Shown: in pieces, positions 1 to 64,000 of the stretch | Position numbering within the stretch: the stretch's first letter is position 1 | How the letters are laid out: the number at the start of each line of letters is the position of its first letter | NCBI GenBank assembly: GCA_038496445.1 | Contig: JALMLS010000079.1 | Location: forward strand, 1-64,000 | Direction: 5' to 3' | Source of the DNA: Trichosphaerium sp. ATCC 40318 | Lineage: Eukaryota > Protista > Tubulinea | DNA: 64,000 nucleotides | The notes under the pieces: generated by a model | Databases searched by the model: none | Told to the model about the DNA's origin: nothing | Seen by the model: the letters and a program-made list of their open reading frames with translations, nothing else | Translations under genes and position numbers: made by a program

Positions 1-1260
1 TACAAGGGTGTCATGAAAAATTCAGTAGTATCTCTTTGTGAGATGAAAGACACGTGTTATTCATTACTATCTGGCTGTCACAATATAAAAGCGGAGAGTT
101 TACATTATCGGTATATAACAGATAACGACTTGAAACAGCTCTCAGGTATTCATTCAATTAACCTTGGAAGTTGCCGTGAAATAACAGATGAAGGAATAAT
201 AGCACTTGAGGGGATTCATACAATAAATCTTGCGCATACTGAAGTGACTGATAGGTCACTTAAAGCACTTAAAGATGTTCACACAATCAATCTCTTTTGT
301 ACTGATATAACAGATCAAGGTATAAAAGAACTAAAAGGCACTCAAAGTATTAATCTTCAATGTACTGAAGTGACAGATAAATCACTTTCAGCACTAAGGA
401 ATGTACATACAATTTCTCTTCCGTCAACAATTACAGATGACGGTATCAAACTTCTCAAGGCACCTTACAATGTTAACCTTGATCGATGTAATAGAATTAC
501 AGATGAAGGTATCAAAGCATTGGCAAACATACATACTATAAGCCTCTGGGGCAGTACAGTTACAGATGAAGGAGTAAAACCACTTGCCGGAGTGCATGAA
601 ATCAACCTTTGTAGTTGTGAACATATAACAGATGAAGGTATCACGGCACTCAAAGGTGTTCATACAATAAACCTCAACAACACCTTAGTGACTGATGCAG
701 GCATTAAGGCACTTGAGGGAGTTCATAAAATCAGCCTATGTAATTGTGAAAATATTACAGATGAAGGTATCAAAGCGCTCAAAGGTGTTCATACAATAAA
801 CCTCAACAACACCTCAGTATCAAGTGAAGGAGTCAAAGCGCTCAAAGGAGTTCACACAATCCATCTTGTTAACACTTTAGTAACAGATGAGGGTGTCAAA
901 GCACTTGGTGGCGTTCACACTATTGACCTTTCTAAAGCTGCAATTACAGATGAAGGAATCAAGTGTTTGGCAGGTGTACACAATATCAAATTGTATAGGT
1001 GTAAGGATGTGACTGATGAAGGCATTAAAGTGCTTTCAGGCGTTCATACAATAGATCTTAGTTGTTGCAAACAAGTTACAAATGAAGGTATTAAAGCCTT
1101 AGCAGGTGTTCATACAATCAACATTGAGTACACGTCAGTGACAGATGTCACAGCATTACAGGGTGTCCGTTTCATAAACGTGAGACATGTCTATGATGGT
1201 ATAGATGCTCTAAAAGAAGCAGTGCCAAACGGTTTTACGATACCTTCACGAAAGAATTAG
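1..1260 (+). CDS. F-box/leucine-rich-repeat protein, LRR region (5' end lies upstream of the window)
   Basis: Intronless ORF with about 15 repeats of 24-25 aa (GVHTINLxxTxVTDEGIKAL). The frame is open from base 1 (YKGVMKN), matching the post-F-box segment YKGIMTN of the paralog at 19686-21303. Confidence 0.85.
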   Translation, partial: YKGVMKNSVVSLCEMKDTCYSLLSGCHNIKAESLHYRYITDNDLKQLSGIHSINLGSCREITDEGIIALEGIHTINLAHTEVTDRSLKALKDVHTINLFCTDITDQGIKELKGTQSINLQCTEVTDKSLSALRNVHTISLPSTITDDGIKLLKAPYNVNLDRCNRITDEGIKALANIHTISLWGSTVTDEGVKPLAGVHEINLCSCEHITDEGITALKGVHTINLNNTLVTDAGIKALEGVHKISLCNCENITDEGIKALKGVHTINLNNTSVSSEGVKALKGVHTIHLVNTLVTDEGVKALGGVHTIDLSKAAITDEGIKCLAGVHNIKLYRCKDVTDEGIKVLSGVHTIDLSCCKQVTNEGIKALAGVHTINIEYTSVTDVTALQGVRFINVRHVYDGIDALKEAVPNGFTIPSRKN

Positions 1261-1323
1261 CTGAAGCTGTTCTGGACTGTAGTTTTATTCGTGGAATTGA
1301 AATAGTTTGGTTTAGTTTGGTTG

Positions 1324-3885
1324 TTATCCATAGTATTTTGAATCGAAATATTTCTTTAGACCGTTATAATCTCTATCACGGGCATATATCATAGCCTGTT
1401 CGTAATATTTGTTCACCAGATTTTGACGTTTTGTTATAAAATTATTAACAACTTCCTCAAAAGTAGCATCGCTCTCAACATACTTTCTCAGCTCATTCTC
1501 ACCCTCGTCCCAATTGATAACATCATACAATTCTTGGAGCTCGTTTAAGGATTTCTGACTGCATGTAAACTGCATAAAGACATAGACTAATGCCACGAGG
1601 TCATGACGAGGTTGAAAATAAACTTTCTTCTGTTCAATGAAAGCATGTATCATCTCATCACATGCGTAGAACATTGTGCCTGCATAGTAGTGCTCTTGAT
1701 TCTTTTTTACAGCAGTACCCCAATCAACTAGGTAAATTTGTTCTTCATGTACTAGTATATTACCATCGCTCAAATCACTAAAAAATTAACAGGTTAGCAA
1801 ACATGCAAAAAAAAAAGGATTACCGATGAACTAGTCCATAATTGTGAGCACATTGGAGAACCTCTATGATCTGCGAAAATGAAGGACATTCTCTCAGGGA
1901 TTTAATTGATTTACAAACAGGTGTCATGACAAGATAAAGATCATCTTGTATTGTTTTACCAGCATATTCCTACCGTCACGTGGTTAAAAAAAAAAAAAAA
2001 AAAAGTGCATACAATCATTGGAATGCCTGGAAAAGGTTCATCATACTGGCACAGTCCTTCCAAAGTTTTTAACTCCGAATAAGCAAGATCCGAATAACCT
2101 TTATACACCTTAACAGCATAATCTTTACCATCAGCAGTGATGCTATAAACTGTTGACGTTGCACCACGTCCAATCTTCTGTTTTGGTACATACCACTTAT
2201 CGTTAATTGAAATCGAGGGATAAATCCATCCTAGATCATCAGCAGCACTGCTCAGAAGATTGCTTAGCATCTTACGGCCTTTAGAATCATTTGATTGCAT
2301 ATCATACGCTTCGGTTATAAAGTACATGTAGCTTTCACTTGCTTCACTCCATAGCAATCGAATGAACCTAATTTCAACGTTGCTCAGTACTATTGCGGTC
2401 ATTGAAGACCGTGGAGATTGTACAGCCATAAAGTTTGCTAAAGAAACCCTAGAAGTACAGCTATAAGAAATATTTGAACAATATGAAATGCTGTGTAAAA
2501 AAGCTATAACACAACTAGATGGTACATACATTGCTTGACCACAATGTCTTGGCTGAATCTGTCCGATTGTGATATCCATTGTCATTGCTACCTGAATAGG
2601 GTCCGGGCGCTCTGTATCTATATCATGTGCGTGTTCTGTGAATACAAAGTCTGGTAATAGTTTCTTGACCACGCCAAACCCTTTGTATGACAGTTCAGGA
2701 CGAGAGTGAGAGTTTATCACTGCCAAGTAGGGTAATTGCATGTTTCTTAGTATGCCGTAAACGTGGTCGATAAGGATCATAACATAATCCTTCGCCTTTG
2801 TTGTAATATCCTGCCACTCAGATCCGCTGTTGATGGAACTAAGCTCATCAAGTACGTTCTTTGAGAATCCTGGAAACTTCACTTCCGAGTCTGTAGAGAA
2901 CCACCACTCTGCAGGTATTGTCACCTTCTTCTTTTTGAGTATATCTTTAAAACAGGCATGATAATCTTTGGGTAGTTAGTTATGCTTTGCTGCACGTGGA
3001 AATTCTTGACATATTCAAACTAAAACGTGCCCATCAATGAAACATTGCTCTTTAGCCTAAAACACTTTGAATTAAGGATACATGTTAGCGAATCAACTTT
3101 TTTGTCATATGCCATTTGATCCCTTATTCTCTTCTCCTCTCCCATTCTTATTATTTCTGTATTTCTTGCTGTCTTTTCTTGTAACTCCTTTAGGGTGTCA
3201 TGCAATTTTCGTAGAAATTGATGACTACATGCTTCTAGTTTTCTAGCATGCTCTGGTGGAATAGTAGCTAGCAGCTCCTGTAGAGTGTGTTTAGTTTTCT
3301 TTGCTTTCTTTCTCACTGCTTTTGGCCTGTCTAAAGGAGTAGTAGCCTTTCGTTTCAAAGTAGGAATCATCCCTCCTTCTACAGAATATTGTGAGAATTG
3401 CAACAAATAGACAATGTCATTATGAACCTGGATGGTAACGCTTTGCTAAGATGCCCCACACTAACTCTGCTTTAACAGTGGACTTTCCAGGAACTCCCTC
3501 TTTCTTTCGAATTTTTACCAGTGCAAAGTTTGTCATCTCTAGTAGCCCCTCTACAATGAAGTGACTTAACTTGCTTGTAAAATGTCCACAAATAGTAAGG
3601 TTCGAAAACAAAATTATTCACTCAACAAAAAGAAGAAACCTATTTTTCCCATACTAGTTTCTGCATGCTGCGCCAAGCTTTCAATTGAGTAAGGTTTCGA
3701 AGCCTTCAAACTCTTACACAAGCAAACAACAATGGAATTGTGTTTTTTCTTTATATGTTGCTTAAACCTTTCTATATACGTCTTTAGTTGTTCTCTATTT
3801 GCTTTTCTACCCTCTATTATGCATAAATACACTTAAAATACCGCAAAGGTCATAAACAGTTAAAATAATGCGTGCTTGATGCCAT
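1324..3885 (-). CDS. Multi-exon protein: basic NLS-like N-terminus, PD-(D/E)xK REase-like domain and FunK1/Crinkler-type protein kinase
   Basis: Spliced kinase motifs IGRGATSTVY, YAVK, HR|DLSDGNIL, DWG, GTMFYA and RHDL. Upstream LPDFVF...GQA...QSPR segment and KRKATT...RKKAKK. Start at 3885 is tentative. Confidence 0.7.
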
Positions 3886-4133
3886 CTCGGCAGTCGATCA
3901 GAATAGTGACGTGCTTGCTGTTGCTACTTCTTTGCAACTTAATAAGCTTGGTGAAATACGCTTAATGTATTGCCTGGTAAGAGTGTTATACGTGATTGAT
4001 ACAAAAAGTATATTTGATTGAGGACTGCTTTAGAAAAGAATGAAAGCAGCTTATTAAGGTTATTTAAATAAGGATTTTTTAAACTAGTTTACAGGTTTTA
4101 TTTTTGTGTTGTTGTTCTGTGACTGACCAAGTA

Positions 4134-7051
4134 TCACGTGACAATATAGCCACCTGCATAGTCATCATCGTTCACATTTTGATTATTAATTTTCAAGGCA
4201 TCAAGTGGTGCATCTAGAGATGTAACGTTTACATGTTTGCTTGATAAACTCTCCAGTATGCTCTTAAACTCTGGCCGCTTTGAAGGATCATCTGCCCAAC
4301 AGGCTTGAATCATATCACGGACATCAGATGATATACTAGCTGGAATATCTGAAAGGAAAAATAAGTATTCTCTGCAAATGAAGGAAAACTAGTTTAGAAG
4401 TGCATACCAGGCCTGTAATTTTCATGTGCTGCCTTGTGCGCATACTTTAGTGGTTCCTCACCATCGTCATTCACCTGTGCGCCAGAGTGGATAAAATACA
4501 AGACCATGGCAAACGAGTAGACATCACACTAATGTAAGTTGGTAAGTAACTGAATGCGCTCTAAAAAGGGAATGACCTTGTTGTCGTAATCCTCTCCTCT
4601 GTAGATCTACAAAATGTGTTAATTGTATAGAAATCATCACATCTAGTTTGGTGCGTTTTATACATACCTCTGGAGCCATGTTGACTAGGAAGCCAATGTT
4701 TGCTGTCATTTTTGATGATTGGTGGGTGAACCTTGAGAGCCCCTGATTTTATAATTAGTTACACTGCTTTGAAATGACTCTTCATCTCTTTACACATACA
4801 AAATCACCTATCGTTGCTCTGTAATGATTGTCCAAGAATATATTCTTTGCATTCAAATCACGGTGCAGAACCTACACATTGTAAACATTGATAGGTATTG
4901 AAAACAATTCATCAAAAAAAACAAGGAAATCTCAGACAACGTACTTTCTTTGCGTGTAAGTACGTCATCCCTTTTACAATATCAAGCACTACGTTCTCTC
5001 TCATTATTGGCACCCGTACAAATATCTCCTTATCAGTCTAAAACAAACAGTAAAAAAACAAGTATCAGGTAGAAAATGTCAGAAAAAAACCAGAAAGGGA
5101 TCATGATTATACCTGCAGTAATGTATGTAGATTACCTCCGCCCATATATTCAGTTACCAATAATAGCATATCTTTTCCATCCTCATAAGCACGCATACTC
5201 CATCCAAGAAAGCTAAATGACAAAAGTCACGTGACTCAGGTCAAAAACATGCAAGGAAAAATTCTGCGTATAAACTCCATTCTTACCTTATTATGTTCGG
5301 ATGTCGTAATTTACTTAAAAGAGCGATCTCCGATTTAAACATGGACAACTCTTTAGCATTTGTCATTACTCTATAGATAGATTTTACAGCAACTTGAGTT
5401 TCTCTCCACGTGGCCAACCTAACGGTACCCTTTTTGAAAAGTTAAAATCCACAACAAAAACAAGAAGATAGACATACCCAGAAACCTTGACCGATTATAT
5501 TGTCTATAATTAATTCCTCCACTGGAATAAATGCTTCTTTATCAAGTCCTTTAGTCAATGACAATGATCTCTTTCTTCCACCAGGCATCTGTGATTCACG
5601 TTCTTTCTCTAGTAAAACAAGCTCCTAAGAACATACAACAGTCAACTCCAGCCCGTCTTTAATTTTCGTTCTCACCTTAATACTTGACATTATCTCCGTC
5701 CTATGACCAAATGGTGCTATACCAATATCAGTCTTTAAAGAATCCATATCAACCTTAGCAAGGGCAACACCATTAACACTATTCTTAACAAAGTTTGACT
5801 TGTAATGTGGATATCCAGTAAACTGAATAAACAAGCCAACATCATCAACAGACCAAGTCTTATAACTCCTATGTACTAACTGTATTTCTTCCATCTTCTT
5901 GTCAAGAATAGAAACAATCTCTTGACGCTTCTTATAGACTGCCAATTGTCTCGCTGTTCTCCTTTGATGATCTACAAGTGATAACAGAACCCTACACGTT
6001 GGTAGCGAGCCTGTATGGTAGAAATCTAATATAGTCTTCAAAGATTCTTTATGGTTCAAAAGAACAGCAACATGAAGCACTGATTGACATTTCGCATTAA
6101 GTCGAAGAGGATCAACGCCTTGAAACAGATGAGTTGTCAAATTAAAAGGATTTGCATACCTGACTTCAACAGTTCTGTGATGACCCTTGTGCATGACCCC
6201 TTGACTGAAACAGCATAGTGCAACATGCTATTGAGGCGCTCCTTTTTTGAAAAAAAAATGAGTTTGAAAATCTTTTTATTTGTTGCTTTGTGTACATTGT
6301 CTTGTCGTGTCGATAAGTGCCTGCAGTAAAAATAACAATCAATACAAGCGATCCCAACATAAAATCACAAAAATGCTACACGTGCCCTTCTGCTAAGAGT
6401 GCTAATACGACACGCTCATGGTTGCTTCTAACAGCATACGTGAGAGGTGTCATACCTCTACCATCCTCAATGTCTCCCCTAGACACGCATTTAAGACATA
6501 TAAAAGCGTTAAAAATTACCACACTTGTGTTCCCTTCTTGCTTTCTCCATTTGCTGTGTTTGGGCGGTAGGACAAAATTTTTTTAACCTTTTTGTATTTT
6601 ATTACGCTTCATACTTATAATTTGATTTCAAAATGTTTTAATACGCACCACTGACATATGACCTTGCTTAGAGGCTAGAGCGAGGGGAGTTCGGCTGTGT
6701 AACAAAAAATCACAAAGGGTAAAATAGTGTAAGCGTACCCAAAGATATCCTTAGGGTGGACAGCAGCGTTTTTTGATAAAAGGAGCGTTACTAGATCGTT
6801 GTGGCTTAAACCAAATGTAAGACGCGTATATTTATGCACAATAATACCCATAGTATGCGGCCAGATGTAGGGGAGCCTGTAATTGTGCGTCCAATGCATT
6901 AACACCATCCTTTATTTTTCTGTATGCTTCTCGTTACTCGCAGAACGCTAATTACGCAGTGGACGCACCTCAACAACGATTTGAATTCTGTAACATTACC
7001 TTTTTTTGCAGCCCTATGAACGGGATACGAACTACCACTTTTGGCAGTCAT
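4134..7051 (-). CDS. Ankyrin repeat-SAM-tyrosine kinase-like (TKL) protein kinase
   Basis: Ankyrin motifs (PVHRAA, PLHLAA, SVLHVAV), SAM domain (WSVDDVGLFI...GIAPFGHRTEIM) and kinase motifs VAVK, HRDLNAKN, GDF|G, MAPE, DVYSF and CWADDPSKRP across many short introns. Confidence 0.88.
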
Positions 7052-7169
7052 GTCGGAAATTGATTGCGTTTCATTGGCCTTGGATGGATTTTTGGGTCAA
7101 AAAAGAGAAAACGCCTTAACCCACACACGCCACTTAAGATTTTTTGTTGTCTCTGATAATTCTTTAACA

Positions 7170-8455
7170 ATGGCTGCTGCAAAATTCAACTTGGACAAAG
7201 CACGTTCATTATACGCATAAATTGTAATTAATTTTATCCAAAGGGTCTCGTAGATCTCAACAAACACCTCAGTGACGCCAGTTACATTTCAGGGTAAGAG
7301 TAACACCCACAGGGTTGTTTATTCGCGGTTTTTTCCTCCTGCGTTGTACTGACTGTATGTAGCTTCCAACCTTCACAAGCTGACGTAGAAGTTTTCACTG
7401 CTTGCCCTGCAGAGATTGGAAAGAAATTCCAACACGTTGCACGCTGGTACAAACACATCGCTTCTTTTGCTGAAGACGAGAAAAAATCATGGCCTGCTGC
7501 TTCTGAAGAGGAAGAAGTACGCTTTTTTATACACTACAAAGGATCTTAAAACGTTTAAACAAGACTACACAAAAACAATTTTTAATAGCGGCGCTATTAG
7601 TGAAAAATAGCACTTAATTTAAACGTAGACATTAAAACAATTGTTAGCAAGAGTTTTGTACTAAATTAGCTTTTTTTTTTGTTTTTCTGTTTTTTTGATT
7701 GTCGCATGCGCCTAACAACGCTCTTTAAAGGAAGATGAAGACGACGATGATGACGTCGATTTGTTCGGTGACGACGAAGAAGATGACCCTGAAGCAGCTG
7801 CCAAGGCTGCCGCAGAGCTCGAAGAGATGAGAGCCAAACGTAGAGCTGTCATCGCCAGAAAAGAAGCAGCTGAGAAGGAAAATGCTCGCTCTACTGTTAT
7901 CTTCATGGTAAAGCCTTACGAAGCTGAGACTGGTGCGTATTTTAACGTGTTTAACGCGTATAAAACAAAACGGAAGAAATATCAAACAAAATCGTTCAAA
8001 ATCAGTTAAATACTAACCACATTATTCTATAGACATGGTTGAACTCGAAGCAGCTGTCCGTAAGGTATGTAAAAAAACGAAGACATTAATTGAAAAAAAA
8101 CTCCAAACCTTTTTGATCTTCCAGTAAATTTCGCGAAATGATCAGAATTTGTGTTTTAAAGGATCAAAAGAAGATAAAGTCTTCAACTCTCAATTGAATT
8201 CAACTTGTCTTTTTTTTTCAATTTTTGAATTTTGACGTACTAGAAACATGTTCTAATGCGATTAAATAGGTAGCTATGGATGGTTTGACATGGTCTGAAG
8301 CCTCCAAATTGATCCCAGTTGCTTTCGGTATCAAGAAATTGCAAATTGGTTGTACTATTGTAGACTCAAAGGTCTCCACCGACGACATGGTTGAAGAAAT
8401 TACAGAATTGGAAGATGTCCAATCTGTCGATATTGCTTCATTCAACAAGCTCTAA
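7170..8455 (+). CDS. EEF1B: Translation elongation factor 1-beta
   Basis: [59 protein letters not shown] and [12 protein letters not shown]. First intron is GC-AG (7200-7243). Confidence 0.95.
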
Positions 8456-8661
8456 AAAAGAAATTGACACGTGTGTGCCCCATTGACCAGTCAATAAAAA
8501 AATTTTAATACCACAACAATACCTAGACTTCAAATTAATTTAATACGTCTTACAACGGTGACAACCAAACGTATCACTCCCCTGCGCGTGTTGGTGGTAT
8601 GTAGCCAAGTGACGGAGCAGTGTTAGAAGTGTTTAACGCTTTTGGTTTATTCCTGCGTGTT

Positions 8662-10506
8662 CTACAAAGGCCTCTTTATCTTTTTGAATTGTTTCTTGAA
8701 GTCTATTGTCCACTTAAAGTATGACTCAATGCCTCCTGTATGTTTCTTCACCAATGTTGCTACTACGCCCCTTTGTATTGTCAGCCTTTCGTGGCGATAA
8801 CGAACTTAAAAAAAAACCCAAATCAAACAGTTTGTGCATGCGTACAAGTGATCGGAAGGAAATGTTTTCTTTCCATCACCATATGAAATGGCTTCTGAGC
8901 CAAAAGTATGAACATGTGTTGCCACTAGAGAGGGTGATCTATGCCTTTATTAGCGAGATTGCATAGGTTACCATCCGATGTAGTTGCCTGAACATTATGC
9001 GATCTGCACGAGTGGGATCCATGGAACCAAAGAAATTTGGAAATGTCGCTCCATCAAGCGTATTTGTCAAACCAGCCTTGTCAACAAACTGTTCCCAAGC
9101 GTCCGTAAATCGATTAAACTCATACGAAACAGACTTTCTCTTCTTAAGCAACAATTGGCACGGATTATATGTATGTAATACAGCATCAACTGGTCGTGTG
9201 AGGAGGTGCATGGGCCTTGATGTAAAAGTCAATCGTTTCATCATATTTTGCAAAGAATTTGAACAAAAAGTGTTTTTAGTTGCAAGTGAAAGAAGCCAGC
9301 GTTAAAAAAATGGATTGCTTTTCAAGATTAATATCTGTTGGCCTTTGTTGATGTTATAAAAAATGTACCAAGGGAAATCAAAGTAAGTGTTCATGTCACC
9401 AATGAGTACAATATGAGCGTCTTTCGGAGAGTATGTGCTAATAAAATCTATGATTGCTGCCACATTTTCGCATTGATTCAAGTCGTTGTAAGACAAGTGC
9501 GTATGATAGACATCCAATCGACCTTTTATGCGGTTAGTGAGTTGATAACATCCCAGAAATTGAACTGAAAGGCATACTTACCTATGCTTGGTACATTGAA
9601 CGTTGTAGCCATGCAAACACGTGGATTTTTATCGGATTTCAACGCAGTGGAAGGAAGGGCTTGTGATTTTGATTTGAGTATCGGCCATTTCGAAAATGTC
9701 TGCAAACGCAAAACATGTCAATTTGAAAAACAAAAACAATCCAACAAATTTTGTACAGCAATGTGTTCATCTTTGCTTGATGGTGTACTAATGGCATAAG
9801 GGTATTCAGGGAGCTTTTTCTTCAATTGATCGAATTGGTTTGTGCCATTATATATCCGAATCTCTTGAAAAGCGATCACGTTCTATTGCACAAAAATTAA
9901 AAAAAAATCACGTGAAAAAAACGCACTGGTTTCAATGTCTTTATATGGGTTGTTATAGCCTCAAGGCGCTCTAACCAAGGCTCATTTATATTCCAAATAT
10001 TCAAGGTTGCAAACACCATCTTATCTGATGGATTTATGTCATGTGCACTTGCGTGTTTTGAAACCAACTGGAAAGAAAATTACAACTTTCGGAATTTAGA
10101 ATCTAAGAACATGTTGCTACCTCTTTTATCTTCCGTTCGTACACTAGGACTGGATTGTTCGCTTTGTCAACTCTGTTTTTAGCGCTATGTTTGTGTATAG
10201 ACACCTAAACATACTGTGACGCGGTTTTAAAGTGTGTTGATGCTCACAGGGCTATTTTTAAACATTTTGAATGAAAAACAGCGTGAGTCGTACCAAACGC
10301 TTCAATTGCGCACTTGTGCGCTTATTAGAGTATAATAATGCTTCATAAGCTCGTTTAAACGATTGTTCATGTGCAGGTATTTCTGTTGCCTTTAAAATAT
10401 GTATTTGATGCTTTAACTGCATTGTTGACTCCACGTTGAGTATAATATACACAAGAGATATCGTTTGAAGTACAAATAACGCCAAAACGACGTAACAGAG
10501 TTTCAT
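8662..10506 (-). CDS. Membrane-anchored endonuclease/exonuclease/phosphatase (EEP) family protein
   Basis: N-terminal hydrophobic helix. EEP motifs ATLNIWN, AFQE, THLS, IGDMN, ATFP, DRIM and PSDH|L. Confidence 0.85.
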
Positions 10507-10689
10507 ATCTCCTCCCCATAGACCTTCATTGTTCCGCGATGATAACCATGAAATAGACTCACTTAGCAGACGCTCACTTGAGGCAAAGGTAAAGAAAGAA
10601 AAAAAATTAGTGCTAAGCACGTGATACACGAATGAAGAAAGAAGTGATGAGGAGGGGATACCACGACATGGTTGTGTAAAATATTTATT

Positions 10690-11285
10690 CTACATTGCAT
10701 GTAGGGTGTAATCGAAATCGATACACGCTAGCATTGCCTTGTTTTGGTCAACAACATTGATGATACCTTTGTATTCGCCCTTTTTTTATCAAAATTAGTA
10801 TGTCTTATGTTTGAGGATATTTTTTAGCGTACAGCCGGGGTTATTGGTGGTACTTGAAGAGTGAAGAGAAAGTTAGCTGTTCCAGCAGGGTAAGGGCATG
10901 TGATGCCTTCGCCACAAATTGGAGAAGTGATTTGAGGGCTAAAAAACGGTTCAGCATTGTTTTTTTTTTTTCTTTTCCCAAAAAATTACTTACAGTGGAA
11001 TCCATGTGCCTCCAGTGAGAAGTTTTGCGTTAAAAGTGAGTGTTCCAGAAGTGATTTGCTCGGCTACTAGCGTCAATCCTGAAAAAGAAGTGTAAATAGC
11101 GTCGTACAAAGAGCGCCTGTGCATTTAACAGTGACGTTTCCACCAACGTGAATTGGAAGAGGGCCAACATTGCAGTTTATGTTGGTGATGCGGCCTTTGC
11201 CTGCAGAGCAGTCTGACCATTGATCGCAGACAATAACACCAACAAACAAGGAAATAACAAGAGCGAAATAAAAGTAATTCATCAT
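10690..11285 (-). CDS. Secreted ML-domain (MD-2/NPC2-like) lipid-binding protein
   Basis: Signal peptide, then WSDC, PLPIHVGGNVTV, GITCPYPAG, PPITPA|GEYKG and LACIDF in 4 exons. Confidence 0.88.
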
Positions 11286-11610
11286 GTGGCTTGTAGAAAG
11301 TTAATGAGAAAATTATGAATACTACCATTGACCATCATCACTCGATCTCAGTGAAATTTCACGTGCTGAAAACATTAACATTCGAACAAATACATCCATT
11401 TCTTGTATTGTAAAGAAATTTATCACTACCAGTTTTGATTGTGGCACGTTGCAAAGAAGACGTTTTGTCGGTTAACTCATTTTTTTTTGTACTGAACAAG
11501 GCGAATTTATATGACTGTAATTTTCGTGTAGCACAATTGACACTTGCCATGCAACGGTGGCTTTGTTGTGTAACGGTATTTTAAAGTGTAATTAGCGAAA
11601 GTTCGTAATC

Positions 11611-13901
11611 ATGGCGTCGCAACCAGCTACTGGACCTCGTAGAGAGTCCTCAGCGCAGTCTTTAAAGAGTAAACAGCGTTCTGCCGATTTGTTACAAGTT
11701 GTACGTACCAAGCTCTGTTTGTCGTTTCAATGGTAACGTTAGACGTAGGTGAAGCTATTGAAACGATTAACACAAGCTTCAGAACTCGATCGAACAGCTT
11801 TACATAAAGCCAAAGTAGCTATTAACTCAATAGTGGCAACGACAGGCACCAGAAAAAGACAATCAAATGTCAATTTAAGCTAAAACGTTTTGTAGACGAC
11901 AGTAAAGCAAACCATCATTTTTTAAAGCGCGCTGAGCGTTTAAGAGCGCGTATATTGTTCATAGAGTCAAAGGATCGCTTATTACGCGACCCTTTGTATC
12001 GCGTTAGACACGTAGAGAATGCACCAACAGTATTGAAAGGAGAGCTTAGTAAACAAGGCATGGTGAAGTGGAGGAAACGGTATTTTCAACAAGTAGGATT
12101 TCGACTATTTTATTTCGAGAATGCGTACAGTCACAAGGCGCTTGGTGCAATAGACTTAGAGCTGGTAAGATGTCAATGTTAAAATTTTTTTCCGAAAACT
12201 TGTTGGTTTGTTGGCCAAAATGCTCAAAAAATATTTTGACACGCAATTGATTGATACTGTCGCATGTTTTGAACCTTTTGGTATTTGTTGTTGATGGAAA
12301 AAGTGATTCTTACATTTGTTTATAAAGGTCGAACTCATCACACCTTCTGGACGTGAAAATAGCTTTAAAGTCAGTACTACCTTGCGTACTTACCACTTCC
12401 AAATCGTCCAAGGGCCAGGATCACAAGATGTTCAGTGGTATGTTCCTAAAAAACAGCGAAAAACTAGGACATCGTAATTTTGTTTTTGGGGTTAAAAATC
12501 TCGGCTCATTTTTGGTTTAGGTGGATGGACGAAATGTTAAGATGGAGAGAATTCATCAAGCAAAGAAAGTACAATTTTGGAAAAGCCAACACAACGTATG
12601 TTGTCCTCAAAGCGCCGAAGAAATATTCTTCATAAAACAATCGATATTTCTTCATTAAATTTTTTTTTGATTTTACTCAACGCGTGGAGTATCACGTGGT
12701 CTTTAATATTAATTTTTTTCCTACGATAGGTATTCACCTGAAAGACAAAGCGAAAATAGAGAGTATAAGGATAAACTAGACCAGGAAATACAATTGCAAC
12801 AAGACAAGATCCAAACAATGAACAATCAAATCCATCACGCCAAACTACAGCTTTCACAGCAAGCTGCACGTCAGCGTAATGAATTAGAAGTAAGACAACA
12901 ACGTGCACGCGATAACTTGGATAACGTAAAGGCCGAACGCCTAGACTTGCTCTCAAAGATTTCAGAGGTACGTACTGCACATGTTTGTCAAAGTGATGGG
13001 ATCCTAACTCATTCACAAGAGTGTCGAAATGTTGGAAGAGTTTGAGAGAGATCTTCTTGAAGCTGAAGTGAACGTAGAAGTCTTGAACTACGAAAAGGAA
13101 ATCAAACAAGCGACAGAGAAGAATTTGATGGACTTGTTAGCTTCTTCAAGAAGAGAACTAACTACTGCAGAGTCTAGCCTTAAAGTTTTGAAAAGAGTTA
13201 AACTAGAGCGAGGCGGTGGCATTAATAGGAACTTTACAGCGTCTAATCAAATAGAAGCACAGTATATCATGCTACAAGATCGAATAGAGACACAAAAGCA
13301 AAAGAATAGAGTTCAACAAGCAGAGAACGCATTGGTATTTATTAGAGTACGCAATGAGATTCTTGAGTTTTCTTTCTTGACTTTTTTGCTTACATCTTGT
13401 TGTTGTAGAGAGATCAACTAGAGCTTATCACTGAGAATAAGATTAAAGCAGGTGAAGCGTTACGTGGTATATTAGAAGAACGGTTAAAGGAAATAGAAAA
13501 GCAAACATTACAGATAAACATCAAAATAGCAGAACAGCAGGTACTAACTTTTTTTTATTCCTATTTTATTCTTTCTTTGACAGATTTCATCAGGGTGGTG
13601 ATGAGTCAGAATTGGCAACATACCAAGATCTACACAGGAGGTACGCATCCTTTAGTAAACATGGTGATTAGGTAGACTAACAGTATTGCTTTCAAAGGTA
13701 CTTCCATTCATTGGCTGTTCACGAAAAATTTTTACGTCTTCAACGTGGTGAGCAAGCCAACATCAACTTGTCAGCGTTGTATGAAGAAGCACATAAGGTA
13801 AATTGTGAATTCACATCATTCTACTAGATTTTGAATGCTTACTAGTTATGTATTAGGTTCCTATTGATGAGTGGCCTCAGTGGATACGTGACGCCAAGTA
13901 A
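11611..13901 (+). CDS. PH-domain coiled-coil protein
   Basis: LKGELSKQGMVKWRKRYF...ALGAIDL...RTYHFQ...WMDEM PH signature, long coiled coils, C-terminal YFHSLA...LYEEA...EWPQWI segment. Confidence 0.85.
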
Positions 13902-13985
13902 TGTGATTATAATAATAATAATAAACCCAAAACCAACTAAATTATTTGATAAACAAAAAATATTTTTTGATTTCTTCTGTTAGCA

Positions 13986-16900
13986 CTATTTTTTAACACT
14001 TTGTGGCACAACAACCTTATACTTTTGAGTTGTCAGGCTTAGATTAGTTTCAATCAGGGACTGTAACTGCTCGAAGGGTGTTTCCAAGCTTCCTTCTTTG
14101 GGAACAACCCAAAAAACTGTTGGCAAAGAAATAACTTTACAATTTTTTTTATTATTTAGCTAACATGATAAACACAAATTTACTTCCACGTGATAGATCC
14201 AATGTTGCCGTTATCTTTTGCGCCCTAATAAAAAAGTAAGTACTTTAAAATAAGAGATATCTACAGCGTACATCCATGCGTGTAGTAATGAGCTTACACT
14301 CTTGATTTGGTCTACCGAAGTTGGTAAATATCTTGGTCAATAATGTTGTAGGTCCAGTTAGTGATGCATTGTTTTGAGCAAAGTAGTTTGTTTTTACTTT
14401 AAACTCTCCTTTTATTGCCTTTTTAATGAGGTATTCTTCAGGACCTAGAACACAATCATAAGTAAAAACAAAAGAAAAAAAAAACAAGCAGGAAATCTCT
14501 TCACATGCAGTTCCTTTACTAAAATAAGTATGTACCGTATCCTTGTGTAAAATCACGTGAGCATATTCCGCCTGCCTCTGTTTTACGATGACCATAGTAA
14601 GCTTCTTCACCATTTGGTTCAACAACTAGAACAAGAAGTGAGCATATAACTATGGGCATGTAATTTGTTTTTATCGTCGTACCATGAAGATCCATGTCTG
14701 TGTTGTCAGTGTCCCATTGAAGTGTGATTCGAACATCTACATCGCAACATTGTACAAGTTCTTTTGGTAGCTCTTCAGGGATATCAAGCTTGACATTTTC
14801 GCGCTTGGCTTTAGCGACAATACTATTGAACTCATAAAGAGAAGTAACTAAAAAAAAAAAGAGTTAGTCTATCACAAACAACTTGGAAGTATTTTAGTAC
14901 CTTCGATTTCTTTAAAAGCATCACTCCAGTTCGGTCCTTTGATAACATTCCATAGCAACTCAATGGCACGTTGATACTTTTTAACCTTTTCAAGGACAAG
15001 AGCGAGATCTCTGTGACTCTGTGGTTCATCCGGACGAAGTTTTAAGACTTGCTCAAATATAAGAATAGACAGATCATAAGCACCTTTCTCATCGAGAAGG
15101 TAGCCCATCATACGAAGGAGTTGTGGACTATCAAGGCGTAGTTCACTAATACTAGACAAGATACGAAGGCCTAGTGCTTTCTCATCTAAAGAGAAAAAGT
15201 GATGGGCTACATCCAGATAGAAGGCAGGAGAGTTTCTGTATTTCTCACGCTGATCGAGGTAACAAAAGTATTTGTCTGAAGCTTTTGAATGCTTTTTAAT
15301 CTCGGCTATAAAAAAATCACGTGTCAGCTTAAAGGAGGCCGGTATTTGGATACTTAAAAGACTTGTTGCTTTACTTACTCATATATGGTGTTTTTGGGTC
15401 CCAGAACTGTACTTTGATGGAAGGAGGTGCAGGTCCAGAATTTGATGAACTATTTTTAGATTTTTTTCGCCTTGACATGGTCGACCGCCGAGCAGAACGT
15501 GCTCGAGGAGGTGCTCCACCAAGTGCTCCGCCAGGAGGTGCAGGTGGTGGACATGCTTCGCATGCCATTGGCTAAACAAAGTCGTCAGATAATGCTATTG
15601 GCAAACAAAAAGGTAAAGTCTTGGTACTTACAGGAGCAGGTGCCATTGCGCCGAAGCATTCCATTTGAGGCGCCATTGCGCGGCACTGCACTCGAGGTGC
15701 CATTGCGCGGCTACGCTTCGCCTTTACCTCAATTTTAGGCTTAGGATTATATTTAAAGTCTTTTTTCCACCAAGTTATCCTTTCATTCCACCATCCCTAC
15801 AAACCAAGATGAGCTTAAAAAACCAAAAATCTGGGTTGAGTACTTACTCTGACTTGAGCTACTTTCTTTTTCGTCTTAGTGCGTTCTTCGTCTTCCTTTT
15901 GCTTAGTTTGTGAAGTGTACTGTTTGTATATCTGCTTTCTTGAAGGATGAGGCTCAACCTTGTGCTCTATATGTTGTGCGAGTGTCTCAAGTACAAGAAG
16001 AGATGTCCCTGGTGTAACAATACCAAATGTTCTACCAAGGTGAAGAATAGCATCTTTGTTTTGTTCTTGGAATACAGTCAGCATTTCTACCTTTTTATTT
16101 GCATACAGCAAAGGAATCAGTCCTATAGAAAGTTAGTTGAAAGTTGTGGTTTTTGGTATTATACCTGATGCTGTTTCTGCGCTTTTATCTATTGTGACTG
16201 TTGTAGAGTGACGGACATCTTGCTTTCCATAACCGTAGCTTATAGTCACTGTTGTTTTTTGGCATTGAGCGACATCTAATTTACAAGCTAACATGAACTG
16301 TCTACCATTCAAAGGAGTCATCAAAGGAGGTGCAACCTAACTTGGTTTTTAATTTCAAGAGGGTTTTTTTTTCTTTGAAAAATAGATATGATTGATATCT
16401 GTCTTTCACTGTTAGAAATTTACCTCTGCTATCATTGTCTTGTCCTTTGCTGTGAATGATACGAAACCAAGTGTTGTTTTACCAAGGCTGGATATGGAAT
16501 CACGAACATTGCTGTTGTTAACATCAAAGTATCTATGTCGAAATATAAGCGTTCTCCTCTGTTGTTATATCAAGTCTATGATACTATTAAAATAGACAAA
16601 TACCGTACCTTCCACCTGTCGAGTTACTCCAATGCTTCAATAAAGTTGCATTGTTAACTGGACCTGATCCAGAGAAAACATACACTGGTGGTACTGAAAA
16701 CAAAAGGGTAAGCACAATCAATGCATTTTGTCTTTCTTTTTTTTTGTACCTTTTGGATCTAGCACAAATGGTGCGTCATCTTCACCAATTGTACCAAGGC
16801 CATCAGTAAATAGTAAAATATAATCGTATTTCTTTAGGTCGGCATCACGAAGTGTCTGAGAAAGGCGTGTGCCTCCATCGTAGTCAATGTTTGAAATAAA

Positions 16901-19165
16901 GTCAAAAACTTTATCAGGTTTCATTCTCTTTGCTGGTGAGCAAACATGACGAAGAGTGAATATATCAACATCCACACTATCATCTATTTCATCAAGGAAG
17001 GTAGCAAGAAACTTAAACTCAGAAGTCTAAAAAGAAAAGAGTGTTAATCACGTGAGAAAAAAAAAAGTCAAAAAAAAAAAGAGTTGTTTTGAAGTCCCCT
17101 TTTTAGTTACTTACCTTATCAACTTGTTCTCTGCCAAGAGATGCATCCCATACAATAGCTACGCAAGACGGTTCTAATCTCTTAGGTGGTGTGAGATCAA
17201 CATCGGATGGGATTGTGTCTTGACAGACGCAATAGTATGCATCATCAGGTCCTTTTTCAACGAACACTTGAGCAGTTTCTTCTGCTTCGTCTGTTGGTGG
17301 GAATTGTACTGTAAGTGCATTATCCTTTGAGGTAAAGTTTTTTTCCTCTAGAGATAGAGAGCAGGCGTATACGCCTTCAGCAACATTGGTTGTTGTAAAA
17401 GTGTGAGATTTTCCAAGAGAATCTGAAATCACTTTTGGAGACGTTTTTGTCGTTTGTATCACATCCAATGTCACTTTAAATGATTTGAGTGGCTTTGAGA
17501 GATTGATAGGATGCCTAGATATAGTTATATTTTACGGTATAATGAGTTTGTGGCTCAAGACTTACCAATACAAAGTTTGACCTTTTGCGTTTCTGACAAG
17601 TTCAGAGACATATGTGAAACTCACAGTCCTGGTTCCTCCTGCGGCAAAAGGGTATATTCTCGTCTTGAATGAGTTCCCTTTAACGTGCTCCAAAAGACCT
17701 GGATCGACACCTTAAGATAGAAGTGAGAAAAAACGCATTCAATTGTATGGAAGTACCTTTTCGTACTTCATCTTCGAAGATGCGTTTTGCTTTTACTTTC
17801 TCAACAAGAGACGCTGGAACCATTTCACCGCTAATATCTAATGCGTATCCTGATATTGTAGCACCTTCGGGTATTGGAAAGTCAAGTTGGCCTTAAATGT
17901 CAATGAATACATTGGAAGCGGTAAGTTTGAGAGTACCTTCCAAATTGGATTTTTTTGAATTGTTTCTAAAAGTCATGGTTACTGCCGTTTTAGTTAAGAA
18001 ACCGCTGGCTACAGCAATGATGGACATTTCTTCAAGATCTATAGGTTCATCATCCAAACCAGGTACTTTAAGCTATGCAAGGTAAGAACAAAGAAAATCA
18101 ACAAAAAAAAGGTTTTCAACAAAGATAGAGAAGGGTACTCACCGATATCTTCTCAAGCATTGGTGGAACGGTCCATGATGTGCTAGGTATGCCAGAAAGA
18201 TTAAATATAGGATCATTCTGTGCAATGTTTCCCCTTGGCGAGGTAGATTCTGCTGTGAAGATAATTTAGTTAAAAACTTGTCAATGGGTAAGCAAAAATG
18301 ATGTTGTTTTTTCTCAACTGTTTAGGTTTGATTGTCCATACCTTCATCGTCTTCATCAACAATTACAAATTTGCGTTGATCCAGTGTTTTGTCCTTTTGT
18401 CTCCAATAGGCAGATACCTTTAGATAAGATCAATAGGGTGACATGACATAAATTACAAAAAATCCGCAAACTTCATTTTTTGGAAGAAAAAATAATGACA
18501 GTACCTTCAGAGCGTTTGTTGTTGGTGCAACATACTCTTCGCTGGATTTAATGTTTGATTTCCTACCTCCTGTTTTCTTAGAGGTAGTATTGGATCCTTT
18601 GTTCCCTACTAGAGCAAGTGTAACATTGATTTTTCCGACAGACACATTGTTCTTTCCTTTGATTGGAAACTCTTCTGCGAGTGGCTCGTCTTTTGATTTT
18701 AAGCATGATTAGCGAAAATAACACGTAAGGGTACTATTAATTACCTCCCATGTTGTCTTTGTTCAGCTTTACGGTCACCTTGCCGACGCATTTGGTGCTA
18801 AATATGGATCGCTTCTCTAGGATGCGTACGAGAACACCTTCGCATTTATCAGCTGCTCTGTAAGGTTTTAGGTCTTGTACGCTAAGTGACGATTCTAATT
18901 TTTCAAAAAGCGTACACAGCTGTTTGTAGATCGAATGGCGGTTCATTGGTGCCTTTATACCATTTCGTTTTAAACGTTGCTGTAAATTAGATAAATAGCG
19001 CGTATTTTACGGTTTATGTACCCATAACGCGTCCGGAACCTTCTATAAAGCTAACTTCGGCGCATACCTTCTTCTTGGATGGCACTGTAGCAGTACCCAC
19101 TATACAAGAGTTAAAACAACTGTAACCTACTAGTTATGTTACATACGAGTGGCGCTGAGTTTCAT
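13986..19165 (-). CDS. C2-domain(s)-VIT-vWA-TPR-DUF2135(YfaP-like) protein
   Basis: N-terminal C2-like exons; VIT ([12 protein letters not shown]...[17 protein letters not shown]...DPGLLE...FKTRIYP); vWA (IVWDASL, DGGT, LLFTDG); [12 protein letters not shown]; TPR ([15 protein letters not shown]); [18 protein letters not shown] and GPEEY. Confidence 0.85.
15637..15711 (-). repeat. Three imperfect 27-30 nt coding repeats ([R/G]AMAP)
   Basis: aggtgccattgcgc, gaggcgccattgcgcggc and gaggtgccattgcgcggc on the + strand. Confidence 0.75.
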
Positions 19166-19685
19166 GCTTGTAAGTTTTCTTATTTTTGAAGTTTGGGTTT
19201 CGGTCTTTGTAAAACCAAAAAAGCCATAGTTCACTGAAAAAAGCCAGAATATCCAAGTTATGTTTGTGGAGTTACTATGCAAGCTACTATACTTGCACAT
19301 TACCCAGGCCCAAGGAACTTCTTAGCGCATATAACAATTTACATAGATACCATTGTTTACTGTAAACTAGTTCACTGAAGACGTCATATGAGCCTCCAAA
19401 GAAATCAGTTTGTAAACCATGAGCAGCTTCGAAGTGCATAGATATAATTGGGAACAAAAGAGTGTACCGCAGGCATGTAACAATCCAACATTTGCAGAAC
19501 AATTATATAGTTCTTGTAAATTCACTTCGACCAGCACATGTCGTTTGTTAGGAGACCATTGTCCAATCATGTGGATACAAGATGCTCACAGATTTGTTAT
19601 TTTTGTACCGCAATCACATAGGCGACTATGTGTCACAGGTATGTCAACGCAACATGTAGTTACACGGCCGACAAAGGTTTTTATT

Positions 19686-21303
19686 TTACAATACCATAGA
19701 GGTTGGTACTTCATGAAACAGCTTTTTATGGCAACTTCTTCTGCCATGCTTTGAGTAGCGATAGGCTTTACCCTTAAAGACCTGTTTTAAAGCATACTGG
19801 ATAAAAACATCATTGAAAGTTACAACATGAACGTCCTCTAGTGCTCTATTGCCTATTCTATATCGTGCAGAAATATCGACGGCATAGAAAATACGGTTAT
19901 GGAATAAAGCACGAATTTCTTCGTGTGTCACATTTTCACACTCATTAAGGCCAATAGTATGAACACCAGCAAGTGCTTCAACACCTTTTTTGGTTACTAA
20001 AGTGCCATCTAGATTAATAGCATAAACACCAGCAAGCGCTTTGACACCTTCATCAGTAACAGAGGTATGTGCAAGATCAATCGCATACACACCAGCGAGC
20101 GCTTTGATGCCTTCATCTGTAACAGACGTGTCCCGAAGATTAATAACATGAACACCAGCAAGCTCTTTTACAGCGTCATCTGTAACAGAGGTGTTGTCCA
20201 GGAAAATAGTATGTGCACCTTTCAGTACTTTAATACCCTCATCTGTCACGTTTTTGCAATGACTAAGGTAGATTGTATGAACTCCTCCTAGCGCTTTGAT
20301 AGATGAATCTGTTAGGGAAGTATAAGAAAGATCAATAGCATGGACACCACACAAATACTGTATGCTTTCATCTGTTATGTATTTACATTGTGAAAGGTCA
20401 AGTGTATGGACTCCTTTCAATGATTTTATACCTTCATCTGTTACTCTACAATCTGCAAGGCTAATGTCATGAACACCTGACAGCGCTTTAATACCTTCAT
20501 CTGTTACGGAAGTATAAGAAAGATCAATAGTATGAACGCCACTCAAATGTTTTATGCCTTCATCAGTTATTCGTTCGCACCTTTTGAGACGAATTGAACG
20601 AACACCAGAAAGTTCTTTGAGATCAAAATCATTGATGACTGTGTTTGGTTTTGTATAACTGGTAATACGTGTTGGAACAATATGTCTACAGCCTTGTAAT
20701 AGTGAATACAAACTATTGTTCTTGACTTCCATAGTGACAATAGTATTGGTCATTATACCTTTGTACTGTCTGATCTTTATAATATCTGGAATGTCATATA
20801 TATAAACCCTTTTATATCCAACAATATCATGGATTATATCAGCCATTAAACGACATGATTGGGCAACCTTAAATCTTGTCTTTTGTTCAGTATGATGTAG
20901 AATACTTGAAATAACTTCTTGAGGAAAGTTGATAATATTAACTTGTTCACGGCTTGTTGTATTTGTTCTTTATTGTTATGTTAGTAGGTACGTATTTGAT
21001 ACTATTTAAGGCGTACTCTCTTCTTTGTTTTATCTTTGGCAATAGCATGTCCTCCGATTGTGCTACACGTGCTTGTTGGTGGGTAGAATGTACTTTGTTC
21101 TCTTTTGTACCATTACTGCTTGTATTTTTGAAGAGGTATTGGTCTAGTTGTTGCATAAGGCTCTTGTTTGAAACGTCTAGGATACTTTCAAGTTTGTTTA
21201 CGAACTCTTCACGTTGTTTTCCGATGATTTTACTAAAAGTTTCTGCATGCTTATTGCAATAGTATGTGATTGCTTGATCAACTGAAACGCGAGGATAATT
21301 CAT
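19686..21303 (-). CDS. F-box/LRR protein, full length, one intron (20968-21016)
   Basis: ORF 20947-21303 is joined by a GTACGC...TACTAAC...AAG intron to an F-box (IINFPQEVISSIL...RFKVAQSCRLM) and about 11 LRRs. Confidence 0.85.
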
Positions 21304-21761
21304 GATATGATGCTGGTAAAGTTGCTAAAACGTTAGTGCTCAAACTTTCGTTGACTGTGTACTAGCTTTACTTTCGTAATTACATTCTTACAGTGTCTAC
21401 ATTTATCATCAGGATTCTGTTAAGGCTCGCATGAACTTGAGTTTCACCATGAGCATCAAGGAAATTATACTCACTTGTATCGCATTTTTTGACAGTATCT
21501 TTTGCTGGCTACTAAAAGCTAAAACGCCCACCTCTATCCATTCGGATACCGAAACCCAATCACGATCCGGAAAACAATGTGTTGCAGTGAGGTTGGTTTT
21601 TACTAATTTACAGCTGCTTGTACTGCTCTGTGAGTGGCTAATATCATGTGACATTCTACACCTGCGTCGTCACCATACCAATTTGGTTTTTAGTGTTCAA
21701 GACATCGAGGGGTTCTTCTGTCGATGCGTTGACATGAGTCTGGGCGAAAGCAGTAACAGTT

Positions 21762-24525
21762 TTATTTCTTTTGCGACTTTTTTGAAACAGTTTTACCCTC
21801 TCCTTTGTGCTTACGACTATCCTTCTTGGACATTGCTGTTCTATCACGTTGTCCCTGACCACCTTCCCAGAACTGTTTACCAGGTGGCTTAGTCATGTTT
21901 CTACCACATCCATTACACGTGTCAGTAACAGACATTTTTGTAGCGCAAAAGCTATATAAATAAGTTTAGCTGTCTTTTAAAAAAATAAACCACGCACCCG
22001 CACATGACCTTGTTGGCACGAGTAGACTTCTCGGGCATGTCGCACTCTGCATCTATTACAAAATGAGATTTAGCGTCTATTGATGAACATACCATGGCAT
22101 TTATCGCAAGGAAACCATCGTGAGCAACATGGGAATTTAAAATATCTGGCAAAAACGTTAGGACGATTGAGTTGTTTTTTGAAGAGTGTACCTGTAGGAT
22201 CTATTGTAGTGTTTGCATGTTCCATTACTAGGAAGAGGCTTCCCTCTGACAATACCTGCAAGGTAAGGATCACGTGTTGCTTTTTTACCCTTTCTTTGGG
22301 CAACAGCATCGAGGTCAACATTAGCTATACCCTTCGAAATCTTTTAAACGATAATCTATGCAAACAAATTAGTCGGCAAACGAAGTTTCCAAAACTCAAA
22401 AAACGCCGAGCGTACTTGTCTATTGTTACTTTGATTCGTTGATGGCACTTCCTACATTGCTTTGTAGTAGGTGTTTCAACTATACCTTTATTCTTTATAA
22501 CAATAGGATCCTCACATGTAGCACACGTGGCTCTATAAAATATCACGTGTAAGAAAATAATTCAAGGAGATGGCAATGTTCAACTTACTTAATATTAGCT
22601 GACGACAAATAGAATGGATTACACCCTTCAATGTCTAGGTATCCTAAACTATTACATGCTCTATGTACATACTCTAACGATCGTGGTTAGAGTTGTTGAC
22701 ACTATAAATTCAAGTAGATTACGCACGTGGCCGGAATTTGATGTAGTAAGCACCTCTGCATTTTTCACATGTTTTTGTGAAATGTGTATTTTGAGCAAGA
22801 ATGACTTGATGCTCCTTACTACATCGTGCACACTTCACCACAAGCTTCAATGTGGTAGTGGTAAATATATCAGTGCCAACAAGGGATACTGTATCCAGAA
22901 TCAATTGAGTGCCTTCGTGGGGCGTATCAAGGTCGGGATCCTCATCGCTCTCTGTAGTTTCTTCTTCTTCTTGCTGTGTAACGCCTTCAACTTCTGGGGT
23001 CTCTACAGCATCCTCTTCATCGCTAAAGGATATGTAAGATTCAAATATCATAACAGGGATTATATGTACCTCGAAAAGCTATCAAGCAACATACTTTGGA
23101 TGATACTTTCGTTAATATTTTTAATAACTGTGTCAGGTGATTCTGGCACTTTGGCTTTTGGATAAACAATCTCAATACCCTGTGTCTCACCTTTAGAAAG
23201 ACGTAAACAATTGTACTACAGGGGTGGTGCATTTATTTTAACGTACAACTCTTCATGAACTTTTCATGAGCATCTCTTGTTTCATCCAAAGCACGCTCGA
23301 TATTAACGCGCAAGAACAAAATTACACCTACGTAGGAGGTTAACGAAAAAGTCAAATCTAAAACTGAAAGTGAACTGTTTTTTGAATCTTGCCGTTAATC
23401 ATCGGTTTACCAATATACGTGGTAGATATTCTAGTATCTAGCGAGTTTAAGAGAGCACTAATTTTTTGTGAGTATATCGATAAAAGCCAAAATTGTTTTT
23501 ATGGCTTACTGTTTTGTATCATCAGAAATATTATCATTCAATAAAGTAACTTTGCAAGGAACTGTTGGGTAATTTTCTGGCATGCATACTTGAAGATTGA
23601 GCTCCTTTACACGTTTATCACGCGTTTCTACTGTTAAATTAAATGTTATGGGATACGTTTCGCTGTAAAAAATGAGTAAGAATAAAGGGAGAAAGGGCTT
23701 TTTTTTTTGAACGCTGCCTTATCAATTCAAATTGTATCTTTCCAAATTTTTCTTTTATTTTATCGATTTCTTCCTTAAATGGCATCTCAGGCTTTTCTTT
23801 AGAAGCGTTACTTAGTCTCTAAGCAATAAAGTAAGCTCTTTAATTAGATACAGACTGTTATCCACACTTACTTTAGCAACACGACGTAAAAACTTCGCGT
23901 TAGGCAAAGTAGCCGAAAATGGTTCGCCATAAAACTCAAAATCCTTCAATACCTGGCCACGTGGGTTAACATGTGCGCATACAATATGACATTAAATACG
24001 TACTTTGATAGCGTTCAATGCTGCAGATGCTGTTTTAAAGGTGATATAACCCTTACCAGTGCTCTTGGATCGGTTCATGTGGATGCAACATGAGACGCTG
24101 AAAAATAGTTACGAACTGTTTTGCTTTTAAATTTGTTTAACTAACGTTTCTTCTCCTGTTTTATCTTCTACAAGTATTTTGAGTTGGTCTTCGGGAACGA
24201 GAGAGTGTAATTTGGTAAACTAAGACACTTGTTAGTTATTTTTTAACGGTAGAGCTCTAGATGCTCAGTATCGGTCTACCTTAATTTTAAAGTCGTCTGG
24301 GGTTAATGCGCGGCCGCCATTCATATTACCAAGCGGGTTGGCTTGTTTTGGTTTGCCACGCCCTCTACCCCTTCCCCTCCCTCTTCCACTACCTCTACCA
24401 CGATGTTGCCGCTTTCCATCACTATTTCTTGTCTGTTGTTGGCTATTTTGCTGTTGTGTTGTTTGATGCCCTTCTCCTGACCTATCTCACAGTTATATGC
24501 GCATAAATAATAGTTCTTACTGCAT
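21762..24525 (-). CDS. RG-repeat/RRM/RWD-like/Cys-rich protein with C-terminal CHY zinc finger
   Basis: RGRG tract; RRM (GKGYITF); RWD-like (MPENYPTVP); CxxC pairs; CKHY...FPCCSRWFPCDKCH...MCG; FWEGGQGQRD. Confidence 0.8.
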
Positions 24526-25186
24526 GACAGGTTACGGTCTGGCTCTTGAAGGATTTTTGAATGGCTAAAACAAATGCTACTTTTCAATGAAACCATCGTC
24601 ATTTATTCTCGTACAAACAACCTTTCACATTTTCTCTTTACACATTAACCACACACGAGAAGCTGCACTTTCTAGGTGCGCACAAATCCGATTTATCGCC
24701 AGTGTTTGTACCGAATAGAACGACAAAAGAAAGTACAGCTTACTTCCATTAGATTCACGTGTTTTTGTGATCTACAATCAGATTGGAGAAGAGAATAAGT
24801 CTCACTCAGCTTTGATCCCTGGATCATGTAGCCAGGGACCCTTTCCATTTCTTAAATTGGAGCTATCTCTTGTGCAACACATTACATAATCAATTGAAAC
24901 TTACAATAAACACGCGACAAACACAACAATATAATAGCAATGTGTCTACAATTGACCGCTGTCATACCACTCTTTGCGTTCCCTTGAAGTTCATCACAAT
25001 TGTAAAATGATCCAATACTTGCCAATTATCCATTCTTATGCCACATGCAATCTCTTTCCTTATATTTGTCAATAAAATGTCCATGCCATTACATTTGACC
25101 ACCGTACCAACATTTGTCAACTGAGGATTGAACCATTAATGTAATACAAATATGCATACTTTACCATTTGTTGGAACGGTCCGCTA

Positions 25187-25614
25187 CTGTTTTTCTGAAG
25201 GATGATATCTGTAATTATTCATGACACCCCGTATTGTCGCATCTTTAGGATATCTGGAATACAAGCTAGATATGCCCTGCTGTATCTAACAATATGATGA
25301 ATAATATCAGACATCAAATGACAAGATTGAGCAATTGAAAATCTATCTTGTCCTTTTGTATTTCTTAGAATATTCGTAATAGCTTCAACTGGAAAATCCA
25401 AATTAGTGGCTTCCTCTTTAGGTTGTACACTAAGTGATACTATCACCAGCATCAATGTATTTGACGCATCTAACACACGTTCAACCTGTTTTATGAATGA
25501 ATCATGTTGTTTTGAAGTGATTTTACCAAACGCTTCTCTACGGTTACTACGGTAATAGGCAAGCGCTTGGTCAACTGAAACACTTATGAAATTCATCGGT
25601 TTTAGTGGTTCCAA
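25187..25614 (-). pseudogene. Truncated, frameshifted F-box/LRR paralog
   Basis: N-terminus (VSVDQALAYY) and F-box are homologous to 19686-21303. A 1-nt deletion at TAC-GG-GGT-GTC-ATG-AAT-AAT shifts Y(K)GVMNN out of frame, and no LRRs follow. Confidence 0.75.
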
Positions 25615-25692
25615 TATTGCTCCCTCGAAAATAAGCGAAATTGACCAAAATTTACACCAACAAAAAAAAAAGTGAACAAAGCTAGTTTTGGT

Positions 25693-27343
25693 TTATTCTT
25701 CTTCGTCTTTTTTTACACTCTTCAAAGCTTCATTCCTCAATCGTTTCTCCAGCTCAGTGTCTATTTGGTCATCCTGATCCATCGGCTCTTTCTTTATTTC
25801 AGTGTCACGAACTTCTTTTTTGTCGTCTCTATCGCGATCCTTCCTATCATCTCTATCTCTACGATCATCTCTTCCGCGATCTCTCCTATCGTCTCTGTCC
25901 TTACGATCACGACTCACACTGCGCTTGTCTCTGTCATCTCTACTCTTACGCCTCTTGCGTCTATGGCTGTCTGAGGACCTGGATGAAGACGATGACGACG
26001 AAGGGGATCGACTACAATACAACGTCAGTCATGCAATGAACGTAAAATGTTGACACCTGAAAATTGTGTTCAGTGCGTACCTGCGTTTCCTACGTCTATC
26101 ATCTCTACCTCTACGATCACGTCTATCATCGCGTCTATCATCACGCCTGTCATCACGCCTGTCACGATAATCACGTCGGTCATCTCTCCTGTAGTCATCT
26201 CTTCTGCCGCGACCGCTACCACGTCTATCATCGCGTCTATCACGTCTATCGTCATTTCTATAGTGGTCTCTTCGGTCATCTCGGCGATCATCCCGGCGAT
26301 CTCTTCTGTCATTGTATCTATCGTTGCGTGGGCGTTTTGCGCCTCTTCCGCCTCTATCACCCTACAAAGTACCTTAGCAAGGGGGATAACTGAAAGAGAA
26401 GGTAATCTGAAAAAATGTCAAAAGGAAGGCGGCTACAAACAAGTTGAATTTTTTTTAAATAGTTGGCGTGGCTACTGTCAAATTCAAGCAAATCCTAATT
26501 TAAATATTGCAACAATGTCAGAATCTTACGCGACAAGGACCCCATAGGTTTTTTAGGATTCATCCTGGCAATAGATGTAAGTCTCGATTTCTTCACCTTG
26601 GAATCCAAAAAAAAAAAACCACCAAAAAGTGGTAAAAAGATGATTTGTGTCAAAAATTGTAGCCGTTTTTGAATGGTTTTTACATGATTTTTTTTGTGTC
26701 ATTTGTTGTACCCCCAAGTAGCCTTTGGCCTTTTCGATACCCGCTTTTATACGTCTGTCCTCTTTACGATGTTCTGCGATTTTCTTCTTTTCTTCGTCCA
26801 GGATCATTTTAGGGATACCTACATCAGATTTCTAGATACGTCAGAGATATTAATGGCGTATTACGCATACGGTAGCTTCAACTAGTAACGTCCACAATTC
26901 TTTCATAAATTTTTGCGCGTCTCGCTCCAAAAAGCCTGTGAGGTTTATCTGCATTCTCTTGGGATCCAATTTCTACAACTAAAATTACAAAATTTTAGGG
27001 TAGAGCAAAGATAAAGTGCCAAGCAACAAAATTACATCAATTTGAAACGGCTGAGCATAAGCTAGCTACTGCTAACGCGTTATATCTTTCAACGCAAACG
27101 TGCCTTCTCCTCTAATAGACCGAAAATATAATTAATGAGTACGTCGTCCTCTATGCCTTCCAATATTTCAGTAACGCGTTTTACTATCCAAGGCTTCAAA
27201 GGTTCGAGCTCTACTTTCTTCATGTCTACTTTCTCAAGGTAAATAGCAGGAAACTTCATTTTGCCGAGTTGTTTCTTTTCTTTGTCAGAGAAGCGCATGT
27301 CTTGCTCCAAACTGGTTCCCCGGAAGAACCCACCAGTCTTCAT
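25693..27343 (-). CDS. SRRM1: SRm160/SRRM1-like PWI-domain RS/RD splicing factor
   Basis: GGFFRGTSLEQDMRFSDKEKK, LKPWIVKRVTEIL, DPKRMQINLTGFL, and RD/RS repeats at 25780-26360. First intron is GC-AG. Confidence 0.92.
26530..26596 (-). other. Candidate 67-nt frameshifting (poison) cassette exon in SRRM1
   Basis: T-tract-CCAAG acceptor and GTAAGA donor inside the 350-nt intron 26362-26711. Inclusion gives CGG TGA. Confidence 0.55.
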
Positions 27344-27450
27344 GTTGCTTTACTCCTGTTTAGTACAATCACACTGCTTTTTGACCAGACAATTACTTTT
27401 TTCTAATTTTTTGAGTTTTCACAACGAGTGTAGTATTAACACCTTATAAC

Positions 27451-28547
27451 ATGGCTGCAAATACTTGTACTCCTCCGCTCACGTACAAAGGATGGCAATT
27501 TAGCGCTGCCAAAGGCCCAATGATATCATCGTCGCAAATTGATCAGTACGCTGCCCCACTGATACTCTAGTAACGTCACATAGAGTTTGTAAGGATTCTG
27601 GCGTGCGTGTATTGCCGGAAATGGTATTTGTTGGCAACCACATCCAATTGAAACACGAGGTGCGCATTTAGAGTTACAGTTACAGTACCAACTTATTTTA
27701 TAGAGTGGCTTTGCTTTATCGTTCAACACCGTCCCTGCGCTCAAAGGATGCCATGGAAAGCACTCAGACATAAAATTAGCGTATTCTAAGCAATGGATGA
27801 AAAGGCATTACAGGAGGCTGCTTCAGCAAACGCCCTAACGATGTATAGTAACAACAATGCCATAAAAGACGCCATTGCTAAGGACCACGAAACACTTCAA
27901 GAGCCAGATTACGACTGGACATACTCAACAGAGTACAAGGGTGACATGACGTTCCCTGAGGGCATTGACGCTGATTCAATGGTTAACAAAACACAAGAAG
28001 GCATTGACACATCTCTATTGACTCGCCCAGATCCTATCAAGTTCTTTGAGGACGTTAATCTCTTTGAAGACGAACTTGGCGACAATGGAGACGCGGATTT
28101 AAGCGTTAAGATTGTACGTCAATGCAAAAAAAGAGATCCAAGATTTAGCACTTTCTTTATTACCATCCTTCTCATGTGTTTGCTTAGCGTGTCATGCCAG
28201 GATGCTTTTTGGTGTTGATGCGGTTTTTCTTGAGAGTTGATGATGTTCTGTTTCGCACGTATGATACACGCTATTATCACGTGTTTGGGCAACCTCATTT
28301 GATAAGAACATTCACCCACAAAGAAGTACCTTTTTTTTACTTTTTTTTATGATGTTCAATCCTCATTTCTTTTTCACAAGGCACCTTACACGAATGTCAA
28401 ACTGCGATGTCGCACACTAACAGGTACACACAAGAAAGCGTAGAGGCTTATACACTTACCACTGGATGTTTAGACGTTCAACAAGTTTGCCAAGTACTCC
28501 AGACAAAACGTTTTGAGAGCGAGAAGATAATGTTACCAAAAGCATAA
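27451..28547 (+). CDS. TIPRL: TIP41-like PP2A regulator
   Basis: LPEMVF, YDWTYSTEYKG, DPIKFFEDVNLFEDELGDNG, RVMP and RFFLRVDDVLFR. Confidence 0.92.
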
Positions 28548-28851
28548 ACTTATATATATTCTCAACCAAACCCTGTAAACGCAGAACAAGGCATAAAAAG
28601 AATGTTATTTTTGTGCAATAGAAGAATACTACAGCAAATTGCTTTTAGTAAAGTAATAAACAGTATTCGCACCAACCATGTAGCGAGCTATTTGAGCTAG
28701 TTTGAAGCAATATTCACACGTGTAAATTGATTGCTTTTTTTGAAATTAAGTCACTTTGCGCTTAAAAAAAATCTTTCGCCCACGTAAGCATTTCAAATAG
28801 CGAGTAAATAATACCGTGTAGCTCCTGCTACATTTGTTTTCAATTTACAAA

Positions 28852-31744
28852 ATGGAAACGGCACGAAATTGTATTTTACTGCTAGTATTGGCCCTAGCGC
28901 TATCAGGTAAATTATAGAAGCGTTTGTCAGCGTTTTAGCTTTGTGGCACTTACTGACGTCAATCCAGCGATAAACGCAGAAATATCCCCTGCTGACGCTG
29001 CCACTGATACCCATATCCCTCATGACGCGTCACCTGACTCTCTAGAGCCGGAATTAAATATAATAGATGAAGAAATTGGCAAAAACGCACTATCACAGGT
29101 ATGTATAGTGTTCAGCAATTAACCTAACGAATATTTTGCCACCAGCCCTTCACAGTTTTTGACTGTCACTATTTTTCTCCAATAACATCATACACACAAC
29201 GGAGCATGTATGCTTCTCATCCTGACTGCCAGATGCCATATCCAACAAAACTGGCTACAGATGATAATGAGGGTGACACCCAGCAAGTCCCACCAAAAGA
29301 AGAAAATGGAGGTGATCAAAGTGAACCACTTGATAATGAAGAACCGCTAAATGATGATGCACAACCTCACACGGAAGATGGTGACAGTGGTAATGAGGTA
29401 GGTGATCAAAATGAGTCAGTCCACAATGAAGAACCAGTAAACGATGATGCGCAACCTGATGTGGAAGATGCAACTCCAGATTCCACAGACAATGCCAACG
29501 ACGATGCACAGACTCAAAACAATGACGCCCCTGACGCCGTCCCAGAAGCACCTGTTGATGATTCTGAGCCTGCTGACAACGACCTGCCAGATGCTAACAG
29601 TGACTCAGAGGATAGCTCAGATGATTCTAATGACGCAAGTGAGCCAGCACACGACTCTGATTCAGGTAGCCTTTGTTCTTTATTATGGAACGCCGTTCGC
29701 TTATACTGTTTGGCTTAGATGATACAGATCAGCTGGAAAAGCGTTTGAATGAATTAGAAGAAGCCTTACAAGCGAGCACGTTGAATAAAAAGGATTTAGA
29801 GGATATCTTGCAAGACGCACATGCGCAGCTTGCTGATCTGCAACGCGAACATTTGCAAAAAGATAGTGCTATAAGGTACACATTTTACAACCTTTATTGC
29901 AGCTCATATATTGTAAAGGGATTTGAAGTCTGCAATGAAGAAAATGGAGACAGATCTCAACGAGACACGTGATAAACAAGGTAAGAAAATATAAATGACA
30001 CAGTTGAAGATCGCTGTTCTGATTTATGTTACTAATATTTCGAACAAAAGGTACAACTGAACAACAGCTAGATGAAGCCGCTAGGCAATTAGAAGCTTCT
30101 CGTAAGTTGATCGAACAAATGAATGAGCCAGTCACCATTGACACGATGCTCACTTACGGCCCAGTTGTACGTGATACAGAAAGCGTCCAATGACAAAAAA
30201 AAAATACATTGCTTAGTGTTTATAACTCATTGGTTGTAGGAGTGGCATGAAGCCATGCTACGTTTACAAAATCAAGGCGTTCATTGGTTCCTCCTTGGGG
30301 AGGCATGCCTGTGCTTCGCAGCATGGATGGTATGGCAACTGCTGTACTGCATGTGCTGTGCTGCACCTGAGATACATGACTTGACAGACTTGGACAATGC
30401 CATGTCTTCGTATTCACAATCATCAAGCAAAAAGCTACAGCTCATGCGCCGTGCTGAATTCCTAAGACAGAAAGAAAAGGAAGAGCACCAAAAATCATTG
30501 GCTAACCTTAAGATTTACAAAAAGCTCGCCAAGACTGTTACAGCGTACGCTATTCTTTTATTTTAAAGAAGAAGACTACTCTAGAGTTCTCAGTACTTAA
30601 AAGACGTTTAGAATGGAAGAGGAGATTGTAAACCGTACATGTGCTGAAATGCAAAAGGCAGAACCCTCACAACTGGAACCAGCGCCAAACACGGCATCGA
30701 GCCCTGCACAAAATGGAGTATCCCCGCCTATACCTACCACTGCCGTACCTACAACGCCAGTCAAGACATTCACTCCTCAAGGCAGCGCCAACGTGTCTCC
30801 GTACCCTTCTATTGCATCGAGCCCTGCAACACCTGGAACACCAAGCAATGTGCCTACACTCACATCACCACAACAACAGGCTATCGTTGAAGCCATACAG
30901 CAAATCATATCTCCAGAGCGGATAGAGTACAGTACAAAGACAGGCCTATGTCGTCAAGTTACTGCTGTAACACTTGCCATCCGACAACGGATGAAACAAA
31001 ACCACCCAGAGCTCGTCGATTTTGCACACATCGTGTCTCAGAACATTGATATCCAGTATTCTCGCGTTGAGGCACTTCGTCACGACCCATCTAGTAGCTG
31101 GAGGCTCATGTGGGTATCTCAAAACACTAGAATGGTAGACAGGCTATTATCTAGGCTGTACAAGAACAGTAATGTATCTATCCTCGTTCAAACCACTGGT
31201 ATCACCGAATGCCCAGTTCTCCCTCCAGGTACCAGTCTTGTTTGCTTCTAGTCAACTAATATTCACTTTTACAGGGACATCACCAGCTACGGTAGAGGCT
31301 ATCAAGATTTTACATGAACGAAGCCAGGACTTGTTGGAGAGAACAAAATCGTCCCTCGCTTCTTGGGTTGAACGTGATCTTACTAACTTTGTTGAAGGCG
31401 ATCCCCACGCATTGCGATCTCTTACGACATTACTGAGGGGAATAAAGGTGTCCGCTGATAAACATCTGCTCTATGCATCTGTTCAAGGGCAATTGTTCCC
31501 ACATCTCTTCAAAGCAGTCTCTCAAGGCTTAGCAAGTGCTTCTGGGGCTCTTGAATCTCATAATACACGCGCAGCCAGGCAATTCGTGAACGCGTTTATG
31601 GAATGGATAGAGCTTCACAAAGACACTATGGGATTAATGTTTGAACCTTCTTCTTACTTCAGACCTGCCATAACAGCTTTAACAAATGCGCCTAGTTCTG
31701 TTACGCCAACTAATTTTGAAACAGACTATGGTGGGGCAGTTTAA
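28852..31744 (+). CDS. Unknown membrane protein: signal peptide, acidic low-complexity region, coiled coil, TM helix, Pro/Thr linker, helical C-terminal domain
   Basis: METARNCILLLVLALAL start, D/E/N-rich exon, coiled-coil exons, hydrophobic segment WFLLGEACLCFAAWMVWQLLYCMCC, long terminal ORFs. Confidence 0.65.
29311..29470 (+). repeat. 90-nt-period tandem duplication in the acidic exon
   Basis: GDQSEPLDNEEPLNDDAQPHTED / GDQNESVHNEEPVNDDAQPDVED. Confidence 0.8.
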
Positions 31745-32098
31745 AACTCCTTTTTTTTTGAACAAGCCCACAAAAGGGCTTCATGTACAGAAACAAAAAA
31801 ATAAAATTTGTGTAATTTCATGCGTGTTTTTCTCGTTTTTGTACTCGTTTTATACACGTGCGCTACAGCACTTTAGAGCCTTGTAACTCATTACTATGTT
31901 GTTCAAACTCCTATTTAGCTCGACTGCTTTTTGTAGAATTTGAAGAACTCCAAGAGTCAAAAAAAATAGCGTTGCTGCCCCCTGGGGAAAAGCCCAGCGG
32001 TAGTAAGGCAATAATGTAATTTAGGAACGTGCGGGTGGTTTTTGACATGTAAAGTCAACATGTTTAGTTAGTTAACGTCCCACACGCATTCAGGCACC

Positions 32099-33157
32099 AT
32101 GGTATTGTAGTATTTTTGCGTCATTGTATTTACAAGCCTTAGGGTAATGCCAACAGCGTCAAAGGCCTCAAAATGTTGGAAACAGTACGCGATCAATTGT
32201 TTTGTGCTAAAAAGTACCCAGTAAAATTTCTAGCGCATAACACGCTCGTAGATATATCCAACAGCTGATAAAAAGACAATTTTTGCCGACCCTAAGATGA
32301 AGAAGAAGCTTGACAAGGAGCTCGCAAAGGACCAAAAGCAAGGCAAACCGCCACCAGTAGACCCTAATGCAGGCGACGAGCAACCAGTTGGCACGTTTAA
32401 ACTACAACATTCCGTCAATTGCCAAATTAACGAAATAACCAGACGGTAACCAAGACGCGCTCATTGATAAATGTGTTCGCGCTATTTGGGAAACGTACGA
32501 CCCAAAAAATCACGGCTTTCTTGATAAGAAGATTGGTACAAAGTTTTTCATCGTACGTCCGTTCATTATCAAATAGTGTCAACCGAATTTTTATTACAAA
32601 TATTTTGATTTGTTTTTTTTTGTTTTTTTTGATTTTTTGACCCCATACAGGACGCCTTCGAAATCTACGCATACCGTAAAGGTCAGAAACCAAAAGAAGC
32701 TCTTCCTCCTGGCAATAACATGAAGAAAGCAGCAGAAACTTGCTTTACAAAGGTAAACTATGATTACGACATTGTGCACTATTGAGAAAGCGATTTTTCT
32801 GTTTTCAGAGGTTATTGTTAATTGTTGGTTTTGTAGATGAATAAATCTGGAAACCAAAAAATTACTTTTCAAGAGTTTGAGGAATACATCAATGTCTATG
32901 AACTTGATGAAGCTCTAGAACCATTTACAAATCAATCAGGTACGTATACGCCCATGTTTGAATGTTTAAGGACTTGATCATGCCTGTTCAAGTCGCGATG
33001 TTGTTTAAGAAGCTTTTTTTCTTTTTTTCTTTTTTTTTTGACTTTTTTTGGTTTAGGTGTCAACATTGATGTCGAGAGAGTTGATTTTGTAAATGTCGAG
33101 CAGTTTAGAGGCCAAAAGAAGGATGGTCCAAAATTGGTGTACAGAAACTACGGTTAA
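32099..33157 (+). CDS. Putative N-myristoylated EF-hand protein
   Basis: ATG|intron|GNANS start; IWETYDPKNHGFL and MNKSGNQKITFQEFEEYI EF-hand-like motifs; GC-AG intron 32391-32442. The 3' end is uncertain. Confidence 0.75.
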
Positions 33158-33440
33158 AATATTTTTCCTCAGCCGTTGTGCTGTATTGCTCCCCACTTTT
33201 GTTTGAACCATTGATAACAGCAACAACAAGCAATTATTGTAGCTCCAATTTGTAGCGCTTAGATCTCTTGTATCATTAAACTGTCGAAGAACACACCCTT
33301 TTTCGCAAAATGTAGTTTGTTTTGTTCATTCTCAAAAGGTCGCACGTGAAACCAAGAGTTTAATCGAGTAAATTACCGTTATTGACCAATTACAAAAAAA
33401 TTACGCCAAAAAGTACAAATTCAGTGACCTCGCTAGTAGC

Positions 33441-35000
33441 ATGTCAATGACGCTGAGTACATCATTTTTTAAGGGAGGGAGTAGCCCTAAGCGCTACAAT
33501 AAGGTTACATCCTACAACTTTAAAACATGCGAAGAAGACGTTGTATGCCATAAAGACAAGTATGTCTTGTATATTTACGAGATACTAACAGTCATAAGCG
33601 ACTTGGGTGGTCAATGGCGTAAAATACTGTTAAAATGGGATCATCTAATGACCAATGATCCAAATAAAGTACGTTGACGCGAGAAACGAATTGTCCGAAC
33701 AATTTTTTTACAAAAACTGACTATCTGTACTTAGGCAAGTCGGTTGGTGCGGAAAGGTATACCAGAAAATATGAGAGGCGAAGCGTGGTACGTTAGATCG
33801 TTTGTGTTACACACAGTCAGTTTTTTGGCGTTTAACGTTTTTTTTTTTTGCAGGAAAGCATTTACAGGCGTTAGAGACCTTGTCAGAAAGAATCCAGGCG
33901 TATATAATGTACGTTAAATTATTTCGTAAATGTGACACCGATCGGTGAGTTGTACAACCTCACACCCTGATAGCTTCTCGTTGAAAAAGCAAAAGACAAA
34001 ACTGTGAGTGATTGTATACGAAAAGACATAAATCGCACGTTTCCGACAAACAAAAAATTCAAATTAAAGGATGGTCAAGGGTAAGTACTACCACCGCTAT
34101 TCTCTATTACACTATAACATTTGTTGATTTTTTTTTGTAAAAATTCGCAAGATTACCTCGGTCACGTGTTTACGCTCACCATGGTGCTAGGCAAGTGTCT
34201 TTGTTTAATGTGTTGAAAGCATACGCAACTATGGACCCCGTATTGGGTTACTGTCAAGGCATGAGTTTTATATGTGCTATACTCGTGTTCTACATGGAGG
34301 ACGACGTGCGTGCGATTACACCACTCTTTGTTATTATTATCTCAAACTGGTACTTTAGGATGCATTTTGGGCATTGGTGAAATTGATAAAGGCACCGGAA
34401 TACAACTTGAGCGGGTGAGATTTGAGCTCTTGGAATTAAATTTCTGTCATGTGGCTTGAAACTAAATAGTTACACATATTTTTAGGTTATTTTCTCCAGG
34501 ACTCCCCTTCTCAGGTTATTTTTGTATATACTATCACGTCTTATTGAAATATTCCTACCGGATCTATTTATGCACTTTGTACGTGTTTTCGAAACGACAC
34601 ATAGTATTTATTACCATCCTTTGTACTTACACATTTCGCTCCATAGAACGACACCAATGTAAAACCATTACTATACGCTTCTGAGTGGTTTTCAACGCTT
34701 TTCGCTTACAACTTCCCGTTTGATCTGTCTGTTCGTATATTTGATTTATTTCTCCTTGAAGGCACAGATTTCTTGTTTCAGCTGTGTTTGGCGATTCTAG
34801 ACAAGTTTGAGGAGGATCTTTATGATATGAATTTTGAAGAAATTATACTGTTCATGAAGGATGTCGGTAATAAGCTTGATGTTAGCATATTAGAAAAAGC
34901 ATACGAATTCAAGAATATACGGAGGGAGATAAAAGACATTAAAAACGAAGTAGGCGATCCTGATACTCGCGAAGAGATATACGGACGGTACAGTATTTGA
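33441..35000 (+). CDS. TBC-domain Rab GTPase-activating protein
   Basis: LVRKGIP..MRGEAW, IRKDINRTFP, LFNVLKAYA, GYCQGMSFI, YASEWFSTLF and RIFDLFLLEG. Confidence 0.93.
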
Positions 35001-35921
35001 TGACAAATCCTTTCTAAACCCACGTGAAACCCACGTGAAATCAGTAAAAAAAAGGTACCATTTGCATCACTTACGTTAACACTTAATAACTTGGCAACAC
35101 CCAGATTTACAAGCTTGCACAGTTTGACACCACAAATGTAAAATAAATAAGCACCACTTAAAACGGTTACACTCCATGATCCGTTGACGCCCATATTAGA
35201 TTAGTTCAAGACCCAATGTAGCAAAGAGTAAGACAAATGAAATCAAAAAAAATTCCTTCTTTGTACTAGAATGGACTCTTTGTGAAAATTCACGGACTTT
35301 GCGTTATACGAAACACAGTTACTTTGCCATACGAATTCTTGATCATCTTGCTTATTATAATGTACTACTAATAAATAGCCAACGTAGTATAACTCATAAT
35401 GTCGTTCCATCATCACCACTATCTCACTCAGTTTGTAAAAAAACCAAGCTTTTCTCTTTCTTTTTTGTTGCTCACCTTTCTTTTGACATTCAAATAGGAA
35501 CATAGATACTGTTCTCTTATGCTTTAACTTATACACAGCGTCAGTTCCAATAGTGTAAGTTTGTATACAGCTCTCCTTTGGGCATAAACCATGCAGCTCT
35601 CTAATCAAAAGATCCAAGGATTTGTTCAAATTCTGACATTCCGGATGATACTTTCAGCCACCTCACGGTTCTGTGTTATATAGGTTCCACAGTATTAGTT
35701 ACATAACTAGCGTTTCCACGTGAATATGCCAAACGTTGGAATCTCTGATGCGTTTTCGTGAGTCTTCTATTGATACGTCACATTCCAAGTCCTGTGAGTG
35801 TGTGTGGCAGTATTAAAACTTTGTTTTGCGACAAGGTTGATTACAAGATATTTTGACACAAAGAAAAGTTATTACCGTTTTTTGTTTTCTCATCTCTGTT
35901 TTTTATTCTGACTTGGACACT

Positions 35922-37762
35922 ATGAGCAAACGAAAGAATACACCTGAAGAGGACGAAGAAGAGCAAGCCATTAAACAATGGCGCGTGCGCAAACTAATAA
36001 AAAAATTGGAACAAGCAAAGGGGTAATTTCATTGTGTAAAGCATTGTGGTGTTGACGCCAAGCGTAGGAATGGTACTTCGATGATTTCTCTTATTATCCC
36101 ACCAAAAGATCAAATTTCACGCTACAGCAAGATGCTTGCCGATGAATTCGGTACTGCGTCTAATATTAAGAGTAGAGTAAACAAATTGTCTGTGCTCAGC
36201 GCTATTACATCGACACAGCAAAAACTTAAGCTCTACCACCGCGTACCAGGTACAACCCTCTTTTCTCGCGAGTATTTCGCAATTTGTTTCAAATTAGCTC
36301 ATTTTTGTAGAAAATGGATTGGTAATATACTCTGGTACCATCGCTATGGATGATGGTAAAGAAAGAAAGGAAACAATCGATTTTGAACCACATAAACCTA
36401 TCAACACTTCGTTGTACCTTTGCGATAACAAATTTCATACCGAGGTACCAGAAATACGCCTATTCAGCTGATTAGAAAAGTCACAATTTTATTTGTACCG
36501 AGTAGTTCCATCCCTCACACTATTTTATAACAAAACGCACCTACTAACGGCTTGTTTCAGCCACTAAAAGAGCTTCTTGAAGCAGACGAAAAATATGGTT
36601 TCATTATCATGGATGGTCAGGGTACTCTATTCGGTACATTGTCTGGTAACACCAAAGCTGTACGTTGTTAAAAAATTCAACAAAAAAGAATTGTTTTTTC
36701 TTTTTTTTTTTTTTTCCTTTTTTTTCTTTACTGACAAGCGTGCGTCCCTAGGTCCTTCAAAAAATCAGCGTTGATTTGCCAAAGAAGCATGGTCGTGGTG
36801 GACAATCTGCTGTGCGTTTCGCCCGTCTTCGTGTAGAGAAAAGACGTAATTACGTCAGAAAAGTGTCCGAGTTGGCCGTTCAACACTTTATTTCCAACGA
36901 CAGAGTGAGTAAAATTTATTTTTTTTCTAACACCTTCTGATCTCTTTCTAAATAGCCAAACGTATCCGGACTAGTACTCGCTGGTCTCGCCGAATTCAAG
37001 AACGTATTGGCAACATCTGATCTTTTAGATGGTCGTCTTAAGGAGGTTATCTTGAAGATTGTTGATTGCAGTTATGGTGGAGAGAACGGTTTCAACCAGG
37101 TACACCTACTCGCGCTCAATTAGTAATTTCCAAGAGACTTATGGATTGGTTTGTAGGCTATTGAACAATCAGCTGATACTCTGAGTAACGTCAAGTTCAT
37201 TGCTGAACAAAAGTTGATTGGCAAGTTCTTTGAAGAGATTGCTAAAGATACAGGTAAAATTTGCTATGGTATCCGCGAAACCATGCTCGCCTTGGAAGCT
37301 GGAGCAAGTACTGTACGCCAGCAAAGCATATACACTTGTTTGCTCACGTTCGTTTAGACTGTCATCATCCACGACAACTTGGAGATGAACCGTTACCAAT
37401 TCAAAGACAGGGAAACTGGTGAGATGGTAGAAAAGTTCTATACCCCAAAACAAGAAGAAAAGGACAAGAACTTTAAAAACAAGGATGGCGTCAACTACGA
37501 CATTGAATCCGTAGAGCCAATTGTCGAGTACTTTGCTGATAACTACAAGCAATGGGGTACTACCTTGCAATTCGTTACCGATCGCTCCCAAGAGGGCGCA
37601 CAATTCGTCCGAGGATTCGGAGGTACGTACCTGTTTTCTATCGACGGGATTTCGGCCTAATATGGTTTTTTTTAAAAAGGTATCGGTGCTCTTCTTCGTT
37701 GGAGAATGAACTTTGACGATTACGAACAAGACGAAGAGGAGGTCTGGGAATGGGATCTTTGA
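35922..37762 (+). CDS. ETF1: Eukaryotic peptide chain release factor 1
   Basis: [39 protein letters not shown] and GFGGIGALLR. Ends [12 protein letters not shown]. Confidence 0.97.
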
Positions 37763-37886
37763 CAATATCTATTTGACGTACTCGCCCCAGCCTTAAGCCA
37801 TTATTTCAACTTGTCAATTGTACAAGAGCACCGAGCAAACCGCTCTCAAAAGGCTGGGGAACCTGGAATAGTGGCAGCCATAAATG

Positions 37887-37962
37887 GTACAAGAATGCAA
37901 AAAACACATTCTTTTTTGTAAATGAGGCAGTACATTTTCTAACTTGTGTTTTCGTCCTTTAG
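37887..37962 (+). other. Predicted 76-nt intron in the eRF1 3'UTR
   Basis: G|GTACAA donor (same hexamer as donors used in eRF1, SRRM1 and GPATCH3), CTAAC branch point at 37939-37943, pyrimidine tract, TTTAG acceptor. Confidence 0.65.
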
Positions 37963-38339
37963 AACACCACGTTCGGCGTTATGTGATAAGTGCACCAATA
38001 ATATCGCAATGAAATCAACTTCCAAACAACTCACAACAAAATAAAAAGCATTTTTTGTCTCAATTTTGAATTCGTTGTTTGGCGTGACCTGATTTAAGCG
38101 ATACAAAACTCGGTCAGAGATACTTTTTTTTGGTGTTCACAAACAAATTAATGTTAGTGCAGTTTTGCTTTTATGGATACCGACCCCACTTGACGAAAAA
38201 ACCATCCCACTTAAACACTGAAACCCTCTAGTACGTAGGTTGCACCTTGTGGTAATCAGTAGCCCCGAAATCATTACACAATTGTTAAAACAAAGGATAT
38301 ACCTTACAGACGCATTTACACATTGTGCAGCCCTCTATC

Positions 38340-40835
38340 ATGGTGGTACACGCACATATCCGTTTTTGGATGTGTTTTTATTTTGCGGCCATGTTTTTAC
38401 ACAACGCACACAGTTGCTTAACAGATCCTCGTACGTCAGTTTTTTTTGAAAGTGGTCTAATAGGAGCGAAAATACGATTGTTATTGCATAATGGCGTGAC
38501 AACTCTAATTGGGAAATACTGTACTGACGCTAACTGTAGCAGCGCCTGATGAGGTGGTAGTCTTTGACGACTTCTTAACGAATGGTTTTACAATCGAGGC
38601 AATTGGCGATAGAACGGTGGTACAGTGCGTACTTAATAATAGTTGGACATGTTCTAATACGTCAAAAGGGCCCTCGTCACAAATGATAACACCCAGTGCA
38701 GCGGCACCACTACGTTATCTGTAGATCTAAAACTTAGTACCCCCTGCGGGATACGTGTTGTCTGTCCATTTGTACGTCCACTTCGTTGATTGGCGTAATA
38801 ATTTACCTGATCATGTCTGCTAGGACACCAATTGCATCACAAATGGATCTGTAATAGTATTCAACGTTGGTATTGGAGGTAGCATGTCGTTTAACATATC
38901 TTTGCAAGATAATAGTAGCCTCTATGATGTGTCTATTGGCCCTTTCATGGTTAATACTGCCTCCGAAGTAAAAGTAAGAAAAGCGACAATAGCGGAGGTT
39001 GACTGTTGCTTACAGTACTCGTAGATGATTGAGGTAATAGATGGGAATTTTTCATCGTTCTCTTTGATAGCAATGCAGCCTGGCCGATTGAACATGGATG
39101 ATGTTTTCATTAAAGGAGGTGAGTTATCAACGCGTTGAATGCGATCCTGTAACACGACATTGTAGCTTCACTTCCTGATGTAGTAACACATAAGAGCACG
39201 GCTTGCCCTCAAACAAATGCCACAGGTATGGATGTTGGTTATAACAGTGTTAATTGGTTGTTAATACTCAAGCAGTACTATTCAACTCTGAGCCGACCGC
39301 AGATGTAACTTACTTTGTGGATAATGGTGTGCTAACGTACGTCTTATCATTTTCTGTACCCTCATAAACGAACTGACTCCTGTGAAACACAGTGTACCTT
39401 ACAAGAGTAACGCTTCAAACATATACTGTGGATCGTCGTCAATTTATTGGCAACCAGTCTCACAAGAATCATTGAGAATGGCGTGCAACAACGTACATGC
39501 ATTCTTCAGTTTTGGTTTTTTAATGATTGATCTCTGTACATAGATGTGCATAAGCAATACTTCAATTATCGAGTTCGAAATATACTCTACCCGAGATCTA
39601 GAGATTTTTGTGAAAGTTGACGGAGTTGGTTCAGATAAAACCTTTAATTTAGTCGCCTATAATTGGACCCACGTGAGTTTCTTGGATCGCTCGTTCAATT
39701 TTAACATTTCCACCCTCGTTTCAGATACGATACTCCGCTGCTGATGAGGGTTTGGCATTGAACTCAATGCAAATGTTACTAAGAGTAGGGGATATTCCTA
39801 TTCCCCACCAAGTTTTTTTGGATAACATTGTCGCTACAGGTGCACCATCTACTCTGTTGTACTATTGACTCAAAGATAAGATTTTATTGCCGATGTTCTT
39901 CCACCAACACCTGAACCGACTCCTCAGTCGACAGCTGAACCAACAGCTGAACCAACACCTGAACCGACACCTCAGCCAACAGATGAACCAACAGCTGAAC
40001 CGACAGCTGAACCGACACCTCAGCCAACAGATGAACCAACAGCTGAGCCGACAGTAGCTCCAGTAGGGCCTATTGTTGCGCCCTCAACAGCTCCAGATTC
40101 ATCTCACCAAGTGCTCATCATTACGAACGCAACGTTTGTTGTATCAGAGCCCATAGTGATCGCCGGTGCGTGCCTTTACCTTATGACGTTGTAACGTCTA
40201 AGTATCGCCTAGGTGGCTTGATACTGGACAATAATGCCACCATTGTTTTTAATACTCCTAATACCATCGTTGTATCCGGTTGTCCAGAGTTACGTGGAAG
40301 AATAAATGTTACATTCGCACTAGGAACCAACTCAACAACAGATTTGATACGATGGCTAGGTACTCTTGAACTAACATCTCCTTCTTCTCTGACCTGTACA
40401 CCAAGGTCAAAGTTGCAACGTTAGTAAGCCAGAAACATTCTTTAATGGTGCCAACGACGAATGCGTGAGTGCCACTATAGAACTGAGCAAAGCAGGTATG
40501 TAGTTTGTTACAACCAGAAATTTTTGTTAATATTTGTTCAACAGAAAAGGCACTATCGTTGAGCATACAAGATACTTGCAAAGAAGATTCACAAACGGTC
40601 GTGCGTAAACAGTTTTTAAGAATTTTCCTGTTTAATTCCCGGTTAGATCATTATTGCAGCAGTTGTAGCTTCAATACTTGTTGTAATAGCGATAGGTATA
40701 ATCTTGTTGGTATCGTACAATGTTCGCGTTCAAAATATAGTATTCCCCCACCGTGCAGCTTGGCGTATCCGCCGGTACAGGCAAAAACAGGGTAGAATAG
40801 CCACTATTGAAGAGGTGGAAAATCCAAAACAATAA
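38340..40835 (+). CDS. Type I cell-surface glycoprotein with beta-rich ectodomains, mucin-like stalk and TM helix
   Basis: Signal-like N-terminus, many NxS/T sites, PTxE repeats, TM IIIAAVVASILVVIAIGIILLVSY, basic cytoplasmic tail. Confidence 0.75.
39901..40060 (+). repeat. 12-nt-unit coding repeat (PTPE/PTAE/PTDE/PTPQ)
   Basis: ccaacagctgaa, ccgacacctcag and similar units in tandem. Confidence 0.9.
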
Positions 40836-40943
40836 AAAGGTTGATCCACATAAAAAACGGCGTAATAAGATGACTGAGCAAATATTTGCAGCAAGTTACC
40901 AATCGGCTGGTAAAAGTTCATTATGTACAATGCGTTTTGCAGG

Positions 40944-43457
40944 TTATTCACTTGTAAGCGGCCCATTGTCAGAGGGGGTTGCATCAGAAGGCGAAAAATT
41001 GTTTGTGGATTCTGTAGTGTCTGTTGCCGGCTCAGGTTGTGCCTTGCTTACAGTGTCACTGTCTTCTTTTTCTGCAACAGTTGTTGCAGCACCCACAGTT
41101 TTGTCTTCAGGGTTGACAGCAGCAGGAGGTGTTGCAGGCCTTGTAAAAAATCGCATGCCAAAAGAACTAATGCGTTGTCTCACATCTGAAATGAGCTGTT
41201 CAACCTAAACACGTGGTTCGTGTAAGCGTGGATATAAGAGCACGTGAAAATATAAACGCACAGGTTTTGCCTTGGCTTCTTGTGGATCTGGTTGGTTTTG
41301 ATCTTCAACCACATCAGTATCAGGTGGCGTTTGGTTTGAAGCTTTTGCGGCTTGTGCAACCTGTCTATTTTCCAATCTCTCTGATAAATTTTCCCGCCAC
41401 TTACCGACCTGCGTCAGCAAGCTAGAGCCCATCTCACTCACACGACCGACACCCCTACAAACAATTCGTTAAAAAGTTTGTCTGAGTTATTGTTTTTTGG
41501 TTGTTTCTAGCTTACTTTTGTATCTCAGAGTTTACAGTATCTAGTATATCGGCGGTCTCTCCAGCGTTTGGATGACCTGTCATATCGGGGTCACTCGTAG
41601 TTTGGGTAACGTGTTCTCGCCATGTGCTGTAACACTTGGTCTCCATAAACTGAGAAACCTATTATAATAGAATCACCTATTAATTTCTATACCAACACGT
41701 GACTAGTTTCATGTAACTCACCCACAAATTATTGAATTGAGCAGTGTCTTCGTTGATTTCATTTCCTGTCTTGATGAGCGTATTCAATAACGATTTGAGG
41801 TAAAAATGAAAACCGAGTCGGACGTCATCGTGGCTACCTTCAAACTCTAAAGAAACACACTTTTTTAGCAAACAAAGCAAATTGTTTGATGTATTACTAT
41901 TGCCTTTGACGTACCTGCGTTGTGGTTCTCACATTTTGCTATGAGCTTGTCGATAAACACGCGATCTGCTGGCGAACTTTGCGTTACCTAATTCACGTAT
42001 TAGCTAATGATGCAAACACGTGGTGTAAACTCAACATACTTTTGCGAGAAGCGGATCTTTCCACCAAATCTGAATGCCTGGAGGGTCATTGATGACAGTT
42101 ATTATTGCATCCGGACTGAGTATGTTGTTTGGTTTTGCTAGGACTTGATTTGTGGTGCCAACTGTCCACGCTGTCTGTTTCATTATGAAATCAACTTGTT
42201 GCAATGATAGATATGCATTAAAATGTCTACTCTCGTCCAACAGATCAAATGGTAAGCCAAGTTCACTGTCTTTATCTCCTGAGCAGAAAGTTATTCACAC
42301 CAACTTTACGTATGAGAGTAGAAACGGTTGAACGTCAACGTACCCATTTGCACACGTGCTAATTTTTCCATGCAGCCCGGCACCAACGACACCAACGACA
42401 AGAGAGTATCACATACATTTCCAGTAGGGACGCCGTAGTAAATGACCTTTTTCTCCCTTTAATAAAACCAAGAGTGTTAGAAGCACGCCAACACAAACAA
42501 ACAGTAAATTGCGCAAAGTATAAAATGAATTACACTTACAACATGAACAATTTGACAAGTGTCATTGTTGCCCTGCCTGCAGTGCGCAATAAATCTTTTG
42601 TTGTAAGCCCTAAATACAGACGTTTAGCGCAATTGTTCAATTGGTGAGGTGACGCACCAAAGTAGAGCGTGTCAGCAGATAACTGTGCCTTTACATTCAT
42701 TTTCTGGGTTAACCAGGAGTACGCGTCGTTCAATATGCTACGCTTAGAAAAATCACCTACAACAATGACACATGTTTTAGTTAATCGCACAGGGCAGTAA
42801 GGTTTTGATAAAAAAATAGAATTCCTAACCTTGTGTAAAGTACAGTTGGGTACAAGGGTTGAGGACCTCGTATATTGTTCGAAATAGCGGTTTAGTCGCT
42901 AAGATACACACTGATTTTTGGATTGAGGACCGAGAAACGTCAGCTGTTGGTTCACACTTTAGTTGCTAGCAAGGAGTGAGAGTGGGAAGAACTACGTCAC
43001 GTACTGATACATGCATCTGTTGAAAGCATGATACGACAAAAAGACCATTTGTGAGTACACAGAAGCTATCAAGAGGTGTTTGTAATCGAAATTAGTGTAA
43101 TTATCGTACGTGTAATCTTTTTCGAACAAATGCGCCTGTTCAGGTACTGCCGCAAACGCTAGTTCCACGCTAGACGCATTAGAGGCGACCGATAATTATT
43201 TTACCTTATTTTGGCTTTATCCTCTTCTGATAACGTGCAATTCTCGCTCCACCATTCTACATCATTGCCTGTACGAGCAAATTAGCGCCTACTGCAAAAT
43301 TTGTCGCCTAACCTTTCGAGTGATGGAAACTAGAGCCTAATATTAGCGATAAACGCGTGAAAACAGCTTACCCCACAACACATAGTCCTACAATGACATT
43401 TTCAACGTTTGTATCGCTAGCCGACGTAATCGATATCTCACTCGCAGAAAACTCCAT
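40944..43457 (-). CDS. AVL9: AVL9/DENN-family protein
   Basis: LCVVG|FHHSK|GNDVEW, LAFAAVPEQAH, LVKLFML, AYLSLQQVD, VGTTNQV, FEGSHDDVRLGFHFYL and FMETKCYSTW. Confidence 0.8.
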
Positions 43458-43765
43458 TATGCAACGCTAGTTGGCTACCGGAGAATTCACGTTTATTTTT
43501 CTGCGGGAGTTTTAGAATGTTTTTTGTCGCTTTTTTTTTAAGTGAGAGGTTGACACTGCGCATAGGTGAAAAAGTTCACAAAACGGGTTTTAGTCTAAAG
43601 GTCTTCAACTTGTTGTTAAAAGTACATTGGAGTTGTCTTTTTAGTTGCAACACGTGGCGCCTTCCGGATTAAGGACAAAATTCTCCGAAATGAAAATTCG
43701 CCGATAATTGCTTAGTTTTCACACAAAATTCAAGTTCAACGACCTGACGCACTCAACCCGCGAAA

Positions 43766-44475
43766 ATGGATATAAATACAGCCCAAACGCGCTCTATAGT
43801 GCCCTACAAACCAAGGTAGTACATATTATTAAGATTAGCACCCTAATAACGCACACAGGCAAAAAATAGCCGATTCCCGCAATATTATGGATTTGTCAAC
43901 AAACGTTGGATCATTTCCACCCATTGCAGTTAGTACAGAGTTCGATTCGAGCCGTACTCAAATATCGTTGAGTTTCGGTGGAGAACGAAGCGCGCCAGTT
44001 GCTCCTATAGGCAAAGGTAATGTCACAGTGACATTTAATTAATTGACACCTAACCTCAAATCTAGAAATAACAGTGCCACTCAGGACCAACAAAAACGGC
44101 GAGGAACACAAAATAATCAGACACGCTGGCGTTAACTACGTTAATGTAAACGAGAAATTGCTGAATTTGCCACAAAAGAAGGCGGCATCGAAGCTCGGTA
44201 TGAAGGCTTCAACGCTCAGTAAACGATGGCAGGAAGCGTCTCGCGGTAGAAAATGGCCATACAGGTAAACAAATTCAAAACTCACAAACGGTTTTCTTTT
44301 TACATGCTCACTAAACATTAGGCTCGTATCAAAACTAGATAAAGAAATTATGACAATCTTGCATAATATACCACCAGATGAGAATCATAAGATGCCAAAA
44401 AACGTTAGCGATGATCTACAGAAGTTGCTGGTTCAGCGCAAGAAGGAGTTATGTCCAGTCGTCATTAGGGTGTGA
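43766..44475 (+). CDS. RWP-RK domain transcription factor
   Basis: LNLPQKKAASKLGMKASTLSKRWQEASRGRKWPYR|LVSKLDKEI. Confidence 0.85.
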
Positions 44476-44885
44476 AACATACTCCGTTTACCTCATATAA
44501 TGGACAACCCTCGCGTCTAGCATCTTCTCTCAGCCCTTGGATATCAATTGTGCATCTACTGTGGCGTGACCTTTTTATCTCGCAGAACAATCCCAACTGG
44601 ACGGGCAAACACAACAACACTTTCTCCCTTTGTAAATACCACTCCACTGTAAACTAGAAAAGAATCCCGCAAACCAGTTAAAACAAAAAAAATTCGTTGG
44701 TTTTCGTAACAAAAAACATACAGGTACGTTACTGAAATTGCAAAGGAAATCGGTACGGAGTGTCATGGTTCGAACAAGTTATATTTTGAGAAACACGTGT
44801 TTTTATTGAAAATTATCCAAATTTTGTAGAAAAAGCAATTCTATTTACGCTAACCAATCGCACCACCTACCCCTATACTTTGTGT

Positions 44886-46585
44886 ATGCGCTCGAAAAAG
44901 CGTAAGCGCGAAACACCAGCAGACCAAGAAACAGTTGTTGAAACAATCAATAAAGATAAAAATGACGTTAAAAAGCAGGAGCAGGTTGCTGCATTCTGCT
45001 TAGTGCAAAATATACCGAAAAAACTGAGGTAACACTCAATAAACGAATAAATATATTCACACGCGCTAGAATTCCCGATTTACGCCATTTCTTTACTGAA
45101 TGGATAGAAAGAGAGAAGTTTGAAATATTTCACTACTTGTACCAACAAGAGACGTATAAAGGTAACGCCAGACGCAAAAACAACCAAACAAGCTAATAGA
45201 CGTACCGTTACAGACTTATCGGGCAAACAGCGCAAAGGCGGATGTTGTCTCATTAAATTGAAGCGTAAACGCGACGTCAAGCCGTTTTTAAAGCGATATC
45301 ACGAAAAACCGTGGAGGAACAGAAAAGGAGAGCACGTTGATAATTCTGCATGTATCATACAGTATGTCCTTGATCCAACGGGCAAGGGATCAATTCAAGA
45401 TCCTAAAGGAAAGGTACTCCATTTTCTCGTGATTGACACGTGATAAACTGATACGCGACGTTAACCTCACCTCATTTTTGTAGGTGTCTGGGAAGCTCCC
45501 TGTTGAGTGTTTGTACGCGCCTGTTGGACTCGCTGCTGGAAACGTAGGGACGTCTATGAGGCAAGTCAAAGAGAGCATAGGTACGGGATTGCAACCACTA
45601 CGTGTACTTGTAAATTGAACCAAGTTGTTTAGATGCCTGTATATTACCCACTAGAGCACTAAAGACGCTCGGTATTACTGCAAATTCCTTCGCAGCGGCT
45701 GCTTCTCGGTCACAGACGTACACTACAAACCAAGTAGTGAGCTTTGTTAATATTGTCCAGGCAATTTGAATACGAATGGGACCCTGACGATCCACATGAC
45801 GATCATGATGCTGAAGAGTGGGAACGCTACCAAGCAATTCATGGCGGTGATCTGGACGAAGAAAAAAAGTACAAATGCTTAAATTTAGCTGTTGCCCAAA
45901 GACTAATATTCGCATTCACAGATATACATTTGAGAATCCAGTCGAGCTCAAGTGGGAAAAGGGAGGATCAGGCTTAGTCTTTTATACAGGTACGCTCATG
46001 CGCTTAATTTCGTACAAGAACTGTGACTGAGCTACATCTCTAGACGCGGTTTACTGGAACGCGCAAAAAGGAGATTTTGTCGAACAAACAAGTGACGACT
46101 GGATGGTCTCAGAGTATCATATACACCATGCCAAAAAACCAAAATATAAACCCATGGTAGACGACATGGGTAGAGCATCATATAAAGACATGGGTGGTTT
46201 CGAAAGATACACAAAGGGCATGGGATCCAAGGTACAAATGAGCCCTATGGCATTACGTGGCATGGTACGACTGACACGACCATGCTTTTAGATTTTAAAG
46301 AACTATGGATGGGTAGCTGGTAAAGGACTTGGTCCCAAGTCGAAGGGTCGCACTAAGCCCATCATACCTACACCTAAAAATAATATGCATGGCTTAGGGT
46401 AAGTATACGTTATTTGTTTGTTCACTATTTATGCTCATATCAACTCCTGCAGGTATGTTAAGAAATCACAACAGAAAGAAGAAGATGATCAACAAAGACA
46501 GATGAACGTCCATGGTGACTTTGAAGTAGTCCCTGATGAACAAAGTGACTACATTCGTATTCGGACTGTATACGATTCTAATTGA
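44886..46585 (+). CDS. GPATCH3: G-patch domain protein 3 homolog
   Basis: VQNIP...DLRHFF, GNVGTS, EEWERYQA, ELKWEKGGSGLVFYT|DAVYW, FERYTKGMGSK|ILKNYGWVAGKGLG. Confidence 0.88.
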
Positions 46586-46758
46586 ATACTTGAATCGGTG
46601 AAAGAACTCCAAAAAAAATTGTACATTACTCACAAAGCTGTATTGTTTTGAGGTTTTTATTCTTTTTTTTTTACATGTACAAAATGGCACAAGCCGCAGC
46701 AACGCACATCCTAGTGCTGCCTATCCGTCGCCATTCCAAAATAACAACACGTAGGCGT

Positions 46759-47701
46759 TTAGTCTGTTTGTTGTTGCTCGTCAAGGGCACATCGTGTGCG
46801 TGCATTGGCGACTACTGTCTCGTGCCATTTCGTGTCAAGGCTATCTATCCTTTCTTTTGCTTTTGTCTGCATGGCACGTCGCGCCTTGTTTAGATCATCC
46901 AGTGTGTTTTTGCTTTGCTCTTTACGCTTTACCAACCTTGAGGCGTTGGTCAATATAATGGTTTTCACGTGCGTAAAATGAGAGTTGGATTCCAAGACAA
47001 CCAAGGGCGTACCGTTTCTCTACTTGCTGTAGTGTTTTGATGTATTCGATCCATGCATTGGCACCGTATGTGTTAAGTAATTCTAGATTATCTCGCTGGT
47101 TCCTGGTGTGCTCCAATTGGATCTGACCAGCTGCTTGTGCGGCGAGTAGTTCATCAACAGTTGGCTGTTACAAAACGCTGTAAGTACACAATGATAACTA
47201 CCAATAGATAACGCTACCTTTCTAGATTTTGGCCGTTCAATGTGGTCACTAGCTACTGGCGGTTTGATGGCACCTACTGTATACTTGTCACCATGCTGAC
47301 AGACCCTAGTGATTTCTCCATTAACAAAAACACCTTCAGACGTTACAGTTTGGCTAATTTTGTAAAAGACACTAAATTCTACGCGTAGCGAGCATTTGTA
47401 ATTGTTGACACATGCGTACTTTTTCCATTCAGCCTGTAGCGCTTCAGAACCACCAAATGTTGGATTAAAAGTTGGCAATTTTGATAAGTAATCCCTTTTT
47501 ACAGCGCGTTAATAGATTAGAGTGACGCTAGGAGCTAAATTACCTTGAAAATGATACAGCCTCTTCATCTATCATACGTTGTACCTCAAGCTTCTGTTCA
47601 GTGGTATAACCATCCACGTACGATAAAGAATCAATTGTAGACCAATCAGAAAAGAACTCTGGAACCTCATTGCTGTCCGTCACATCCATTGCATCCGACA
47701 T
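46759..47701 (-). CDS. BCAS2: Pre-mRNA splicing factor SPF27
   Basis: IDSLSYVD...VQRMIDEE, SQIQLEH...NLELLNTYGANAW, LNKARRAMQ...KWHETV. Confidence 0.9.
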
Positions 47702-47785
47702 TGCGACGAAAGTATAAGCAGAGATTTTTCGAAAGTAGCAAATAAACGTCAACAGATTTCTGGAGTAAAAAACCTCTTATTCGCC

Positions 47786-48044
47786 ATGGACGACCGCGAT
47801 AAGCCGGAACCAAAATCATTTTGGCTATTCAATGTATGTGGGCGCATGTGGTTAAGTTTTAGGAGATTATTGATAGACCCAGCAATTATGGCGGCTTCTG
47901 TGGTCATTGGCATCAGCACAGGTATGTATTGTTGCCTTTTAACGCGTTGAACCCACTAACGCTCAAAAAGGTTACGTGATATTTGAAAACTTTGTCCTAC
48001 CTGCAGCAACAGGACAATCACCACCATTTGACGCCTCCAAGTAA
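47786..48044 (+). CDS. Putative small single-pass membrane protein (3 exons)
   Basis: MDDRDKPEPKSFWLFN...AIMAASVVIGIST|GYVIFENFVLPAATGQSPPFDASK*. The first splice junction is ambiguous. Confidence 0.5.
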
Positions 48045-48401
48045 CTTTTCAAGTCATTTGACACACGTTACTCCATGTACATTGCACCAAGCTGTTGTTT
48101 TATAAACTCATTTACTTTGGCATGTGTGCGCACTGACAAATTGCTTTACGTAAAACGCAGCTTGATTACCATATTCCCTCAAAAATTTTCTTGACGTGCA
48201 GTGCAAGCGTACTATGAGGACATAGACACATTCCACAATAAGAAGTCCACTTGCTTGCTTACCTTATTTTTTCTACTGCAAGTGCGGGAATGATTACAAC
48301 CACCAAGTTAGGACCGCTTGCGATAATGCAACTTGTTACCGTTAAGCCAGTCAGTAGTTTACCATTTTTTTTTTGAAAAGCACGCTTGTACATTACGCTA
48401 A

Positions 48402-49530
48402 ATGGCAGAACAATTTGATCACCTTGTTAAACTGTTGCTAATAGGCGATTCTGGTACGCTGAGATAAAACGCGTTGTTTTTTTTTTTGTTTGTTTTTGTT
48501 TGCGCTACTACGTAGCCGAAGTACTCACAATGATTGCTTTCAGGCGTTGGCAAGAGTTGCCTTTTATTGCGCTTTACAGAAGATACGTTTACTCCTAGCT
48601 TTATTACAACCATTGGGTGCGCATTAGGACAACAATTACGTCCAAAAGAACGATCCGTGGTTGATCACTCACAAACGGTCTAGAATCGACTTCAAAATAA
48701 GAACCATCGATGTAGAAAAGGAGAGGGTAAAGCTGCAAATATGGGTACGCAAATCAAACGAAAAGTAATTGATTCGAGACTAACTCGTGCTCAGGATACT
48801 GCTGGGCAAGAACGTTTCGTATCCCACCCGCTATTTTTGCAGTGTTGGAATTACCAGCAAAAAGAAACCAATTTTTTTTTTTTTTGTAATTTATTTTAAT
48901 TCTTTTTTGAAATGACAAATTGAGCATTCATACGCTATTTTATTCCTTGACAGTGCTGAGCGTACTATAACTACTGCGTACTATAGAGGAGCAATGGGCA
49001 TTTTATTGGTGTACGACGTTACTGACGAGAAATCCTTTGTCAATATCCTTACATACGCCTTTTGCATACAGAAATTATTCAACGTTTTGAGTTCGTGCGC
49101 ATCCGCGTCGTAAATAGCTCCATAAGCGTTACAGTAATTTTTTCTTTTTTTTTTTTTTACAACCCCTCATTCCAATTTCTGCCTTAACAAACTCTCACAT
49201 ATTCGCAATTGGATCAAATCTATCGAGCAACATGCCAGCGAAAACGTTCAAAAAGTGTTGCTTGGCAACAAATGCGATCTCGACCATAAGAAGGTTATAG
49301 ATACAGAGAAGGGGCAAGCTCTCGCCAACGAAATGGGCATTCCGTTTTATGAAACGTCTGCTAAAGATTCAGTCAATGTAGAAGAGGCATTCTTCAATAT
49401 CGCCAAAGACATTTACAAAAAAATTACGTCTCCTGAAGGTCAAGAAGCCGACACGCACAACACCATCACCATTGACGGCAGTGAAACCAAAGGCTCCAAG
49501 AACAAGAAAGAGAAGAAAAAGTGTTGTTAA
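48402..49530 (+). CDS. RAB8: Rab8/Sec4-family GTPase
   Basis: [28 protein letters not shown]|[23 protein letters not shown] and terminal CC. Confidence 0.93.
48819..48960 (+). other. U12-type GT-AG intron (Rab8)
   Basis: Donor GTATCCCA; branch TTCCTTGAC at 48943-48951, about 10 nt from a GAG acceptor. Removal restores ERF|RTIT. Confidence 0.8.
49043..49198 (+). other. U12-type AT-AC intron (Rab8)
   Basis: Donor ATATCCTTAC; branch GCCTTAAC at 49181-49188; ends CAC. Removal restores SFVN-IRNW. Confidence 0.92.
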
Positions 49531-49939
49531 ATTCGCCTTGCCCCTCGTCGCGGCTAGGACGCGACAGTATAATCACCGCACAGTACCCAACTCTTCCATA
49601 TGAAGCGTGTCCTCTTTGACTTTGCCTTTTGAAAGGTCTATTATTTTGGGATGGTACTGTCAACTGTTGTATGATGCGGCCTACGCGGTCCAAATAAAAT
49701 GATGTAAATAGACATGCAACAAATTGCATCCACAACAAAACCCTACCACCGTTCTAACCACTGACGTTTTAAGAAGAGGCACCAAACTACTTTATCACCA
49801 TAACAGTCGCTTATCCGGGTGTCTCACGGAGAGTCAGCGGCACCACGTTCTGCAGTAGCAGCTGTTTTGACCATCATTGACTTCATTTTCAGTTCCTTAT
49901 TTTAGCTTGGTTTAAAAGCAAAAACAAAATCAAATAGCA

Positions 49940-50795
49940 ATGTCAGGTATCGCTAGAGCAAGGTTAGCTGAAGAGCGAAAGGCTTGGCGCAAAGATCACC
50001 CACACGTACGCGGGAAACGAAACTTTTAATTCTCACTCAAACGCAGGGATTTTTCGCAAAACCATCAAAAACAACAAGTACGTGCGCGTAATTTTGTTTC
50101 TCTAACCATTATTACAGGTGGCACCCTTAACTTGATGGAGTGGCGCTGTGGTATTCCAGGCAAGAAGGAGGTACGTTGTTTTGGCCGTTAAACAAGAAAT
50201 GATTTTTGTAACCTATCTGCTAGACTGATTGGGCTGGCGCTACGTACCCTTTGACCATTTTATTCTCCGACGACTATCCAACCAAAGCACCTATTTGTAC
50301 GGCCATTTCGCCAATTTTTTTTTTTAACATTCTTGCTAATGGTTGTGTAGGCAGATTCCACAAAGGCTTTTTTCACCCAAATATGTATCCTTTACGCACG
50401 ATTTTATTTTATTTTATGTTTTGGTGTCGTTCTCAAAGTCGAGTCGAGCGCACAATCAAATGAAACTCATCAAAAAAAAACCATGATTTTGCCTTGACAT
50501 GTAAAGTTACCCATCTGGCACTGTATGTTTGAGTATTTTATCAGACGACTGGAAGCCTTCAATCACCGTTAAACAGATCTTGTTGGGCATCCAAGAGCTA
50601 CTCAACAACCCTAATGAGCACAGTCCTGCGCAAAAAGACGCTTATCAACTCTACGTGTACGTCAATGTATTTGAATCTATATCATTGTCTTCTGTGACCT
50701 GTCTTGTCTCGTCAACTCAACTGATTGAATGTAGGACTGACAAGGAGAAGTATAAACTACGTTGCCGTGAACAGGCCAAACATTACGCGAACTAA
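49940..50795 (+). CDS. UBC9: SUMO-conjugating enzyme Ubc9
   Basis: [45 protein letters not shown] and [18 protein letters not shown]. Confidence 0.96.
50385..50506 (+). other. U12-type GT-AG intron (Ubc9)
   Basis: Donor GTATCCTTTA; branch GCCTTGAC at 50491-50498 just before AAAG. Removal restores HPN-I-YPSG. Confidence 0.9.
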
Positions 50796-51162
50796 GCACT
50801 GTCGACACACACACGTGATAATTGCACGCCAACTCAATGTGTCGTAACCATGTTTTGTGGTGCAACATGCCCACCCGAATAACGACGCATTAGGTGTTGG
50901 GTACGTGCGCGTGTGTCGTCAGCCATGTACAATAAACTGGTTAAAACCAAACGGTCCCTAGTTAGCTTGGCTGTATTTGTTAACACCAGGTACACGCACC
51001 CCCAAGTTGTGGTATAGGGCGTACATATAAGTTTCAGTATACAAAACTATGTGTTGTGTTGCTACTGGTTTTTTAACAAAGTAGGTCTTTTATTTCCTTC
51101 TTTCAATGGCTCTATGCTAACTCCTACAGCTATTTTTCTACCTACAATGCCATCGCGATACG

Positions 51163-53555
51163 TTACTTCCATTTGGCGTATGTGTCGAGGACGTAAACAA
51201 TGACGAGGGATAGCGGATAAAATAAGATGATCACAAACGACCACCTACAATCCACTGTTAGACCTGAAACATACTACGCGTGCATCAATGCGTACCATAA
51301 ACGAATGGTGGTGAACACAGCACCAACTATGCCAACCGCGACAGTCTAGATAGCTATAAGGAATTCCACTTGTTAGGCGTTTGCTACGTACAATCAAAAA
51401 GATGGCCAGAGTCTCTGATGAGAAATCCCAGGCCAATCCTATAATTTTGAGATTGGAGCTCTACGCTATAAGGACTAAGGTACCTCTAAAGTAGATGAGC
51501 GCAAAGAAAATGCCCAAGCCGAGGGTGTTGTTCAGTGTTGCAGCGCCATACAATTGGGAGTATCTTGTTAAACGGGTGTTAGTACAACTTTGAGTAGCAG
51601 TTGTGGGGCGACCATCACGTACGTCATGGAAGAGTTTGCTTTCTTTTTCTTGGCAGCAAAAACAAGGGAAGAAACGAGTTCGCTTGCGTTACTACAATAC
51701 GGCGTGACAATAAAACTCACGTAAAAAATGGGTATGCCGATAGCCTAAATAGTGGGTTTTGGAGGTTACACAACTGAAACGAAAAGTATTCTTACATTTC
51801 CAAAATCTGATATTACATCTACCATAGGATCTGAGAAGAATGCGACTAGCCCAGTCCCGATAAGAATAAAAGCTAATGAGAATACAATGAGTTTCCATCT
51901 TGGTTCTTCTGCTTCAGAAGAAGATTCTTCGTCATCTTCGTGATGCTGCACAGACCCCTCATTGTCAAGTAGTTTTACCTGCTCCGAGTCATTCGTTTGT
52001 ATGTGTGAGGCTTTGCTCTTGGCCGCAGCAGCACGCCATTTTCTACCAAAAGCTAAAGATATAGCTTGCTTTTCCTCATCAGTTTTGGGCTTGTTGATGG
52101 ATTCAACTGGAGCCTCACCATCTGTATTTATCACCATGTTTCGCTTCATTTTGCGAATAACATTCAAGGCACGTAGGCGCATTGCTCTCTCGCGTCGCGC
52201 TTTTTCAACCTTGTCAGCTCGTTTCTTGGCTAGTTTTGGTACGTAAACTTGGTATACGCAGTACGCTATTAATCCGATGAAACAGACAATCATGCCTGCC
52301 AACGAGTAGTATTTCTAGTAAAGAGTTAACACCCACAAATAATAATACTTGGCACTTCATTGGTTGAGTACCTCAGCTTTAGAAATGTGCGACACCGAGT
52401 CTGAAAGGTGCGCAAAGGCTACACCTTGGACGATGAAATAGCTGAGTGTTGACACAATCATAATGATGGCGTTCACGCGTGTGTCAAAATCGACAGTGAT
52501 CCCTGTCTTTACGACGCTCATGGACGTGCACACTGTGTCCTGTGCTAAGTTTTTTTTTAACCACGTGACATTTAAATACGAACGTCGGAAAAGGAATGTG
52601 TCTCCTTGCACCACGTTTCTCGTACCTTCGCCGCCAACAATATCACAACGCGCTACCCACAGCGACAGCGCCCAAGGGACAGTCAACAACATGATTGTAC
52701 TTCCAGCCAATGTGCCTACGCCGACTGACAGCTGCTCCTGCACTTTAACCAATGGCCCAAATCCGGATACGAGGATGATTGCAGCATCTGGTACAGCACC
52801 CAAAATAGGCAACAATAAAGCGCCTATTACAGTACCATAACTCGGAAAGAGTTCTAAGAGTAGCTCTGATCCATCAGAGATCAATTTGGCGGCTTAAGTA
52901 ACAGTCAAAAAAAAAACTAGAAAAACTGTTGTGAAATAGCCAAACGTACCATATCCCAATACTATACCGTATAAAATAATTAAGATGACCATGCCTATTG
53001 TGCTGTGCGAGCAAGGAAATATACCGACACAAAGAGGGTCGCAGATATACTTACAAGTCTCTCCTGTGCACCAACCTTTACAAAAAAAATATCAATTAGT
53101 AAAGTAACGGTTTGAAGGGTGCCATTGGAAAACGTTGGTACCTGCTTCACAATGATTAACTGTGATATCAGATATGTGAACACATTTCGTGTCGTTCGAT
53201 GTTCTTGAGTCGCACCAGGCACAGTGTGAGTGCGACGAGCAATTACCGCAACCTTGGATGCTCTGGCAATCTACCCGGTTCATTTTTAAAACACCACGGG
53301 ACGGGAGCAAAAGGGCGTGCCTATTGGCGCAATTGGTGCAGTGAATGGGGCAGAAGGGTGACTAGGTTCTGTCGTTGGAGCAATTGGCACAAAGCTAGAC
53401 TTTGCGAGATTCGTTTCCGCTAGATTTGCAGCGTAAACACCTGGAGTAGTGTCAAAAATAATAATTAGGTGCCGAAAGTTTTAAGAGGGACCTTTGTTAC
53501 AAACAGCGCTCAGAATGATGAGCGTGCACAACACGCTAAATCGTGCCAAATTCAT
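51163..53555 (-). CDS. NCL/EFCAX-type sodium/calcium exchanger with extracellular PSI-like Cys-rich domain
   Basis: Signal peptide; CGNCSSHSHCAWC; ISDGSELLL, LPILGAVPDA, VGVGTLAGSTIMLLT, FSDPMVD, SNASELVSS, LYGAATLNNT and WDFSSE. Confidence 0.88.
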
Positions 53556-53696
53556 TTCAATAACGGTTTTTGTTGCTATTTTAGTGATTTATATTGCTTT
53601 AATTTTTAAACGAAAGCTTTCCATGCGTGAAACACTTTGACTTTGGAACCCGCGAAAAAAGGCTGTTCACACACAAACTACGCTGTTTCCCGCGCT

Positions 53697-56600
53697 ATGG
53701 ATCTTTCGTCCCTCGTAGCCGCGTTGGATAAGACGTTCACTGGACGTGATGACGAACGCAAGGCAGCAGAACGATACATTGCAAATGTTTGTACCAACCA
53801 CTTGGGCCGACGCGTAGTTCTGACTTTATTTAATAGTGTCAACAAAATCCAGGGTTCATTGTTGCGTTGTTCCAAATTATGAATGCTAAAGGTGATTAAA
53901 ACGCCTATTGTATTGCTATATAAGCTAACACGCCAAGATTTGCGAGTACCATTACGTACAGCGGCCTCATTGGTATTTAAACGTCAGGTTGAACTGCGAT
54001 GGAGAAAGAGGCAAGGTATAGACATGGTATTGTTCACAGAGCAAGAAAAATCGCTGGTAAAGGCCAACATTGTTGAAGCTTTGGCATTTACACCTCCACA
54101 AATTCGGTTAGGCGTCATTCCACGTGTCTCAATCGCTCTGACAGCTATAGGCGTCAATTGACACCTGTATTTGCACTGGTTGTCAAGCACGAGTTTCCAA
54201 AAAATTGGATAGACCTTGTTGATAAAATAGTCGCTTACTTACAATCAAATGACCAACAGAGGTTATGGGGTGCGCTTATTGCTCTCCGTTTTACATTGAA
54301 GGTGCGTGCGTAATGCCCTGCATGTCCCTCGTCGTGCACAAAGACAGTGGTGATGATTATGACTTAGGCCTACGAATTTACAGTCAATGACGAACGACGT
54401 AAACCTGTTTCCAGCGTTGTACAACGGTCAGTGGCTTCTATTTATTTTAAACCTTTTATTTTAAAATCGGGTTTTCTTTGAACGCGCTGCCTGTCACGTA
54501 TTGTGTAACTGACAGCAGATTTGATTTTTAGGACATTTCCAATCTTGATACAAATATTCGGTGTCTTAATAGCTACAGAAACCATTGAATCGCATGAGCT
54601 CCAAGTGCTTATTGCAAAGACGTTCTGGTCTGCCACTCAAATGTCTATCCCTGCGTGGCTGTGCGACAATGAAAAGTTAGGACCTTGGATGAACTTTTTG
54701 CTTCAGCTGTTGGAAAAGCCAGTTATAACACCGCCAAATATGCCTCTTGATGACGAGTTAACACTGCGAAAGTATCCACCTTGGCTTGTAAAGAAATGGG
54801 TGGCTCAAATTTTGTTGCGGTTCTTTGCACGCTACGGCATTGTACAGGCCTCTGATTCCGAGTCTACACAGCGATTCTCAAAACTGTTTATGCAATCCTA
54901 CGCAAACCGGTTTTTGGAGAGCTTTTTGAATGTCTTAAATGCCATAAGACAAAAGGTAGTACTGTCACACATCAAACATTGTATCTTTTTTTAATGCTGA
55001 TTTTTCTTAATTCTAGAACCTCACAAATGTACCATTTCGGTTCATCACCCTTGCCATCCAGACCATCTCCATAAGTGTAAATTATGAACGTATCTGGCGC
55101 AATGTGAAACCACATGTTGAACCAATTTTTAAAGATGTACGTTTTATTGTTTCATTGTGACAATCCACTTTTTGAAATGCGCTACTGCACCACAAATAAT
55201 TTCCTGAGCTATCCTTACTTCCTTTCAGGTATTATTTCCGTTCTTGTGCTACAACGCAAAGGATCATGCTTTATTTACTGAGGATCCACACGAATACATT
55301 AGACGGCAGTTTAGTGCGTTATAATTACATGTTTAGGCGGATTCCACGTTGCTAACATACAACTAGACGTGCTAGAGGATCTGTGGCATCCTAGAAATGC
55401 TGTCATGGATTTTATGGATGCGACAATCACCTCTAGAGGCAAATACCATCTCGATCTGTACATGAACCTGTTGTTGAATGTGCTCAAAACATACGCGCAA
55501 AACCCTGCAGATCAAAACAACGCAAGCGCCAAAGACGGAGCACTCTTGGCAATTGGAAGTTTGGAGAGGCCACTTAAAAAGGCTGCCGAGTATTCAAGTA
55601 TGTCGACATTTGATTTTACGTTTGGATTTGATCAAAGTGTTATGTTGGTACTAAAGAACCTAAAGGTAAATTGTGCTCCTTCATTGAGACGCACGTTCTC
55701 CCTGAAGTAAATAATCAACGATTTCCGTTCCTACAAGCTCGCGCTTGTTGGACGCTTGGTCAGTTTTATAACATTGATTGGGTAAACCCTCAAGTGTTCA
55801 TGCTGTCGCTCAAAGGTAGAAGATGCTAAACTGACATCATCACTTTGTTTCTTACCGTGGTTTTGTAATTAGGTGTTCTCGACTGTTTGAATTCTCAGTC
55901 CTTCCCTGTTCGTATGCAAGCTGCTCTCGCGCTCCGCACATTATGTGAGAATAGTCTCTCAGAGAAGCCTGTGTTGACGGTTTTGGGAGAACTAATACAA
56001 CGTCTCATTGCCATGATGGACGAGCTTGAAAACGATCAACTTGTTGAAACTCTTCAGGTATTACCTACACAGACCGATCGCATTCACTTTTTGTTGATTC
56101 CTATCCGCGTTAGGTATTGGTTAAGAGCTATCCGGATGAGATGGTGCGGTATTGCCATGTTATCATTCAAAAGTTTGTGCGTAATCATATTTCCACACTT
56201 GTTTCGTCAGTTCCACTGACAGTCCTCTAATTATTATCTGTTAGTGTCAAGTCTTTACACATGCACTCGCAGAGGAAGAAGAAGCGAGCAACAACGACCC
56301 TGATGGCGAAGGTATGGGGTTGATGACGGCTATCCAGGTGTTAAAGGCCATAAACACTCTTCTGGACGCAGTCTCAGAAACACCAAAATTGTTTGCCGAT
56401 TTGGAAGTGATGCTAGCACCTATCATAGACAAGGCCCTCAGATCCAGCATTTCCGACGATTTTTACGAGGAGGTTCTTCGCATGTTGACCTACCTCACGT
56501 ATTTCTGTGAGCCACCCTTATCACCTGCCTTGTGGGCCCTGTACCCTGTTTTGTGCAAAGGATTTTTGGACGATGACCACAGCGGCGTGTGGATGGAAGG

Positions 56601-57919
56601 TACGCTTTAAACAAAAAGAAGGTCATCAACCAACAGCAATGTGTTTGGTAACAGTGAGTGCTCTTCTTCGATATTGACTTGTTTTCATCTAGATGTGTTG
56701 CTTCCACTGCACAACTACATAAGTCGTGATGTACAGGCATTCCTTACAGGTAATCGTGTCCAACAAGTGCTGTCACTGTACCAGAAAATGCTGAGCGCAA
56801 ACGCTGAAGTGGAAGAAAAGGACGTGGGCGAGGCGTGTAAACTGGCTGAGATGGTCATATCCAATTGCATTGGCAAGATAGATCAAGTTATCCCGCCTAT
56901 CATTCAGCTCGCTGTTCAGAGATTACCATCCGCAAGGAACCCTGGCCTCAAGGTCTTGCTTTTAGAAGTTGTACGTCTTGTTTTTCGTCGAGGTCTTACT
57001 TTATCAGCCTCACATTTGTGCTTTGTTTGTATTAACACACTTGAAACTGTAGATTATCAATGCGCTATACTATAATCCAATCCTATTTTTTCAGTACATG
57101 GAATCTAACAATTGGACGAAGCAATTCTTTGCAACGTGGTTCGAACTCATATTCAAAGAGTTCAGGCGAGTACATGACAAGAAGATATCAGTGCTGGCCT
57201 TGTCCAACCTCTTTAAAATAAGCATGAACCAAATGCCACAACACGTGCAAAAAGAAATGAAGAACGTGTTCATCACGATACTAAAACTTTTGATTGAGAT
57301 TGAGCAACAACGAGAAGGTATGCAAAACAAACCGTTTAAATTGCCTCCCTTTTAAAAGTTATGTTGTCATAGAGATAGAAAAAATGCGGGCAGCGTTTGA
57401 GGAGGAAGAAGAATCCGAAGAATCAGAAAGTGAAGACGAAGAGGACATTTTTGAAGCTGTAGCAGATGATCAAGACGTTAACAAGCAACGTATAATGAGT
57501 GCGTACCACCTCACCCAATCCGATTATTGAAAGCCTTATGCCCTGTCTAGATGAATTTGTGAAATCAATGGCGGCTTCTGATGATCCAGGAGAGTACTTT
57601 GTTCTTGAAGAAGATCCGGGTATGTTCTTTACCTCCAATTCTTATGCATCACTTTACGAAAAACTGACGTGGTTTGTTAGTGGATGGGGATGAGACAGAG
57701 ACAGCAATAGATCCTATCAACGAGGTTGCGTACTTTGTTAATGCAGTGATGGGTATGTTTACTATTGTTACATAACTTTTTAACGCTAACGCCTTTTTAG
57801 ACTTTAGCAACCGGGAAGCGGCAGTTTTTGGAGAGATGGTGTCTTGCTTGAAGCCTGGAGAAAAGACAATATTCGATAGGTTTGTTCAAAAGTCAAAGCA
57901 GCAAACACCGCAGCAATAA
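53697..57919 (+). CDS. IPO7: Importin-7/8 (Nmd5/Sxm1/SAD2-like) karyopherin-beta
   Basis: IBN_N (ERKAAERY...AASLVFK), PWLVKKW, EDPHEYIR, KDGALLAIG, FLQARACW, PVRMQAALAL, RVHDKK and acidic tail. Confidence 0.9.
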
Positions 57920-58278
57920 AAACTTGGGTAATTATATCATACAGCTACTCTTTAATGTCACGACTTGACAAAGACAGCATCTATTGTCGAGTTAAACCCT
58001 TCATGTATGTAGTCGAGTGTATTACTCCATTACTGCCACCACTCCGACTTTGACCACAAAACGTGGAAAAGAGCTACATCAACAAGGGACTATCCTTTCT
58101 TTTTTTTTAAGGAAGTTTTTATTTCCCAACAAAGAAAACACGTGTTTGTTTTGAAAGAATAACGAGTACTTGGCTCCTATAATTTTTTAGCCATATTTGT
58201 TAAGTAGTTTTTTTTTTTTTTGGTTGTTCATTGTGTGTGCGATAAGTTTGTGACACATTAAGCACAGCGGCATCCGAG

Positions 58279-61200
58279 ATGGCAACAGAAAAGGTGTACG
58301 CCCAGCTTTGGTAAGTAACACATAAAATACGAGAGTACGCTCACGTGCGTTCAGGCTACGCATCGTAGGAGGCAAAAAATTACCCGGCATTAATTCCAAG
58401 GGTCTTTCTGGCACGTCAAAACTTCCCCTTTCAATGCTCGCTGTTTTAATGAACGTAGATTCGTATGTCAGCATTAAAATGTCGCTGGCTCACGGCGAGT
58501 ACGAAAAATATGGAGCTAAATTAAAAACAAGAATATGTCCTGCGTCGTTAAATCCCAAGGTGAGGAAGTGAGGATGATCTTCATTCCTTTTTCATTCGAA
58601 TTCTCAACCAAGACGAGCGTTGAGTGGTGTTTTTTGAATTGTCGATTGCTAACAGTGCCATGTAGTGGAACGATGAATTTAAAATTAGTTTAATTGATAA
58701 AAGGGCCAAAGTCGTTTTCAAAGTGGCGGTACGGCGTAGTACTACATCCCAGTTTATCCTTCCGCTAAGAAGACGATGTTTCTGTAGGCTTTCAAGTCAA
58801 TGGGGCAAAATGTACCTCTTGGCACGTGCGAACTCGCTTTGGAAGATGCCAAGTTTGATACGCACTATGACACTTCCCTAAACCTAAAGGTTGTCTTTTA
58901 AACTATGCACAACAAAAAAAACGCTTACATACGTGTTCAGGATGCGCCTTGTGGCGAATTGATGATACAGTACCAGCTCACAGATCCCGGAGTGGGCCCC
59001 AAGTTTTTTTATAAAATATTACCACAATTACGGATTGAAACAGACAGAAACCTATACTTTGCTGGCGAGGTGTTATTTTTTATCCGTTTTTATTTTTTAT
59101 GAACAATTTTGCAGGTTTTGGTTTTTTTTCTAAACTACTGACTGTCTTCTTTCTTATCAACTACACAGAAACTCTCTGGCTTTGTCAAACTTTCTGTTGG
59201 ATCTTCTATGGCGCTGTCTTCGGCAACTGTGTCGCTTGAAGGTACTAGTTTTAATTTTAGTTTACACCACTGCGTTCAGTAGTTTACGGTTTCTACTTAT
59301 TTATATATATTCTGATCGTCTATATTAGGGCACCAAGAAGCGCTAGGCCATCGTATTCCTATAATAACATCTACTAAAGTGGTGTGGGGTGAAGAACATG
59401 GCGGTGACAAGGTATTATTTAGAGAGACTTGACAAAAATCACGTTTACTGAAGGGGCGTTGTGTAGGTGTTAAAAGACGATATTTATAGTTGGCCATTTA
59501 CCTTCAAGTTACCAAAGCTCATTCCGCCCTCCTATGAAGTAAGTGCACTCCTTCTACGCCTTCATGACACTAACAATACGTAGGGACGCCACAGCACTTG
59601 TATATACGCTATAAACGTTCGTTTGAACGGCAGGGACGCGCAAGAAATCCAACGCAAATTAAAGATACGCGTGCACCACCATGCACATTCCAATCCAGAG
59701 ACTTACACTGTCCGATTTAAAGAAGTATGTGCAACTCAGCGTGTTTGCCATCTAACCAGATTTAATAGCACAACGTGTCACTAGTGGCCACACTAAAAAG
59801 TCCTGTGGCTTACATTGGTGAACCAAATGTCTTGTTTTTCGTACGCTTAAAGTGATGCAGGTGTTGTGTGTTAGCTAACAATTGTTTTCTCCTATGTATA
59901 GTACATAGACAATCATTCAAGACGAGAAATCAAGACTGCACGCTTCTCAGTCGTGCAATCCGTAAAGTATATAACTTCTTCACAAACTGTAGTAAAGGAC
60001 AGTACGTACTGTGGTTCTAAATACCGTTTTTTCTCAAGTAGAATTCTGATGTAAATTTTTCTTTTGACATCTGCTATAGAAGAGCTCGTAAGAGCACCTT
60101 TGAGTACAGGATTTCCTATCCCATCCATGTCAGAGTACGCTGTGAATATGGTTTTGTAGTGTTTTGCTTACAGTACAATGTGGTAAAGGAGCAATCAAAC
60201 AATAGCATTTAAGATTCCACCTGGAACACTACCGACCTTGTTGAACAAAAAAGCTTCCCCGCTTGTGTCTATATGTACGATCAATTTACTTGCACTCTCT
60301 TCATTTAACGATGTTTCGACACTGAGTGGACGTTTAGATTATAAACTGGAGATTGTTTGCATTTTTACTAGCTCCTCTCTTAAAGTCCGATTGGAGAGCC
60401 CAGTCGTCATCGGTAACAGGATTCCTATACGTGCTAAGCCTGTACGTGTTTTAGGCATTTATATGCAAGTGCCTGACGTGATTTGACACACAACGTAGAT
60501 GTCTGGGTCGCCCAAGATTATAAAACGCGATCCTTCGACTGTTAATGCTCATCTGTTACACAAGAGATCATTAAAACAGCTTCGAACGCATCCTACTATA
60601 CCAGCACCAAAGCTAAAAAAGAAGAAGAGCAGCAAGACTTTGAGATCCAAGTCTCCAAAACTTACCAAGCGCGTATGTTTCTCGTTTGATGGCTTTGTTG
60701 CTAACATTGTGGATCTATGTATAGACCAGCAGCAACGGCTTAAAGCGTCCAAAGCTCACCAAACAATTTAAATCTGCGCCTGATTTACGAAGACCAACTG
60801 ACGTCTCTGGATCTGAAAGTGGAAGCGAGAGCCCACCATTTATTGTCACTAAGAAGGTATTTGTTTACTCAATTTGTGTGGACTGCATATACAAACTACT
60901 GCGTAGAAACGAAGCCAAGTAAGCAAGAGCAAGGCGGAGGGATCTCCCAAGACTTTGAGAACGCCTAGAAGCAAGACCAAGTACATTCAATTTGCCTTTT
61001 TTTTAGATTATACATATACCTGATAGCTGACCCTCGTCCTCCCCTCTAGATCAAGACGAACTTCGAGCAGACGTAAAAAAAGGAGCAAATCCCCTGCACA
61101 ACGGCAACCAGATCTGCTAGGTGGGGCTGTGGTACGTGGCAATTATATATTTTGAACAAAAGTGAAAGTGAAAACAACGACCGTGTACTCATTGCAACAA

Positions 61201-62120
61201 AGGAGCCACCTTCTTCGCCAGTCACACAAAAATCAGATAATTTACTCTTGTTGGGCCTAGACACCCCACAACCTCTATCGCAATCAGCACCTCCTACTGC
61301 CACAGACAATCCTTTTGGAGACTTGGCAGGCATCTCTTTACAACCAACTACCCCTTTGGCGTCTAGTAATCCATTCGAAGACGTGACAGAGGCTAGTTTG
61401 TCTCAGGATACCATGGGTTCCCTAGAAACCCTTGCATTTACACTAACTACACCTGATCCTTCAATACCGACTCGGGGTAAGTATACTTGTACACTGTTTG
61501 GTCACAGGTTGCTAATCGTGTAACAAAGGACTAGCCAGTACTCAGCCAGGTTCAAAAAAAGAAGTAAACATGAAGCATCGAGGCATATCCCTGTCGTGGG
61601 CAAAGGGGCAGTCTCCTTTGGATGGTTTTGCTAGTCAACCAACACCAATGAGGGGCTACGTACGGCATTTCTAAACTACTTTTTTGTCCTGGCTAGTAAT
61701 ACCAATAATTAGCAAACTGGAGGTGGCGGTATGTCTTTTTCTGCATCTCCAACTAGTGGTGGCAGATCTTTAGGATTTTCTGCATCTCCACCAAGCAGTG
61801 GCAAATCTTTAGGATTTTCTGCACCGGATCCATTTGGTCAGTCTATGAGCTTCTCATCAGCGCCACCCGCCACTACACAGCCAACCATACAACCAGCTAC
61901 CACGACACCAGTACCGCTGATTAACGATGCGCCGTCGAGTGTGGATCAGATAATGAAGTTAGGCTATACACAAAAACAAGCGGAGGTGGCACTTAGCGCT
62001 GCGGCACGTGTCACTTTTCACGTATTACGTTTTTTAAAATAATGTTCTCCTTAGAATAACGATTTTGCTGAAGCGGTAGCATTCCTTCAGGGCATTGCTG
62101 GGGTGTCGCAAAGACAATGA
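58279..62120 (+). CDS. C2-arrestin(N/C)-low-complexity-UBA endocytic adaptor
   Basis: C2 (DSYV...LNPK|WNDEF); arrestin folds (LYFAGE, FTFKLPKLIPPSYE, FKIPPGTLPT); basic Ser-rich region; NPF/DPF motifs; UBA (QIMKLGYTQKQAEVAL..NNDFAEAVAFL). Confidence 0.85.
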
Positions 62121-62308
62121 GGTTACTAGTCCCTTTGTTATTGTTTATTATAAAAAGCCACCTTGGCCAATGTAATGGTCTCCAATAATGTACTCTTTCT
62201 CGAGAGCGCTGGTCTTTTGCGCTACATCTGTCAAAATGTAACATGACTATTGTATTAAGTTAACATTACCGTCCATTGTTTGTATAAGGCGTTGCAAGTG
62301 TAAGTGGT

Positions 62309-63764
62309 ATGGCCGAGGACGAGTTTAAAATATCGCGTAAACTGCTTTGTGGTCACAAGGGTTCAGTATTGTCTTTAAGCACTCGAGAGGACGCCCAACT
62401 CTTATATTCGAGCAGTGACGTGAGCTGGTGAGCGTAAATTGTTGGTTTATGTCTGTAGGATGGAACTGGTTTTGTATGGGACTTACGTACCGCGAAAAGG
62501 TGTTTACGCAGCGCATAGTATGTGCTCACGCTGTTTAGAGTACGATGCGTTTGTGCGCCAGCCAAACAGCCTATTAATTGTATAACTACATCCCCTGTTG
62601 ATGGGAATATGTTATATGTTGCGTCAGGGTCATCTGTACGTTGTTGTGAGTGCGTGGCTGATAAACTGAGGTTTAATGCAGGTCTTATGCTTTGATCTAC
62701 GCAATACTGCTCTGGTTATGCAAAAATACGATCGGCAAGTATTGAAATGCAAGGATGATGTAAATCACGTGCGTTCACTAGGTTGTTTTTTTGGGTTGTG
62801 TCATGTTTGCAACAGATAAGTTTCAGCCTCAATGGCGATGTTATGGCGACCTCTGATGATGATGGTAATTGCCAAACTGTCACGACGTACTAAATTCGAT
62901 GTAGGCACAATCAACGTACTCGCCATAAAATCTGCCAGTGCGACTCCTTGTACGCTCACTGGGCACTCCAATGTGCGGTAGACTACATAGAATATATTTG
63001 TAAACTGAAAGCTGTCATAGATAGTATCAATGGCAAACTTTCATCCTGGCAATGCGGACCTCCTCGTTTCTGCTGGATTAGATTGCTGCATCTATGAGTG
63101 GTCTCTATCCAGCAGATCAATCATCAAGGACTTGACTCCTCCACGAGAATTGACAGGTGAGGTGTTCAATCCTCCACTAGTTCATGCCTTGGATATATCT
63201 GCAGACGGTTCACTCTTGGTAGCTGCCATTTTACACGACATGTAGCTCTAACATAACACGATAGGCGTGTGCCCGTGGTGATGGTTCAGTGACATTACAG
63301 CAGCTTCCATGTGGTGAATGGTTGGAAGTGGATTCTGCGCATGCTGGCGCCACCACATTTGTGTACAAACTCTTCGTTTTGTTTATTAATATGGTCGTTC
63401 TGGAACTAACTATCTTACTTCTCCAGTACGTTCCCAAAGTTTTCCAAAAACGATCATCTGCTATCAAGCGGTGCTGATGGTTGCATCAAAATGTGGTATG
63501 TGGTGCAAGCAACAATGGCAGTTTACTCATGTCAAAATGGTAGGCAAATTGACTCAGAGGACAAAGAAGACTCACGCATACCTTACGACATGTTCCAACT
63601 AGTGCACTTTAAGCACGGTACGTACCTATACAATCTCTTGCATTGCATTTTGACGCGTTGTAGGGAAGCAAATAAATTGGATAACATCCATGCCAGACAC
63701 GCCTACTGGCAACGTTTTTGTTTGTGACCCAAGTGGTGACATCTCAGCGTACAATGTGGTGTAA
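62309..63764 (+). CDS. WD40-repeat protein, WDR53-like
   Basis: LCGHKGSV, LTGHSN|IVSMANFHP, LVSAGLDCCIYEW, FNPPLVHAL and SSGADGCIKMW. Confidence 0.82.
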
Positions 63765-64000
63765 TTTAAAATAAAGTGTTTGAAAATGTAGCCAAGTCTT
63801 TACTTCGAAATGTTAAAACTAAACCCGTTGACTTTGCCTTCGGCTTTGTTGGGTCTGTTGTGGACACTATTTAGTACAAATTGCCTGAATAGCACAAAGG
63901 TTATGTCGTGGGTTTCCAGTACGCATTATTGGGTCGCTGAACGCCATTTTACATAATGTTTTTAACGATAACGCGCAATTCTCACGTTAACGACGTTTAG

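What the first reader, a model, noticed from the sequence alone, without database searches (positions are those of the whole stretch)
37760..38046. eRF1 mRNA carries a complete readthrough/NMD autoregulatory cassette
Seen: (i) the stop is UGA-CAA (37760-37765); (ii) the frame stays open after it, for 52 codons unspliced (TAA 37919-37921) or 57 codons spliced (TGA 38010-38012); (iii) a well-formed 3'UTR intron (37887-37962) puts a junction 124 nt after the stop, with the next in-frame stop beyond that junction; (iv) an AATAAA signal near 38040 makes the 3'UTR long for this genome. Known: UGA-C is the leakiest stop context; junctions more than 50-55 nt past a stop trigger EJC-dependent NMD; readthrough-plus-NMD feedback on eRF1 is described for plant eRF1-1 and Neurospora. 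Inference: high eRF1 gives efficient termination and NMD of its own mRNA, while low eRF1 gives readthrough that clears the junction and stabilises it. I know of no description in this kind of protist, so it may be an ancient or convergent termination homeostat.
Basis: partly seen in the sequence, partly recalled or inferred. Interest (0 to 1): 0.88.

Follow-up and report, generated by a model that had tools for sequence, protein, structure and literature searches.

The report
Amoeba eRF1 readthrough/NMD feedback 3'UTR
The gene for the protein that stops translation (eRF1) in this amoeba-type protist ends in a leaky stop codon followed by an open frame and a genuinely spliced intron in its tail, the design by which plants and the mould Neurospora let eRF1 tune its own level; whether it does so here is untested.

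Summary
All sequence observations hold. A 9-exon, 438-aa canonical eRF1 (NIKS, GGQ, three Pfam eRF1 domains) ends in TGA-CAA. The frame stays open for 52 codons unspliced and 57 spliced.

Spliced transcript contigs from four public runs confirm all eight coding introns. Three of them also lack the 76-nt 3'UTR intron (37887-37962), which puts a junction 124 nt after the stop. The longest contig ends near 38064, about 19 nt after AATAAA.

This matches the published eRF1 readthrough/NMD design of Arabidopsis eRF1-1 (TGA-CAA-TCA, intron 130 nt after the stop) and Neurospora.

Each feature alone is only modestly unusual, with the open frame at P 0.03-0.24 depending on the criterion. Supporting points:
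- TGA-C is rare in other eRF1 genes: 2 of 42 outside a probably fungal group where it is 19 of 19.
- A perfect 10-bp stem lies after the stop (P about 0.006).
- The UTR has no strain differences, where 4-6 are expected.

Readthrough, NMD sensitivity, the genome's base rate of 3'UTR introns and conservation in relatives could not be tested. No close relative was found.

Verdict: a probable (about 0.5) new member of a known kind, in a third distant lineage.

The parts
35922..37762 (+). eRF1 coding region, 9 exons: 35922-36022, 36068-36249, 36311-36444, 36561-36659, 36752-36904, 36956-37099, 37157-37312, 37358-37622, 37680-37762. It encodes 438 aa with NIKS and GGQ.
   Evidence: Model. All 8 introns are spliced in transcript contigs of 4 runs. 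Pfam eRF1_1, eRF1_2 and eRF1_3 hit the exon pieces. It is 62-67% identical to eRF1 of other eukaryotes.
37760..37768 (+). Stop codon and context TGA-CAA-TAT (UGA-C; CAR triplet as in the TMV and plant eRF1-1 signals; preceded by CTT).
   Evidence: Arabidopsis eRF1-1 is TGA-CAA-TCA. TGA-C occurs in only 2 of 42 eRF1 3' ends outside the fungus-like group.
37763..37886 (+). Post-stop open frame up to the exon junction (41 codons plus 1 nt). No in-frame stop, and no Pfam family.
   Evidence: There are no differences among four strain-level transcript contigs, while the CDS has 8 synonymous ones.
37769..37774 (+). 5' arm of a weak outer helix (CUAUUU) in the minimum-energy fold. It starts 6 nt after the stop codon and pairs with 37866-37871.
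   Evidence: The helix is predicted only, and the whole-fold z-score is -1.29 (not significant).
37785..37794 (+). 5' arm CCCCAGCCTT of a perfect 10-bp G+C-rich stem.
   Evidence: A stem this long occurs in 0.6% of shuffles and in 4 of 516 native 124-nt tiles.
37850..37859 (+). 3' arm AAGGCTGGGG of the 10-bp stem. It ends 27 nt before the 5' splice site, next to the place where an EJC would sit (about 20-24 nt upstream of the junction).
   Evidence: The EJC position comes from established knowledge and is not tested here.
37866..37871 (+). 3' arm (GAAUAG) of the outer helix.
   Evidence: prediction only.
37887..37962 (+). 3'UTR intron, 76 nt: 5' GTACAAGA, branch-like CTAAC at 37939-37943, 3' TTTAG. 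It contains the in-frame TAA 37919-37921 that ends the extension in unspliced RNA.
   Evidence: It is spliced out in contigs of X1, X5 and X7. X2 runs 20 nt into it. Its motifs match the coding introns.
37963..38064 (+). Terminal 3'UTR exon. The approximate 3' end of the mRNA is near 38064.
   Evidence: The X1 contig extends 102 nt past the junction.
38010..38012 (+). Next in-frame stop (TGA) of the spliced mRNA, 48 nt beyond the junction and about 52 nt before the 3' end.
38040..38045 (+). AATAAA poly(A) signal, about 19 nt before the end of the longest transcript contig.

Best explanation
The single canonical eRF1 mRNA of this amoeba-type protist carries an RT-NMD 3'UTR of the kind shown experimentally for plant eRF1-1 and Neurospora erf1. 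Shown here: the mRNA ends in UGA-CAA, and a 76-nt intron is spliced out 124 nt downstream. The frame after the stop stays open across that junction to a second stop 48 nt beyond it, close to the poly(A) site. Inferred: splicing leaves an exon-junction complex about 100 nt after the stop. When eRF1 is abundant, ribosomes terminate efficiently at UGA, the complex stays on the mRNA, and UPF-dependent decay lowers eRF1 mRNA. When eRF1 is scarce, near-cognate tRNAs read through the weak UGA-C stop. The ribosome then strips the complex and terminates near the poly(A) tail, so the mRNA is spared. The result would be negative feedback on termination capacity. The conserved 10-bp stem between the stop and the intron may tune readthrough or the marking of the junction. 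That last step is speculation.
For: The gene model and the stop context are, and the eRF1 domains. The 3'UTR intron is spliced in 3 of 4 transcript contigs from independent studies, and the 3' end lies near 38064. All three structural criteria of the published plant circuit are met: a readthrough-type stop, an intron more than 50 nt after the stop, and a next stop in a position that does not induce NMD. The numbers are nearly identical to Arabidopsis (TGA-CAA-TCA, 130 nt; PMC5397192). The Neurospora circuit is cited by title in PMC10578600. In a survey of 61 distinct eRF1 3' ends from metagenomes, TGA-C with a long open frame marks one coherent, probably fungal group. In that group 19 of 19 loci have it, with a frame-0 median of 88 open codons against 35 and 15 in the other frames. 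Elsewhere it is rare: 2 of 42, and 31 of 42 use TAA. A labelled Xylariaceae eRF1 ends TGA-CAG with 48 open codons. The closest eRF1 found (67% identical) ends TGA-CGA. The 10-bp stem has P about 0.006. All 8 strain differences in the CDS are synonymous, and the UTR has none where 3.8 (X7 alone, P = 0.023) to 6.3 are expected at the synonymous rate. No SECIS or other Rfam element offers another reading of the UGA. Untested leads from the scan's notes: retrotransposons of this genome with gag-pol joined by UGA-CAA-UUA (s1-397193, s1-409639), and a UPF2 gene (s1-409703).
Against: No readthrough, NMD or eRF1-dependence data exist for this organism. The context matches CARYYA only in CAR plus one position, and the two bases before the stop are TT rather than the A-A that favours readthrough in plants. 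The open frame alone is weak evidence: P is 0.24 for the minimum the model needs and 0.03-0.11 for what is seen. The gene has one intron per about 165 nt of CDS. If 3'UTR introns are common and tolerated in this genome, the intron is unremarkable and EJC-type NMD may not operate. The base rate could not be measured. One run (X2) shows RNA continuing unspliced into the intron. The whole-region fold is not more stable than shuffles (z = -1.29), and the 10-bp stem starts 22 nt after the stop, further than typical readthrough stimulators (my knowledge, not tested). No close relative was found, so conservation is untested.
Confidence: 0.5

Rival explanations
1. The 3'UTR intron is real and does lower or modulate eRF1 mRNA, through NMD or regulated intron retention. 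Readthrough plays no protective role; the UGA-CAA context and the open frame are incidental.
For: The intron is spliced in three runs and RNA continues unspliced into it in one, so isoform choice could itself be regulated. The open frame has a chance probability of 0.03-0.24. The context is only a partial CARYYA match. In plants eRF1 level also changes NMD intensity directly (section list of PMC5397192).
Against: TGA-C is rare among eRF1 genes outside the group where the RT-NMD design is expected (2 of 42), and TGA-CAA reproduces the Arabidopsis signal. The second stop sits just where readthrough would rescue the mRNA.
Confidence: 0.22
2. Coincidence: this is an ordinary, constitutively spliced 3'UTR intron in a very intron-dense genome without EJC-dependent NMD, plus a chance open frame and a chance UGA-C. 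There is no feedback.
For: The intron density is one per about 165 nt in this gene. EJC-linked NMD is known to be efficient only in some lineages (PMC5397192 introduction; PMC6173133). Each sequence feature is individually only mildly improbable.
Against: The coincidence must fall on the one gene for which this exact design is known in two other kingdoms. Also against it are the extra 10-bp stem (P about 0.006) and the absence of strain differences in the UTR (P 0.002-0.02).
Confidence: 0.18
3. Programmed readthrough makes a functional C-terminally extended eRF1 isoform (52 or 57 extra residues), and the intron merely chooses between two tails.
For: The frame is open in both spliced and unspliced RNA, and the UTR sequence shows no strain variation.
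Against: The extension hits no Pfam family. The two isoform tails differ after residue 41. In plants the extended eRF1-1 appears not to act in termination (section title in PMC5397192). No homologous extension was found, and it could not be searched as a joined protein.
Confidence: 0.06
4. The UGA is recoded as selenocysteine through a SECIS element in the 3'UTR. The genome is said to have selenoprotein genes.
For: Scan notes mention SECIS elements elsewhere in this genome, and a stable stem lies after the UGA.
Against: No SECIS or other Rfam family matched at gathering score in the window, or at E up to 10 in 37600-38200. The stem lacks a recognisable AUGA/GA kink-turn core by eye. eRF1 normally ends at this position in other eukaryotes.
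Confidence: 0.01

Closest known systems
Plant eRF1-1 RT-NMD autoregulatory 3'UTR (Nyiko et al. 2017, PMC5397192)
   Same: It is the canonical eRF1 mRNA. The stop is followed by CAA (Arabidopsis TGA-CAA-TCA; here TGA-CAA-TAT). A spliced 3'UTR intron lies well past the 50-nt limit (130 nt in Arabidopsis, 124 nt here). The next in-frame stop is placed so that a readthrough ribosome removes the junction mark and ends near the poly(A) site.
   Different: Plants have the full CARYYA and A-A before the stop; here only CAR plus one base, with TT before the stop. In Arabidopsis the next stop is less than 25 nt upstream of the junction; here it is 48 nt beyond it. Plants keep a second, unregulated eRF1 type; whether this genome has one is unknown, as the other eRF1-like genes noted by the scan look aberrant. 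Function is shown in plants but not here.
Neurospora crassa erf1 (Kurilla et al. 2020 FEBS Lett; Zhang and Sachs 2015 for EJC-dependent NMD through 3'UTR introns). Neither paper is held; both are known from citations.
   Same: It has the same logic: a leaky stop, a spliced 3'UTR intron and NMD. The fungus-like metagenome group (19 of 19 TGA-C, median 88 open codons) and a labelled Xylariaceae locus (TGA-CAG) show the same sequence signature as this locus.
   Different: The fungus-like loci mostly use TGA-CGG or TGA-CGT and have longer extensions. The lineage is different. I could not read the paper's details.
Bacterial RF2 (prfB) +1 frameshift autoregulation, and the two recoding events proposed for giant-virus release factors
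   Same: A release factor senses its own concentration at a stop codon in its own mRNA (discussion of PMC5397192).
   Different: There the rare recoding event makes the functional protein. Here normal termination makes it and recoding only protects the mRNA. There is no internal stop or frameshift site in this CDS. A separate eRF1-like gene with a +1 site is reported elsewhere in this genome (note s1-372427, not tested).
TMV-type (CARYYA) and UGA-C type stop-codon readthrough signals, with 3' stem-loops in some viruses
   Same: UGA followed by C and by the CAA triplet. A predicted extended helix has its base 6 nt after the stop.
   Different: Positions +7 to +9 (UAU) do not fit YYA. The strong 10-bp helix starts 22 nt after the stop. 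No covariation test was possible.

Membership tests
eRF1 RT-NMD autoregulatory 3'UTR (plant eRF1-1 / Neurospora erf1 type) | The mRNA encodes the canonical class-1 release factor eRF1 | tested here: met
   438 aa with NIKS and GGQ. Pfam eRF1_1, eRF1_2 and eRF1_3 hit the exon pieces. It is 62-67% identical to eRF1 of animals, plants and protists.
eRF1 RT-NMD autoregulatory 3'UTR (plant eRF1-1 / Neurospora erf1 type) | Main stop codon in a readthrough-promoting context (plants: stop + CARYYA) | tested here: inconclusive
   UGA-CAA-UAU: UGA-C and CAR are met, and YYA is met at 1 of 3 positions. TGA-C is rare in eRF1 genes outside the fungus-like group (2 of 42). Actual leakiness was not measured.
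eRF1 RT-NMD autoregulatory 3'UTR (plant eRF1-1 / Neurospora erf1 type) | A spliced intron in the 3'UTR more than about 50 nt downstream of the stop | tested here: met
   The 76-nt GT..AG intron 37887-37962 is removed in transcript contigs of 3 of 4 runs. The junction lies 124 nt after the stop.
eRF1 RT-NMD autoregulatory 3'UTR (plant eRF1-1 / Neurospora erf1 type) | Next in-frame stop in a position that does not induce NMD (near or beyond the last junction, close to the poly(A) site) | tested here: met
   TGA 38010-38012 lies 48 nt beyond the junction and about 52 nt before the contig end.
eRF1 RT-NMD autoregulatory 3'UTR (plant eRF1-1 / Neurospora erf1 type) | The 3'UTR intron makes the mRNA a UPF1-dependent NMD target | not testable with these tools
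   This needs UPF1 or UPF2 depletion or translation inhibition. Only a note of a UPF2 gene in this genome exists (s1-409703, unverified).
eRF1 RT-NMD autoregulatory 3'UTR (plant eRF1-1 / Neurospora erf1 type) | Readthrough occurs, protects the mRNA and falls as eRF1 rises | not testable with these tools
   No Ribo-seq, proteomics or reporter data. The single read-laying run gave contigs only.
eRF1 RT-NMD autoregulatory 3'UTR (plant eRF1-1 / Neurospora erf1 type) | Conservation of the 3'UTR design among related species | tested here: inconclusive
   No close relative was found. Within the species there are 0 UTR differences where 3.8-6.3 are expected. The nearest eRF1 (67% identical) ends TGA-CGA, but its contig stops 9 nt later.
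SECIS-directed UGA-to-selenocysteine recoding | A SECIS element in the 3'UTR | tested here: not met
   No Rfam match at gathering score in the window, and none to any SECIS family at E up to 10 in 37600-38200.
RF2-type frameshift autoregulation | An internal in-frame stop with a shift site inside the release-factor CDS | tested here: not met
   The spliced CDS is one uninterrupted 438-codon frame, confirmed by transcript contigs.

The most novel reading that the evidence does not exclude
The readthrough/NMD homeostat on eRF1 is not a plant and fungal peculiarity. It would be either an ancient eukaryotic device retained in at least three supergroup-level lineages, or a solution evolution has reached at least three times with almost the same geometry (UGA-CAR, junction about 125-130 nt after the stop). 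In this amoeba it would be one of several termination-factor feedback loops, since scan notes report a +1-frameshift eRF1 paralogue and an eRF3-like gene with UGA-CUA. That would make the organism a natural system for studying how cells set termination capacity.
Probability: 0.2. Interest if true: 0.8.

Novelty: new member of a known kind. Interest (0 to 1): 0.6.

Why it matters
How eukaryotic cells keep termination efficiency constant is known for only two lineages. Both use the same trick: the release factor's own mRNA is destroyed when termination is efficient and spared when it is not. A third instance with the same geometry, in a distant amoeba-type protist, would show that the design is either very old or strongly favoured. 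It would also imply that exon-junction-dependent NMD operates in this lineage, where it has not been studied. It gives a compact, directly testable reporter of about 300 nt for readthrough and NMD in a non-model protist. If the functional tests fail, the locus becomes a warning that the sequence signature alone does not predict the circuit.

Tried and rejected
1. Finding close relatives, to test conservation of stop context, open frame, intron and stem, failed by every route.
- A word-indexed protein search with the longest exon found nothing in the allowed length range.
- The exhaustive search of 50%-identity representatives gave at most 51% identity over the whole exon.
- The metagenome scan gave 80 eRF1 loci, the best 55% identical.
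- Two profile searches, with our exon pieces laid on a scaffold eRF1 (a mollusc sequence, then a divergent one), returned only the scaffold's or generic eRF1s. The best match to ours was 67%.
- Several exon-piece alignments had to be discarded because MAFFT scattered pieces.

2. Naming the organism failed. An exact look-up of a window ORF found nothing, cluster names of the nearest eRF1s were uninformative, and the run accession of the nearest eRF1 appears in no held paper. 'Amoeba' rests on the scan's earlier notes only.

4. SECIS and other known RNA elements: none found.

5. Predicting 3'UTR introns in the fungus-like metagenome loci by motif alone was inconclusive without RNA, as was labelling that group by BLAST.

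6. A search of this window for the UGA-CAA-UUA retrotransposon signal reported elsewhere in the genome gave no copy. No other TGA-C with long frames on both sides looked meaningful.

7. The whole-region RNA fold is not significantly stable.

8. Locus L063 comes from a human-gut metagenome. I did not take it for human DNA, but left it out of all analyses as a precaution.
Full report
**The gene.** Reading 35400-38700 and joining exons at GT..AG borders gives a 9-exon gene on the + strand (coordinates under parts). It encodes an uninterrupted 438-aa protein with the NIKS and GGQ motifs. The exon pieces hit Pfam eRF1 domains 1, 2 and 3. The protein is 62-67% identical to eRF1 of animals, plants and various protists. 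It is the canonical class-1 release factor.

**The observation.** The CDS ends ...GAT CTT TGA CAA TAT. TGA is at 37760-37762 and CAA at 37763-37765.
- The frame after the stop is open for 52 codons to TAA 37919-37921 in unspliced RNA.
- With 37887-37962 removed, it is open for 57 codons to TGA 38010-38012.
- The other two frames close after 10 and 3 codons.
- The candidate intron is 76 nt: GTACAAGA...CTAAC (37939-37943)...TTTAG. The eight coding introns use the same 5' GTAC/GTRA, CTAAC/CTGAC and YAG elements.

- All are spliced at the eight coding introns exactly as modelled, so they derive from RNA.
- Three of them (X1, X5, X7) also skip 76 nt with GT..AG ends at 37886|37963.
- The fourth (X2) continues 20 nt unspliced into the intron and ends there, so unspliced RNA also exists.
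- The longest contig (X1) runs 102 nt beyond the junction, to about 38064. That is about 19 nt after AATAAA (38040-38045).

So the 3'UTR intron is real, the junction is 124 nt after the stop, the spliced 3'UTR is about 226 nt, and polyadenylation does not occur before the intron. Contigs cannot give isoform ratios.

**How unusual is it?** From local base composition, shuffles and all 6645 stop triplets in the window:
- Staying open to the junction (41 codons): P = 0.07-0.11.
- Staying open for 57 codons: P = 0.03-0.06.
- The model only needs the frame to stay open to within about 50 nt of the junction (about 23 codons), which has P about 0.24.

The frame alone is therefore weak evidence. UGA-C is expected for perhaps 6% of genes from composition, and UGA-CAA for under 1% (my arithmetic; the genome's real usage is not measured). 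The frequency of 3'UTR introns in this genome is unknown. That matters, because this gene has one intron per about 165 nt of CDS. The argument for significance is that all three features coincide in the one gene where this combination is a known regulatory design.

**Comparison with other eRF1 genes.** No close relative could be found (see tried and rejected). The metagenome scan gave 80 eRF1 loci, of which 61 have distinct 3' ends.
- One coherent group of 19 has C-termini ending ...EF[FY]SDDDDI and comes mostly from soil and plant-litter samples. It is probably fungal, but I could not label it. All 19 have TGA-C (mostly CGG or CGT). Their post-stop frame is open for a median of 88 codons, against 35 and 15 in the other two frames.
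- The other 42 show no such signal: 31 use TAA, only 2 use TGA-C, and the frame-0 median is 18.5 codons against 12 and 15.
- A labelled Xylariaceae genome locus ends TGA-CAG with 48 open codons.
- The nearest eRF1 to ours (67% identical, a Logan transcript contig) ends TGA-CGA, but the contig stops 9 nt later.

So the readthrough signature is detectable and lineage-specific. It is not a general property of eRF1 genes, and this locus carries it.

**Extra signs of function in the 3'UTR.**
A stem this long occurs in 0.6% of shuffles and in 4 of 516 native tiles.
- In the minimum-energy fold the stem is extended by a weak outer helix whose base lies 6 nt after the stop. The fold as a whole is not more stable than shuffles (z = -1.29).
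- The four contigs differ from the window at 8 CDS positions, all synonymous third positions. They differ at no position of the UTR they cover. At the synonymous rate, 3.8 differences are expected for X7 alone (P = 0.023) and 6.3 summed over runs (P about 0.002, not fully independent).
- No SECIS or other Rfam family is present.
- The extension peptide hits no Pfam family.

**What is known.** Nyiko et al. 2017 (PMC5397192) showed the following in plants.
- eRF1-1 mRNA has a readthrough stop context (Arabidopsis TGA-CAA-TCA).
- It has an NMD-inducing 3'UTR intron 130 nt after the stop.
- Its next stop is in a position that does not induce NMD.
- Readthrough protects the mRNA, and eRF1 lowers readthrough and raises NMD.

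Kurilla et al. 2020 reported the same for Neurospora (title cited in PMC10578600; the paper is not held). Zhang and Sachs 2015 showed EJC-dependent NMD through 3'UTR introns in that fungus (cited; not held). Searches of the held literature found no such description for amoebae or other protists. NMD core factors are ancient and present in amoebozoans and Naegleria (PMC5709506).

**Interpretation.** The locus meets every structural criterion of the RT-NMD design, with geometry nearly identical to Arabidopsis. I rate the full feedback mechanism at about 0.5.
- Shown: the gene, the stop context, the open frame, the splicing and the 3' end.
- Inferred: leakiness of UGA-CAA-UAU, EJC-type NMD in this organism, and dependence on eRF1 level.

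Rivals:
- An intron that regulates without readthrough: 0.22.
- Coincidence in an intron-dense genome lacking EJC-NMD: 0.18.
- A functional extended isoform: 0.06.
- Selenocysteine recoding: 0.01.

Leads from the scan's own notes, none tested here:
- Retrotransposons of this genome that join gag and pol by UGA-CAA-UUA. This would be an internal control for the leakiness of UGA-CAA.
- A UPF2 gene with candidate 3'UTR introns.
- A +1-frameshift eRF1 paralogue.
- An eRF3-like gene with UGA-CUA.

**Verdict.** This is a probable new member of a known kind in a third, distant lineage. Interest is about 0.6: a specialist would find the repeat of the same geometry notable and easy to test, but the mechanism itself is already described. 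The organism was not identified here; 'amoeba' comes from earlier notes.

Noticed in passing
window 37785-37794 / 37850-37859 (outer helix 37769-37774 / 37866-37871): A perfect 10-bp G+C-rich stem lies between the eRF1 stop and the 3'UTR intron. Its 3' arm ends just before the expected EJC site. It is significant as a stem (P about 0.006), but the whole fold is not (z = -1.29).
   Followed up: partly
window 36152, 36161, 36164 (codons 62, 65, 66, at the NIKS motif): Three different synonymous third-position differences lie within 13 nt, each in a different run (X1, X5, X2). All 8 CDS differences among the runs are synonymous, and the 3'UTR has none.
   Followed up: partly
L026-L076 (19 metagenome loci, e.g. 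L067:4418, L057:4418, L072:3863): A coherent, probably fungal group of eRF1 genes all end TGA-C(GG/GT) and are followed by 31-136 stop-free in-frame codons. This is a clear sequence footprint of the published fungal eRF1 readthrough design in environmental data.
   Followed up: partly
L082:3088 (Xylariaceae sp., GCA_023159215.1): eRF1 ends TGA-CAG-GTCAGT. The deposited 507-aa gene model appears to splice around the stop into the downstream open frame, so the annotation may have turned a readthrough/3'UTR-intron region into coding sequence.
   Followed up: no
L077:597-837: One eRF1 of the fungus-like group has no stop at the usual position, and its frame continues for about 45 further codons.
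   Followed up: no
L081:1351-1362 (Logan contig of SRR5256710): The eRF1 most similar to this one (67% identical, organism unknown) also ends in TGA-C (TGA-CGA). The contig ends 9 nt later.
   Followed up: partly
window 36686-36732 (intron 4 of eRF1): A long T-rich, pyrimidine-rich tract lies inside a coding intron. The read tool flagged it as a repeat where reads seem cut.
   Followed up: no
window 13-1260 (+) and 19686-20846 (-): Two long single-exon ORFs (415 and 386 aa) are made of LRR_6-type leucine-rich repeats. The second is not on record as an exact protein in the public collection.
   Followed up: partly
same genome, other pieces (notes s1-372427, s1-404207, s1-406575, s1-404388): The scan's notes report several other release-factor-related oddities in this genome: a +1-frameshift eRF1 paralogue, an eRF3-like gene with an in-frame UGA-CUA, F-box fusions to dead eRF1, and a GGQ-only paralogue. 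Together with this locus they suggest an unusually elaborate termination-factor repertoire.
   Followed up: no
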